Shown here: piece by piece, positions 1-64,000 of the stretch
Layout: each line of letters begins with the position of its first letter
How positions within the stretch are numbered: the first letter of the stretch is position 1
Source: Takakia lepidozioides
Lineage: Eukaryota > Plantae > Bryophyta
DNA length: 64,000 nucleotides
Direction: 5' to 3'
Assembly (NCBI GenBank): GCA_030704615.1
Contig: CM060734.1
Location: 47,616,001-47,680,000, forward strand
Program-made: the position numbers and the translations under genes
Notes under the pieces: model-generated
The model's database searches: none
Told to the model about the DNA's origin: nothing
What the model saw: only the letters and a program-made list of their open reading frames with translations

Positions 1-492
1 CAGATTGATGCACTCTGGAGCCAAATAACACAGCAGTTTCCGAAGACAACTGAAAAGTGGGAAGAGAAGACGAGAAAATCTCTTTTTTTGGCAAGAATGA
101 GCTCCATCTCTTTTCCTTGAGAAAGGGTGTAAACGTCCTTCTTGGTGATCCAAGCAGAGGCGAACTTGTTGCCTCCCGAGAAGAGCACCGAGGGGATCCC
201 AGCCGGGAAGCCGTAGATAATGGGGGCTATAGTGATAGCCACCGAATGAGCCCCCGCCAGCCAAGAAGCATCAGGCAGTTGCACATCTGCAAAAGACTTC
301 AAATGAAGGCAATACGTTGCCAAGCTCTGAGTCCCGTCCTTGGGGTTGAGCGGAAAGACAGCCGGAATATCTTCCGCTGCATAAGGAGCTCCCTGGGACG
401 GAGAAGAGAGCAGGTAAACACGAGGGCTGATTGCAGCTGGAGAAGCCACGGTATCAAGCCGCGATCTTTTGGACGGATGAGGCAGAGGTGGC

Positions 493-1101
493 GTGACATC
501 CAATCTTTTCCTGGAAGGCCCTGCCATAGCATCCTGGGAGGCCAAATGCACATCATCTGAGGGCTTGAAGCTTGGGGCAATCCGCCTTGATGTGCCCTTT
601 TGCGCGGGTCTAACTAATCATTTCTGTATGGCGCTAGGGAGAAACTACTACTCACTCATGTTCAGCTCTCCCGAGTTTGCTGTCAGGGCACTTGCCTTCA
701 ACGTTTGCCTCTCCAAGTGCCGTGTGCACATATTCCCCTGGTCAGCCGACTGGGGTCATAGAGGTGGTATCACATGCAGGCCTAGAGTCTTGGCACTCCC
801 TTACCTCCCTAGAAACTACCTCAGATCTCTGCCTGAGATAGGAGCTCATTTTGGGGTGTATATTGGCTCAATGAATGTTATTGATCAGATTCATCTTGAC
901 GCTCAAAGTATTGACAATGAAGTGTTATCCTTTGATGCCCAAAGAGACGGAGGAGCTCCCCAGATTGTGGTCATGATGCCAGTGGAGGCCTCCATCATCC
1001 CCACACTCAAGTTGTCGACATTGGACAACTTCTTCGTCACAGTGGCAGTCGAAGAGGTCTATATACCGGTGATTTGCTTTGCTCCGTGGCCCAGTTCCTG
1101 A
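493..1101 (+). mobile_element. Degenerate LINE ORF1-like (DUF4283-like) remnant
   Basis: Translation 'ALGRNYYSLMFSSPEFAVRAL...IFPWSADW...RVLALPYLPRNYLRSLPEIGAHFGVYIG' resembles the plant L1 ORF1 N-terminal domain pattern. No introns; surrounding DNA is repeat-like. Confidence 0.35.
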
Positions 1102-3351
1102 CGAACAATCTGTTGCGGACCCTGCCAGGGAAGTATAAGAGGACCCCTTGCTCAGCAAGCAGCTGAGAATGTTCCTTGTAATCTCCATGTTGAGTTGGAG
1201 AATGGGTTGAGCCTCTTCCACAGGGGCCACTTCTTCCCTCCAACAAAAGGAAGAACTGATCGGGGAGGCTGGTCGCCTGGGGCCAGCTCCCAGCACTCTA
1301 GGACCAGTGAAGGAGGGCCTTCTGCCATTAGGGTTGTTTCTAGCTCTAGGGTGTCTGCGAGCTTCTCCCCTATGATTGTTGGCACCGAAAGCAGCAGGGA
1401 CGTACGCCATGGTAACGAGAGCGAAAGCTGGGGAGATTAACAAGGGAAGCCGCGATGGAGATAAGGGACGCACTTGAAGATAAGAAGACCAAAAGAAGGG
1501 GACTTTTGCAAACGATGAAGTGAAACTGGAGCGCAGCAGAAGGGAGAAGAGGAAAAAGGGCGGGAAGCCACCGATAAGGCTTGGTGAGGAGCTGCGCGGG
1601 AGCCCGATTGGAATTAAGGCGGAGCGTGGGGAATGAAGAGCGCCGGGAAAAGGTGGGGCTTTCCCAGAGAAATAACATCGCTCACTGAGCTGTCAAGACA
1701 TCAAGTCCGAGGAGCCGACCAAGGCTGTTAAGAATTCATGTTGATGTAAGAAACTGAGAGAGGGAGAATCGGTGAGCATAGAGAAGAGATAGTTCCTTGT
1801 GGACGAACGAAGGAGGAAGAACGAGAGAAGGGGACTGTGAGGGGAGCTAGAAACGGCTAAGTTCAAGCCACATAGACCGCAAGATGCGGAGCTCCCCATC
1901 TCTTCCTTCTTCCTCTTTTCCTTCTTCCTTTGTATGTTCAAATTGTAAATATATGCAGGTAAATTTTCTAACAATGATTCATATAGAATATAAGCAATTA
2001 GTGCAACAATTTCGTAGGGAAACTACTACTTATGCACTAGAGTGATGACGCGCATGTGCTGCATTGATGAGCATGTCAGACTAAAGGCCTTGAGAAAGTG
2101 CGGCTGATTTTTACTCCTAGCCCGAAGAAGAGGCGGTACGGTCCTTTGCGCTTGAAAGACCGCGTCGCGAAGTTCAGCGGCGGCATGGATATGGGCGTTG
2201 TGGAACAGACCACGACAGATGGCGTGAGAATATCTTAAAAATATGGTACAACGAATCAAAAATACACTCACGCGACAAAATTGAGAAACTACTTTAAAAT
2301 TGTGCTCACGCGAGCACAGTGAGTTTCGTTGGTGTAACTATTGTTTTAATTTTCGGGGATTTGTTTTTTGGGGTTCGTTTGACCAACAAAGCTCATCGAG
2401 CTTACGTGAGCACAAGTTTTGAAGTAGATACATTAGCGAAATACTGCTGTTTATAATATTACAATTTTTTACTATCAAATATTTGTATTTTAATATATAC
2501 CCATAGGGTTTTAGCTAAATATACTCATAAACCATGTAACTCATCCTATTAATGTAGCAATACCCTATATCCACCTATGACTTGTATTTTTGCTTTGCAA
2601 ATATACTACGCATATATCGGTCGCACTTGTTTTTTCCCTTCCTTGCTCATGTCTTTTCTGCTCACACTGTGCTAATGAGATTACGAGCCCTTATATGGAG
2701 ATATGCTCTTGCTTCTATTGCTAATTGTAGCACATGGCCAGAGGGTAACTAAGAGGCACTTTTGCCTTTTTGTAGACACAAAAGACACAAGGTCATAAGT
2801 AGAGCTGCCCTTGACCAGTGCCGGACCAAACCAAAAGGTGCCCTTTGGGAGTGGATGAATCAGAGATACAAGACAAGACAATATACCACACAACATCTAT
2901 CATCTCATCCATCCAGAGCCTCTTTCATCCAGTCTACCACCGCAACAGAGCAGGCCAGCTGGGCTAATACCTATCCAGCCACGTGGACAGTGCCTAATCC
3001 ACTTACGGATATCTCATTTCCTTCGTGTCGATCCAGCCACCGTCAGATTCTGAATCGACGGACGCAGTTGCTTAGTTCGGGGACTCGTGGCATGGTCGTT
3101 CCTATCCGCGAGAACGGGCCCACACCACCGGGGAATAAACTGCTCCGCACGTGTGCTGGCATCCTTGGCTTTTCCGCTATTTTCTGTATTTGTTTTTTGT
3201 TTGTTTTCTTTAAACAAAGGGAATGTTTCTTATTTTAAGAAGGGAAACAAGGGGAGCGAATCAGGCCCCTTTCATATAGTGAGATGAAAAATAACCTCTT
3301 TCAAAGTAACCTCGCCCATCACCTTTGTAAGACTCTATGGCTACCAGCAAG

Positions 3352-3672
3352 ATTATTATTATTATTATTATTATTATTTATAAAAAGGAAACCTGGGAGC
3401 GACTGCTCACAATTCAGGCCCTTGAGGAGGGGAAAATAATAATAATAATAATTATTAAAATTATCATTTCCAAGTTCGACTTCTTTAAGACAGTTTTAAG
3501 GGCCTCAATTCCCCTTTACTCAAAAAATGAAAAAGAACAGAAAAAACCTTGGCATGAGGTGCCTATCAAGAGAGCGATCGCATAGGAAGGTTATACCACA
3601 CCGGACAAGGTAGCAGGATTTGAACCCAGACTCGCCTGGGTGGCACTTGAACTGAACAACCAATTGGTGGTG
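3352..3672 (-). mobile_element. Fragments of the same SINE family, opposite orientation
   Basis: 3387-3432 is the exact reverse complement of 4042-4087 and abuts an (ATT)n tail. A B box with the same flank (GGTTCAAATCCTGCTAC) lies on the minus strand at about 3610-3626. Confidence 0.7.
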
Positions 3673-3871
3673 TATTTTTTAACTTTCTGGTTGAAGGTGG
3701 ATGATGCCTACCTAGTATTCTTATTCCTTGCCACCTTACAAATGGAAGGCCGCAAGAAACAAGAAACGCCATAGGTTAGGTATGCTTCTGGGCACAAGAG
3801 TCAAATTTTAACGTATTAAAGCTGAGAAAAGAATATTATTAAAAAATATTGAAATAAAAATAAATACCTGC

Positions 3872-4111
3872 GGCTGGCCCTTGCTCAGTTGGATAGTTCA
3901 CTATGTGTCAGCCTGGTGGTTCAGGGTTCAAATCCTGCTACTCTGTCCTGTGGGTATGATTTGTTTCGTGACCGGTTGGTCTGGGGGTGATGTTCCCCTC
4001 CTCTGTGCCCAATGGCTTATCTGAAAGGGGGTAAATTTTTCCCCCTCCTCAAGGGCCTGAATTGTGAGCAGTCGCTCCCAGGTTTCCGTTATGCAAAAAG
4101 AAAAAAAGAAA
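3872..4111 (+). mobile_element. tRNA-derived SINE (apparently full length)
   Basis: A-box-like TTGCTCAGTTGG (3881-3892), B box GGTTCAAATCC (3925-3935), body not related to tRNA, A-rich tail 4095-4111. A second copy lies nearby. Confidence 0.75.
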
Positions 4112-7100
4112 TTGTGGAGCCTCTGAAGAAAAACACTTTTTAGATTTGAGAATAATAGTTATGTGACCGAGGGAATGGTGACGATAATATTCCGTGGGAT
4201 GATTTTATTCTGTACTTATTCTTAAATATAATGAATGATATCCACAAGAAAACAAAACTGCCTGTTCAGTGTTTTTTTTTTCATTGTTTATAATAATGAT
4301 AATCCTAATCTTTTAGAACTGTTCTTTTTTTTTTAATAAAGGAAAAGGGACGGAGGCCCTTTTAATTAAATTAATTAAAGTAAATAGTCACAATAGTGGA
4401 AAAAATAACCACTGTGGGTAACTGCGGGGAAACTTCCCCGTAACTTCTTATTGAAAAACCGTGTGCGCGAAAAAAAACACGGACCCTGAAAGCACCCGAC
4501 TTTGCGACGGAGACTACGGAGTAACTTGCTCTATTTTGGAGCTCGCACATGGATATTCTTTTTGGCTTTTTCCATGTATTTCTCCGAAATCATTTAAACC
4601 TACCGTTCGGTCTAGAACCAATGTAGTAGTAGCTAACTAGTTAGCGAAAGGTACTAGTAAGTTACTAGGGTAAGTTACTATGTAGTGGGAGTTGTTCAAC
4701 GGCCATTGAATGCTCGCCCGCGATTTTGGCGATTGCTATCCGGACCACTTTATTATATTATTTATGTTAATAATAGTAATTACCTCCCATATCTACCTCA
4801 TGGTTTCACCACTTGGGTGATCTGTGTGGGAATTATCGACACTAAGCCGTTGATGTAGCGGATCCAACGGTCTCATTCAAACCTTCCTGGCGCGGACACG
4901 TCGACTACTGATGGTAGGTATACGTACGATTGTTGCCTCACGTACGTACACATATACGTTTTGACGTACTATATCTCTATACCTCCGCCTGCATTTTTAT
5001 ACTCTTGGACTTCTGACAAGAGGTGATTTCGCAGAAATATATGTATGTGGTTTCTACTTTCTAGTATTAGCCTGCCACCGAAGGTCAAAGACTGCATTTA
5101 TGAACGCATATAGCGCCAAAAATAATAAAATAATAAAATAATAAAGCGCCGAGCGACAATCTTCTGCTTCTTAATTTGCCTTCAAAAAAGGCATAAACTG
5201 CCCCCAGGGCGCAAAATCCTTAACTTACATATAAGATGCACAGAAACTTAATCTTGGATGAATGAAACTGGATGTGGTGGATGATATTTCCTATTCTATG
5301 AAAGCAACTTGTGGAAAGAGGGGATAAAAATGTGGTGTGGTCATGCCTACCGCAAGGGACACAAGCCGTCGTCGGTTTGTACTCTCCACATCAATTCAAT
5401 GACCATGTAGGATTCCTAAGTATTTATTGTGTGACCGGCATCAAACATACAATGTGTCATAAAAATATAATATAATTACCTTTTGAAGAGGTGAGAGCTA
5501 GTAAGTTTTCCATAACGGAGTAATAAGGCAAATAACAAGTTCTTAGATGGATTGATGAAGAATGCAGAAGGGCCATTTCATGGATGAATGATAATTTGCA
5601 ATGGTGATACCACCACAAGCAATGATCCTACTGATGATGGATTTGATGGGTTAGTCATCATTCGTTATACACTCTAATGTTTCCTTAGGCCCCCGCCGCA
5701 CCGGGCTGCCAGCGTAGAACACCTGCTAACGGTTAGCAGGCCCGTTTTCATAACAGCTGCTCCAACTTAACTTATATTCTTATGTTTCCCGACGATAATT
5801 GTCCACAGCGGGCGTTGTGTAGATATCCCCATACTATGAAAAGCTACAGAGAATGTTGGAGGAATGCGCTCCGCAAGAAGGTGTGCGACATGGTGGGGAG
5901 AAACTGCCCCGCATCAGTCAACGTCTTCACCAACAACTAACAACTGGTGGTACTCGGACTCTCCCATTGCACCAACATCGTCCCGCAGATGTTACACTGT
6001 GTTGTCCCAGGGTACCGAAAAGGGGTGTGGGAATTGTGCACACAGGACATGATCTCACCGGCCCTTGGTGGTGTGTAGACCGTCGATGCGAAAATCATCA
6101 TAAGTAACGGCGATGGATATTTCGTTACCGGAATCTTTAGTCTAGAGACGGTCCCATGCTTGTCCCATCATCAACCTCATCGTCATCCCAATCTAAACCA
6201 AAAGTACAAGACTGGGATACTTATCCTGTAGATTTGACGAGAATATTACTCGAATATACCTTATGTGGAACGGATGGACGGCAGGGGGTACGAGGTGTGC
6301 ACGCGAACGGAACGTCGGGGGTTGGTCCATTCCAGCACGTACGATCTACGTATTCACAACGTCATTACACATTATGCGATACTGTACAACCGTATGGATA
6401 CCACCACCCGATGACCACGGTAAATACCTACCCTGTCGGTATTCCGGCGGTAGGTGCCTATTTGGGGGCAGGGTGGTGTAAATAGAGAGAGGCGCACTGC
6501 CCCACCCGAACAAATGGCGGCTGCGGATGCACGCTACATGACCCGCCATGTAGGATGCGCGGGGTCTGCCACGCGGCAGGCCCGTGGCGTCAGCCACGAC
6601 GCCCGCCCCCGCCCAAGCCACCGGTCGCCGGATGAGCCGGTCACCCCCGCCGTGCGGTCTGCGCTCTGACCGTCCGATGGTCGGGGAGGCGGGAAAGGGT
6701 CGTTGAAAGCTTTACCACGTGGCAGGGAGGCAGTGGCGGGATCGTGGCGGGGTTGGCTGGATGCGCAGTTGCCGGTTAGCCGGTGACCGCAGGCGGGCAC
6801 CCGTCGTTGTGACTCGGTCGCTGGGGCTGCATCCGGCGGTAACCTTCGGCGCCCGGCGAGCAGGACCGGGTGGGTTCCGTTGTAGGACCGGAGAGCAAAC
6901 GGTTAGCCCCCCCCCCCCCCCGTCTCTCGCTGCGTTCTTCCTTCCCGTGTTGGTGGGGGAGCTGCCTCGCTTCTTATCCAGCCGCCTCGCAGCGCTTGAC
7001 GCATGGCAGGGGGAGGGGCCCAGGGTCGCCGCATTGGAGCTTTAAGCCTCGTTTCCCGTTTCCCCAGATGTTGCACGACGTGTTGCTTCTGCTTTCTTCT

Positions 7101-8093
7101 CAGAAGGTGGCCTGTAGAGTGAGTAGCAGCAGTGTGAATCGGTTATTTGCCTCCCCTTAGTCTCTGCGGCCTTTTATTTAGCCCCGTGTTTTCTTTGCTT
7201 TCCAGTTGTGGCTGTCCGACTTCGCTGGGGTGTTAGGAAGGTGAAACGTACGAGGGGAGGGCCCGGAGGGACGGGACGGGGAGGTGGAGTCAGTGTTACA
7301 CTACACGCAAGTTGAGGTTGCGAGGGAGACAAGCCAAGCCAAGCCAAGTGTGTTTTTTCTCTTTTGGAAGTGTCTGTGTGGTACTGTTGGAGGAGGTCCA
7401 GTAATCGTCTTGTAAATACTCAATTCAGACAATTTCCTGCTTCCGAGGATCAGTTCCTTAATTGCTGCTAAGGATGCCCCGTGACAATCGAAGGGAATCC
7501 GGGATTGCTTGGGAGTCCAGAGCTATTCACAGTAGTGGCTGCAAGTCGCGGCTATGGATTCCAAGGATGAGACTCTGATATTTGGGACGGGAAGCGGTTC
7601 ACTCTTGTAGAAGGAGGTTTTCCCGGAGAGCTTGCAGCAGAAACGAGGAGTTTAAATTTGTAGAGGCAGATTCTGTGTCTCAACAGTGTATCCTGCTTGA
7701 AGGTTACCAATTTCACACTGAGGCTGCGTGCCGTTGTATTTGACGCTGTCCGGCTTGAAGATTAGAGGCCGAAATATTTTTTCAGAAGAACTCACCTCGA
7801 ATTGCGAGAGAGACGATTCGAGGGAACTGAAAATGAATGGTGCAGGGGCAGTCATTGCATCTGCAGATTTAGATTAGTCGAGCAGCTACTATTCTAGGGG
7901 GCCTGCAAGGGTCTGATATCTACGAGACTTTCCTCCAGACTTTAAATATTTGGAATCCACTGCGGTCCGCAGAGCGTTCCAAATTCAATTTTCGTTAACT
8001 CTGCCTCCTCGCGCACTAGAGAGCGTTTGATACGCGGTCAAGCTCCGGGGGACTTCTGCGCTAGAGCGGTATAAGTGGGAGGGAAAGACAGAA

Positions 8094-11000
8094 ATGGATG
8101 CAGCAGTAGATCGTGGGCATGTTCAGAAACCAGTGATTACGAATCCCAGCGAATGGGAAGAATCTTACAGGCCGCTCCCTTACCTTTTCTTCGGGCTTCT
8201 GATAATATGGATAGTTCTGGTGTTTATTTGGACCTTAAACACTTGGACCAAGCGGAGATGGCAGGTATGCTACCACTCTCTTTCTTTTCTTTTCACACTA
8301 TCCTGTCTCTTTCTGCGTTTTATGATGTGAAAGGGAGAAGGACATGCAGGATTGTGATCATCGGACTGGCTCCTGGCTTTAGAGATTTTGGAACTCTTGA
8401 AGTTACCTCTCTTTTTTGCCCCTTCCTTCCCACCCGCCCCATTCCACGGGCGTAATATGCTTATGGCCAGTATCCTTTAATGCATATTTCAATCTTCTTT
8501 TTATCTTGCAAACTCAGTTGGAGGTTGGTGCGTGTGATGGGCCGTTTTTACGTTTCTTGGGAACCGGAGAAATCCCTAATTTGCAACCCCAGGTTCTCAT
8601 AGTTGAGCTCAGCAGAAATGTGACAACAGCTGAATCGAAATGAACCTAAGAATAGAATCTCAGCGGTCTTCTAGTCTCTTTAGGTGCATAGTCCACACAT
8701 ACAATCTTTGGTGGTTTCAAGTGGTTAACTTGATAAAATTCCTGCAGTCAAGCGACATACTGTGGAAGTCGCTCCACATCAACATCTTCTTCTGCTAGAC
8801 GGGTATATTAGTTAGCAAGTGGGATGACAACTGAAATGAAGTAGCTTAGAGTTCATGGTATTTTCTGAAATGAGAACATGAGATTTTTAGGGGTACTGAT
8901 TTGGAGGCACAGCAGATGGTATCAGTGTTTGATGGAGTTCAATCCATTTTCTCATTGATTTGTGCATGTTTCTCTAATTTGTCAGGGAAGAATGGAGGAA
9001 AAAAAACTGGTGGTGCAGGGTTTTTGTGTTTAAATTTTGGGCATTAAGTTCTCTGGTCCTAGAGCCCCTGCACTTGTGGCCCTCTTTGCCCGTTATAAAG
9101 TTTCTTTCTCTTTGCTAACGTGAAATGTTGGATTTTGGGGGACAGACAAGTAATTTGCAGTGGGTTTTAACATCAGTACCCATTCTCAAGGCGCTCGTGC
9201 TAGGGCTCTCCTTTGTGTTTTGGTAAGTTGGCTTCCAACAGACAGAACTGATTTCAGGGGGCGGCTCTGATAGGAATATGTTGTGTCTTATGCTAAGTTG
9301 AATCCTCTCTTCAATATAGGAGCTGTAACAAGGCCATTTCCTATAGTCAACCTTAGCTGGGCCACAGTTATTGCTCACTTGGACTAATCTTGATTTTCGC
9401 AGAAAATTTCCCATGGTAGGCCTAGAAACTGTTGCCTAGAATTTACCATTCTGTTGCTATCATGTAGTTATTTGGTTTGCTGAGATGCGTGTGTGATTTG
9501 GTATGAACTGCAGGTACTCGTGCCTAAATCTCAGCACGTGCTCATTTTGGGTGGCGTTTGGAGTGTTTGTATCACGCATTTTTTTTGAGACAGCGTGTTT
9601 CATTGCATTTCTGTTGATCGCACATGGCTACTGTATCATGCACGAGCAGCTTTCCACAGCTGAGCGCCGCAGCATTGCTGGCCTGGCCTCCCTGTTGTAC
9701 TTGACCCTCACAGGCTACAAGGCTGCTGTTCCTCAATTTGCTGTAAGTGCAAGTTTGCTTCTTGAACATATGAATTGATATTGTGTCCTTAAATCTATCC
9801 CTCCATCTCCTGGCCTTTCAATTTTGATATTCACACATTCCACCAGAAGTAGATCTAGTCTTTAATATTCTATTTCATTTTGTATATTAAGAAAGAACTT
9901 TGAATAGACTCAAAACCAGTTCTTGTTATTTTTAAGAAGACTTCGAGTTTCTAGTTAAAATTTCCATCTCCTCCCCCTCCCACTACCTCCCCACCATTGA
10001 CTGGTTCTATGGCTATAGTTGGCAGGGTCTAAAAGATTATGTTTCTGTTGCTTCTCTGCAGGTGCTGGTGGTGCTGATCTATGGCGTGATGCTGTACGTG
10101 ATCATGGTACATGTGGCACGCAATCTGGCAGTGCTGCGGGAGCAGCTCCAACATATTCAGGATGAAGGTGTCCACATGATGCATACTGCCATCTACACCA
10201 AATACACCATGTTCAAGTATGTTCTCTCCTTCCCTATCAGCTACTGTCTCTCTAAACTTCCTCGTATTCTCTGGGCCACTGATTGGTAGAGACAAGAGCA
10301 ACCAAGTGTCCAGGTGGCTGCAAGGTCAAAGTGCCAAGAGAAGCCATGTATAGGTCTCATGCAAAAAATAAAGTGAAAGAGTTTAGTGCTGCAAATGTTC
10401 CGGTACACTTGCTGACTTATCAAATCTGAATCAATTCAGGAAATTTCAAGGAGCGATGCTGATGATGGTGGTGGCAGAAATATTGGTATGCTCCTGTCTA
10501 AGATGCATGCAGAGTATCAGTGTCTAAATATACACGTTATTGTCCTGTGCCAACTTTGGCTATGATGTGTCATTGAGAACTTGGTTGTCGCTGGATACCA
10601 TGGTATCCAGCTGCCACTTGTCATGGGGTGTCACTTGTCACCCACCAGGTGTAGGTATTTATTGTAGGTAGAAGATGCTGCTGGACAGTTTTGATGCACT
10701 TCAATGAGAATGTTAATACAGAGACTTGGAAAGCTGATGCTGAGTTAGAGTCCTTTGGAGTACCAGTAATGCATGGCTGATATGTCAATGCTTGTTGTGG
10801 TTTACTTTCATGGAGTGGTGGTTCATTGAGAATCATGAAGTTGAGATGGAATGATTGTGCATAAATGATACTAGTTGTAACATGTTTTGTGGAACAGATG
10901 CATGCAAGGGCGGAGGGTGTTGCAAACGAATATTGGATGCGCCTCTTGGTGCGAGAATGGACTGAGATTGGGATTTTCTTTTATATTGGGTATGCTGCAT

Positions 11001-12884
11001 GGGTCTCTTTTGTTACCTGCCACCTTCAAGTCTTTTCTCTCTTCATCAACTCAATAGGCTATTTGCTGAACACTACAGCCTTCTGAGGCAGTATTGATAC
11101 GGTGGTAGGGTAAAGCACGGAACTGACTGAGGATAATGCCATTACAGTCAGCATTCACTGGAAATTATCAACAACTTCACTTGTGCACACATGTACATTG
11201 CTTGTTCATCTATATCTTGCATTTAACTGGTCTACAAAGGGTTAGTTACCAATGAAGATCAGGAGGGAAGGTTCTAGGACCTGCATATGACTGTAGATTT
11301 TGCAGAGGTGTCAGAGAACATTTTCACTCCTGTCTATGCTGTTAATATATTTGAATTGATGCCATTGCAGCTGGACTTTCAGATCAAGAGAGCTCACTCC
11401 ATTCTTCACAGTCATTCCAACCTTGCATGCTTCGGGGCAACGTGTATTGCCGCCCATTTACAGTGTTGTAAGTTCCCTTCTCACAATGTGCATGCGTGCG
11501 AGCTTTTTGAGAATGTACTCAGAAGACGATGTCTTGCTGTAGTCTTGTGGCCATGGAACCCGCACCAAGTTTGGGTGGAACAAAAGAGGGAACACACACT
11601 AGTGACCTTTGTGAGGGACTCACTCTGGTAGTGGGACTTACCTTGGTATAAATAATTAGTTGGGGCTTTCCAGATATCCTCTAGAAAGCCCTTCACAGAC
11701 GCTGAGCGAGCTTCTTGAGAGAGACAGACAAATGCAGGTGATAATGTACTTGAAATCCCTGTCTAGCCACTCTCTCAAAGTCTGCTGTTGGCCTGTGTCT
11801 TCAGGAAATGAATGAGAAGGATTTCAACAACCTGGATTTCAAAGAATGGCATATTGGAGTGGTAAGTTCTATTCAGGTCCTTCTTCATAAAAACAATCAG
11901 ACCTCCAGAACCTCCACCTACCGTGGTTCTCTCCTTATATGGGCCATTGGGGCCCCCTGTGGATGTCATAAAGTTCCTCTGTTTCTTTCCTGCTTTCTCC
12001 ATTTGCACCATTTGTGTTAGATCAGTGTCTCAAATAGGTCACAAGATGTGGGAAAGATGTGGGAGGTTATGTTGTCATTGTGGCGTAGCTAACCAGGGGG
12101 TATTCTGTAAAATTACTTGATTCTTTCCCGTGCCATGAATGTAGGAGGCACCTTACATCAAACGTCATAAAACAATACCCCAAACTGGTTGTGTGTGTCT
12201 ATCAATCAAATTTGTAAATTTCTCTAGATGCTGACTATAACATGTGGGACCTTTTGCCCAATGCAGCCAACCTCTCTGGGAAAAGGGACAGGAGGCCATC
12301 GATCAATGCTTGTGATTGTCCAAAATCCGGGCATGTCGAGTTTTGGCTACACCGAGGATGTACCTAGCTCTGTTTTGTTGCAGGAAGCTGCATACAGCAT
12401 TCCGGCAAGTTTCCAGACCCCCTCAGTTCCATCCCCGCCAACAAACACCCCAGGGTCTGACCCCTCCTCTTCTGTAGCTGAAAATTTTGTCCTTCCCCGG
12501 ACCGCTTCTCAATCAGATTGCGAGGGCTTGCAGCTACGCCCTCTTCTTACTTTTGTGGGTGCATGTGGTCGAAGCTCGAGCAATGTAAGCAGCATGGGTG
12601 AGCATACCGTGGGAAAAGAAACTGACTTTGGTGCTGCTGTCAAGTTTGGCGAGAGGGAAGCAAGGGTGGAGGGCAAAAGAGGTTTCGAAGGGGGTGAGGA
12701 AAACACTGCATTGCAGGTGAATGAGGTAGTGGTAGATATGGGTAAGGGTCCGAAGGACTATTCTTTGATCTCCTTCGGCAACTCCTGCTGCGATCCCCAC
12801 CCATCCAAGCACTCATCATTGCATGGAAGATCGGCTATGAATTCTGAATTGCAATCCCTACTTTCTCACCAATCTAGCGTGTAG
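8094..12884 (+). CDS. Conserved plant multi-pass membrane protein of unknown function, 9 exons
   Basis: GT-AG exons 8094-8264, 9146-9222, 9514-9742, 10062-10216, 10440-10485, 10898-10989, 11371-11467, 11805-11861, 12267-12884 join in frame: ...WTLNTWTKRRWQ/TSNLQWVLTSVPILKALVLGLSFVFW/YSCLNLSTCSFWVAFGVF...GYKAAVPQFA... Several hydrophobic helices, then a low-complexity C-terminal tail. Confidence 0.85.
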
Positions 12885-13413
12885 TGTCTTATTGGCTTTT
12901 TTCCCTGCACCAGGCTCTCTCTCTCCCTCCCCTTTCCGAATACTTCTAAGTACAACTCCAAAAGGTGTCAGCCTGGACAAAATGTCTGGATGCCTGATTC
13001 GGATTCCCTTGTAAACTATGAGCCTACACCACAGCCAATAGTGATCATTCAAGGTACCTCCGCCTTCCCATTGATCCCTGATAAAGGGAGAGAAGGTGAT
13101 TAAACTGTACATTTCATTGTAAATCTTTTAGGTAGTTTAACTCTCCCCAAGGATCTTTCGATCCAGGGGACACAAGAGATATGTTAGTTGCCAGTCTGTC
13201 TGAGCATTGAGATGTCCTAAAAGAGAAGGGCTGCCATAGAAACAAGTGCTCTTTTCCTGTTTCTCTGCTTCGAGTCAGTGGACTTCTTCTCATGGCTTTT
13301 TGCTGATCATGAGCAACTGTATAATACACCACACATGTGTACGAAGTATGCATCGGAGAATATATAAATGTGAGATGGACACATCTTGGAAGTCACAAGG
13401 GTAAAGTTGCTTT

Positions 13414-13820
13414 TCTCTCTATTGTCTCTATTGTTCTCTCTCTTCCTGTATATACTAGGAACACTCGCTGAGTAAATTGTGCCTTGACATGCTTGCTTCG
13501 GTGCTGTCCTTGTTGTCTTGTTATCATTTCACAAATCAATGTCACTGATGTTATTCTGAACAAGTGTCCAGTGAGTACTGAGGTATGCTCATATGAAGAA
13601 TTGCTGTCAGATTCTTCCACTCTCTCTATTGTCTATATTGTTCTCTCTCTTCCTATACATGATAGGAACAGTTGCTGAGTAAATTGTGCCTTGATATGCT
13701 TGCTTTGGTGCTGTCCCTGTTGTCTTGTTATCATTTCACAAATCTATGTCACTGATGTTATTCTGAACAATGAGTCTTGCAAATGATGTATGTTCATATT
13801 AAGAGTTGCTGTCAGATTCT
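13414..13820. repeat. Diverged tandem duplication, about 205-bp unit x2
   Basis: 13414-13615 and 13621-13820 align along their length (e.g. 'gctgagtaaattgtgccttga', 'gtcactgatgttattctgaacaa', 'ttgctgtcagattct') with scattered substitutions. Confidence 0.85.
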
Positions 13821-14525
13821 CGTTTTCTTAGTCTTGCTAAAGCAGTCGACTGATCACAGCTACATGTGCCACATTCTATGTCAGTGTGTGTGAGCTACAG
13901 CCGGAGTCAATGTCGTGCTTTTCTATCATGATGTCTATCCCTCTACAACGATAACGGCAACATAACACCGACAGTCGCGATTCAAGCAATCGGAGAGCAA
14001 CACAAGCTTTAAGCATTCATCTCCACTCTACCAACTTCCCTCCACATGTCTTGCAAATGGAACAAAGTCTCCCGAATGCACAGAGGCCTGCGTTGTGGTT
14101 GTTGAGATCATTTCCAAGATTGCTGGGTCAAACAAAGTCTCGTGGGCCGCCATGCAATTCTGTGATCTGCCCATCCTATGAACGAGCCTAATTTTGGTCA
14201 TGTCACGGGGTGGACTTATGAAAGATTGTCTGTCATCATATGAAACCGTGCCAACTTCAAACCTAGAATCAATGCAAAAGGCCCAGGAAAATGCTTGAGC
14301 TCGAACGGGAAAGAATCTTATTGTTGGTCGACTAGTGACAGCAGGAGCTCTATGCTGGCCGCCATAACTCAGAGCTTCATCTGCTTGGTTCGTCCCTTAT
14401 TTGACTAGCTACATACATCGTTATGAGCGTTCCATGGAATTGCAGTGCTGAGTGTTGTCTCTCTGTTGCGGTGTTGTGGGTAGTTTGCTAACTTGAGGAT
14501 TTTGTGCACTTGGGCCTTCTTCCAC

Positions 14526-17500
14526 ATGTTAGCTCAACGTGCAGGCGTTTGCCTTTCTGGTTGCAATAGGGGGTTCATATTGGGCAATGGTCGCGGATGT
14601 TCTGTGTCCTTCCGGGGTCCACTCCTCGGTAAATTGTTGAAAACACCGCCCAGGATTTGGGTAGATGGTTTTGAGGGCGCTGGAGTGGCTGTAAGGCAGA
14701 AGGGTGGAGCAGGGCTGGTGGAGGAGGGGAAGGGTGGAGCAGTAGAGGGTAGCCTTTGTCCACAGTTGGAATTTGCAGGAAGGATCGAGAGTGGCGATAG
14801 GACGATGTCTAAGGCGAACAATGCTGTAGGGTCACAGAAAGCACGGGTGGTCGTAATTGCGGGGCCTACAGCAGTTGGAAAGACGCGGGTAGCTCTGGCG
14901 CTAGCAAAGCAGCTGGGTGGAGAGATTATAAGCGCTGACTCTGTGCAGGTACAATTCTGGCCTCATATTCGGTGCTTCTTTCACAATACACGTCTATTTC
15001 TGCTTGGGTATTTATACTGTATAACGAGGGTGATTTCTGGAGGGATACTTAATCGTGCAGACAATCTGTAACTTCTGGGTTTTAAAGTTCCAATTCCGCC
15101 AAGAGGGTAGCTGTGATTTTTTGAACTTGTCTTTTGACCACATGCACTCATTTCCTCACAAATGTAGGTGAACAAATGTGGGTGAACTACCCTCTGATTG
15201 AGGCCTCCCTAACCAGGCAGAACTCATGGGCTCTGTTTAGTGTTCCTGAAGTTTTTCTCAACTTGGACCTAGTACATTGCTTGTTCTTCACCCGCATCCT
15301 TGTCCAGGCTTTTCCTTGTCCGGCACGAAACTGTTTGGTTTCGTTTTCTGTTGATTTGTAGAAATATCACTGCCAAGGATCTAATTTTGTGCATTCACAG
15401 CGTTTTGATGTACTCGGAGCAAATTTGAACTGTGGTAACTTGAGGTTGTTTTTTACTATTTTGAACTAGTTTGTGGATGCACACCAGATGGACGATATGC
15501 TAATGAATATCTTACAGTTTTTCTTGTTTTTGTACATGAGCTTGGACATGGGAGAACCCTTTCATAGTAGCTAGTGGGTTGGGGAGAGCGGTTGCAATAG
15601 AGGAATGGCTGACCTATATTAGGCCCATATTGGTGCGTTGAGCCATTCTTGTAGTTGCAACATAGACTCATCAATTTTGTCACGGTACCCGGTTATAGTC
15701 TCCTAAAAAGGTCTTTGTACAGGTGTATAAGGGCCTGGATGTGGGAAGTGCCAAAACACCATTAAATGAGCGTGAGGTGAGAATATTACCCAAAGGCTTC
15801 CTCCCTCTAATACTTGGTTCAGGAAGGAAATATATGGAGAAAAAATGCCAAGAGTTAGCATGTGATAGTGAACAACTTTGGTTGACAACATTCCCAATGT
15901 TAGACTCTCTCCTGTACCATATCTGCTTGCATTTGCTGAAGTGTACGTTCTTGTATTTGTCATATCATTATTAATGATATCAACGTCCTGTTTAGCTACT
16001 CTGCATATTGTTCATGAGTTGTGTGTTAGTACTACAAAGAATGTATGGACTTAACATTAGATAAAAGTGATAAGACTGAAAGTGTTTCTGCAGGGTGTTC
16101 CGCATCACTTGGTGGACATCGTCCATCCCACCGAAGGTTTGTTACCGTTCCAAGGCAGACTTTCTGTTGTAGCTGGTTGCAAAGCTTAGTTGAAGGAAGG
16201 CTATTTGGTAACTATGTTATGTCACTGCTTCCCTATTTGCTGGCTGTTGTGGTACAAGCTGCCTAGTGCTCTCCAGCAGTGTACAAGTTCGTAGTCTCCC
16301 CTTGAGCCTTGCTACTATTCTGATCAATCAGTAGCTATCAGTCATTCACTAGGTATTGATAGATTGTTGCTATTAAGTAAGGATGACTGCATTTCTGTGT
16401 GGTGGGTTCAGAGTGGTATGATAAATGCAGATTACACAGCCGGACTCTTTTTTGATGATGCAAGAGCTGCCACAGAGAAAGTGCTAGCCAAGGGCCATGT
16501 CCCCATTGTTGTTGGGGGCACAGGCATGTATTTGCGCTGGTGCGTGTGCACCCTGCGTAATATTATTGTTGTGGACTGGTTAGCTTGTCACTTTTTTCTA
16601 CTCATCTGAGTCCTTGGCTGACCATAAAAAGGTTGAAATTTATCTATGACACCATCACTCTGTACTTTGTTTTGTTGATGTAGAGACATCGCAATTTCAG
16701 GCACCTCATGGATTCTCCTTTTAGGGAACTTACATTCAGTGGGTGTGATGGTGTGTTTTGGTACAGAGTAAAACACAGTCATTGAGTAAAATATTGCATA
16801 ATGGCTGAGTGCGTACTTTGAGTTGGCTGATCAGGTACATGAGTGGGAAAGCGAGAGCCCCAAAAGCCACTGAGGAGGTGACTGCAGCAGTTGAGGCAGA
16901 AATTGCCCAGTTGGTGAGCAGCGGAGGGGGCTGGGAGGCTGGAGTATGCATGTTGGCAGAGGCTGGTGACCCTACTACTGCGCACAGTTTGGCCAGTAAT
17001 GACTGGTACCGACTGCGCCGTGCACTTGAAATTGTCAAGGTGCCCGACCACAGCCTCTCTCTAGAATGCTCCATACCTGTTATAGACAGAAAAGTCAATG
17101 TGACAAACGCACGAGTATTCTCGCTCGATCTGATAAGTACTCTACTAACAGATCCCTTCTGAGCATAGCATTAGAAGGATCAAAATAATGATAATGCTAC
17201 TTACATTGGTACCTTATTTCTTCTTGTCTTTCTTTCTCCCATCGAGTCTCTAGTACCAGCTTAAGGAGTACCGTTGACTGAAGAGATTGTCTTCAAGAGG
17301 CCTCCTCATATCTGCTGCATGTACATGCCGTTCCGTCCCTCTTGAATTGTCTCATTGAAAGAGATGCTCACATTCAAAGCACTTGGACAAAGAGCTCAAA
17401 CTATCTGGCATCTGTGAAAGGGTAAATTAGGCTGCATCTTTACAGACAGTTTACTGGGAAGGGCCATGCAGGTATCAGGCCGCCCACGTGGTGACTTTCC

Positions 17501-19830
17501 TAACCCAGACAGTATGACTGGGAGCGAGAATGGTAGTAATGGAGATATAGAGTGGGATTACGACTTCCAGTGTTACTTTTTGTATCAGCCACGCGCAGAA
17601 CTGTATCAGTGGATCGATTTTCGGTGCGAGCAGATGGTGGCAGGTAGATACTGGCAATTAATTCATTTTGGTTCTCACTTTTGTTGTGAGGAATGATGTG
17701 ACACTGGAGGTGATATTTCCAATATGGGGAAACCCTGTACATCATAGCCGGTCCCTTTTATGTGCTGGAGTCTGCTGGCTTTCTGTGCGGTTATCAGCCC
17801 ATTTATTCCTCACCTTATGATAATTCTCTCCTTGAAGAAAAGACAACTTGTTTCAATGTGAATCAGCATTTTATAGTTGTCCACTGATAGAGGTCTCATA
17901 GATAAGAACTCAACTGTATCAACTTATTACAAGGACGTGCAGAGTTTAATCTCTCAAGGTCTCATGCTTAGAATTTGTCAAATGAGTGTTATGCCAAAAG
18001 ATTTGGCATTCATCCCTACCTATCCATCAGTTCTGAGGAGTCCTCAAGTACCTTAAGTGTCTCCAGTTTTGTTTGTCTGCAGTTCCCATGATGGTTAATG
18101 GTCCTGCTTCTACAATCGGACCCAAATGTCTCTGCTGAGAGAGAGAATCTACTTCACTGGGTATTTTGTGAGTTCCTGGTCTATGGATTCTGGAATGAGT
18201 GTATATGCTCTCACCTGGGCTGGTGGGTTGAGTGGATGCAGACACAGGGGGTCTGCTGGAGGAGGCATCATGCCTGCTGGACTTGGGTGTCCAACCTGAC
18301 AGTAACTCTGCTTCCCGTGCCATTGGATATCAAGGGGTAATGCTTTTTCCATTTTGGTGGCTTCTCAGCAGTTAAGTGATGGTGTGCAGGTTGACAGAAA
18401 CTGATACAGGATAGTTGGTGAGCATCATACAGATCATGTTACTTGAAGCTTCTAGGCTTAAGGGATTTGAGCAATTGAGGATCTTTGGTGAAAGGAGGGG
18501 GCTTTTTATTGAATGCACGTCTATCGTAGTTTGCTCATCCAGTGTAGCCTGCCCTAATATTTCTTCAATAAGTTATTCATACAAGCACTGCTGCTGGCAG
18601 GCGATGGAGTTTTTGTTAGAGTGCCGTGCAGCGGGAGGCATGACCACAGAGGAGCGCTTTTTAGCATTTCTGTCAGCCTTCCAACAAGCATCTAGGTCCA
18701 AAATGCATTTCGTTTCCAATGCTGTCTCTCAGTAGCGAATATTGAAATGGTGTGTCTAGTGTGGATAGATGTGTGGTACAGTCACAATGGCAACTATTCC
18801 ATGCTTGGGTTAACTTTACCGTACCAAGGTAGTTACATCTTTATTGGAGATACATTATGAATCGAAAACAAACTTTGACCTCAAGGAACTAAGTCACATA
18901 ATGTATGTATTTGATGTGGCAGAAATCTGGTAAAGAAGCAACTGACATGGTTTCGGAGTGGTACTCATAGTGAATTGCGCCTATTTCACTGGATTGATGC
19001 CTCCCAGCCGCTGGTCAGTGCTCTGTTTTCTTCCAAATTTTCTTTGGCTGACATGGCCCCTGACAAACAAAGTGAGTTTGGATGGTGAACTCAGGGAATC
19101 TAGAATGATTGTACCTCTGCTTGGATCTTGCACTAGCACTTGCAGTATGATTTTGTCCAACACTGATCGACAGCGAGAGACTCCTCAAGTGAGTTGTTAC
19201 TTGGGACTTGCAGCATGACATCTTGGCAGCTTTGGAGACGGAGTACCGAAGACCCCCTTGCTCAGATACCAAGTTGAAGGGGGAAGAGGCACTCAGGGAG
19301 GCAAGTTACAAGGAAGGGAAAGGCTTGAAGTGCTATCAGGCTACAAAGAGGTGCAAACATCCGTTAATTGTTTGAGAGATATGGAGATGTTGGTCGCTGA
19401 TCTGGTGATCTGGTCATGATTTGAGGCACCCAGACGACGGCAATTATGTCTAGGGAGGTCTATATTTCCATCAGATGTTCACGAGGGCTTACGTCTTGTT
19501 TGGCCATTGAGCAAAGTGTTCGTGTCGTGGGCTGTGGGGGGTGAAGTGTTTATGCCAAGTGATTGTACTGGTATGAGGTCCATGCAGGCGCATAGCATGC
19601 AGTCCATTGCTCCTTCATGTGGTAACTCATTAGTTTGGAGTTGTGATAGCATGTTTGTCATGTTTCAACTGCAGAGTTAGAGGGAAGGGGAAGACCTTTG
19701 CTTGCTTATATGTAAAAAAACTTGCTGCTGCATCTCCAGGATCTTCTCGAGTTCTGAGGCATGTGCACCTGTCTTGGACTGGGTGAAGCGAACACAGGGA
19801 GGCAAGAGATTGGCTCCAAGTGAAGTCTAG
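14526..19830 (+). CDS. IPT9: tRNA dimethylallyl(isopentenyl)transferase, MiaA/IPT9-type, with N-terminal extension (possible transit peptide), 11 exons
   Basis: Exons 14526-14948, 15723-15776, 16094-16136, 16431-16539, 16835-17039, 17472-17643, 18242-18336, 18601-18695, 18923-19013, 19214-19350, 19740-19830. Motifs: P-loop GPTAVGKT, EIISADSVQ/VYKGLDVGSAK, GVPHHLVD, VVGGTGMYLRW, NDWYRLRRALE, AIGY, SRNLVKKQLTWFR. Confidence 0.93.
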
Positions 19831-20756
19831 CAGTTTTAAAGCAGAGATAACTTGGGTGAGACTTCCAATCAATCTGAGTTGGCAGTAGCTGGACTCTCTC
19901 AGATACCATACTGGGTATTCAGTACCTGGTGTTGGTCAGGAATGCACTTTGTTCTTACATCCAACAGATGTTGATGCATAGTATCTAGAAGGCCCTCTAG
20001 TCCCCAGGCTGTTTTCAACCAGAAACTGTCCGGCTAGATTCAACTTAATTCCGAGTACTTTTGTTTGAATAGCCAGGTAAGTATGGGCAAGTTGAAGATT
20101 GGGACATACTCCCGGAGCATTGTAATGAACTTGTGCAATACTTAATGTATGCTATGTTTTTCTCTGACTAGCTCTGAATGTTGATCTCCTAATGCAGGGC
20201 ATTTGACTTCTCCATTACAGCAGCACAGTGCACATTGGCTGGCAGGGCCCAATTCCCTTGTCAAATCTAGCATCTGCAGTCAGTATCCTGCTTTGTGTGA
20301 TGACAAAACATAGAGGAAAACTTATGAGCATGTTTTCAGCCAGACTTCCATTTACATTCCGGTCAAAGGCAAAATCGCCAATCCAGGCCACCTTAGTGGA
20401 TTTCATCCATTGGACAGCTGCATGTGCTGTACATTGGTGTATGGTAAGTTTCCTTCCCATTCTTCACTTCCATATATGGACAGATTGTGTTTCAATATGA
20501 ACTATAGGAAAACAATGTACATAAACTGCTATACAACTCCAGATTCCGTGTCCACCTCCTTTTTCAAAATTTCCTCTGTTCTGGATGGATAGGGTAAGTT
20601 GGACAGTAAGAAGATCTTTCGCCTTCGTAATTTGGGTGGATTTCTTTTGTACTTCACCAACTCTATAAAATCCAGAAGTCAGATGAGGCTTATAGCCTCA
20701 ATGAGCAATAACCATTCCTCCTCCGAAGTCGGGTGTTCTCTCTCCTGGACTTCACT

Positions 20757-21880
20757 TCACAGAGAAGACCAGATGGGGATCCCTGGGAGGCTTTGTCCCC
20801 CATCCACAACAAAAATGTTGCCTGTAATGTAGTTAGAACCCTTGCTGGCCAAGAAAAGCAAAATCGAAGTCAAATCAGGCTCAGTGCTCCCCCAGCGTTG
20901 AAGTGGTACGATCTTTGTGGCGACCTTGTTCAACCAATCCTTGGCAAAGAGATCACTCGTAATCTCTGACTTGAATATACCTGCTGCTATGGCATTCACT
21001 CGAATGTTGAACTTCCCAAGCTCAAGTGCAAGAGTCTGCACAAACAAAGTTTGCTGAGCATGGAACTGCCAAAGCTCTTGTTCACATGCAAGATGGAGGT
21101 GGATGCAAGCTGGTTGAGATTTGTCTCGTGACATTGAGGAGCAAGTGAGGCATTATGCAATCTACCCCAAGGGTTGATGAATCATAAGTGTGGCACATAC
21201 CTTGGTCATATGAATCACGCCTGCCTTTGATATACCATAGGCCAGAGCACCGGGTAAAAGGCTCCGCTCCAGCCCTGAGATGGAAGAAATATTGATTATA
21301 GAACCTCCCCTTTTGCCTGCTCTCCATCGCCGCCCTACTGCCTTTGCCATGAGCCATGAGCCTCGTAAGTTGGTAGCCATCACACTGTTCCACTCTGCCT
21401 CCTCCAAATCCAAAGGGGACTTCACAGAACCTGCACACAGAGACTGGACTAAGTGCCAAGCCAAAACGATACAATCACTTTCTCCTTGAACATAAAAAGA
21501 CTTGCGTTTTATCCCTGCAAGGTGTAGGATTGCACTTTACCTCTAAAACCGGCATTGTTCACGAGGATATCGATCTGGCCAAACACCGCCCATGCTTTTT
21601 CGACCGATACCTCTATGGCAGCTTCATTTGCACTCACATCAAGCTCAATGATCGCAGCCTTTCCAGGTCTAGCAGTCGAAGCTCCATCTGAACCGCTTGA
21701 ATTATCCTGAAATTCCTTTGACAGAGAGTTGATTTCGTCCGAGAGAGACTGGAGGAGTTGCATGCGGCGGGCAGAAAGTATCACGTTGCAACCATGCTTG
21801 GCCAGAGCGGTAGAGAACACCCTCCCAAGTCCTGAGGAAGCACCAGTAATAATTGCAACCTTTCCTTCAAGATCTGCCAT
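20757..21880 (-). CDS. Classical short-chain dehydrogenase/reductase (FabG-like) with PTS1 (SSL>), 3 exons
   Basis: Exons 21880-21541, 21430-21201, 21035-20757. Motifs TGASSGLG, NNAG, NISS, catalytic YGISK, IRVNAIAAG, VVDGG; C-terminus PGIPIWSSL*. Confidence 0.92.
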
Positions 21881-22191
21881 TTTCACTTGTCTCTCTTCCA
21901 AGCTCAAACCGTCTGCCCCTTCCGCTTCCAATGCCCATACATTCAAACTCCAGCAAAGAGCTCACAAACATAACCCTCCATCTCTGTCTCTCTGCCTGTC
22001 TCTCTCTCAAACCCTGGCCCTGTTGGGATGTGCACACAGAGCAGATTGATGCTTGTGTGAAGGTCTGTCTAAGGGTCATCTGGCAACCCACCTCAAAAGA
22101 CACTTCCTTTCCTGCACTGACACTGATACTCATGATCTTTCTATACAATCCTTCTTTATATGCTAATCTTGAAGGCAATGTGATGGATTAC

Positions 22192-22274
22192 GGTCGCGTG
22201 GCCTAATGGATAAGGCGCTCGCCTCCGGTACAGGAGATAGCGGGAGATTGTGGGTTCGAATCCCACCGTGATCG
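22192..22274 (+). tRNA. tRNA-Arg (anticodon CCG) with a 10-nt intron at 37/38 (22229-22238)
   Basis: Full cloverleaf: acceptor GGTCGCG/CGTGATC, D arm GCCT-AATGGATA-AGGC, anticodon stem CTCGC/GCGGG, loop CT-CCG-G[TACAGGAGAT]A, T arm GTGGG-TTCGAAT-CCCAC. Exons match the plant cytosolic Arg-CCG sequence. Confidence 0.93.
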
Positions 22275-22279
22275 CCACG

Positions 22280-22284
22280 TTTTT
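22280..22284 (+). terminator. RNA polymerase III oligo-T terminator of the tRNA gene
   Basis: TTTTT starting 6 nt after the discriminator base. Confidence 0.7.
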
Positions 22285-22475
22285 CTTCCTTGACGAAGAT
22301 CCTGTTTTGGTAGAAGAAGAGTTGTTGGAATTGTGTTTCGTGGCCCTAAAGCATTTCGCAAAAACAAGAGTTGGATTCTGTCAAGTTTTTCCGAAGTTGT
22401 GTTTGACACGAGATTTTGAGGAGAAGGGAAGAAGACGATGGGGGGGATGGAGGGGAGCTAAGGGCAGCGAGGGGC

Positions 22476-23307
22476 ATGGCTCGCCGGGCAGCAGTGAAGG
22501 TGGTGGAGCCAGAGAGCGGTGCAGAGCGAGGTGTAGAGAAGGATGTGCTTGCAGCAGGGCGTGCAGCCTGCTACAAGGTGGCCATTCCTCATTCATGTAC
22601 TAAATAAGTTACGCTCGTATGCATTCCTTCTTCTTCTTTCAATTTTCCGTGGGTTGGTTGTTTCCCTCTTTCTTCAAGTGTGTGCCCCAATCAGGTGATC
22701 TGAATGAGCGGTCTTTGTTGCGTTTTCGACACAGCTGGTATCCGTGTATCTCCAGTTGGCTTAGCAATCTGATTATTCGCATCCGAGCAAGAGTCTGTGT
22801 ATCGGGGTGCCTAATGGTTACAGTGGGTTTGTTTCAGTAGAATGGAGTAGGTGACAATTGAGCAGGTGGGTTTTACATGGGAGAGGTGCAGGCTCGAGAT
22901 GCATTTTACGCGTGCTTGGAAGCTGATGCGGGGCATAGTACACCCACAGAGATCGCGTCTGTAGGACTCCTTTATCCTGCGCAATGTAAGGCTGCGCGCA
23001 CGACCTATGTCCAGAACTGTCGCACCACCTGGGTACGTGTTTTTTACAAAACTTGTTTTCCTCCTTTTGACCTCCTTTTGACAATTGCCTTCTCTTCAGA
23101 TAAATTTCATGATACGACTAGGATTGTTTTGATTGTATCTCTATGGGAAGAGTGTCGGAGGCCTTCTTACAGTCACCACTCATTTTGGAGCAGGTAAAAC
23201 ATTTTGACCGTCGATTTTGTGGAAAGAAAAGACTCACCAGGTTATTGGATAGTAATCGATCGACCCCTATCACGCTACCAGCTCAGACTTCAACCTTCAC
23301 TCAATGA
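22476..23307 (+). CDS. Cytochrome c oxidase subunit VIb-family / COA6-like twin-Cys protein, 3 exons
   Basis: Exons 22476-22577, 22892-23032, 23194-23307 give ...RAACYK/ARDAFYACLE...PTEIASVGLLYPAQCKAARTTYVQNCRTTW/VKHFDRRFC..., a CX9C-Xn-CX10C pattern. Confidence 0.85.
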
Positions 23308-23691
23308 TCTGTAGTGTTAGAACTTTCTATTGCAGGAAAGCTTCTGAAGATCCAATTCCTAGTTTTTGAACCTTCACTCAATGATCTGTAGTGTTAGAAC
23401 TTTCTATTGCAGGAAAGCTGTCTGAAGATCCAATTCCTAGGATTGTTTTGATTGTATCTCTATGGGAAGGAGTGTCGGAGCCTCTTCTTACAGTCACCCA
23501 CTCATTTGGAGCAGGTAAAACATTTTGACCGTCGATTTTGTGGAAAGAAAAGACTCACCAGGTTATTGGATAGTAATCGATCGACCCCTATCACGCTACC
23601 AGCTCAGACTTCAACCTTCACTCAATGATCTGTAGTGTTAGAACTTTCTATTGCAGGAAAGCTGTCTGAAGATTCCAATTCCTAGTTTTTG
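23118..23691. repeat. Near-identical local duplication of the last exon and 3' UTR of the COA6-like gene (A-B-B-A-B)
   Basis: A = 23118-23291 and 23437-~23612. B (about 71 bp) = 23292-23362, 23369-23440, ~23613-23685. Second copy of coding exon 3 at 23515-23628. Confidence 0.9.
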
Positions 23692-25199
23692 CGGCGCAGA
23701 GTTAGATCTTATCTCATTCAAGGGAGGAAACCTTGGACATTGAATAGTCAGAGGACCATTGCTCTCTTCAGTTAAGCTCCTTTGTGTCTATGCATGTGTA
23801 GACCTCGTTGGACTGATTGATAAAAAATCACTTTTTGTATAAAAACTTGCCCACTTCAATTTAGTGCTCAAGATGGTTCGTCAATGGGTCAGATTGTTTT
23901 GAAACTTTTGACTGTCCCACAAAGTTAACTCTCCTATTCCTAGATATTTTGACAGGTAGCCCAATAGTTCGGGGACTGGCCAATTTTGGTTGTCAGGGGG
24001 GTTTAGCACATTGGTGGGCGGGACTTGTGAAACTGGAAAGCCAGTGTGCGATTGAATTGGGCAATAAATTCTGTAGGCTCCAGCAGGTGGGGATTGTCAG
24101 AGAGCTCATTCCTGTCCTTATGGCACTGAGCTTTATAAGTGGCTGCAGCCTTCATCCTTGGGTTAGGTTTTGACTCGCTGTCTATGCTGTCTACAGCACC
24201 TTTTCCAAGTGTCTGGTTACTGTCAAATTGTAGCAGCAAAGTATATGGACATTTACCTAGGTGCAGGTGCTATCTGCTTCTGTTGTTTTTTACAAGAAAT
24301 ACTGTCTCGCAGAAGACAGTCAAAAACTTCAAAGCCACAACTTCGACTTGTCTGTGTCAATGGTGGTGATGAGGGAATGAATATGAGCCAGCCAGCTTTT
24401 GGACCCCAGAGTGAATCCAGTGGTATGTAACATGGATCCTAAGTCTAGGAAATGTGAGGATGTGGGTAAGCAGGGTAACGAAGGATCTCTAAGAATCTGA
24501 AAGAAGCATTTTCAAAACAATGTATCTGAACTTTCCGAGATGTAACTGGATACATTCAAGCTTGCAGTGAAGTCCCAGCCAATCTAGGTTGCAGCATATA
24601 TATACAGACTTGTCTAGTCCCTCAGACAAAGCTGGGAACTCTAATCAACTTCGTGGGAAACTGATCGAAAGGCAACACATAAAACAGAAGGGAGGCGCCA
24701 GGGTGGAAGCTAGGCTGACTGGCGGATATAAAAGGAAATTCGTACTCTGGGTTGAGCATCAGAAACTCAAATCAACAGCGTCCCGGGCGCACATATGGCA
24801 CCTCTCACCCACAGAATCTGTACGTTTATTGGCAAACAGAAGAACATTGATATATGGCCCCACTTTGTCCTTCAGCTTGTAAACAATGCAAACTGATGAG
24901 ACTCTGAGTGGAACTCAGGACCCAAGACATGGGGCTCTGAGTCTTCAATGCTGTTATACAAGGTGCTTTTAGGATGTTGAAGCCCTCGTCCTGAAGTAAA
25001 TCCCAAGGTGACAGATCAGTGCTGCTAAGTCCCACCCCCCCCCCAAAACCTTATGGTTTTCTTTTTTTTGGTGACAGCACAAAAGAGAGAGAGGGAGAGA
25101 GGGGGCAAAGAAAAAAATAAATAAAGGGTGCCCCCCCCAGTCCCCCATCCCCCGTCCCCACCCCCTCTCCCTGCCCTTTAACTCAAACAAAAAGGCAGC

Positions 25200-25551
25200 C
25201 CGGCCCTATGGACCCCCACCCGTCGCAATCCCCCCACTGCGACGCCCCGGGGGCCCCCTCTCTGCCACCTTGCGACGGCTGTGCGTCGCAGCGGGGGTGC
25301 GACGGGTTTTTCTTTCTTGCGACGGATGGGGTTGCAAGGGGGTGGGGGGGGGGGGGGGGGGCTGCCATTTGCCCCTTATGCCACCTTTGCGACGTCCGGG
25401 GCGACGCTTGGTCGAACCCGTCGGCGACGCCCGGGCGGCGCAAGTAGCCCCGCCTTGTCGAATTGTGATGTCGGGGCGTCGCAGGCTCAACGCCGCGCCC
25501 AGCGTGGGGGCGTGGCTGGCATCGCTAAACCCCCCCCCATTTGCTGTAGTG
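25200..25551. mobile_element. CACTA (En/Spm) transposon terminus with GCGACG subterminal repeats
   Basis: Ends in ...CCCCATTTGCTGTAGTG (reverse complement CACTACAGCAAATGGGG). Many direct and inverted GCGACG/CGTCGC motifs at 25220-25500. Matching other end not found. Confidence 0.7.
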
Positions 25552-26529
25552 AGTGATGCAAAGTGGAGGTGGTGTATGTGACTCTGCATGGGCTGGTGTA
25601 CTAGTGCAAACTGGACGAGGAGGAGATACAGATAGATGAGGATCAGAAGGTGGAGGAGGTGGAGCTAGACTAGTACAACTAGAGCATACTGGTGATGGAC
25701 GTGGAATATCGACATCATGAGGAGGCACCGGTGCAAGCGGTGGCCGGCTGCAAGCTCAGCGACCAAATAATCGAAGGGCATAGGGTAAGCCCCTCGTCTC
25801 ACGGACCCTATCTATGTCAAGCTGGGGAAAAACAAAGTCACATCCGGCAAAGAATGGTCCTCCTCCACTCATCACATATCTGTGATGTACTGTTTTCGCA
25901 CGCTTGGAGGGCAACGACTCGTGGCTGCACATAATGGCTACACATAATATATGATTTATACACTTAGTTTGTTGTTTACTAATATATTTAACCACAGTAA
26001 CTTCCATTACAGTATCAATTACAAGTCATTTTTAAATAAATGAGTACTTACAACAAACGTACGTCTTTATATACTAGCACAAATAATGTTATAACAATGG
26101 GTTATAGAATACTCACCCTTGCCGCATCAGCAATCCCCATTGTCTGATAGTGTTCACCCAACACCGCTTGCACCAACACTCCACCCGGGGGGTTTTGTCC
26201 ACTCCTAGCCTTGACTAAGAGGCCTAGGAACATGGGATGTGGAACTCTCGAGGTATGAATAACGTAACATCTCTAGCCAACCGCTCATCCCTACGTCGCC
26301 GTCTTGAAAGAGGTGGAGGTATATCAAGCATGCGGACATCATTGTTGGAGGTGTTCTCGTCGGATGGAACTATATTCCGATAATCATCCTCCGTGATTGG
26401 CCGAGCCCGTGAGCGTACCATCACCTGTAAAAAAAATAAAATCCAAAAACCTCACTATTGAAACTGCACTTCCAACTGATATATAAAATTATATGAAACA
26501 TGACATCATGCTTTAAAAAAACTCCAACC

Positions 26530-26910
26530 CCCAGGAAGCGACCCCTGGGGGTCACAGATATCGTGCGACGAGAAATGGGTGCCCACAGCATCCGGCACTA
26601 AAAACTTCTAAATCCCCGGAAGCAACCCCCAGGGGGTCGCAGCTAGAAAGCGACGGGAAATGGGTGCCCACAACATCCGACAGTAAAAACTACTGTCCCC
26701 GGAAGCGACCTCCAGGGGGTCGTAGCTAGAAAGCGACGAGAAATGGGTGCCCACATCATCCGACACTCAAAACTACTAAGTCCACGGAAACGACCTCCAA
26801 GGGTTTGCAACTTGAAAGCGACGGGAAATGGGTGCCCAAACATCCGGCACTAAAAAATTCTAAGACCTCGGAAGCGACCGCCAGGGGGTCGCAGCTAGAC
26901 AGCGACGGGA
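26530..26910. repeat. Tandem minisatellite, about 84-bp unit x4.5, each unit with a GC hairpin
   Basis: Unit starts at 26534, 26618, 26701, 26786, 26870. Core GCGACC(C/T)CCAGGGGGTCGC followed by GCGACGGGAAATGGGTGCCCA. Confidence 0.9.
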
Positions 26911-28080
26911 TGTTTTGACAAATTATGATTATTTTGATTAAACGACGGATTACCGTCGTTTAATTTAAAAAAATTCAAAATCGTCAAGCGACCTCCTTCT
27001 CTCTCTCACGGCCCTCCCTCTCCCTCTCTTCTTCACTCAGCTTGCAAGGTAGAGATATCAACAAGAGGGTGAGAGGTGCGGAGGTCACCTCGTCGTGGGG
27101 GAGCTCGGAGGAAGGCGCACTTGCTTTTCACCGCGCCTGTGAAGTCTCCCAAGCTCCGACGTTGAGCTGCTCGCCCTCGGCCGTGCGTCTTCCGGAGGTG
27201 AGGGATTCCTTCTCTCTCGTTTACCTTGCTTTTCTTCCATCTTCAAACCCTCCCCTCTGTCTTCCTTTCCTTCGCAAGGCGAGATCGCCGATTCCAGCTC
27301 CCCCACATCTGTCGTTCTGTTAACTCACCGGGGCCGCTGCCCCTGTGTGTGTATGTGCTGCAGGGTAGGTCGTGGGAGCTCGGCTCGCTCACCCTTTGCT
27401 GTCCTTCCCCGGTAAGCACCCTACAGCCACCCCGCCCGAGCTTGGTTATTTTGGTTTTTTTGAATTGGGTGATGACACCCTTTCTCTCTCACACACACTA
27501 CCTCTCTGTCAAGCAATTCGCAGCAAGAGGGAGCTGGCTGCATTGGTGTACGCAGCCACCCCAGCCCCATTGGGTTTTTTTTTTTTTCGAATTTGGGTGA
27601 TGGCAGACATCTCTCTCTATCACCCTAACTCTGTGTCAAGCAATTCGCAACAACGGGGGGGCTGGCCGCGCTGGTGCGCGCAAGCACCCCAGCCCACATG
27701 GACGTTGGTAGCTGGTTCTCTGGTCCCTAGCAGCTACCGTCCTCTTGCTCGGCTCTGGTACTCCTTGCCTGTGCCTCTGTGTTTTCTGATTCAGGGCTCA
27801 TGAGAGAAGACTACGCAGCTAACGGCTACATCGCAGCCATTCGTCCTTACTTGTTTTCATATTTTGTTTTCCTTGTTTTTGTAATTCTACTTGTATGACA
27901 GTCCCATGGGCTGTATTTGGTGTAGTTTTTTAATTATTTATTGGCTTATTTGATATATTGTAGTGTCTTTTTTAGTGTATAATTCTTTTTTGCTCTATAA
28001 AAATCTATGTAATATTGTACAGTCTTCAATATGTTTTTTTAGGATTTCTTTGTATTAATAAATTGTAGTTCATTTCAGAC

Positions 28081-29300
28081 ATGACCAAGGATTCGCAGAA
28101 GACCTCAGCTGCAAAGAAAAGGAAAAAACCAGAAGCAAAATCGTATCGTTCAAGTACACAAAAGAAATCTGGTTTGACCCCCCGGCATTCCCCTCCTCCT
28201 GTGCTTGCTTCTTCATTTCATGAGCCCGAGAGTACCAGTGGCCCCCCCGAGCACCGTGTTGATGATGATGCCCCCCTTTTGGGCCCAGGTGTTGTAGTTG
28301 AAGTTTCTTCTGTGCCGGATATTATTGGTACTATTGATGAGTCTTCCATTGGGCCTACAGTATCTAGTCGCGCTGCCCTCTCTCCTTTGTTAGAAGCATT
28401 GTATATGGGTAATGTAAAGATTATTCAAGATAGTTCTAGGATGGGCCAAAATTGGGACATTGCTCCTGGTCCTTCTCCAACCACAGAGGTTAGGAGGGTT
28501 ATGACACGTCAATGGGATGAACTGATCAAGGCACAAGAGAGAGAGAAAGAGAGGGTGGAGAGGGGTTCCATACGTGGGGAGGTAGCTAGGCCGATTGGCC
28601 CAAAGGATGTTCATGTTGAAAGATTGGGGAGTTCTTCATGGCATGATGCATCTCATGGTACCCAAGGCGCTTCTCCCTCTCATGTCCATGATACTCCATT
28701 GGTGGCCAGTCCTCGGCTAAGAAGGGCCTCGCATTTGGCCAGCTTGCTGGTGTGACTCTAGCTAGTGGCAATTGGGGTCAAGCCTCTCTTGAAGAGCAAG
28801 CACAACTCATGGCATCTTTGGCGGCAATGGGGGTTCCATTGCCATCAATGGGACAACTTTTGGCAGCTGATCTCGAGGTGCCTAAGTTACCCGCGTTGAG
28901 GCCCATGTATACTGTCGCCTCGGAGCATCATGAGGCCAGTATCTCTCTCTCCATTTTTTTGTATTGCCTACTGCCTTCGTTTTGTTTTGTTGTTTTTATT
29001 TGGTTTGTGTACATGACTTGCAAAGATTGGCCAAGGGCCTCACAAAACTTATTGTAATTGCAGGCTTTATTTGTGGACCCAGTGCCACGTGCCCTTGAGA
29101 GACCTCTTGTCATTGACGAAGGAGCCTGAGAGAGACGTAGACAAAGAGTGATGGAGGAGGTTGAGGCTTTTGTGAGGAGAGGGAAAACAAAGATAGTGGA
29201 AAAGCCCCTTAGGAAGAAGAAGAAGCAGCCTTGCATTGAGGATACCCCTCTCACAATCGGAGAGTTGGGGGGGGGGGGGAGATATTTGAAAAAATAAAGC
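28081..29300 (+). mobile_element. Degenerate TE-associated ORF (Lys-rich NLS-like start, Ser/Pro-rich)
   Basis: 224-aa ORF 28081-28755 with further broken frames downstream. No recognisable host domain; lies between the minisatellite and an LTR-like end (GGGGTTACA at 29341-29349). Confidence 0.35.
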
Positions 29301-30993
29301 AAACTTCAGGTATATTCCAGGTAACGTCACGTTGATAACCGGGGTTACAATAGAGTCAATTATATATTTGAGAGATATTGTTGACTATTGCCATCAAGCC
29401 ATTTTTAGGCTTAAAAAGTTATCTTTTTCTATTTAGGCATAAAGTTATCTTTTAGACACAAAAATAAATTTTTCCTATTCTAGACATGAAAATAACTTTC
29501 TTTTACCTATTCTAGGCTTGTGCCTATTTGAGACAACCCCTCACAAACAACGTATAAGCTGGGGGTGAGGCTCTGTGTACCTCATTCCATTTCTCTCCAA
29601 CTGATGAGCTCACTTGTTGAGCAAAACTAGTCAGGACTTTTATAGAGATTTTCTATCTCTTCTGCATCTAAGGGTTAATGTCTCAACTGTGCTGTTGAGC
29701 TTTAGGTTTGCTATCATCTATTGCTCTAAGTTCCATTGCATTTGGTTGCTTTGTCTCTATTGCATTAAACTCCTTCTTGAGTATTGCATATTAGATGAAC
29801 ATCTAAGTCGTTCTCTCTTTTTTCTCTCTCGAGTATTTTGCACTTCTTTTCTAGCTTTCTGTCTCTCAGGACCAACGCTATTCCAATGCCACTTACCACC
29901 GGCTTCATAAGTTTCAAACAAACTCACAGATGTCAACTCCTTTTTAGTCGATTTTATTTTTCATGCGGCTGAGATACATATTACCCCCTTTTTAATTCCT
30001 GGACCATCCTCTAATGGATAGGCCCCCCGCAAACTTGAGAGGCATTATTCCTACATGCTTACTTTATCCCAAAACTTGCATGAGGGTAAACAAAAATCCC
30101 AACCCTTTGCACAACAATTGCGCATCGCACCACAACTTGCTACAAATCCTTCTGATGACTGTGCCCTCACAGCCAAAGGAGGAGCAGTAAGTATATCTTC
30201 CTCTCAGTATTCACATATATATCCCTTGGTTGGGTGTAATTTTATTGATATTAATTCAACCAACATGTGGGCCCAAAAGCTTCGGTTTTGGGATGTTGGA
30301 CGGCTACTGAAAACGACCTCACTTTTCTTGAAGGGGATTTCAGGAGAGATTTTTGGCTTGTTTGAGATTGGCAGCTCAAGTAGTTACTGAGAACACTGGG
30401 AGTCACACCAGCGATAGAGACCTGCGTCGGTGGACAGACACTGGCAGTATCGCTCATTTGTGAGGGAGTCAAGCGACATCAATCAATAACAACATACCCA
30501 AATACCCTTACAATCACTATGTGAAACTTTCAAGCAGCCACCATGGGATTGGATCTTGGTGGGTTAAGGATAGCTTTTGACAATATTCATGCAAGTTCGT
30601 CAAGGGCTCATCCAAAGCCACACCACAAGAAACAAACAAACATCTGCAAATTTAAGATGCTGAACAAACTTAAACACAGGGCTGCCCCTCTAATCAAGCT
30701 CATCAAAATTCGTATTCACTTCCAGCTCCACCACCCAAACCCAGAATTAGGACAGCACTCTGATTTCCATCTACTGTCACCAAAGTCAGTCCAATATCAC
30801 CCCTTCAGTCAAGTGGAATTAACTTCCCACCTATGCCGGGTAGACCCACTATCATTTCCCGTGGATATGCCACAGGAAATGCACTCAATAGTACAGCATG
30901 GTCAATACTCTCAGGAAAGGGTGGATGATATGAGTAGCTACACAGATCACTGAATGAAGCAAGACACTCGCATCTTTCCAAGAAAACATCCTT

Positions 30994-33900
30994 TCACCAG
31001 TAATCCCCACAGGAACAAATCCCATCTTCAAAGTGGTGAAAGCGGTTAGCGTCCCGTACAACAATTGCTCGGCCAACAATCGTTGAGATGAATTTGGTGG
31101 AGGTGTGGCAGTCACCACACACTCTAAGATTCTTGATGAGACGGAGAGGTGTCCTGGGGGTCGTGCTGATCAGCCCAAAACCAATGGCCAGCTTCTCACT
31201 GTGGTGGCAAAGAGAAAATTCCTTTTCCTCCTCCCCCCCACATCATGCAATACAAAGCGCGTGTCAGGCACATACCCCGCCTTCTTCATCTGCCCAGACA
31301 ATCTTCTCAGCTCAGCATGGATTTCCTTAATTCTGGGATGCAACTTGTCAGCTACAACGAAGGTGTGCACCCTGTTGCCAACCTCAATGCAGCAGCGACC
31401 TGGCTCCTTTCTAACCCCTTTGACCTTCATCATTCTTCTCACCTTTGCAGTATCATCCCACCTGCCAGCTGCAGCATAGATGTTTGAGAGCAACACATAA
31501 GTCGCGGCATCCTGTTCATCCCACATGAGGATAGATGTTGCTGCACGTTCAGCCATCTCCACATTGCCATGGATTCTGCAGGCACCAAGCAAGGCCTTCC
31601 ACACCACAGCATCTGGATTGATGGGCATTTTATTAATCAGGTCCACTGCCTCATCCAGTTGTCCCGCACGTCCAGAAGGTCCACCATGCAGCCAAAGTGC
31701 TTTACTGTCGGAGTGACACCATGATCTTGACTCAGGGAATCAAAGTAGCGTCTTCCTTCATTCAGTAGGCCAGCGTGGCTGCATGCAGAGAGAACACATA
31801 TAAAGGTGATACTGTCCGGCTTCAAGCCGTTCTTTTGCATTCCTTCAAATAGTTGCACGACCTCCCTATGACCACCATGCTGTGCATATCCTGCAATCAT
31901 CGCGTTCCACGACACCACATCTCGTTCAGCCATATTGTCGAACACTCCCTTTGCATGCTCGATGCACCCACATTTGGCATACATGTCCACCAGGTATTGT
32001 TCAGGATCACATCTGGTACGATTCCAGCTCTGATGATGTCGCCATGCACCTCTTTGCCCTTTTCCAGGGCTGCCAGGCTTGCACACGCACTGCAAACGCA
32101 CACAAACGTGATGTGGTCGGGCTTCATCCCTTCGCACATCATTTGCTCATACGTCTCCAAAGCCTCCATCCCGCGCCCCTGCTGTGCATACCCTGCGAGC
32201 ATCGCGTTCCACGACACCACATCTCGTTCAGCCATATTGTCGAACACTCCCTTTGCATCCTCGATGCACCCACATTTGGCATACATGTCCACCAGGGTAT
32301 TGTTCAGGATCACATCTGGTACAATTCCAGCTCTGACGATGTCGCCATGCACCTCTTTGCCCTTTGCCAGGGCTGCCAGGCTTGCACACGCACTGCAAAC
32401 GCACACAAACGTGATGTGGTCGGGCTTCACCCCTTCGCACATCATTTGCTCATACGTCTCCAAAGCCTCCATCCCGCGCCCCTGCTGTGCATATCCTGCG
32501 AGCATCGCACTCCACGACACCACATTTCGTTCAGCCATATTGTCGAACACTCCCTTTGCATGCTCGATGCACCCACATTTGGCATACATGTCCACCAGGG
32601 TATTGTTCAGGATCACATCTGGTACGATTCCAGCTCTGACGATGTCGCCATGCACCTCTTTGCCCTTTTCCAGGGCTGCCAGGCTTGCACACGCACTGCA
32701 AACACACACAAACGTGACATGGTCGGGCTTCACCCCTTTGCACATCATTTGCTCATACGTCTCCAAAGCCTCCATCCCGCGCCCCTGCTGTGCATACCCT
32801 GCGAGCATCGCACTCCAGGACACCACATTTCGTTCAGCCATATTGTCGAACACTCCCTTTGCATGCTCGATGCACCCACATTTGGCATACATGTCCACCA
32901 GGGCAGTTTCAGGATAACATCTGGTACGATTCCAGCTCTAACGATGTCGCCATGCACCTCTTTTGCCCTTTTCCAGGGCTGCCAGGCTTGCACACGCACT
33001 GCAAACGCACACAAACGTGGTGTGGTCGGGCTTCACCCCTTCGCACATCATTTGCTCATACGTCTCCAAAGCCTCCATCCCGCGCCCCTGCTGTGCATAC
33101 CCTGCGAGCATCGCGTTCCACGACACCACATTTCGTTCAGCCATATTGTCAAACACTCCCTTTGCATGCTCGATGCTCCCACATTTGGCATACATGTCCA
33201 CCAGGGCAGTGTTCAGGATCACATCTGGTACGATTCCAGCTCTGACGATGTCGCCATGCACCTCTTTGCCCTTTTCCAGGGCTGCCAGGCTTGCACACGC
33301 ACTGCAAACGCACACAAACGTGATGTGGTCGGGCTTCACCCCTTCGCACATCATTTGCTCATACGTCTCCAAAGCCTCCATCCCGCGCCCTGCTGTGCAT
33401 ACCCTGCGAGCATTGCACTCCAGGACACCACATTTCGTTCAGCCATATTGTCGAACACTCCCTTTGCATGCTCGATGCTCCCACATTTGGCATACATGTC
33501 CACCAAGGCAGTGTTCAGGATCATATCTGGTACGATTCCAGCTCTGACAATGTCGCCATGCACCTCTTTGCCCTTTTCCAGGGCTGCCAGGCTTGCACAC
33601 GCACTGCAAACGCACGCAAACGTGATTTGGTTGGGCTTCACCCCTTCCCCCATCATTTGCTCATAGGTCTCCAAAGCATTCCTACCACACCCATGCTTGG
33701 TAAATCCTGCCAACATTGTATTCCACGTGATCAAAGATCGTTGAGGCATTCTGTTGAACACTTGGTGAGCATCCATGATGCTCCCGCACTTAACATACAT
33801 GTTGACAAGGGTGTTGAGGAGAAAAACATTTGGCGTGAATCCACTTTGGATAATGTGAGTGTGCACCTGCTTTCCAGCTTCCAGGCCTTTCACCTTGATG

Positions 33901-35640
33901 CACTTACGCAAGAGACAGACATACGTTTCTGTATCTGCTGAAATGCCTCCTTGGTTTAAAGTCTGTAGAGCCTCTTTCAGTCTGCCTGCCTCACAAATCA
34001 TCTTCACATGCCCAGAAGTGCCAGAAGAGGCATTGTGGACTCCCTCTCTTGATCCTCTTCCAGAAGCTGTGGTCATGGTTGAGGTGCCTGATTTTATCAA
34101 CTGTGCCGCTGCAGCTGCTGCCTTGAGTTGACCATCTACCCATGGAGGTTTCTTGTAGCTATTGATCCACAGGGAATCATAGGTAATCTTGTGCTTGAAA
34201 TCTGGCCCTCTTGGATGAATCTGTACCCACACTCTATCCCTGCTCCTTCAGCTATCCATGCCTCTGCACAAATCATGCATTCATCCTTGCCTTGCTGCTA
34301 ACAGCTGAAAATGACAGCCTAGATTTGTTCTAGGAAACACCCAACTCAGCTTATCACACTAGTTCCTATGCCTATTGCGTCTGCTAGTCTCTGTAATCCA
34401 ACAGGCATTCACCTTTTTGCCTCGATTGTCCCACCATTGACTGGGGTCAGAAAAGTATTCTTTCCACAGCTTCTCCTCGTCTCTGTTACCTGTTTCTGGA
34501 TACTTTCCTGTTGTCACATTGGCAGTATCATGTCAAAGTCACTCCAAACTATCAAAGGGTCACTCAACCAGCTGAATTGCAGAATTCAACATGAAAATTT
34601 AGGGCCGGTTCTGATAAGAGGGAAAAACAGGGTGAAATGTGTTGAAGAAGGTGCCTTCATTAGCAGTGCCTGATTTTATCAATTGTGCCGTTGCTGCTGC
34701 GGCTTCCAGTTGACCATCTACCCATGCAGGTTTCTTGTAGCTATTGATCCACAGGGAATCATAGGTAATCTTGTGCTTGAAATCAGGCCCTTTTGGATGA
34801 ATCTGGACCCACACTCCATCCCTGCTCCTTCAGCTATCCATGCCTCTGCACAAATCATGCATACATCCTTGCCTTGGTGCTAGCAACAGACAATGACAGC
34901 CTAGAATTCTTCCAGCAAACACCCCAACCATACTTATCACACTAGTTCCTATGCTGACTTGCATCTGCTTCCAACAGGCATTCACCTTTTTGTCTCCTTT
35001 GTCCCACCATTGACTGGCGTCGGAGAAGTGTTCATTCCAAAGCTTCTCCTCGTCTCTGTTATCTGTTTTTGGATACTTTCCTGCTGCCACATTGGCACTA
35101 ACTTGTCAAATTCATTCCAAACCACCACAGATCCACTGCAACATATGGCAAATGAAAGGCTACAACTTGGATATTCAAATATGCAAATTCAGGACCGAGT
35201 CTGATGAGAGCGCAAAACAGGCTGAAATAGGTCGAAGAAGGTGCCCTCACCACATTGTCCTTGACCTTGTGTCATGACCCATGGAAGATTTGACCGACCA
35301 TCAACCCAAAAAGACCTCTTGTGTGTGCTGCTTGTGTCTGTAGTCAGGTAATCTCGGATTGGTCTGTGAGAACCACCACGGTGCAGATGAGCAGGCAGAG
35401 ATTGAAACACGGCCTGATAAGACCAAGCTGACTCTCCCAAGAACCTTGTAAACGTCAGGAAGAATACCAAATCATGGTACTAACAGGTGCCAAGAGCCCA
35501 CATTTGCAGGATGGACAATCATCTTCACATCGTACATTGAGAAAAAGCCACACCTTGCGATTGCGGTTCTCCCACCATCGTGAAGGATCTTTAAAAAACT
35601 CATGCCAGCTCTGCTCCGTGCTCCAAGGTAGAGGTTTGTG
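30994..35640 (-). pseudogene. PDF(x3)-PLS-PPR-E-DYW gene, frameshifted (pseudogene or sequence errors)
   Basis: PDF exon pairs at ~35640-35554/35363-35251, 35080-34986/34802-34664, and 34507-34413/34220 onward, the last running in frame into PLS repeats. E domain (AVVWKALLGACRIHG), PG box PGRCCIEV, HSEKLA, CGDC, ...CSCGDYW* with stop at 30994-30996. Single-base indels near 35310, 33388, 32960, 32905, 31993, 31675, 31235; the donor after 34664 reads CT instead of GT. Confidence 0.85.
31897..33675 (-). repeat. Near-identical 303-bp tandem repeats (P-L-S triplets), about 6 copies
   Basis: 101-codon unit VVSW(S/N)AMLAGYAQQGRGMEALETYEQMMCEGVKPD-HITFVCVCSACASLAALEKGKEVHGDIVRAGIVPD-VILN(N/T)(T/A)LVDMYAKCG(C/S)IEHAKGVFDNMAER(N/D), repeated with very few nucleotide differences. 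Confidence 0.95.
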
Positions 35641-35929
35641 ATCGAAAATTCGACAGCATCAACATGTTGACATTGTCCTTTACTGAGGGGTGCTAGTGAG
35701 CTTTCAACAACATTCATGCAAGTTGTTTTGGGCTCCATTGGGCTCTACACGGTGAGGAACAACGAACTCCAAACTCCGCTCAAGAAACGTGTGCTTTTAC
35801 CGAACTTCCAACAAGGATATCACTGTGCTCTTCCAAGGTGGCAGGGGTCAGGGGCCCTACATCGACCACCGGTTCGTCGTCGTGCCGTTCTGATGGCTCC
35901 TAGCGGTTAGCGCTTGTGAAGCACGGAAT

Positions 35930-36500
35930 GGCTCCTTGTCTCTGTTACCTGTTCAAAGGGTTCACTCAACCAGCTAACTTGCAGAATTCAACATGAAAAT
36001 TTAGGGCCGGTTCTGATAAGAGGGAAAGACGGGGTGAAATGTGTTGAAGAATGTGCCTTCATTACCAGTGCCTGATTTTATCAATTGTGCCGCTGCTGCT
36101 GCGGCTTCCAGTTGACCATCTACCCTTGCAGGTTTCTTGTAGCTATTGATCCACAGGGAATCTTGTGCTTGAAATCTGGCCCTCTTGGATGAATCTGGAC
36201 CCACACTCCATCCCTGCTCCGTCAGCTATCCATGCCTCTGCACAAATCATAATACATCCTTGCCTTGCTGCTAGCAGCTGACAATGCCAGCCTAGGTTTG
36301 TTCTAGGAAACACCCAACTCAGCTTATCACACTAGTTCCTATGCTCATTGCGTCTGCTACTCTCTGTAATCCACCAGGCATCCACCTTTTTGCCTCGATT
36401 GTCCCACCATTGACTGGGGTCAGAAAAAGTATTCTTTCCACAGCTTCTCCTCGTCTCTCTTACCTGTTTCTGGATACTTTCCTGTTGTCACATTGGCAGT
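35930..36500 (-). pseudogene. Extra duplicated, degenerate PDF exon pair
   Basis: Exon A 36481-36386 has an extra T giving a stop. Exon B 36194-36066 has a 10-bp deletion and PAW>PAR. The intron is nearly identical to 34221-34412. Confidence 0.8.
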
Positions 36501-37269
36501 GTTAACAAGTCGCTGCCTATTCTCCCACGTTATATGACTTCCACTCGGAATTGAAAAGACATCGACCCCTTTGAACTGTACTCGTCGGCATTCAAACTTT
36601 CCAGTTCTCCTGCTGCTATATCAGTGATTTCGGTCTTGTTCTCTCAACGCAAAATTTCAGTTCAATATTCGACCTTCCACAGGCATGGGGATGGCAGAAT
36701 GCTCAAGCGCTCTTCTGCACCCGCAGGGACAGACGATCCCCACGAAACTGTCTTCTTGCGGTGGAGACCTTACGTCATGCAGCAGATTACCGGACCATGC
36801 TCTAGAGCTGAAATGCATATCCTCCTTGGCAATCCCGGGCGGGAGACCCTTACAGGTGACTCCGACAGCTTCCCAGTCTCCAGGGAACGTGACGAACGGT
36901 AGAGACATGTAAGTCTTTGAGTTTAATTTTTTGGTCTCTAAACTTGGTGAGTCCATCATGCAGGTTCTACATTGTTCCTTGTCCCACCCCAGCAGAAACT
37001 AAACTAATCCATTCAACTTATGGGCTACAAGACTGTAATTGGCATCCCTCATCACCTGAATGTCTGCATATTTCTGGTCTTTACATGACGTGCATGGGAC
37101 AGACACGGAGGGACAGAGAGCCGTCTATTGGACTTGCTTGCAGCTACTGCCTGTGGGATACCGGTGGATAGGGCAAGTTCCTAGACATGCAAGAAATTGG
37201 GGTCAGTCCTTAATGTGACTTTTAGTTACCATAGATGAGACATATACTGATCTCTCTGGTGCAGGGAGG

Positions 37270-40200
37270 ATGCATGAAGGGCAGAGACAGATGCACCTGC
37301 GGACTGTGAGGGATATTAACCTTGCAGAGCCAGTTGTCAGGTTTTTACCGACCAGGGTATGGAAACTGAGGCCATACCAGTATTCACTAGGAGGAACAGG
37401 GCCGGAGAAAGAGAAGTCGCTACTCATCAATTACAGTAAGACTTGGGCAATTAGATTCTGTCAAAGATCATGTTTTACTGGTGTTTGCATGCAGGACAGC
37501 AGTAAGCATGGAACTGCTTTTGCAAGAGTTCAAATCAGATCCTATGCAGTGGTGGGACAACAGTTCTAATAAGGTGAGGCTACCTCTACTGTAATCAAAA
37601 CATTCTGAGTCTCTAGGATAGAAAGGGCATTGATTTCTTCCTTGGATAAAGCTGGTATGTTTGTAGAGTGAACCCTGGTTGAAGCTGATTTGATTGATGA
37701 TTTGGTCTGTCACACCTCCTGTAGTGGTTGCTGGATAGGTCATTGTTGATGCACAGTAGAATTGAGCTGGTGGTGCAATATGGTAGCCTGTTGTTTGAAG
37801 TGATGGTTGTGGAGCTTTGGTGGTTACAGCCTGATCTCTATGGGGTAAATTGGATTGAATCTATGGCTGCTCAGCTGCTCCCTTGTGCATTTTATAGACA
37901 AGTCGAAGATCACCAGACTTCAGACATAAGCGCACAAAGGAGGTCCTTTGGATTGAGGATTGGTCCACTCCTCCTTGGGTGAAATCAGAGCTAGTTGACA
38001 TAATACAAGGTCGAGTACAATCTGGTGACGGTTCTAATGTTGATATCCATCAGGGAGCTTCAGTCGAAGAATTCAAAGGGTATTTTTTTGATGATGTCAA
38101 GGGTCCCAACTGAAATAGATGGAGTGGGTACAGTGAATCTCGAATATATGACTAAAATATTTTGGTAACCTTGTACATATGTAGCAAGAAACCTGTCCTC
38201 ATGGGGATTTGAAGTATCTAGGAGCTTTGAGATATGTTATGTGAGTGTGAGTGTGAAGGTTTGTCACTAAGAGTTTTGAGTCAATGCAGGATGGCAGGGT
38301 TGAATCAGAGACAATGTTTTGTCGGACTTCAGACCAGTGGCACAGATGTCACATCCACTATCACCCCTTCTTTTGAGAATGGTCTAAGAGAGGGACTTGA
38401 CAAGATCGCTTCTGGCACTTGTGGGGATGTGAGGACACTGTGTAAGGCAGGAAGACTGAAAGATGCACTGCGCATTTTGGACCATAGAGGCATTCAGGCA
38501 GACTCGAATACTTATGTCTGTCTGTTGCAGGAGTGCATGAAGATGAAATGCCTATCAGAGGGAAAACGGGTGCACGACCACATTGTCGAAAGCAGATTCA
38601 AGCCAAACACCTTTCTACTCACCACCCTTGTTAACATGTATGCTAAGTGTCGAAGCTTGGTGGATGCACGACTAGTGTTTGAAAAAATGCCTGAACGAGA
38701 TATATTTACATGGAATTCAATGATAGCCGGATATGCCAAAAATGGATGTGGTAGGGAGGCATTCAAGATTTATGAGCAAATGCAACAGGAAGGGGTGATG
38801 CCGGACAAGATCACATACATTTGCATTCTCAATGCATGTGTCAGCCTCGCAGCCCTGGAAAAGGGCAAAGCAATCCATGCAGACATCATTAAGGCTGGAT
38901 TTGACTCATATATTAAGTTGGAAAATACCCTGATCGACATGTATGCCAAGTGTGGGAGCATGAAGGATGCATGTGAAGTGTTCGACAATATGGCCCAACG
39001 GGATGTGGTCTCTTGGAACGCCATGATTGCAGGATATGCTCAGCATGGCTTAGGTAGGGAGGGTTTTCAGATTTACGAGCAAATGATTCAGGATGGCGTG
39101 AAACCCAATAAGGTAACATTCATTTCTGTTCTCAATGCATGTGCCAGCTTAGGAGTACTGGAAAAGGGCAAGGAGGTCCATGCTGACATCGTCAGAGCTG
39201 GTATTGCATCATACATCAATTTGGAAAATACCCTTGTTGACATGTATGCCAAATGTGGGAGCATGAAGGATGCGCATCAAGTGTTCGACAATATGACTCA
39301 ACGAGATGTGGTCTCATGGAATGCCATGATCACAGGATATGCTCAGCATGGATGTGGTAGGGATGCTTTTGAGTTCTATGAGAAGATGCAACTGGAAGGA
39401 GTGACGCCCGTGAGGGTTACGTTCATTTGCATTCTCAAGGCATGTGCCAGCTTAAGAGCCCTTGCAAAGGGAAAAGAGGTACATACGGCCATCACCAAAG
39501 CTGGAATTGCGCCAGATATCATCCTTGAGACTGCCCTTGTTGACATGTATGCTAAATGTGGGAGTATAGAGGAGGCACATGGAGTGTTCGACAATATGGC
39601 TCAACGAAGTGTGGTCTCATGGAGCGCAATGATCACAGGATATGTCCAGCATGATTGTGGTAGGGAGGCTTTGAAGATGTACGAGCAAATGCAACAAGAA
39701 AGGGTTATGCCTGACAAGGTCACCTTTATTTGTGTTCTCAATGCATGTGCCAGCCTAGGAGCCCTGGATAAAGGCAAAGAGGTTCATGCTGACATCATCA
39801 AAGCTGGAATTGCTTCCTATATTAACCTGGAGAATGCCCTCATTGACATGTATGCCAAATGCGGAAGCATGAACGATGCCCATCGAGTGTTGAACAGTAT
39901 GGCTCAACGAAATGTGGTCTCATGGAATGCCATGCTTGGATATGCTCAGCATCAGTGCGGCGAGGAGGCTTTTGAGATCTATGAGCAAATGCAAAAGGAA
40001 GGAGTGACACCTGACAAGGTCACGTACATTTGCATTCTCAAGGCTTGTGCTAGCTTACTCGCCCTGGAAAAGGGCAAAGAGGTGCACGCCGACATCATCA
40101 AAGCTCAACTTGCACCAGACATCATTCTGGAAACTGCCCTTGTTGACATGTATGCCAAATGCGGGAGCTTTAAGGATGCACTTCAAGTGTTTGACAGTAT

Positions 40201-41440
40201 GGCTAGCCGAAATGTGGTCTCATGGAGTGCAATGATCACAGGGTACGCTCAGCATGGGTGTGGTATGGAGGCCTTGAAGATCTATGAGCAAATGCAACTG
40301 GAAGGGGTCACACCTGACAGGGTCGCATTCATTTGCATTCTCAGTGCCTGTGCTAGTCTAGGAGTCCTAGAAAAAGGCAAGGAGGTCCATACTGATATCA
40401 TCAAGTCTGGAATGGCATCATCTATTAAGTTGGAGAATGCCCTTGTTACCATGTATGCCAAATGTGGGAGTGTCAAGGATGCATGTCAAGTGTTTGACAA
40501 TATGGCTGAAAGAGATGTGGTCTCATGGAGTGCGATGATCGCAGGATATGGTCAGAATGGGTGTAGTAACAAGGCCCTGCAACTGTTTGAACAAATGAGA
40601 CAGGAATGCTTGAAGCCAAGCCTTATTACATTTATATCTCTTCTGTCTGCATGTAGCCATGGGGGCCTAGTGGATGAAGGCCAGCATTACTTTGACACCA
40701 TGAGTCGAGATCATGGCCTCAACCCTGCAGTTGAGCATTTTGGCTGCATGGTGGACCTTCTTGGCCGTGGAGGGCGATTGGATGAGGCAGAGGACTTTAT
40801 CAGCAAGATGCCAAGCGAACCAGCTGCTACGGTGTGGGGCGCCCTACTTGGTGCCTGCAGAATTCATGGCAGTGTCGAGCTAGCAGAACGTGCAGCCAAA
40901 TATCTTCTAAAGTGGAATCCGCAGGATGCTGCAACATACGTGCTGCTATCAAACATCTATGCTGCAGCTGGTAGGTGGGACGAAACAGCAAGAGTGAGAA
41001 AAATGATGGAGGACAGAGGTGTCAGAAAAGAGCCAGGCTGGAGTTGCATTGAGGTCAACAACCAGGTGCATACATTTATTGTAGAAGACAAGATGCATCC
41101 ACAAATTGAGGAAATCCATGCTGAGCTGAAGACGTTGTCTGGGCAGATGAAGGAAGCTGGCTATGTGCCCGACACACGCTTTGTATTGCATGATATGGAG
41201 GAGGGGCAGAAGGAATTTATGCTTTCCCACCACAGCGAGAAGCTAGCCATCGCGTTTGGGCTCATCAGTACGCCCCCTGGGATGCCTATCCGCATCATCA
41301 AGAACCTGAGGGTGTGTGGTGATTGCCACACTGCCACTAAGTTCATTTCAAAGATTGTTGGGCGAGAAGTTGTTGTACGTGATGCCACCCGCTTTCATCA
41401 CTTCCAAGATGGGTTTTGTTCTTGTGGGGATTACTGGTGA
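37270..41440 (+). CDS. PDF-motif + PLS-class PPR (23 motifs) + E1/E2 + DYW cytidine deaminase; predicted organellar C-to-U editing factor
   Basis: Large exon 38290-41440: L-S-(P-L-S)x6-P2-L2-S2, PGWSCIEV, HSEKLA, CGDCH, DYW*. Upstream exons ~37495/37500-37573 (MELLLQEFKSDPMQWWDNSSNK) and 37898-38079 (TSRRSPDFRHKRTKEVLWIEDWSTPPWVKSEL...) splice in frame via GT-AG. Start exon 37270-37435 is tentative. Confidence 0.88.
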
Positions 41441-42797
41441 AATAATCGACATTCACGAAATAGTGCAGCATATCAAACTTGAGAGGGCCAGATTTCTGGA
41501 AGCAAAGATGGGAGTCAAAGTAAACCATTTGTCAGGAAATATATCAGTCCGTACTGAGGCCCCTGGTGATGACCGCAAGCCAATCATGACCATCAGCATC
41601 AGTGTAATCATGGAGAATCTTATTGCAGAGACAGCCTGCAGGAAGAAAATCCAGAAGTTCCACCAAAAAGGTTAAAGAATGGCATTCCCAAATAACTGAG
41701 GAAAAACAGCATAAGGTTGTGGTTCTCTTTGGGGTGATAGGAGAACATCCATCATCTCAATGTGTAGTGATGGATTCTCCTTTACCTTGCCACAAGAGCT
41801 GGAGAGGCTTCAAAGTTAAATTCTCTCAGGTTTACGGCGTTCGAGTTCCACATACATGAGATTGAGCTCACAGTATTGTGAGTAAGCTTGTGAGGTTATG
41901 TTTGAATGTCACAATGATATTAGCCAGTTTGTGGCTAATATGCACATTTGGTGAGTACCGACAACTAATGATCAGGAGTAGACCTCTTCTAAATTGAAGG
42001 CACAGTAGATGAGTTTCTTGTATACTACTGAACCACAATCGGCCTTTACATATTGTTGATCACGCTGGCCACCCAACCTGCAAAGCAACAAGATCAGAAA
42101 CCGTGACAGGAGAATATTCCTACACATTTCAGAAATGCTTGGTTGATATTTGACTAAGGACATAGCAGCTCCACAATAAAAAGCAATATGCAAGCTTTTC
42201 TTTTCAAGCGTCACTTTCTGTTAGCATCTGTTGTGAAGAATCCTAGCTAATTTTGCAACTCAGCTTCTCTGACAATTAAAGTTTTGCTGTGACAATAGAG
42301 GGAGACAATTCATCAACTGTGACCTTGCCGGCTTCCTCACTTCTAAACTCTCGCTCCAAATGTTCTCGTTATGAATAAAAAGGTGGCCAGAGGTGCGGAT
42401 TTTGCAGTCAAGGTTCAAAAGGGCGAAAACAATTCTAATTTTTTTGAAATAATTCAAACATGTAGAGGAATTCAAAAATATGACCGTTGCTGTCATCCTC
42501 GCTGGTTTCCCTCCAATGGCCCTCCTCCGCCCCTCTCCCTCTTTCTTTCTTGCTTCTTTGATTTTATGTCTGTGACTTGTCTGCTCTTCTCTCCGGACGT
42601 GCACACATGCTCTCTACTGCTGCATGGCATGTGTGTGGTCATGGAGTGCTGTGCAATGAACCAAAGTGACTAAGAGTTGAAGAAATCTAGAAAGATTAAG
42701 AGCTTCACGGATTATGGGCGCTGCCCACCATTGCAACTAAGAATCGAAGGAGACCTACAAATTAAGAGGAGCATCGAGATCACAGGTTAGGGAGAAG

Positions 42798-45566
<2,769 letters not shown>

Positions 45567-47417
45567 ACTAACAAAATCCTGTCCCCTCTTGTGTGCTGGA
45601 CCCTTTCCCCTTCTCATGATCAGGGGGATAGTGTTCCCCTCCCCAAAATCTGTTTTCTGGATGCCTCCTGCCTTCAAACGAGCTGTTTGAGAGGCTGATT
45701 CTCACCACAGGTTGAGAGGGTGATTGTTCGAACGCATTACAGTGGCAGCTATGGATGAGTGTATCCAACTTAGCCAATTATGTGAGAACTGTCAGGGATT
45801 CTGCTGAAACATGTGTTTCTCTCTCCTTCATCACATATAGAGATTCCAAACCAAGATTGTAACAACTGAATCAGTGGAGAACTCTGATTCATCCTCAAGC
45901 AAATAGGAGTCTTTCAGTGCTTTGTCTTGTAAATGAAAGCTTCCTTTTGCCAAACACCACTGAAGGTTTTTGTCTCTTTTGATACGACTGATGTCTCCAT
46001 ATGTGTAAATTTTCCTGCTTCTGTGGCTGCTGATGGTTGACAGAGATTGAGTGACCAGGTACTCAAGCAAGTCCATCCGGATTGTCATTGTTTGTGTGTC
46101 AACATCACAACAGGTATGGGGTGAGTCACATATAGCATGGGAGGCTAAAATGCAATGGTGGTGCATTTGGTTCTCTGGAAGGTTGTGAATGTGCTCGTGT
46201 GAGCATTCTGGTATATTACTTATGTTCTCTCAATACCCATAGAATTTGCTATGGTGAAATGAATATTCACACAGACAAAACTATAAAAATCTGTGCTCAC
46301 TTGAGCAGAAACAATCCAATACTAAAAGTGCCTGGCTTTTGGCATGCTTGCGGTGTTACCATCTGCTGATGGCCCTATTATGGTAGTATTTTTTCCAACC
46401 ACTCCTTTAATATGATATACAGGGCCCTTTTTATATCGCACCTTTTTTTCCTAAACCAGTTCAAATATTTCATGTTTCACAACATACTTCATACTTCATA
46501 CTTCAACACTTCATAAAGGAAAAGGATCAGTTTTTCGGTATTGACTTCTTTGCATGACATTCTCATCCATAAGAAAAACATTGGAAAGAGTCCTGCCACC
46601 AAATTTGCTGAAACCCTGTAAAGCTACCAACTGACATGAAGTGACTGTACAAAGGATGGAAAGTTCCCATAGCGAGGGAAGAGTTAAGTTAACATGAATT
46701 TGGTGTACAATTTGTTATAGTTTCTAATGTGGGGTTGCTAGCGTCAGAACATCGTGTCTGGGCCACAGTGCCGACAGCGCTGGCCGAGGTGACTGTGTAC
46801 TGGCAAACGCGTGTTGCGCTGGAGAAGCGAGTGCAGGGATGGATCTGCGGGAACATTCTAAGTTAGTCCGCAGAAGCGTGCTCCCTGATATGCTGGCTTG
46901 ACAAGACTCACAATCCAGCAGGCACACACTCTGCACTCATACTCCCACCTGCATCATGTTTAGGTTTTCCCGATTTGTAGTCACCAGTTAGGCAACTTAC
47001 AAGTGGTGTTCTGGAGGTTTACCTGTTTCGAGTGTGATGGAAATCCAGAGCACAGCAGCGGCATCGGATTTGCAAGGGGGTGTGGGGACACTGACTACAT
47101 CTGATTCACTTTACCAAATTCTTTAGCTGGCTACAGATCCCATCAAGGGTGCTAAGCTGCGGAAAGCAGTACCTAGTAGTTGAGCATGAATGGCTGTAGG
47201 GATGTTATTGCTTGAGACTTGGAAATCCCGAACGAGCACAAACTGGCAACTTTCTGCAGCCCAGGTTGAGGGATAATCCATCAGGACACTTCCATCAAGA
47301 TGATCCTAATATATGTGTCCAATGGTTACTGGAGAGTTTGGATAGGAGATCCAAGGCAGAACCCTGCTGCCAATTGTTAACTGATTGCTCCGAGCAGGAG
47401 GCAACAAGTCAGAAGAG

Positions 47418-48965
47418 ATGAGGGGTTTTGGGTGGTGGAATAATGAGCAGGCTCGCTCACTCCTGATGGTGAACTTGGCAGCTATTATGGAGAGGGCAGA
47501 TGAAGCCTTGTTGCCAGGAGTATATAGGGAGATTGGTTTGGCTTTGCATGCGTCACCAGCTCGTCTAGGGTCACTCACACTGGTGAGATCACTGATGCAA
47601 GCACTATGCGCACCTTTGGCAGCCTATGTTGCCGTCCATCATAACCGAGCAAATGTAATCGCACTTGGGGCAATATTATGGTCCATTGCCACTTTCTTTG
47701 TTGGGATCTCTGCTACTTTCGGACAGGTGGCGATATCAAGAGCATTGAACGGTGTGGGGTTAGCAATGGTGGTTCCTGCCATCCAATCTCTAGTAGCAGA
47801 TTCAACTGAAGAGCACAAGCGGGGGGTAGCTTTTGGCTGGCTACAGCTGACAGGCAATGTGGGGTCAGTTTTAGGGGGTCTTTGTTCCATCATGCTTGCT
47901 GGGACTTCGTGGATGGGTTATCCTGGATGGAGACTGTCATTCCATTTGGTGGCAATTGTGAGCATTGTGGTGGCACTGTTAGTGCATGCATTCGCCATTG
48001 ATCCACGATTTCCTACTGGGCATACACCTCCTATGCGGAAAAGGAAGTCGGTTTTATCAGGAATGTGGCAAGATTTGAAGGAAATGCTTTTGCAAGCGAA
48101 ACAAGTGGTGCAGATCCAAACCTTTCAGATTTTGGTGGCCCAGGGGGTGGCAGGATCCTTTCCATGGGCGGCACTAGCATTTGCACCCATGTGGCTGGAG
48201 CTCATCGGGTTCTCCCATGCAGTAACGGCTATCCTATTGTTCATTTTTACAGTTGCAACGTCGCTGGGGGCCGTCTTTGGTGGGAAAATGGGTGACATCC
48301 TTTCCATTCGACTACCTAATGCAGGGAGGATAATATTATCTCAAATTAGCTCCGGGCTAGGGGTACCATTGGCAGCAGTACTGTTTTTGGTTTTGCATGA
48401 CAATGCTCAAACAGCTGTGGCACATGGATTTGTGTTCTTCATCTTGGGTTTCTTTACATCCTGGAATGCTGCTGCAACGAACAACCCCATCTTTGCAGAG
48501 ATTGTACCTGTGGAGGCACGCACAAATGTGTATGCACTGGATCGCTCCTTTGAGACAGTCCTAGCATCATTTGCCCCACCAATTGTGGGTCTCCTTGCCG
48601 AGAAATGGTATGGTTACATCCCCCCCCAAAGGGATGCGGATCAGGACACAAAGCTTGAAGTTGACAGAGAAAATGCTGTCTCTCTATCCAAGGCTCTGTA
48701 TACTTCAATGGGCATCCCCCTTTTTGTTTGTTGTTTGATCTACACACTGCTTTATTGGACATATCCGCGAGACCGCGACCATGCTCTGTTTGAGTCTCAA
48801 ATCGGTAAGGAGACAGGGACACACCATAGGCTGGAAGTCTTCAATGGAAAGGATGGTGGAATCGCTGTTCTTCAGGAAGAGGATGAAGAGAAGGATGAGG
48901 GCAGCGGATACATGGAGAGTTCAACAGAAACTGAGTGTATGCTTCCCGAGTTACAAGAGATTTGA
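47418..48965 (+). CDS. Major facilitator superfamily transporter (plant UNE2/Spinster-like clade), single exon
   Basis: LLMVNLAAIMERADEALLPGVY, AIQSLVADST, QGVAGSFPW, SWNAAATNNPIFAEIVP, VYALDRSFE, LYWTYPRDR. About 12 hydrophobic segments; first in-frame ATG at 47418. Confidence 0.9.
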   Translation: MRGFGWWNNEQARSLLMVNLAAIMERADEALLPGVYREIGLALHASPARLGSLTLVRSLMQALCAPLAAYVAVHHNRANVIALGAILWSIATFFVGISATFGQVAISRALNGVGLAMVVPAIQSLVADSTEEHKRGVAFGWLQLTGNVGSVLGGLCSIMLAGTSWMGYPGWRLSFHLVAIVSIVVALLVHAFAIDPRFPTGHTPPMRKRKSVLSGMWQDLKEMLLQAKQVVQIQTFQILVAQGVAGSFPWAALAFAPMWLELIGFSHAVTAILLFIFTVATSLGAVFGGKMGDILSIRLPNAGRIILSQISSGLGVPLAAVLFLVLHDNAQTAVAHGFVFFILGFFTSWNAAATNNPIFAEIVPVEARTNVYALDRSFETVLASFAPPIVGLLAEKWYGYIPPQRDADQDTKLEVDRENAVSLSKALYTSMGIPLFVCCLIYTLLYWTYPRDRDHALFESQIGKETGTHHRLEVFNGKDGGIAVLQEEDEEKDEGSGYMESSTETECMLPELQEI

Positions 48966-49374
48966 GTGTGCCCACAAGATCAGACTAGGGGAGACTACTC
49001 CCTTTGAAGTGGAAGCTTGTTCTCAGTTAGTGACAGCACACTTTCCATTTGATCATGCCTTATAAAGTGTGTTTTCCATGCCAATAGACCAAGGCTGAAA
49101 CCATTAGTGCACTTCATAGTACACAACAGGATAGCTTAAAACCCTCAGAGGAAGGTCTTATAGCTCCATTCAAAGTTTCCAAATCAGCCAAAAAATGGCT
49201 GGATGCTCTCATGTAAAGTTGAATAAACAGTGCACAGGCCAGTACAAAAAATAAGCCGCGTGAGCACAATTCACGGTTATAGGAGTAGTATGTTCCAAAC
49301 AGAAATACAAGTCATAAGTGGACATAGGGTACTGCTGCATCAGTAGAGTTACAGATTCTATGATGATGTGTTAT

Positions 49375-50130
49375 TTTATTTTAAGGAAAACAGCGACCCC
49401 TTAATCAAATTAAGTGGAGGAAAAATTAACCTCCAAAGCGCCATGAAGGCTTAAACAAGCAACGAGGCAATAACCTAAAGGTCACAGCAGGACAAGAGTA
49501 CAAAGGAAAGAACAAGTAATTAAGAAAAGCACAAGCAAAATGTCCGCAGACAGCTCAAAGAGCTTAAAGGACAAAATGAAAACAAAAAACAAGAAAGAGT
49601 ATACAAAGACAAAGAGTGAAGCCTCATGTAGCCCAAAAGCAACTACTACTGAAGTGATTGCCTAAAGGTCAAAGCTTCATGTAGATAAGTTGTCAAGCAT
49701 TTTTTATCCTCATAATGAAAGACTTCTATGATAGATTGGATTACACAGAATAAACTGTGGAATCTGCCACCGATCTCATAGTCAAGGTGGCAGTAAAAGA
49801 AGAAATATTCTTCAGTTTCGGTACATATTTGGGCTTGGATATGCTGGGCATAGGCGATCTTCTCATTGCAAGTTTTCCTTCATACAAGTCTATATCCGTA
49901 AATTGTGGAGCCCATTCTAAATCGCTCGAATGCCCTCAGAAGAGGGGAATTAAGATGCAGACAAGTTTAGGTCTTTAATATATCGTTCTATGAGATAACA
50001 CCGTCTAGCGCCTACTTGCCCACAAATGTCTAACTCATCTAGGAGATGAATGACAAGGTCTATTATCACATCAAAAAAAAGATGAATGAAATTCCTTCTC
50101 AAAAAGACACATTGTTAGTGCAACATCTTC
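49375..50130. mobile_element. Diverged copy of the repeat family found in CDKB intron 7
   Basis: 'aatgtccgcagacagctcaaagagctta', 'agtgattgcctaaaggtcaaagc', 'atcctcataatgaaagacttc' align with 44913-45075. The T-rich left edge fits a minus-strand poly(A) tail. Confidence 0.55.
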
Positions 50131-50559
50131 CTTCAGCTTTGGAATGTCGTTTGGGTCTATATCTTAGCACATACCTTTATGAATACATGAGTAAGACGCA
50201 TAATGGCCATCCGAGGTGCAAAGGCCATTAAGGTATGGATACACAATGGGGGTATCTGTTGCATCATGATGTGATGGTCATGGGATTTCATGGAACCTAA
50301 TATCTTACATTCGACATGTTTCTTCAATGCACCAGCATATCATGTATCGCAATGTGGCAAGGAAAGTATTGATCTCATTGGAAGTTAAAACATATGATGC
50401 ATGGGCGTTATCAATGTAGTTGGATCCCTCTGTCCATGGTTGTGAAAGCCATTAGTGTTGGCGGATTCCCATATTTGCCTTTATGTCTGCATGCATTTTG
50501 GGAGTGTTCTTTCTCTCCAAACAAGGTCTTCACAACGTTCTCACATACATTCTTAAGCT

Positions 50560-52450
50560 AGCTTCGATTTGAAGTGGCACGCATGCAAACTTCGCACATA
50601 GAATGTTGTGCCTCGAGCACCAAACATTGTTTGGAGAAAAGATGTTGATTGCAACGTTTTCAAATTTTTCTCCCACCAATAAACTGGGACACCAACAGGT
50701 GCCTAGAATTCATAGCCATAAGTGGCGGATGGGGTGACAACGGTATCAAAGAGTCACTTTTTGGTTGGGGAATGTGCAAATGCATATATTTACATTTGGC
50801 TTAAAGGCAAATGGAGGTAGCCCTATACTACCCTTCGTCAATCTATCTATAGCAATTGAGGCAATCTTGAATTTGGGTGAGTGGATAACCAGACCCAGGT
50901 ACATATATGATTTGACAACCTCAATGTCTTGCTGATTAGAGGTGAATCTGCGATCTCACATAACCATTGAAAATCATGATATTAGTTTTGCTAAGATTGA
51001 CCTACAGCCCATAGTCTTTGGAAAAATCTTCTAGTATGCAAAGGTGGCATTATAGAAAGACATGAGATTGTGCCAAGAGATCCACATCATCAGCATAAAG
51101 AAGTACTAATTACGTTGGTCCAACATGCAAAAGCACCCCTTACTCCATGATTCTTTTAAATGTACCTTTCCAAAGCATCTATGTAGATCTGAAAGAGGGA
51201 CGTAGGTGATCAGAGAGGGCAACCCTGTTTGACGCCAATGTCGCTATGAACTTCTGCCCGCAAGAATTCTATTACGACTTTGTAGACCCTGCCCATCACA
51301 GTCTCATGCATGGATACGACGACACAGAGATTTTCATCTTGTGGAGCCTTTGACAAAAAAAAGGCTCGATGAACTAAATCGTAAGTTTTCCAAAAGTCCA
51401 CAAAGTAAACATAAACCAGTTTTTAAAACATGGCTTGTTTGTTCCACCATAGTCTAAAGAATGAAAATGTGGTAAAAAAATGGACTGGTTGCGGCGAAAG
51501 CCTGCTTGCTCAATAGTGCACAAGTGGGAGGTTTCAGCCCAATAATCCAGTTCCATAGCCGCTACTACTGCCCCAAACAGTTTAGTCAATAATGAAAAAA
51601 CCATGATCATAAGGTAGTTGGTCGACGTGAGCATGTCACCACGCTTGAAGAGAGGGTGGATAAATGTTCTTTGCTCATTTTGTTAGAAAACCATGTTGCA
51701 CTGCTTTATTGAAAAGATGTGATATAAATAGGGCCAAGGTCATTGTCACGTGTTTGATAATTTTACTTTGTAGCCCTAATAAATCCATTGTCTTGTCATC
51801 TGTAACTTCTTGACTGCCTTGCTGACATTGGATATGGTGACCAAAAACAAATTGCAGAGGTTTGGAGAAGACGAGATTGGTTTGGGGAGTGATACATGCC
51901 AAAAATGAATGTCTATGATTGGGGGTGGATCTTTCTGAGGTTTAAGAAGTGACCAAAGGGAATGAAGAGAAAGCTTGAACTTCACGATGAAAATAGATTG
52001 TGATATAATAGTGTAGGTTTTTTGTTTGGATCTAATAAGAGACTTGTAGTACTTGAGAGTTAGGTTATTGAACTCTGGAGTAGAATGGGAGAGTATGGGA
52101 GAGTGATTGGAAAGGATCGCAAGGCTTATAAGTTCCAAAGAGCATGAGTGAGATATGAAACTTTCTCATTAGTAAATGATTGATAACTAATGGAGGGAGG
52201 ATTGAGGCTAGACATGTTCCATATTCGACGTTGTATATGTGAGTGAATGAAGTACAGAAGTGAAGATGGGGGTGTGAAAAAACAAAAGATGAGGAGTCTC
52301 GCATGGTGACAGAGATGTGATGCAGACTGCAAGTTGATGTTGTTGTAGTGTCTCATCGGAGATGGAATGTGCTTTAGGGGAGAGCAAATTGTTCTCGGAA
52401 TTGTTGACTGTCACCATTTCTCGTGGTGTAGTGGTGCAAGGGTGGACTCG
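50560..52450 (-). mobile_element. Degenerate LINE reverse transcriptase (ORF2) remnant
   Basis: Broken frames with EQAGFRRNQS, DFWKTYDLV, GVKQGCPL, LLYADDVDLL (about 51075-51105), YMYLGLVI; many stops and frameshifts. Confidence 0.85.
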
Positions 52451-53594
52451 CATGTTAAGGGTTCAATGCAAAATGAAGAATGAGAGATAAATTTAATATT
52501 TGGCGCATATTTTCAGGCGTGTCCTGTACATGCATATTTCCATTGAGCTTGAGCCATTGGATACAGATTTAACGACAAAGTTTAAATTAAAGACGCTTCG
52601 ATCGCTCAGATGACTTACTAAAGCACTTGAAGTGCTCAACTAGAACCTTAAGTTGTAGGAAAGTTACTCTTGAAATACTTAAAGGCACACCCGAGTCCAA
52701 ATTAGGGTCCGAGACTTACAGATTGAGAAAGTGGGAGATGATACGAGAGATGTTGCGAGACAAAAGAAGGAACACACATACCTCACACATATAAAAGAGT
52801 AGTACAGCAGACAGACGTAATTCTTAACAGTGTCTCTGCATCGCGATTTTCCTGTACCTAGTCAGCGAAACATGTCACATATGCATAAATTATTCATCCA
52901 TCCAAATCCTCGCGCCTCACTGTTCTTGACGACGTCTCTATCTCTCTATCTCTCTTTCTCTATCTCTTGCACTGTTTGCTCTGCAAACAATCTCCTCCTT
53001 CCTCCTCTGCATGTGTTCTCTCCAGAGGTAGTGAATCTGCTTCCTAGCTTATTATATGAACATAGGAGAGGCAAGAATTTGTAGTGTGTATGTATCTGCT
53101 TTGGATAACTTCCAATTTTGACAAAGCTCAGAGGAACAGGTATGACCAGGCTGTCTGGTTTTGCAGAAAGGTCCTACCAGAGTGTTACTGATATATATAT
53201 TATATTTTATTTCAACATAATTTTATTTCTTTGATAAACTTGGATATCTCACATGCGGTAGACACGGGGCCCCGATTTTGTAAAATTAAAACATGTTAGA
53301 TGTGATTCCCAAACTCAAATCGTTGTCTCATAGAGGTCCACTTACCAGCCCTCTTACTCTACGTTTCACCTGCATCTTGACAGATATGGTTATATGTTGC
53401 TGAAAGAGAAATCTTTATTTCAGAGAGCTTCGATTTCTATAGAGACGTATCGAGGAGGAGTCACAACGGTGTTAGGCGGAATGGACGCTGACGCACTGAC
53501 ATGCGCGGCTCACGAGAGAAAACGAGAGAGAAAAAAAAAAAACTGGCAAGAACTAGAGAATTTAGCAAGACCAAGAACAATACCCCTATTTTTT

Positions 53595-54199
53595 TACGAA
53601 TACAACATAGACCATAGCCATAGTCATAGAGCACTATGGGGCGTCTATGGTGATCATATGCATAGCTCAGCCATAGACAAGTCATTATGATACGATTATG
53701 GTGACCATAGCCATAGACCATAGACATAGCCATAGAGCACTATAAGACGTTGATGGTGACCATAACCATAGCCCGACCATAGACAAACGGTTGGTTATAG
53801 AGGAGTTAGTAACCTCCCCCGCATAAGTTATTCCACCATAGGGGAGTTATAACCATAGGCTATGATGGCGGTTAGGGAAGCCGTGGAGTATTTAAGGCAA
53901 GAACAAAGTTGTAAAGAGGATCGATCAATCACACTTGTATTGAGGGAGTTCTGAGTTATGATACGGCCTCATGCCTACGTGTAAGAGTCTACGCGTTTGT
54001 TCCAGAGTAGGATGCACTTAGACAGAGCGTGATGAGGGACAAAGAACCTTGTATTCACTGCTATGAGCTGATAAATATGATGCTTATTCGGAAACCATTT
54101 ATGTGTCTTAAAGCCTGGTAATGTGAATGTGTAAGTAATGAGAATGCTCCACACCTAAGTAGAGGTTTGTAGCTACGGAAGCCAGTGAAGACCCTTACA
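53595..54199 (+). mobile_element. Probable solo LTR with CCATAG-rich repeats
   Basis: Dense (A/G)CCATAG repeats at 53605-53860, TATA-like TATTTAA at about 53889, end ...CCCTTACA at 54199. 5' TG and TSD not identified. Confidence 0.45.
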
Positions 54200-54774
54200 C
54201 AAATCACATGAGTTACCTTCACTAAGGAGAACCAACCTATCTAGGTAAATGATACCCAAGTTCACTGACGTCATGAAGCCTTGTCATAACCAGAAGTATG
54301 AACCCGCATTAATCCACCATGATACCACCCGCAACAAGTCCTGTCTACCGACTCTGAACAGCAAGAATACTTAGAATATTCCAATACCTCCTATCTAGAG
54401 TATCCACCATTGGCGAAAGGATGGGTGTATTAAAACTATTCAACAAATATCAAGGGCCAAAGTCAACGCTTTGAGGCATAAATGGGCTCGAAATTGAGGT
54501 GGGATTTAACTGTGGTGTTGCGATTCTTCCGATGCCGCAAGTTAATATCTTCATCTAGGTTGTGGGGAGATAATGGATTAGATGAGCCTCCAGTCAATCA
54601 ATGAATAGATTGTGTCTTCGACAAAAAACTCAAAGTGGATGGTCATTCTTCATTCCCATGAGGCGTCAAAATCACCAATGAAAATGAGATGTCTTGAAAA
54701 CATCTGCTAAGAACTAAGCACAAAATAACCCATATTTTAGAATCTTTAGTTAACAAATCAAAATAGATCCCATG

Positions 54775-57300
54775 TCTAGTTGCACACGTCGCGCCGCGTT
54801 CCATTAGATCTAACGCTGATGCGACCTACGTCACGTCTTTTTTTCTATAATATAAATAAAATAATATGAGGTTTAGAAAAAGATATGAGGTTAAAACAAA
54901 TGTCACATCAGTAGCCATTTCGCATTGACTGACACGTTGACATATTAATAACACCACAGTTAATTAAAAACTAAAACAATAACTGCGACTACCATACATT
55001 GACAGTCGCACCTAATTAATTTTTTTAAATAAATGCAACCGTCAATATTGACAGTTGTACATAATTTTCAAGTAAAATATGTGCGACTGCTAAAATTCGG
55101 TGATCGTATGGTATTTTTTTAATTTAAAATACGTGTGACTGCCAAAATTCCTCGGCCGTATGTAAATGTTTTTTGAAAAATAAGCGCGACCACCAAAATT
55201 CAGGAGTCGCATGTAATTTAATTTTTACAAAAATTAGTGCGACTTCCAATTCTAGCAGTTACACCTATATGAAGCATAAAAAAAATACGTGCGATTGTAA
55301 GAATTAGCAGTTGCACAAATAGATTATATATATATATATATGCGACCGTTAATTCTGGCAACAGGTACACACTGACATGATGTCATGTTTTCGATTTTGT
55401 TAGGTCACGTTGGATCTAACGCTGACGTAGACCTACGTCACGTCAGTTTTATATGAAAGAGTTAAAAAAATATAGGGTATATGCCACATAAACTTTAAAA
55501 AAATATGAAAAAATAGCCACGTGGCCTAAACAAACAACTAAAAATTGCGATTGGGCTGGGAAGATTTGCAGCAGAGGCATGACTTCTAAGAAGTTGAAGA
55601 ACCAGAGCGAATAATTGAAGATCATTCTCGGCAGAAAGAATTCAAGCAATGACACTAAAGAAACAAAATCAAGTTGCGCACCAACAAAAATGTCGTAAAA
55701 ACTGTAGAGAAATATAGATGTGTAGAACCCACATAGAAGCGTTGACCCAACTTACGTTCCATGGGATGTTCGTGAGGTTCGGAGACTTGCAGATCTCAAT
55801 TCGTGCATTACATTGATACCTCCCTTGCAATTTGACCAGGTCCTTAGAGTATAAAGATGGTCATGGAGAGGGTTTTATCTAATGAAAAAGTCATAACAAA
55901 CACACCAGACTAATACGCTCGCTCTTGCAAAACAAGAGGTCATAGCAAATATGAATAAATATTTAGAGGCCATTAAACAAACAAATTTAATTTCCCTGCT
56001 TATGAGTAAAGATTGTCTTCTGATAGCTAATACGACTGTTGCGTCATCCTCTTCCACAAGAGAGTTGACAAAAGTTCTCGACGTGCATCGTAGATATATT
56101 GGAATCGCAATTGAAAGACGTAAAGGTGATTAGTGAGTCGGCTATGATAATTTGTAAGCTTGATAATTTAGGACCGCTAGAGCTGGCTGTGTTCCACCCA
56201 TGCATGATCTCTCAAGCTAGCTGTATGGCATCAATCAGATTGGCCAATCCAGCAAGCTGTGCATGAATGAAGCCCATGCTACACTACAATTCATATGAGC
56301 CACCTTTGGAAAAATCTTCTGCAAAAGAAGTAGCAACAGTTGATCTTACCATTCTTCTTGGACACCTCACCTACTTTGGCACGACTTGGCAAGGGATGTG
56401 GAGCATCACATTCTAGCACCACCCAAACATGTTGCAAGTAATATGCGGAATACCTTCACTGGAATCTGCACCAATCCACACAGTCATCACGATTCAACAA
56501 GTTACAATAAGAATTGGCCCAGATGAGAAGTTAAAGTAGTCCTCCTAGGTACAACATAGCATATTCCTGTTTGGAGCATCATACAGTGCAGTATATTGCA
56601 TCATAACTAAAGGCCAAGGAATTGCAGTGCGGAAAACTCTCCACACCTGTGTGAATGATAATAACCCCACGGGGACCGCTAGAGTTGGCATCATGATTTA
56701 TTATTATTATTTTAAATTGAGAATGTCAGAACTGACAGTCCCAAAATATCAAAAAATATTTAATAATAACGACCACCAGCTCTAACGCTATCAAATTATC
56801 AAAAACATATTTAATCAATCGGGACCGCCAGCTCTGATAGTCTTTTTTTCAAAAACATTCAATAAAACATAACCATCAAAGCTGGTAATCCCCAATTTTC
56901 TTTAAAAAATATTATTTTAAAATAAAATTGGGATCGCCAGAGTTGGTGGTCTCAATTTATTTATTTTTTCTATTTTGAATAAAATCGGGAGCTCCAGACT
57001 AGCGGTCCCGATATTTTTTTTCTAAGATCCGGTCCGCCAAAACTGACGGTCTTAATTTCATTAAGATTTTTAGTTTTTTTTAAAATTAAAATCGAGAACG
57101 TCAAAGCCACATTCATATTTATTTATTTATTGTATTATAATCGGGACCGCCAGAACATGTCATTTCGTGCAACTAGTCGCCTTATGTTTTAAGAAAAATA
57201 ATACGTGCGACCGTCAGACTTGACGGTCGCATCCATTAACAGAAGGATGAACGTATGATAGGTAGATCGGATGGATACACGCTGGATGAACCTATTTTAG
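54775..57300. mobile_element. Non-autonomous DNA-transposon-like region with subterminal repeat arrays
   Basis: Arrays of GCGACT/AGTCGC (54980-55350) and GGGACCGCCAG-like motifs (56670-57230) separated by A/T tracts. Inverted CTAGTTGCAC (~54777) / GTGCAACTAG (~57167); hairpin TGCGACCGTCA-GACT-TGACGGTCGCA (~57207-57232). Confidence 0.5.
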
Positions 57301-58591
57301 AATTAAATACTTTATTATATTAGAACAACTACTTTTGGATCATGATGTAATAATAAAGCATGTTTTACGTGTGAAGGACATCGTTTGTCATTTAGGTAGC
57401 ATGTGATCAGTTGACACATGGTCTCCTGATTAGCCTTTGGCATTTTTATTTAAGCAGGACACTCAAGCCCGAAAGGGTGGTGATGATTTTGGTATAAAAT
57501 AATGTACATCAAGTGTGTCCAGTGGTGGATGAATGATTGTGTGAGTGAAAGATGAACACAGACTGAGAGTTTCTCTACAGTTGATTTATCCCATATCTGC
57601 AAGCTGACTCTGTCGACTACGTTTTCCTCTTGCTTGAATAGTCACGGAGAGGAGTGAGGAATAATCTTGTAAGCTGGAATATTGGTGGAGATGGAAGACA
57701 GAGTCAATGCCGTTAGTAAGGAATGAATGAAGTACGATGTACCTGAGAGTCGGTAGATCGATGACGCAATGGGTTAATGATTTAAAAAGTGAGGGTATCA
57801 CGATGGCGACTGGCGTCATGGTTGATGTGTGCTACGTTTTCAGGTATCAACATAGCCAAGGTAGAGGAGCATGCTTAATCTATCTTGCCACTGCAAGGCG
57901 CAGCGGAAAGAGTAGCGTCGCAAAGTGCATGGGACGTTGCAAGGGGCCTGGGCTGGACGCCGGTTGCAAAGCTTGCATGCCAAGGAGATTGCACTCAAAA
58001 TCCCTTTAAATGAGGCCAACGAATAATATTTGTGGGGGAGGGGGATAGAACCTTAACTGGGCCGAGCTGAGCATTCCCCAGTTCGCAGTGACGCGAGAGT
58101 TTGTATTGAGTTAGAGAGCTTCTTGGCGTCTCCTAAATCTAGCCTATTGAGGTTGTGGGAATTCATTAAATGGGGCACAACGTTGTTGTTTGCAAAACCT
58201 AAATAATTTGTTTCTCCTTCTCCCACCCAATACCCCATTTGAGAAGAAGTATCCGCTGGGATCATGGCTGTAAGATTGTTTGCCTTCTAGTAATATGTGA
58301 TTTTCTGAGGATTCTCAACGGGGGAACAATCACGAACTAGGGGGCAAATAGTCTCTTGAACTCAGGTGGCTGATGCCTAAACTTGAATTAGCTCTTCATT
58401 ATCTGGACAGTCGAGTAGCTCTCTAGGGAATCAGTCATGAATGCTTAAGCTTCAGTCCAGTCAGATTTGCTCGCTCAAAGTGCTAAACTTGTTCTATAAG
58501 CTTAGGTTAGACATCAAGGTTCAGAGGCCAGGGCAATAGCAGTTTATGTAGAGTTAAAGTTATAGCTGGGGACACTCAAAAGTGCTAACCA

Positions 58592-59251
58592 ATGGATATT
58601 GCGCGGCAGGTACTTGAAACCGAGGAAATGATAAGCTATATGAAAAGTTTTCTATCTGTCGACAACACATTGGGTCTCCCAAATTCTCCTCGAATCTCCC
58701 AGGGACAGGGATCCACTATCGATTCCAGAGCTTCTATTTCCACTGCAAGCCTCCTCCATGAGCAAAGACATGGGTCAATTCTGGAATATCAAGGCACGAG
58801 GGACTCGACGTTCAGCATTTCTAGTGTCGCTCTTGTGTCGAACCCAAACCTGATGGCGCCGGTTCCAGAATCTAGTCAGCCTTCCACTTTCAATGATACT
58901 TTTGGGTGCCTAAACTTATTTCATGACTTTCAGCCTGTAGAGTTTGAAAATCCAGTTGGGCAGGCCCCAACAGTTTTGAACGAGGTCGATTTAAATGCAA
59001 GAAGATTGCCGATTAGTACATCACTGCTAGTTTTCCAATGGGATTTGCCCGTGGATCAATGTGACGAAGACTTACTCTTGGCATCTACCATGCAGAACCC
59101 AATTGGACCATATTCTGAACCGCAGTTACCTTTAACTCCTTCACTTCCGTCATCTGTCTCCCAACTACTCGAAGCAAGGTCTCATGGCGTTCAGATGGGC
59201 CAGGTATCTACACCACAACAAATTGAAAGCAGAGACTCTGCCTGGGGATAG
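58592..59251 (+). other. Unassigned 219-aa Ser/Pro-rich ORF
   Basis: ATG-initiated open frame with no recognisable domain; lies just left of a CACTA terminus. Confidence 0.25.
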
Positions 59252-59444
59252 AACCCCACTGTGTTGGCGTCTACAACTGCTACCGTCCCCACTTATGAGG
59301 CCCCGCTTGTGCGTAGCCGTGATCCGAGCTCCGTTGTCTCTATACGGCATGTGGCTTTTCAGCACTCCCGCACATCCCCCTTTCAAGGCCTGGGGGCACG
59401 TTTGCAACAAGTTTCCACACCGTGTCAGTGATGTGGCGATCTTT

Positions 59445-62400
59445 CACTACAAGAGATGAGCGTTTTTAGGACTACGGCTTTGGCGGAGTCATAAAAACTG
59501 CACTAAGTAGATGACTACAGAGCGCTGAAATGCATTGCAGTCATAGTTTTATGACTTTGTAGTAATGGATATCAGTACATGACTCCGGAAAGTTAGGGAG
59601 CATTGGTCAAAAATTGTTGACCATCATGACATGGATGGTTTATATGACTAGTGTGATATGTTTGACTACATGTGGACGACGTTTCATGGAATCTTATGAC
59701 TCCGTGACTGAAGATGGTTTCACAGCTCTATTTATACGACTACATCACTACACGTGTCATTTTGAAGGCACATATAATGCAAATAAGGTTGCCCAGTAGG
59801 TTTTAAAAAGTTAAAAAGTTGTCAATAAGGTTGCCCATTAGGGTAATCGTGAACAGAAAGGAGGGCTGGGACTTGGCGTTTTTTTGTCTCCTGCGCCACA
59901 CCACATAGCCGAGGGATGGAACGCGATGATAGCAGGATATGCAGGGGCGTGGGATGGAGGCGTTGAGCAAATGATGCACGAAGGAGAAGAGGAGGAGGAG
60001 AGGAGATGAGGAGAAGCGAGTTTGCCGTTCTTGGGAGAGTCAGCTTGGTCTTAGCAGGCGTGTTTCAATCTCTGACTATGGCTTGGGGGAGCATGGAGGG
60101 AAGGGGCAACCACTCTAGTCCTGCTCCATAATGAATACATTTTTAACTGTGTATGCCTGGGTATGCTTGGAAAGCAGGAACAATTAAATTTGTGTATCTT
60201 GACCATTAAGTATGCTGCAGGTGGGAGGGAGGGTGACGTCGATTCAACAGCTATTCCATGTCACAAGAAACGTACTCTTTCCAACAGACCTCTGTCTGAT
60301 GGAGCTACTCAGGGTACAGGAACTGAGGATATTAAGAACTCGAAAACTGATAGCGAGCTATTGTCACAGCCCAATCCATGTGACTTCAACAACATAATCA
60401 AGGAGCAGAGAGAGGTGGACACTGGAGTCAGCAACTATAATGTACTAGACAAAGCTTCTAAGGAGCTGGAAACCAGACTTCACAAGCCAGGAGGAGATAC
60501 CTTTGACTCCCTCAATGGTTGTCCTTCAGGAGAACCAGATATGTCCCTGCAGATTTCTGCCAACCCAGTCAGAGTACGCAAGAAACCCTCAGTTCAGAGT
60601 ATCAATCAGGTCTCCGTCCCTGCTTCTAATCCAGTCCGGCACAAGAAGTTCGTTGAAAAGTTATTGGCCCGCAGCGACCAGAATGGTGGTGCAGGAGGCC
60701 TAGTATGGAAAGCCGTCCTTGGGAGAAGTGACTTACACCCCTCTTGAGCAGCAAGTGGTGGAACTCAAGGCCAGGTACATACCCTCTTCCTAATAGCCAG
60801 AACATTCCTTTGGGACTCTCTAGCCAAGTTCATATTTGAGGAGTGTTTTATTGCCCTTTGAACTTGCAGTTACTTTAAAGAGAGAATATTTATTCCATAT
60901 CGTTGGCCCACTTTGCAGTTTTGTGAATGACCATGGAATAAATAGACCCATGGACAAATGTTGAGACAGACTGTTTCATTGGGTGATGTAGGTACCGAGA
61001 TGTGGTGCTGCTAATTGAAGTGGGCTATAAGTTTCGGTTCTTTGGAGGTGATGCAGAGACAGCCGCGCATGTGCTGGGCATCTTTGCCCACTATGACCAC
61101 AACTTTCTCACAGCAAGCATTCCCACTTTCAGACTTCATGTGCATGTGCGGCGCCTTGTGGAATCTGGGTATAAAGTTGGGGTTGTCAGACAAACAGAGA
61201 CAGAAGCAATCAAAGCACACGGGGCAAACAAAACTGGGCCTTTCACCCGTAATCTCTCGGCCCTCTACACCCAGGCAACGCTTGAGGCTGTTGAAGATCT
61301 AGGAGGAGAGACACAGGGAAGGGTTGGGCGCTTGAGTACCTATCTCATGTGCATTGCAGAACAGCCATTATTGCATGGCTGGAGCCCTAACAAGGCACGT
61401 GTTGGCCTGCCCGGAAGAATGGGTGAGATGGCTGCTGCTGAAGAGGGGGGGCGATTTGGGTTAAAAGGAGACAGAAAAGCAAGCAGTTTTGATACACGGT
61501 TTGGGGTTGTGGCTGTAGAGACTGCAACAGGGGATGTTATGTATGGTGATTTTAAAGGACACGGTGATGCGTACTGAGCTGGAGGCACGGTTGCTGACAT
61601 GTTCCCCAGCTGAGCTCCTCCTTGCAACACCTCTGGCTTCAGCAACTGAAAAGGTGGGTATACCGCGTTGCTGTTGCAATTATTCCTACTCTTTTGTGGT
61701 TTTGTGTATAAGGGATTTGGGAGCTTGTGCAGGGCAGTAAGAAGAAGTTTGTTGATGTTCTTAAGTGCATTTGTGGGTGTAGCTTTTGATGGAATTTGCA
61801 GGGCCTGCCTCAGAGGTTCGTGTTGAACGCATGCCACGTAATTGCTTTAAAGACGGGGGAGCTGTTGCTGAGGTGGTCGCTTTTTATGGAAGCCAGTCCA
61901 ATCGAAACTCAAGTGTGGTAGGCACTGCTTCAGAGGGAGAAATGTCCCCCAAAGAGGAGAAGGTGGATGAAGGCTTGTAGGTGAGCTGGGCACAATAAAT
62001 CCTCTCCATGTCTTCCTCTGATATGTGCCTCCTGCCCTCCCTGCTTGCATTTTGTAACTGGATGGATGTTCTTGGGATGCAGGCAGTGATGGCAATGCCA
62101 GACATAGTTGTGCAAGCAAAATTGGCACCGCTTTGCGCTACCTTAAACAGTTTGGACTCGAGAAAGTCCTACGCTTGGGGGCTTCATTTCGTCCTTTTGC
62201 TGGGCAGAATGAGATGAGCCTTTCACCAAACATTCTCCGCCAGCTTGAGGTTTGTTCCAGAGTATTGCTTAATAGGTTGAGGTTTGTCTGGGCAAACAAC
62301 CAACGTGGCCAGCCACTTGTCTTATAATTAAATGTTTCTGATGGCTCCCCCTGCAATAATGGATAGTAATCCAACCCCATAAATGCATGGCACACAAAGT

Positions 62401-64000
62401 TGCTTGATATTGAGGTGACCTCTTACAGAAATTATTTTGTCAGATAGTTAAACAATCTGTTAAATCCCCAGCAGTGAGGGACAAAAAACTAGGACATCAG
62501 TTGGATGCTACAATGAGGAAAATATAAGTTTGGCTTCTTCCTCACTTTTGTCACCCTCTCCATGAATATCTCTGGTTGGCGCTCAAACCCTGTTGAGCTG
62601 TAGATGTTGTCCATGCCAATGCATTCTTCTTCACCAAATCCATGTTTTTGCCCTAAATCCTTGATGTCTTGGCTGGATTTTGCAGAATAGGCATCCCATC
62701 CCCTATTTTGGCCTTCTTTGCACTTCCCCGTGTCAACATGTTGATGTGGGGTGTTGTTGTAGTCTTATTGGAGTGTGATCACTTATATGGTATATCTCGT
62801 CCAACTCATCCAGTGCCTCCAGCTCATTATGAGTGAACTGACATGATACTTGTGCTGTTGGTTGCATCATGTACTCCGTGCTTGGCAGTGGGTAAGCTTC
62901 TCCTCCTTCCACGTACTCATTGATCACTGCAAAAGGTACTCCATACATCTTCCCTTGAGGTCCTGCCCCTTTTTTTGCTTCTGTGATTGATTCAACTTTG
63001 CTGAAAGTTTACCAAGACCCATGTTGGGTTAGCGTGTGACGTGACGACTGTGTCTCATGTTATTACAGATATTGCACAGTGTTCTTTGTTTGGGCCTTCT
63101 GATGCCTTGTCTGATGGACTCAAGTCTATCAAAATCAACTTGTATCCACTATGCTTCCATGTTGTTGCTGTCAGCAGCTTGTTCTTCTGCCAGCTGAACC
63201 CCGACAGGGCCTGGGTCTTCCCTTCTGCCCGCATCAGGGTCCTTGATTCTAGTAGCACCAGAACAAACTAGTATTACAACAATTTAGCCCATGTGTGGGC
63301 TTGCTTATTTTTGCTTACTGGACCTTTTCAGGCGTGGATTTTTGGACCTTGTGGCCTTTGAGGTGTCCATTGGGACATTGGTCTCATTTGGATTTTTGTA
63401 ATATAATTTACACGGCGTGTATTCCCCTGAACTTGTCTATTTTGAATGTCCTTGTGGTTGCTAGTATGCAAGAGGGGTCCATTCTTTTTTTATATCAGAA
63501 TTTCACCATGTAATGAAGAATTTAAATCATTTAATCTATTTTTATTTTATATAACATTATTAAATTAAACAATAATACCATTTAATAAAATTTTCCAAGC
63601 TGCTATCCCCTGTTTTCAAAAATAAAATATAAATTTAAGAATTTAAAATTACAAATATAACTATTAAATTATTTTCAGAGACATTCTTGATGACACGTGG
63701 CATAAACCCTGCCATATATGCTAGTCATATATTATGTCTAAGTGCCACATGTCACATCTGAAGTGCAACAGGTGTCGTGACGTGTTGCTTGCGCAGTGGT
63801 GCACGTGTTCCTCTAAAGCCTCTCCATGTAGGCAACGCTCATCAGACAATGTAGTCATATAGTTAGTCGCATGTAAGTCATAGAGTTGTAACTACATCAC
63901 TCTCTTATGCATGACTCCAGGTGCCACGCACGCAGTCACGGCTACGACTTGCAAAATGCAGTCCTAAAGACTAGTCGCTATGACAGGGCTTTTTTCACTA
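59445..64000. mobile_element. Non-autonomous CACTA element carrying gene fragments (Pack-CACTA-like)
   Basis: Left end CACTACAAGAGA at 59445, followed by GACTAC/ATGACT/AGTCAT subterminal repeats to about 59750. The same motifs recur inverted at 63840-63990 (TTTAGGACTAC vs GCAGTCCTAAA). The window ends in TTTTTTCACTA. No transposase inside. Confidence 0.7.
60163..62249 (+). pseudogene. MSH3: Truncated, frameshifted MSH3 (MutS homolog 3) fragment with introns
   Basis: Exons 60163-60774, 60992-61653, 61783-61980, 62083-62249: YTPLEQQVVELKAR/Y, LIEVGYKFRFFG, FLTASIPTFRLHVHVRRLV, RNLSALYT, MSLSPNILRQLE. Frameshifts near 60710, 61555, 62120 and in-frame TAG at 61978-61980. No downstream core/ATPase exons in the window. 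Confidence 0.85.

What the first reader, a model, noticed from the sequence alone, without database searches (positions are those of the whole stretch)
37270..41440. OSB-type 'PDF' ssDNA-binding motif spliced onto an intact PPR-DYW cytidine deaminase
Seen: two small exons upstream of the PPR ORF (~37500-37573 and 37898-38079) join through GT-AG introns to give ELLLQEFKSDPMQWWDNSSNK|TSRRSPDFRHKRTKEVLWIEDWSTPPWVKSEL. A phase-2 intron (38080-38289) continues the frame into 23 PLS repeats, E1/E2 and a DYW domain with intact HSE and CGDC zinc ligands. Established: WWDNRxxK.NP..PDFKHK.T.EALW...P.WV is the PDF motif of plant organellar ssDNA-binding proteins (OSB1, OSB2/PTAC9), where it mediates ssDNA binding; PLS-DYW proteins are site-specific organellar C-to-U RNA editors and usually carry only a transit peptide before the repeats. 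Inference: a PDF-PPR-DYW chimera, with no SSB/OB domain visible, could tether an editor to nucleoids or transcription bubbles for co-transcriptional editing, or could deaminate ssDNA/R-loops. I know of no functional description of this architecture but cannot run a search.
Basis: partly seen in the sequence, partly recalled or inferred. Interest (0 to 1): 0.93.

Follow-up and report, generated by a model that had tools for sequence, protein, structure and literature searches.

The report
PPR-DYW RNA editor carrying OSB PDF motif
This plant gene for an organellar RNA-editing enzyme (PPR-DYW type) carries at its front the small "PDF" module known from organellar single-stranded-DNA-binding OSB proteins. 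It is one member of a large gene family of liverworts, mosses, lycophytes and ferns for which I found no published description.

Summary
Exon 37495-37573 and exon 37898-38079 encode the two halves of one PDF motif. A GT-AG intron (38080-38289, phase 2) continues the frame into an intact 1049-residue PLS-E-DYW reading frame ending at 41440.

A profile built only from PDF motifs of proteins without detectable PPRs matches the two exons back to back (E 4e-4 and 6.5e-13). No OB/SSB domain lies nearby.

The architecture is real beyond this locus:
- In the neighbouring paralogue, a Diphasiastrum gene and a Calypogeia gene, the second PDF half and the PPR(-DYW) body share one uninterrupted exon.
- The intron inside the PDF motif sits at the same place in all of them and in an asparagus OSB2-like gene.
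- About 100 PDF+PPR proteins turned up, from Diphasiastrum (about 90 locus tags), Sphagnum, Ceratodon, Adiantum, Calypogeia and Riccia. All are unnamed.

For this locus, splicing of the extra intron is inferred, not read. Contig depth falls to about zero in all proposed introns. One exact contig ends at a GTAAGT donor (36908), which suggests an upstream exon.

No held paper links PDF motifs to PPR or DYW. The function of the PDF part is untested.

The scan had already noted this combination many times elsewhere in this genome (308 notes, three followed up).

The parts
36471..36908 (+). Inferred upstream exon (5' UTR plus a candidate start codon at 36685; 74 codons + 2 nt up to the donor). The left end is approximate.
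   Evidence: contig record 1 of run X1 (550 nt, 0 mismatches) lies on 36500-36908. It runs 29 nt past the left edge of the laid stretch. It stops exactly before GTAAGT at 36909 while carrying 112 further letters that do not lie on 36909-37484 (depth 0 there). The ORF from 36685 is open to the donor. Its phase (2 nt) fits the acceptor at 37494/37495 (1 nt), by my reading. No homologue and no Pfam family.
36909..37494 (+). Inferred intron 0 (GTAAGT...TGCAG)
   Evidence: Depth 0 in bins 37091-37484 in both runs. Canonical ends.
37495..37573 (+). Exon encoding the first half of the PDF motif (...QEFKSDPMQWWDNSSNK). An in-frame ATG at 37508 is an alternative start.
   Evidence: PDF profile from proteins without PPRs, positions 3-24, E 4e-4. 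PPR-linked profile, positions 2-23, E 3.5e-7. Exon-like depth.
37574..37897 (+). Intron inside the PDF motif (GTGAGG...TTTTATAG, phase 0). Its position is conserved in Diphasiastrum, Calypogeia, the neighbouring paralogue and an Asparagus OSB2-like gene.
   Evidence: T content 0.35 against 0.24 in the exons. Depth 2.7 against 46 and 524 in the flanking bins.
37898..38079 (+). Exon encoding the second half of the PDF motif (SPDFRHKRTKEVLWIEDWSTPPWV) and the start of the linker
   Evidence: PDF profile from proteins without PPRs, positions 25-56, 45.3 bits, E 6.5e-13.
38080..38289 (+). Locus-specific intron between the PDF exon and the PPR exon (GTATTT...TGCAG, 210 nt, phase 2). Splicing is inferred.
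   Evidence: Five in-frame stops if read through. GC 0.376 and T 0.33. Depth about 0. No terminal repeats and no copies elsewhere in the window. Absent at this position in relatives.
38290..41440 (+). Main exon: linker, 24 PPR motifs (about 38426-40864, including 303-bp P-L-S units x6.4 at 76% identity), E1/E2 (about 40865-41140), DYW deaminase domain (41159-41437) and stop
41231..41329 (+). Catalytic zinc-ligand boxes of the DYW deaminase: HSEK 41231-41242, CGDCH 41315-41329
30994..36433 (-). Head-to-head paralogue with four PDF motifs and a decayed PPR-DYW body. It is context, and it shows that PDF and PPR can share one exon.
   Evidence: ORF 33351-34232 (-) holds the PDF second half and the first PPRs without interruption.

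Best explanation
The locus is an intact, probably transcribed member of a large family of nuclear genes of non-seed land plants. In this family an organellar PLS-class PPR-DYW C-to-U RNA-editing factor carries one to four N-terminal PDF motifs of the OSB type.

Proposed gene model: four exons (about 36471-36908, 37495-37573, 37898-38079, 38290-41440). The coding length is 3636 nt, or 1211 codons plus stop, if translation starts at 36685. It gives 1132 residues if translation starts at 37508.

How it works:
- Shown by sequence: 24 PPR motifs whose specificity positions differ from repeat to repeat; E1/E2; and a DYW cytidine deaminase with PG box, HSE and CxDC ligands.
- From established knowledge of PPR-DYW factors: the array binds one RNA stretch 5' of a target C, and the DYW domain deaminates it.
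- Inferred: the PDF motif is a separately folding 55-residue helix-strand-strand-helix module on a flexible linker (about 45 residues in the modelled Ceratodon relative, about 85 here). It adds sequence-unspecific binding to single-stranded nucleic acid, as it does in OSB1. This either holds the editor at nucleoids or nascent transcripts, or adds affinity upstream of the PPR footprint.

Origin: exon shuffling from an OSB-like gene. The intron that splits each PDF motif is at the same place in OSB and PDF-PPR genes.
For: PPR, E and DYW domains are intact.

The PDF halves match a PDF profile from proteins without PPRs back to back at profile position 24/25. A profile from PPR-linked motifs finds Amborella OSB3, Asparagus OSB2-like and SSB-domain proteins.

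Physical linkage does not depend on gene prediction. The PDF second half and the PPRs sit in one ORF in the neighbour. They sit in one exon in Diphasiastrum L002 (protein residues 102-957) and Calypogeia L003 (residues 107-1267). Logan contig L001 holds three complete PDF motifs plus PPRs in one 4116-nt ORF.

Pfam confirms PDF..PPR..E..DYW in Calypogeia, Diphasiastrum and Sphagnum proteins. 100 of 103 proteins hit in the PDF-region search carry the motif by pattern, and 37 end in DYW. The ESM Atlas shape search finds the PDF fold in three PPR/DYW clusters and one SSB cluster (TM 0.80-0.87).

The intron position is shared with Asparagus OSB2-like.

Locus-level evidence: canonical splice sites, T-rich low-GC introns and the frame kept across three introns. 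Depth is about 46/2.7/524/2/679 over exon/intron/exon/intron/exon. Exact-match contigs of similar depth (10-14) lie on the upstream exon, the PPR body and the 3' flank.

AF2: the PDF module alone has pLDDT 91.6. In the model of PDF plus the first PPRs, residues 67-76 and 85-103 of the linker are below pLDDT 50.

The PDF motif of OSB1 is reported sufficient for ssDNA binding (review PMC6963530).
Against: - No displayed read or contig spans 37573/37898 or 38079/38290. The runs are only guessed to be RNA, and most laid contigs are 90-95% paralogues.
- Relatives have no intron between PDF and PPR, so 38080-38289 could be a disruption. An ATG follows the acceptor directly (38291), and exon 2 reaches a stop 11 codons past the donor.
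- The first PDF half departs from three nearly invariant positions (W to L, F to K, R to S) and scores only 16.9 bits.
- The upstream exon has no homologue, and a targeting peptide is not shown.
- Nothing here tests nucleic-acid binding by a PPR-linked PDF motif.
Confidence: 0.7

Rival explanations
1. Split locus. The 210-nt stretch 38080-38289 is not removed. The PDF exons then belong to a short separate product ending at the stop at 38111-38113, or are a dead relic, and the PPR-DYW protein is made alone from the ATG at 38291.
For: Stop 11 codons after the proposed donor, and an ATG 1 nt after the proposed acceptor. Relatives lack an intron here. No junction record was displayed. The first PDF half is weakened.
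Against: Canonical GT...TGCAG ends with intron-like composition. Depth is near zero across 38080-38272 but present on both sides. The frame is preserved. The second PDF half is fully conserved (E 6.5e-13). Without the upstream exons the protein would have only about 45 residues before its first PPR.
Confidence: 0.2
2. Silent or dying copy. The locus is one of hundreds of paralogues and is not expressed, or is on its way to decay like its neighbour. The exon-like depth comes only from expressed paralogues.
For: Most laid contigs are 90-95% alike. The neighbour 30994-36433 is broken in several frames. Earlier notes of the scan report broken copies elsewhere in this genome.
Against: A 3.1-kb frame with no stop or frameshift and all catalytic residues. 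Contigs with 0-2 mismatches on locus-specific parts (36500-36908, 39615-39743, 41573-42175) at similar depth.
Confidence: 0.1
3. Mechanistic rival (the gene model may still hold). The PDF module in PPR proteins does not bind nucleic acid. It serves protein-protein contact or oligomerisation, for instance recruiting the editor to OSB-coated DNA or to partner proteins, in lineages said to lack MORF helpers.
For: OSB2 is reported to be a tetramer (review PMC6963530). The module has no solved structural analogue that would point to a nucleic-acid-binding fold.
Against: The only reported activity of the motif is ssDNA binding in OSB1. The nearly invariant residues are aromatic and basic (W, F, K, R, H), as expected for base stacking and backbone contacts. 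That last point is inference.
Confidence: 0.2
4. The PDF module redirects the DYW deaminase to single-stranded DNA or R-loops, making it a DNA mutator or DNA editor.
For: Only the reported ssDNA affinity of the PDF motif and its fusion to a cytidine deaminase.
Against: The PPR array, E motifs and DYW domain are of the ordinary RNA-editing kind. The module sits at the far end of the protein from the deaminase, on a flexible linker. No evidence of DNA deamination exists for any DYW protein, as far as I know.
Confidence: 0.03

Closest known systems
PLS-class PPR-DYW organellar RNA-editing factors (e.g. Physcomitrium PPR56/PPR65, Arabidopsis DYW-type factors)
   Same: P-L-S repeat array, E1/E2 motifs, and a DYW cytidine deaminase with PG box, HSE, CxDC and terminal DYW. 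Nuclear gene with the body in one exon.
   Different: It carries an N-terminal PDF motif encoded by two extra small exons. Domain lists for Physcomitrium PPR proteins (PMC9459714) and a 2026 kingdom-wide survey of editing-factor domain fusions (PMC13386178) do not mention such a module.
[quoted passage not shown]
   Same: The same roughly 55-residue PDF motif by profile, by predicted fold and by the intron that splits it.
   Different: No OB-fold/SSB domain. The motif is N-terminal instead of C-terminal and is followed by an RNA-binding array and a deaminase.
PDF-PPR(-DYW) proteins deposited as 'hypothetical' or 'uncharacterized' (Diphasiastrum complanatum O6H91_ loci, Sphagnum spp., Ceratodon purpureus M758_3G008300, Calypogeia fissa, Adiantum capillus-veneris)
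   Same: The same architecture, the same linker-to-first-PPR pattern (..LCK/Q.GRLK.AL..) and the same intron inside the PDF motif.
   Different: This locus has one PDF motif with a weakened first half, a longer linker and an extra intron between PDF and PPR. Identity to these proteins is only about 45-55% in the N-terminal part.

Membership tests
PLS-class PPR-DYW RNA-editing factor | Tandem P-L-S pentatricopeptide repeats | tested here: met
   Pfam PF13041 2.8e-132 and PF01535 5.4e-118. 24 motifs in register with a 101-residue period. 303-bp DNA period x6.4.
PLS-class PPR-DYW RNA-editing factor | E1/E2 (E, E+) motifs between the array and the deaminase | tested here: met
   PF20431 5.7e-20 at residues 859-921. 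PF20430 1.3e-4 at residues 926-950.
PLS-class PPR-DYW RNA-editing factor | DYW deaminase domain with PG box, HxE, CxDC(H) and terminal DYW | tested here: met
   PF14432 4.4e-45, full length 1-93/93. KEPGWS, HSEK, CGDCH and CSCGDYW were read.
PLS-class PPR-DYW RNA-editing factor | Import into mitochondria or plastids | tested here: inconclusive
   A candidate 75-residue N-terminal extension lies in the inferred upstream exon. It has no homologue and no family. No targeting predictor is available here.
PLS-class PPR-DYW RNA-editing factor | Site-specific C-to-U editing of an organellar transcript | not testable with these tools
   Needs the organelle transcriptome of the species, or a heterologous assay.
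OSB (organellar ssDNA-binding) family | PDF motif | tested here: met
   A profile of 249 PDF domains from 135 proteins without detectable PPRs (many of them fragments) hits exon 2 at E 6.5e-13 (positions 25-56) and exon 1 at E 4e-4 (positions 3-24). The reciprocal profile finds named OSB2/OSB3.
OSB (organellar ssDNA-binding) family | N-terminal OB-fold (SSB-like) domain | tested here: not met
   No PF00436 hit in the PPR frame, the PDF exons or any ORF of 36624-37569. The profile's OSB-type hits do carry it. The gene is therefore not an OSB.
OSB (organellar ssDNA-binding) family | Binding to single-stranded DNA | not testable with these tools
   Reported for the PDF motif of OSB1 only (PMC6963530).
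PDF-PPR(-DYW) subfamily (undescribed; defined here) | PDF motif(s) N-terminal of a PLS array in the same polypeptide, with the last PDF half and the PPRs in one exon | tested here: inconclusive
   Met for the neighbour, Diphasiastrum and Calypogeia. At this locus an extra 210-nt intron intervenes, and its removal is inferred, not read.
PDF-PPR(-DYW) subfamily (undescribed; defined here) | Intron splitting the PDF motif after WWDxxxxK | tested here: met
   37573/37898 in the window. The same place in L002, L003 and Asparagus OSB2-like L004.

The most novel reading that the evidence does not exclude
The PDF module ties a whole class of PPR-DYW editors of bryophytes, lycophytes and ferns to single-stranded DNA of organellar nucleoids (transcription bubbles, R-loops, replication intermediates). 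Editing in these lineages would then be physically coupled to transcription or DNA maintenance. This could replace the helper proteins (MORF/RIP) that seed plants use. It would also give a natural, portable nucleoid-anchoring tag for engineered editors.
Probability: 0.15. Interest if true: 0.85.

Novelty: new variant of a known kind. Interest (0 to 1): 0.62.

Why it matters
PPR-DYW proteins are the best-understood site-specific RNA editors of plants and the basis of programmable editing tools. Surveys of their domain make-up rely on Pfam, which has no model for the PDF motif. That may be why an N-terminal module present in about 90 Diphasiastrum locus tags, and in mosses, liverworts and ferns, has gone unremarked.

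If the module binds single-stranded nucleic acid as it does in OSB1, it points to a link between editing and nucleoids or nascent transcripts in early-diverging land plants. It also offers a small, independently folding accessory domain to test in synthetic editors.

The shared intron position documents exon shuffling between a DNA-maintenance gene family and an RNA-editing gene family.

Tried and rejected
- Exact look-up of the 1068-aa ORF, and of P0014, P0166 and P0285, in the contig collection: nothing on record.
- Homologue search with the ORF of the upstream exon, hoping for a transcript-derived product that reads across the 36908 junction: no candidate.
- Read laying joint 37567 to 38284: one contig, only 22 letters on its shorter side, letters between unknown. 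It is too weak to count as a splice or as exon skipping.
The donor/acceptor pairs I read by eye give a stop, so I dropped it as a coding exon.
- Transposon-insertion reading of 38080-38289: no terminal inverted repeats, no target duplication beyond a 12-nt chance pair, and no other copy in the window.
- Solved structures: no sequence match, no Foldseek match (best E 4.3), and VIA-align wide best Z 2.6. No known fold can be named for the PDF module.
- Tree of 85 PDF motifs. 19 of 20 PPR-linked motifs fall in one clade (support 94/95), together with 13 motifs from proteins without detectable PPRs, mostly short fragments. The label 'OSB' for those rows is unreliable. The one-clade test did not finish. 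A single origin is neither shown nor excluded.
- Zaegel et al. 2006 (PMC1785405) is not held, so the ssDNA-binding claim rests on the review.
- Complex prediction was not used: I claim no protein-protein contact.
- The spliced coding sequence was never joined, searched or folded. Each exon was handled by reference, and structure models used relatives' stored proteins. Frame continuity was checked by arithmetic on exon lengths only.
Full report
**What is in the sequence**

Translation of 37493-37573 ends in ...SDPMQWWDNSSNK and is followed by GTGAGG. Translation of 37898-38079 begins TSRRSPDFRHK and continues through ...LWIEDWSTPPWV.... The acceptor AG of that exon is itself part of an in-frame TAG, so this half of the motif can only be reached by splicing.

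The stretch 38080-38289 starts GTATTT and ends TGCAG. It is 210 nt long. It leaves GG + G as the junction codon, directly followed by ATG GCA GGG. Read through, it holds five stops, the first at 38111-38113.

The downstream frame (1049 residues from 38291) carries:
- Pfam PPR families at E 1e-118 to 1e-132;
- an E motif (5.7e-20), an E+ motif and a full-length DYW_deaminase domain (4.4e-45);
- the HSEK and CGDCH boxes and a terminal CSCGDYW.

Laid out in 101-residue rows, the array shows 24 PPR motifs. The residues at the specificity positions differ from repeat to repeat. The DNA repeat is 303 bp x 6.4 at 76% identity. That is what a target-specific factor should look like.

**Is the motif really the OSB PDF motif?**

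Pfam has no model for it: exons 1 and 2 give no hit. I tested it in both directions.

First direction. A profile of eight PDF motifs taken from PPR proteins was run against 1.84 billion cluster representatives. It found 1037 proteins at E <= 0.001. Among the best are proteins that NCBI names 'protein OSB3' (Amborella, 6e-58) and 'OSB2-like' (Asparagus), and proteins with the SSB/OB domain PF00436.

Second direction. I built a profile from 249 PDF domains of 135 of those proteins in which no PPR was detected; many of these are fragments. I ran it over all 2680 stop-to-stop segments of the window. Exon 2 scores 45.3 bits (E 6.5e-13) on profile positions 25-56. Exon 1 scores 16.9 bits (E 4e-4) on positions 3-24. 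So the two exons are the two halves of one motif, abutting at the intron.

The first half is weaker than in relatives. Three positions that are nearly invariant in the alignments are changed (W to L, F to K, R to S).

No SSB/OB domain is found in the gene or in any ORF of the 1.2 kb upstream. The gene is therefore not an OSB.

**Is the fusion real?**

Four lines of evidence do not depend on predicting a splice.

1. On the minus strand of the same window lies a head-to-head paralogue (30994-36433) with four PDF motifs. In its ORF 33351-34232, the second half of the last PDF motif and the first PPR motifs are read without interruption.
2. I mapped two deposited proteins on their genomic loci. 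In Diphasiastrum complanatum (L002), residues 76-102 (...WWDTRFDK) form one exon, an 80-nt intron follows, and residues 102-957 (TNARYPDFKHK... through the PPR array) form a single exon; Pfam places a DYW domain at the C-terminus of its 957-residue cluster mate. In the liverwort Calypogeia fissa (L003), residues 107-1267 (KTNVKFPDFKHK... to the DYW end) are one exon.
3. A 4755-nt Logan contig (L001) encodes a presequence-like start, three complete PDF motifs and a PPR array in one 4116-nt ORF. Since every genomic copy examined has the motif split by an intron, this contig is most simply transcript-derived. That is an inference.
4. A shape search of the ESM Atlas with the modelled PDF module finds it, at TM 0.80-0.87 and rmsd 1.0-2.1 over 58-59 residues, in three clusters of PPR/DYW proteins (127, 57 and 63 members) and in one cluster of SSB-domain proteins.

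Pfam confirms the complete PDF..PPR..E..DYW order in proteins of Calypogeia, Diphasiastrum and Sphagnum.

**How widespread is it?**

I ran a word-seeded search with the PDF region of a Diphasiastrum protein, limited to proteins of 461-1468 residues. It returned 103 proteins:
- 100 of them carry the motif by pattern (1 motif: 79; 2 motifs: 15; 3 motifs: 6), and 37 end in DYW.
- About 90 different Diphasiastrum locus tags appear.
- The rest come from Sphagnum magellanicum, S. jensenii, S. fallax and S. troendelagicum, Ceratodon purpureus (1074 aa, ends CSCGDYW), Adiantum capillus-veneris and peat metagenomes.

The representative search adds Sphagnum compactum, another Adiantum model and Riccia sorocarpa. 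None of the identified PDF+PPR proteins came from a seed plant. The searches were not exhaustive, so this is not proof of absence. All are deposited as hypothetical or uncharacterised proteins.

**Origin**

In an Asparagus OSB2-like gene (L004), each of the three PDF motifs is split by an intron between the WWDxRxxK half and the PDFKHK half. This is the same place as in the window gene, its neighbour, Diphasiastrum and Calypogeia. This argues for transfer of PDF exons between an OSB-like gene and a PPR gene.

A tree of 85 motifs puts 19 of 20 PPR-linked motifs in one clade (support 94/95). That clade also holds motifs from short fragments of unknown architecture, and the formal test did not finish. 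A single origin is compatible with the data but not shown.

**The gene model at this locus**

Relatives have no intron between the PDF half and the PPRs, so 38080-38289 is particular to this copy.

In favour of its removal:
- canonical ends;
- GC 0.376 and T 0.33, against 0.45-0.47 and 0.24 in the flanking exons;
- no transposon features;
- the kept frame;
- the depth profile of two public runs of the same organism (contigs only, kind guessed as RNA).

The depth profile reads about 46, 2.7, 524, 2 and 679 over exon 1, intron 1, exon 2, intron 2 and the start of exon 3. It is zero over 37091-37484. Most laid contigs are paralogues at 90-95% identity. Contigs with 0-2 mismatches lie on 36500-36908, 39615-39743 and 41573-42175, at similar depth (10-14). 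This fits one transcript of this locus.

The first of these contigs ends exactly at 36908, before GTAAGT. It carries 112 more letters that are not on 36909-37484. That number equals exon 1 (79 nt) plus the first 33 nt of exon 2, up to the conserved PDFRHK codons where a de Bruijn contig would be expected to break. This is suggestive only.

The ORF from ATG 36685 is open to that donor, and its phase fits the acceptor at 37494/37495. The exon lengths add up to 224 + 79 + 182 + 3151 = 3636 nt, which is 1211 codons plus stop. Each exon was handled by reference and the frame was checked by arithmetic.

No displayed record spans 37573/37898 or 38079/38290. The only joint listed near there (37567 to 38284) rests on 22 letters. 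I put the chance that this locus makes a PDF-PPR-DYW protein at about 0.7.

**How it most likely works**

The PPR-E-DYW part is an ordinary organellar C-to-U editing factor. Its function is inferred from family membership and intact catalytic residues.

AlphaFold2 with an 85-sequence alignment models the PDF motif as a compact helix / two short strands / helix module (pLDDT 91.6). The modelled sequence was a stored segment of the Ceratodon relative. In a model that also includes the first PPRs, the module is joined to them by a linker in which residues 67-76 and 85-103 have pLDDT under 50. It is therefore an independent bead on a flexible tether.

The module has no recognisable solved analogue.

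The only reported activity of the motif is ssDNA binding in OSB1 (review PMC6963530; the primary paper is not held). I therefore propose an unspecific single-strand anchor that raises the local concentration of the editor at nucleoids or nascent RNA, or adds affinity 5' of the PPR footprint.

A protein-contact role is a fair rival. DNA deamination is very unlikely.

**Novelty**

No paper in the held library contains 'PDF motif' together with DYW. 'PDF motif' co-occurs with pentatricopeptide or PPR in a plant context only in a DNA-replication review (PMC6963530). No paper combines the OSB full name with DYW.

The Physcomitrium PPR overview lists RRM, LAGLIDADG, SMR, NYN, CBS and SAP as extra domains, but not PDF. 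A 2026 kingdom-wide survey of editing-factor domain fusions does not contain the words PDF or OSB. Subscription papers are not covered, so 'undescribed' is provisional.

The proteins themselves are already public as unnamed models. Earlier notes of this scan record the same combination at many other places of this genome (308 notes, three followed up with the same conclusion). I re-tested their claim of a distribution over liverworts, mosses, lycophytes and ferns, and it holds.

My verdict is a new variant of a known kind, of real interest to the editing field. This locus is an ordinary, slightly atypical member.

Noticed in passing
window 30994-36433 (-): Head-to-head paralogue with four PDF motifs, two of them degenerate or frameshifted. 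Its PPR body is made of 303-bp units x5.9 at 96% identity and is broken into at least five reading frames, ending in an intact-looking DYW box. It is probably a decaying copy with recent internal duplication or conversion.
   Followed up: partly
window 36471-36908 (+): A transcribed, spliced exon lies antisense to the 5' end region of the minus-strand paralogue. The two divergent genes overlap head to head or share a very short promoter region.
   Followed up: partly
ESM Atlas clusters, rows 5 and 7: Two clusters of hypothetical proteins of tailed phages (Uroviricota; 199 and 187 aa, 54 and 122 members) match the modelled PDF fold at TM 0.74 and 0.65 over 57-60 residues. This is a possible hint at a phage origin of the 'plant-specific' PDF motif.
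   Followed up: no
P0124 (Coptis chinensis KAF9616283.1): This 1526-aa model has three PDF motifs in front of a kinesin motor domain. It is either a further PDF fusion or a merged annotation.
   Followed up: no
P0218 (Riccia sorocarpa KAL3675360.1): PDF motif followed by PPRs with no E or DYW domain detected, in a 458-aa model from a marchantiid liverwort, a lineage reported (from memory) to lack organellar RNA editing. The PDF-PPR combination may not be tied to editing.
   Followed up: no
L001 (Logan SRR4210093 contig, 4755 nt): A single ORF of 1371 aa: presequence-like start, three PDF motifs, a long PPR array, but no E or DYW domain. PDF also occurs on PPR proteins without a deaminase.
   Followed up: partly
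window 47385-48965 (+): Uninterrupted 526-aa ORF of the Major Facilitator Superfamily (PF07690, 2e-42), 6 kb downstream of the PPR gene.
   Followed up: no
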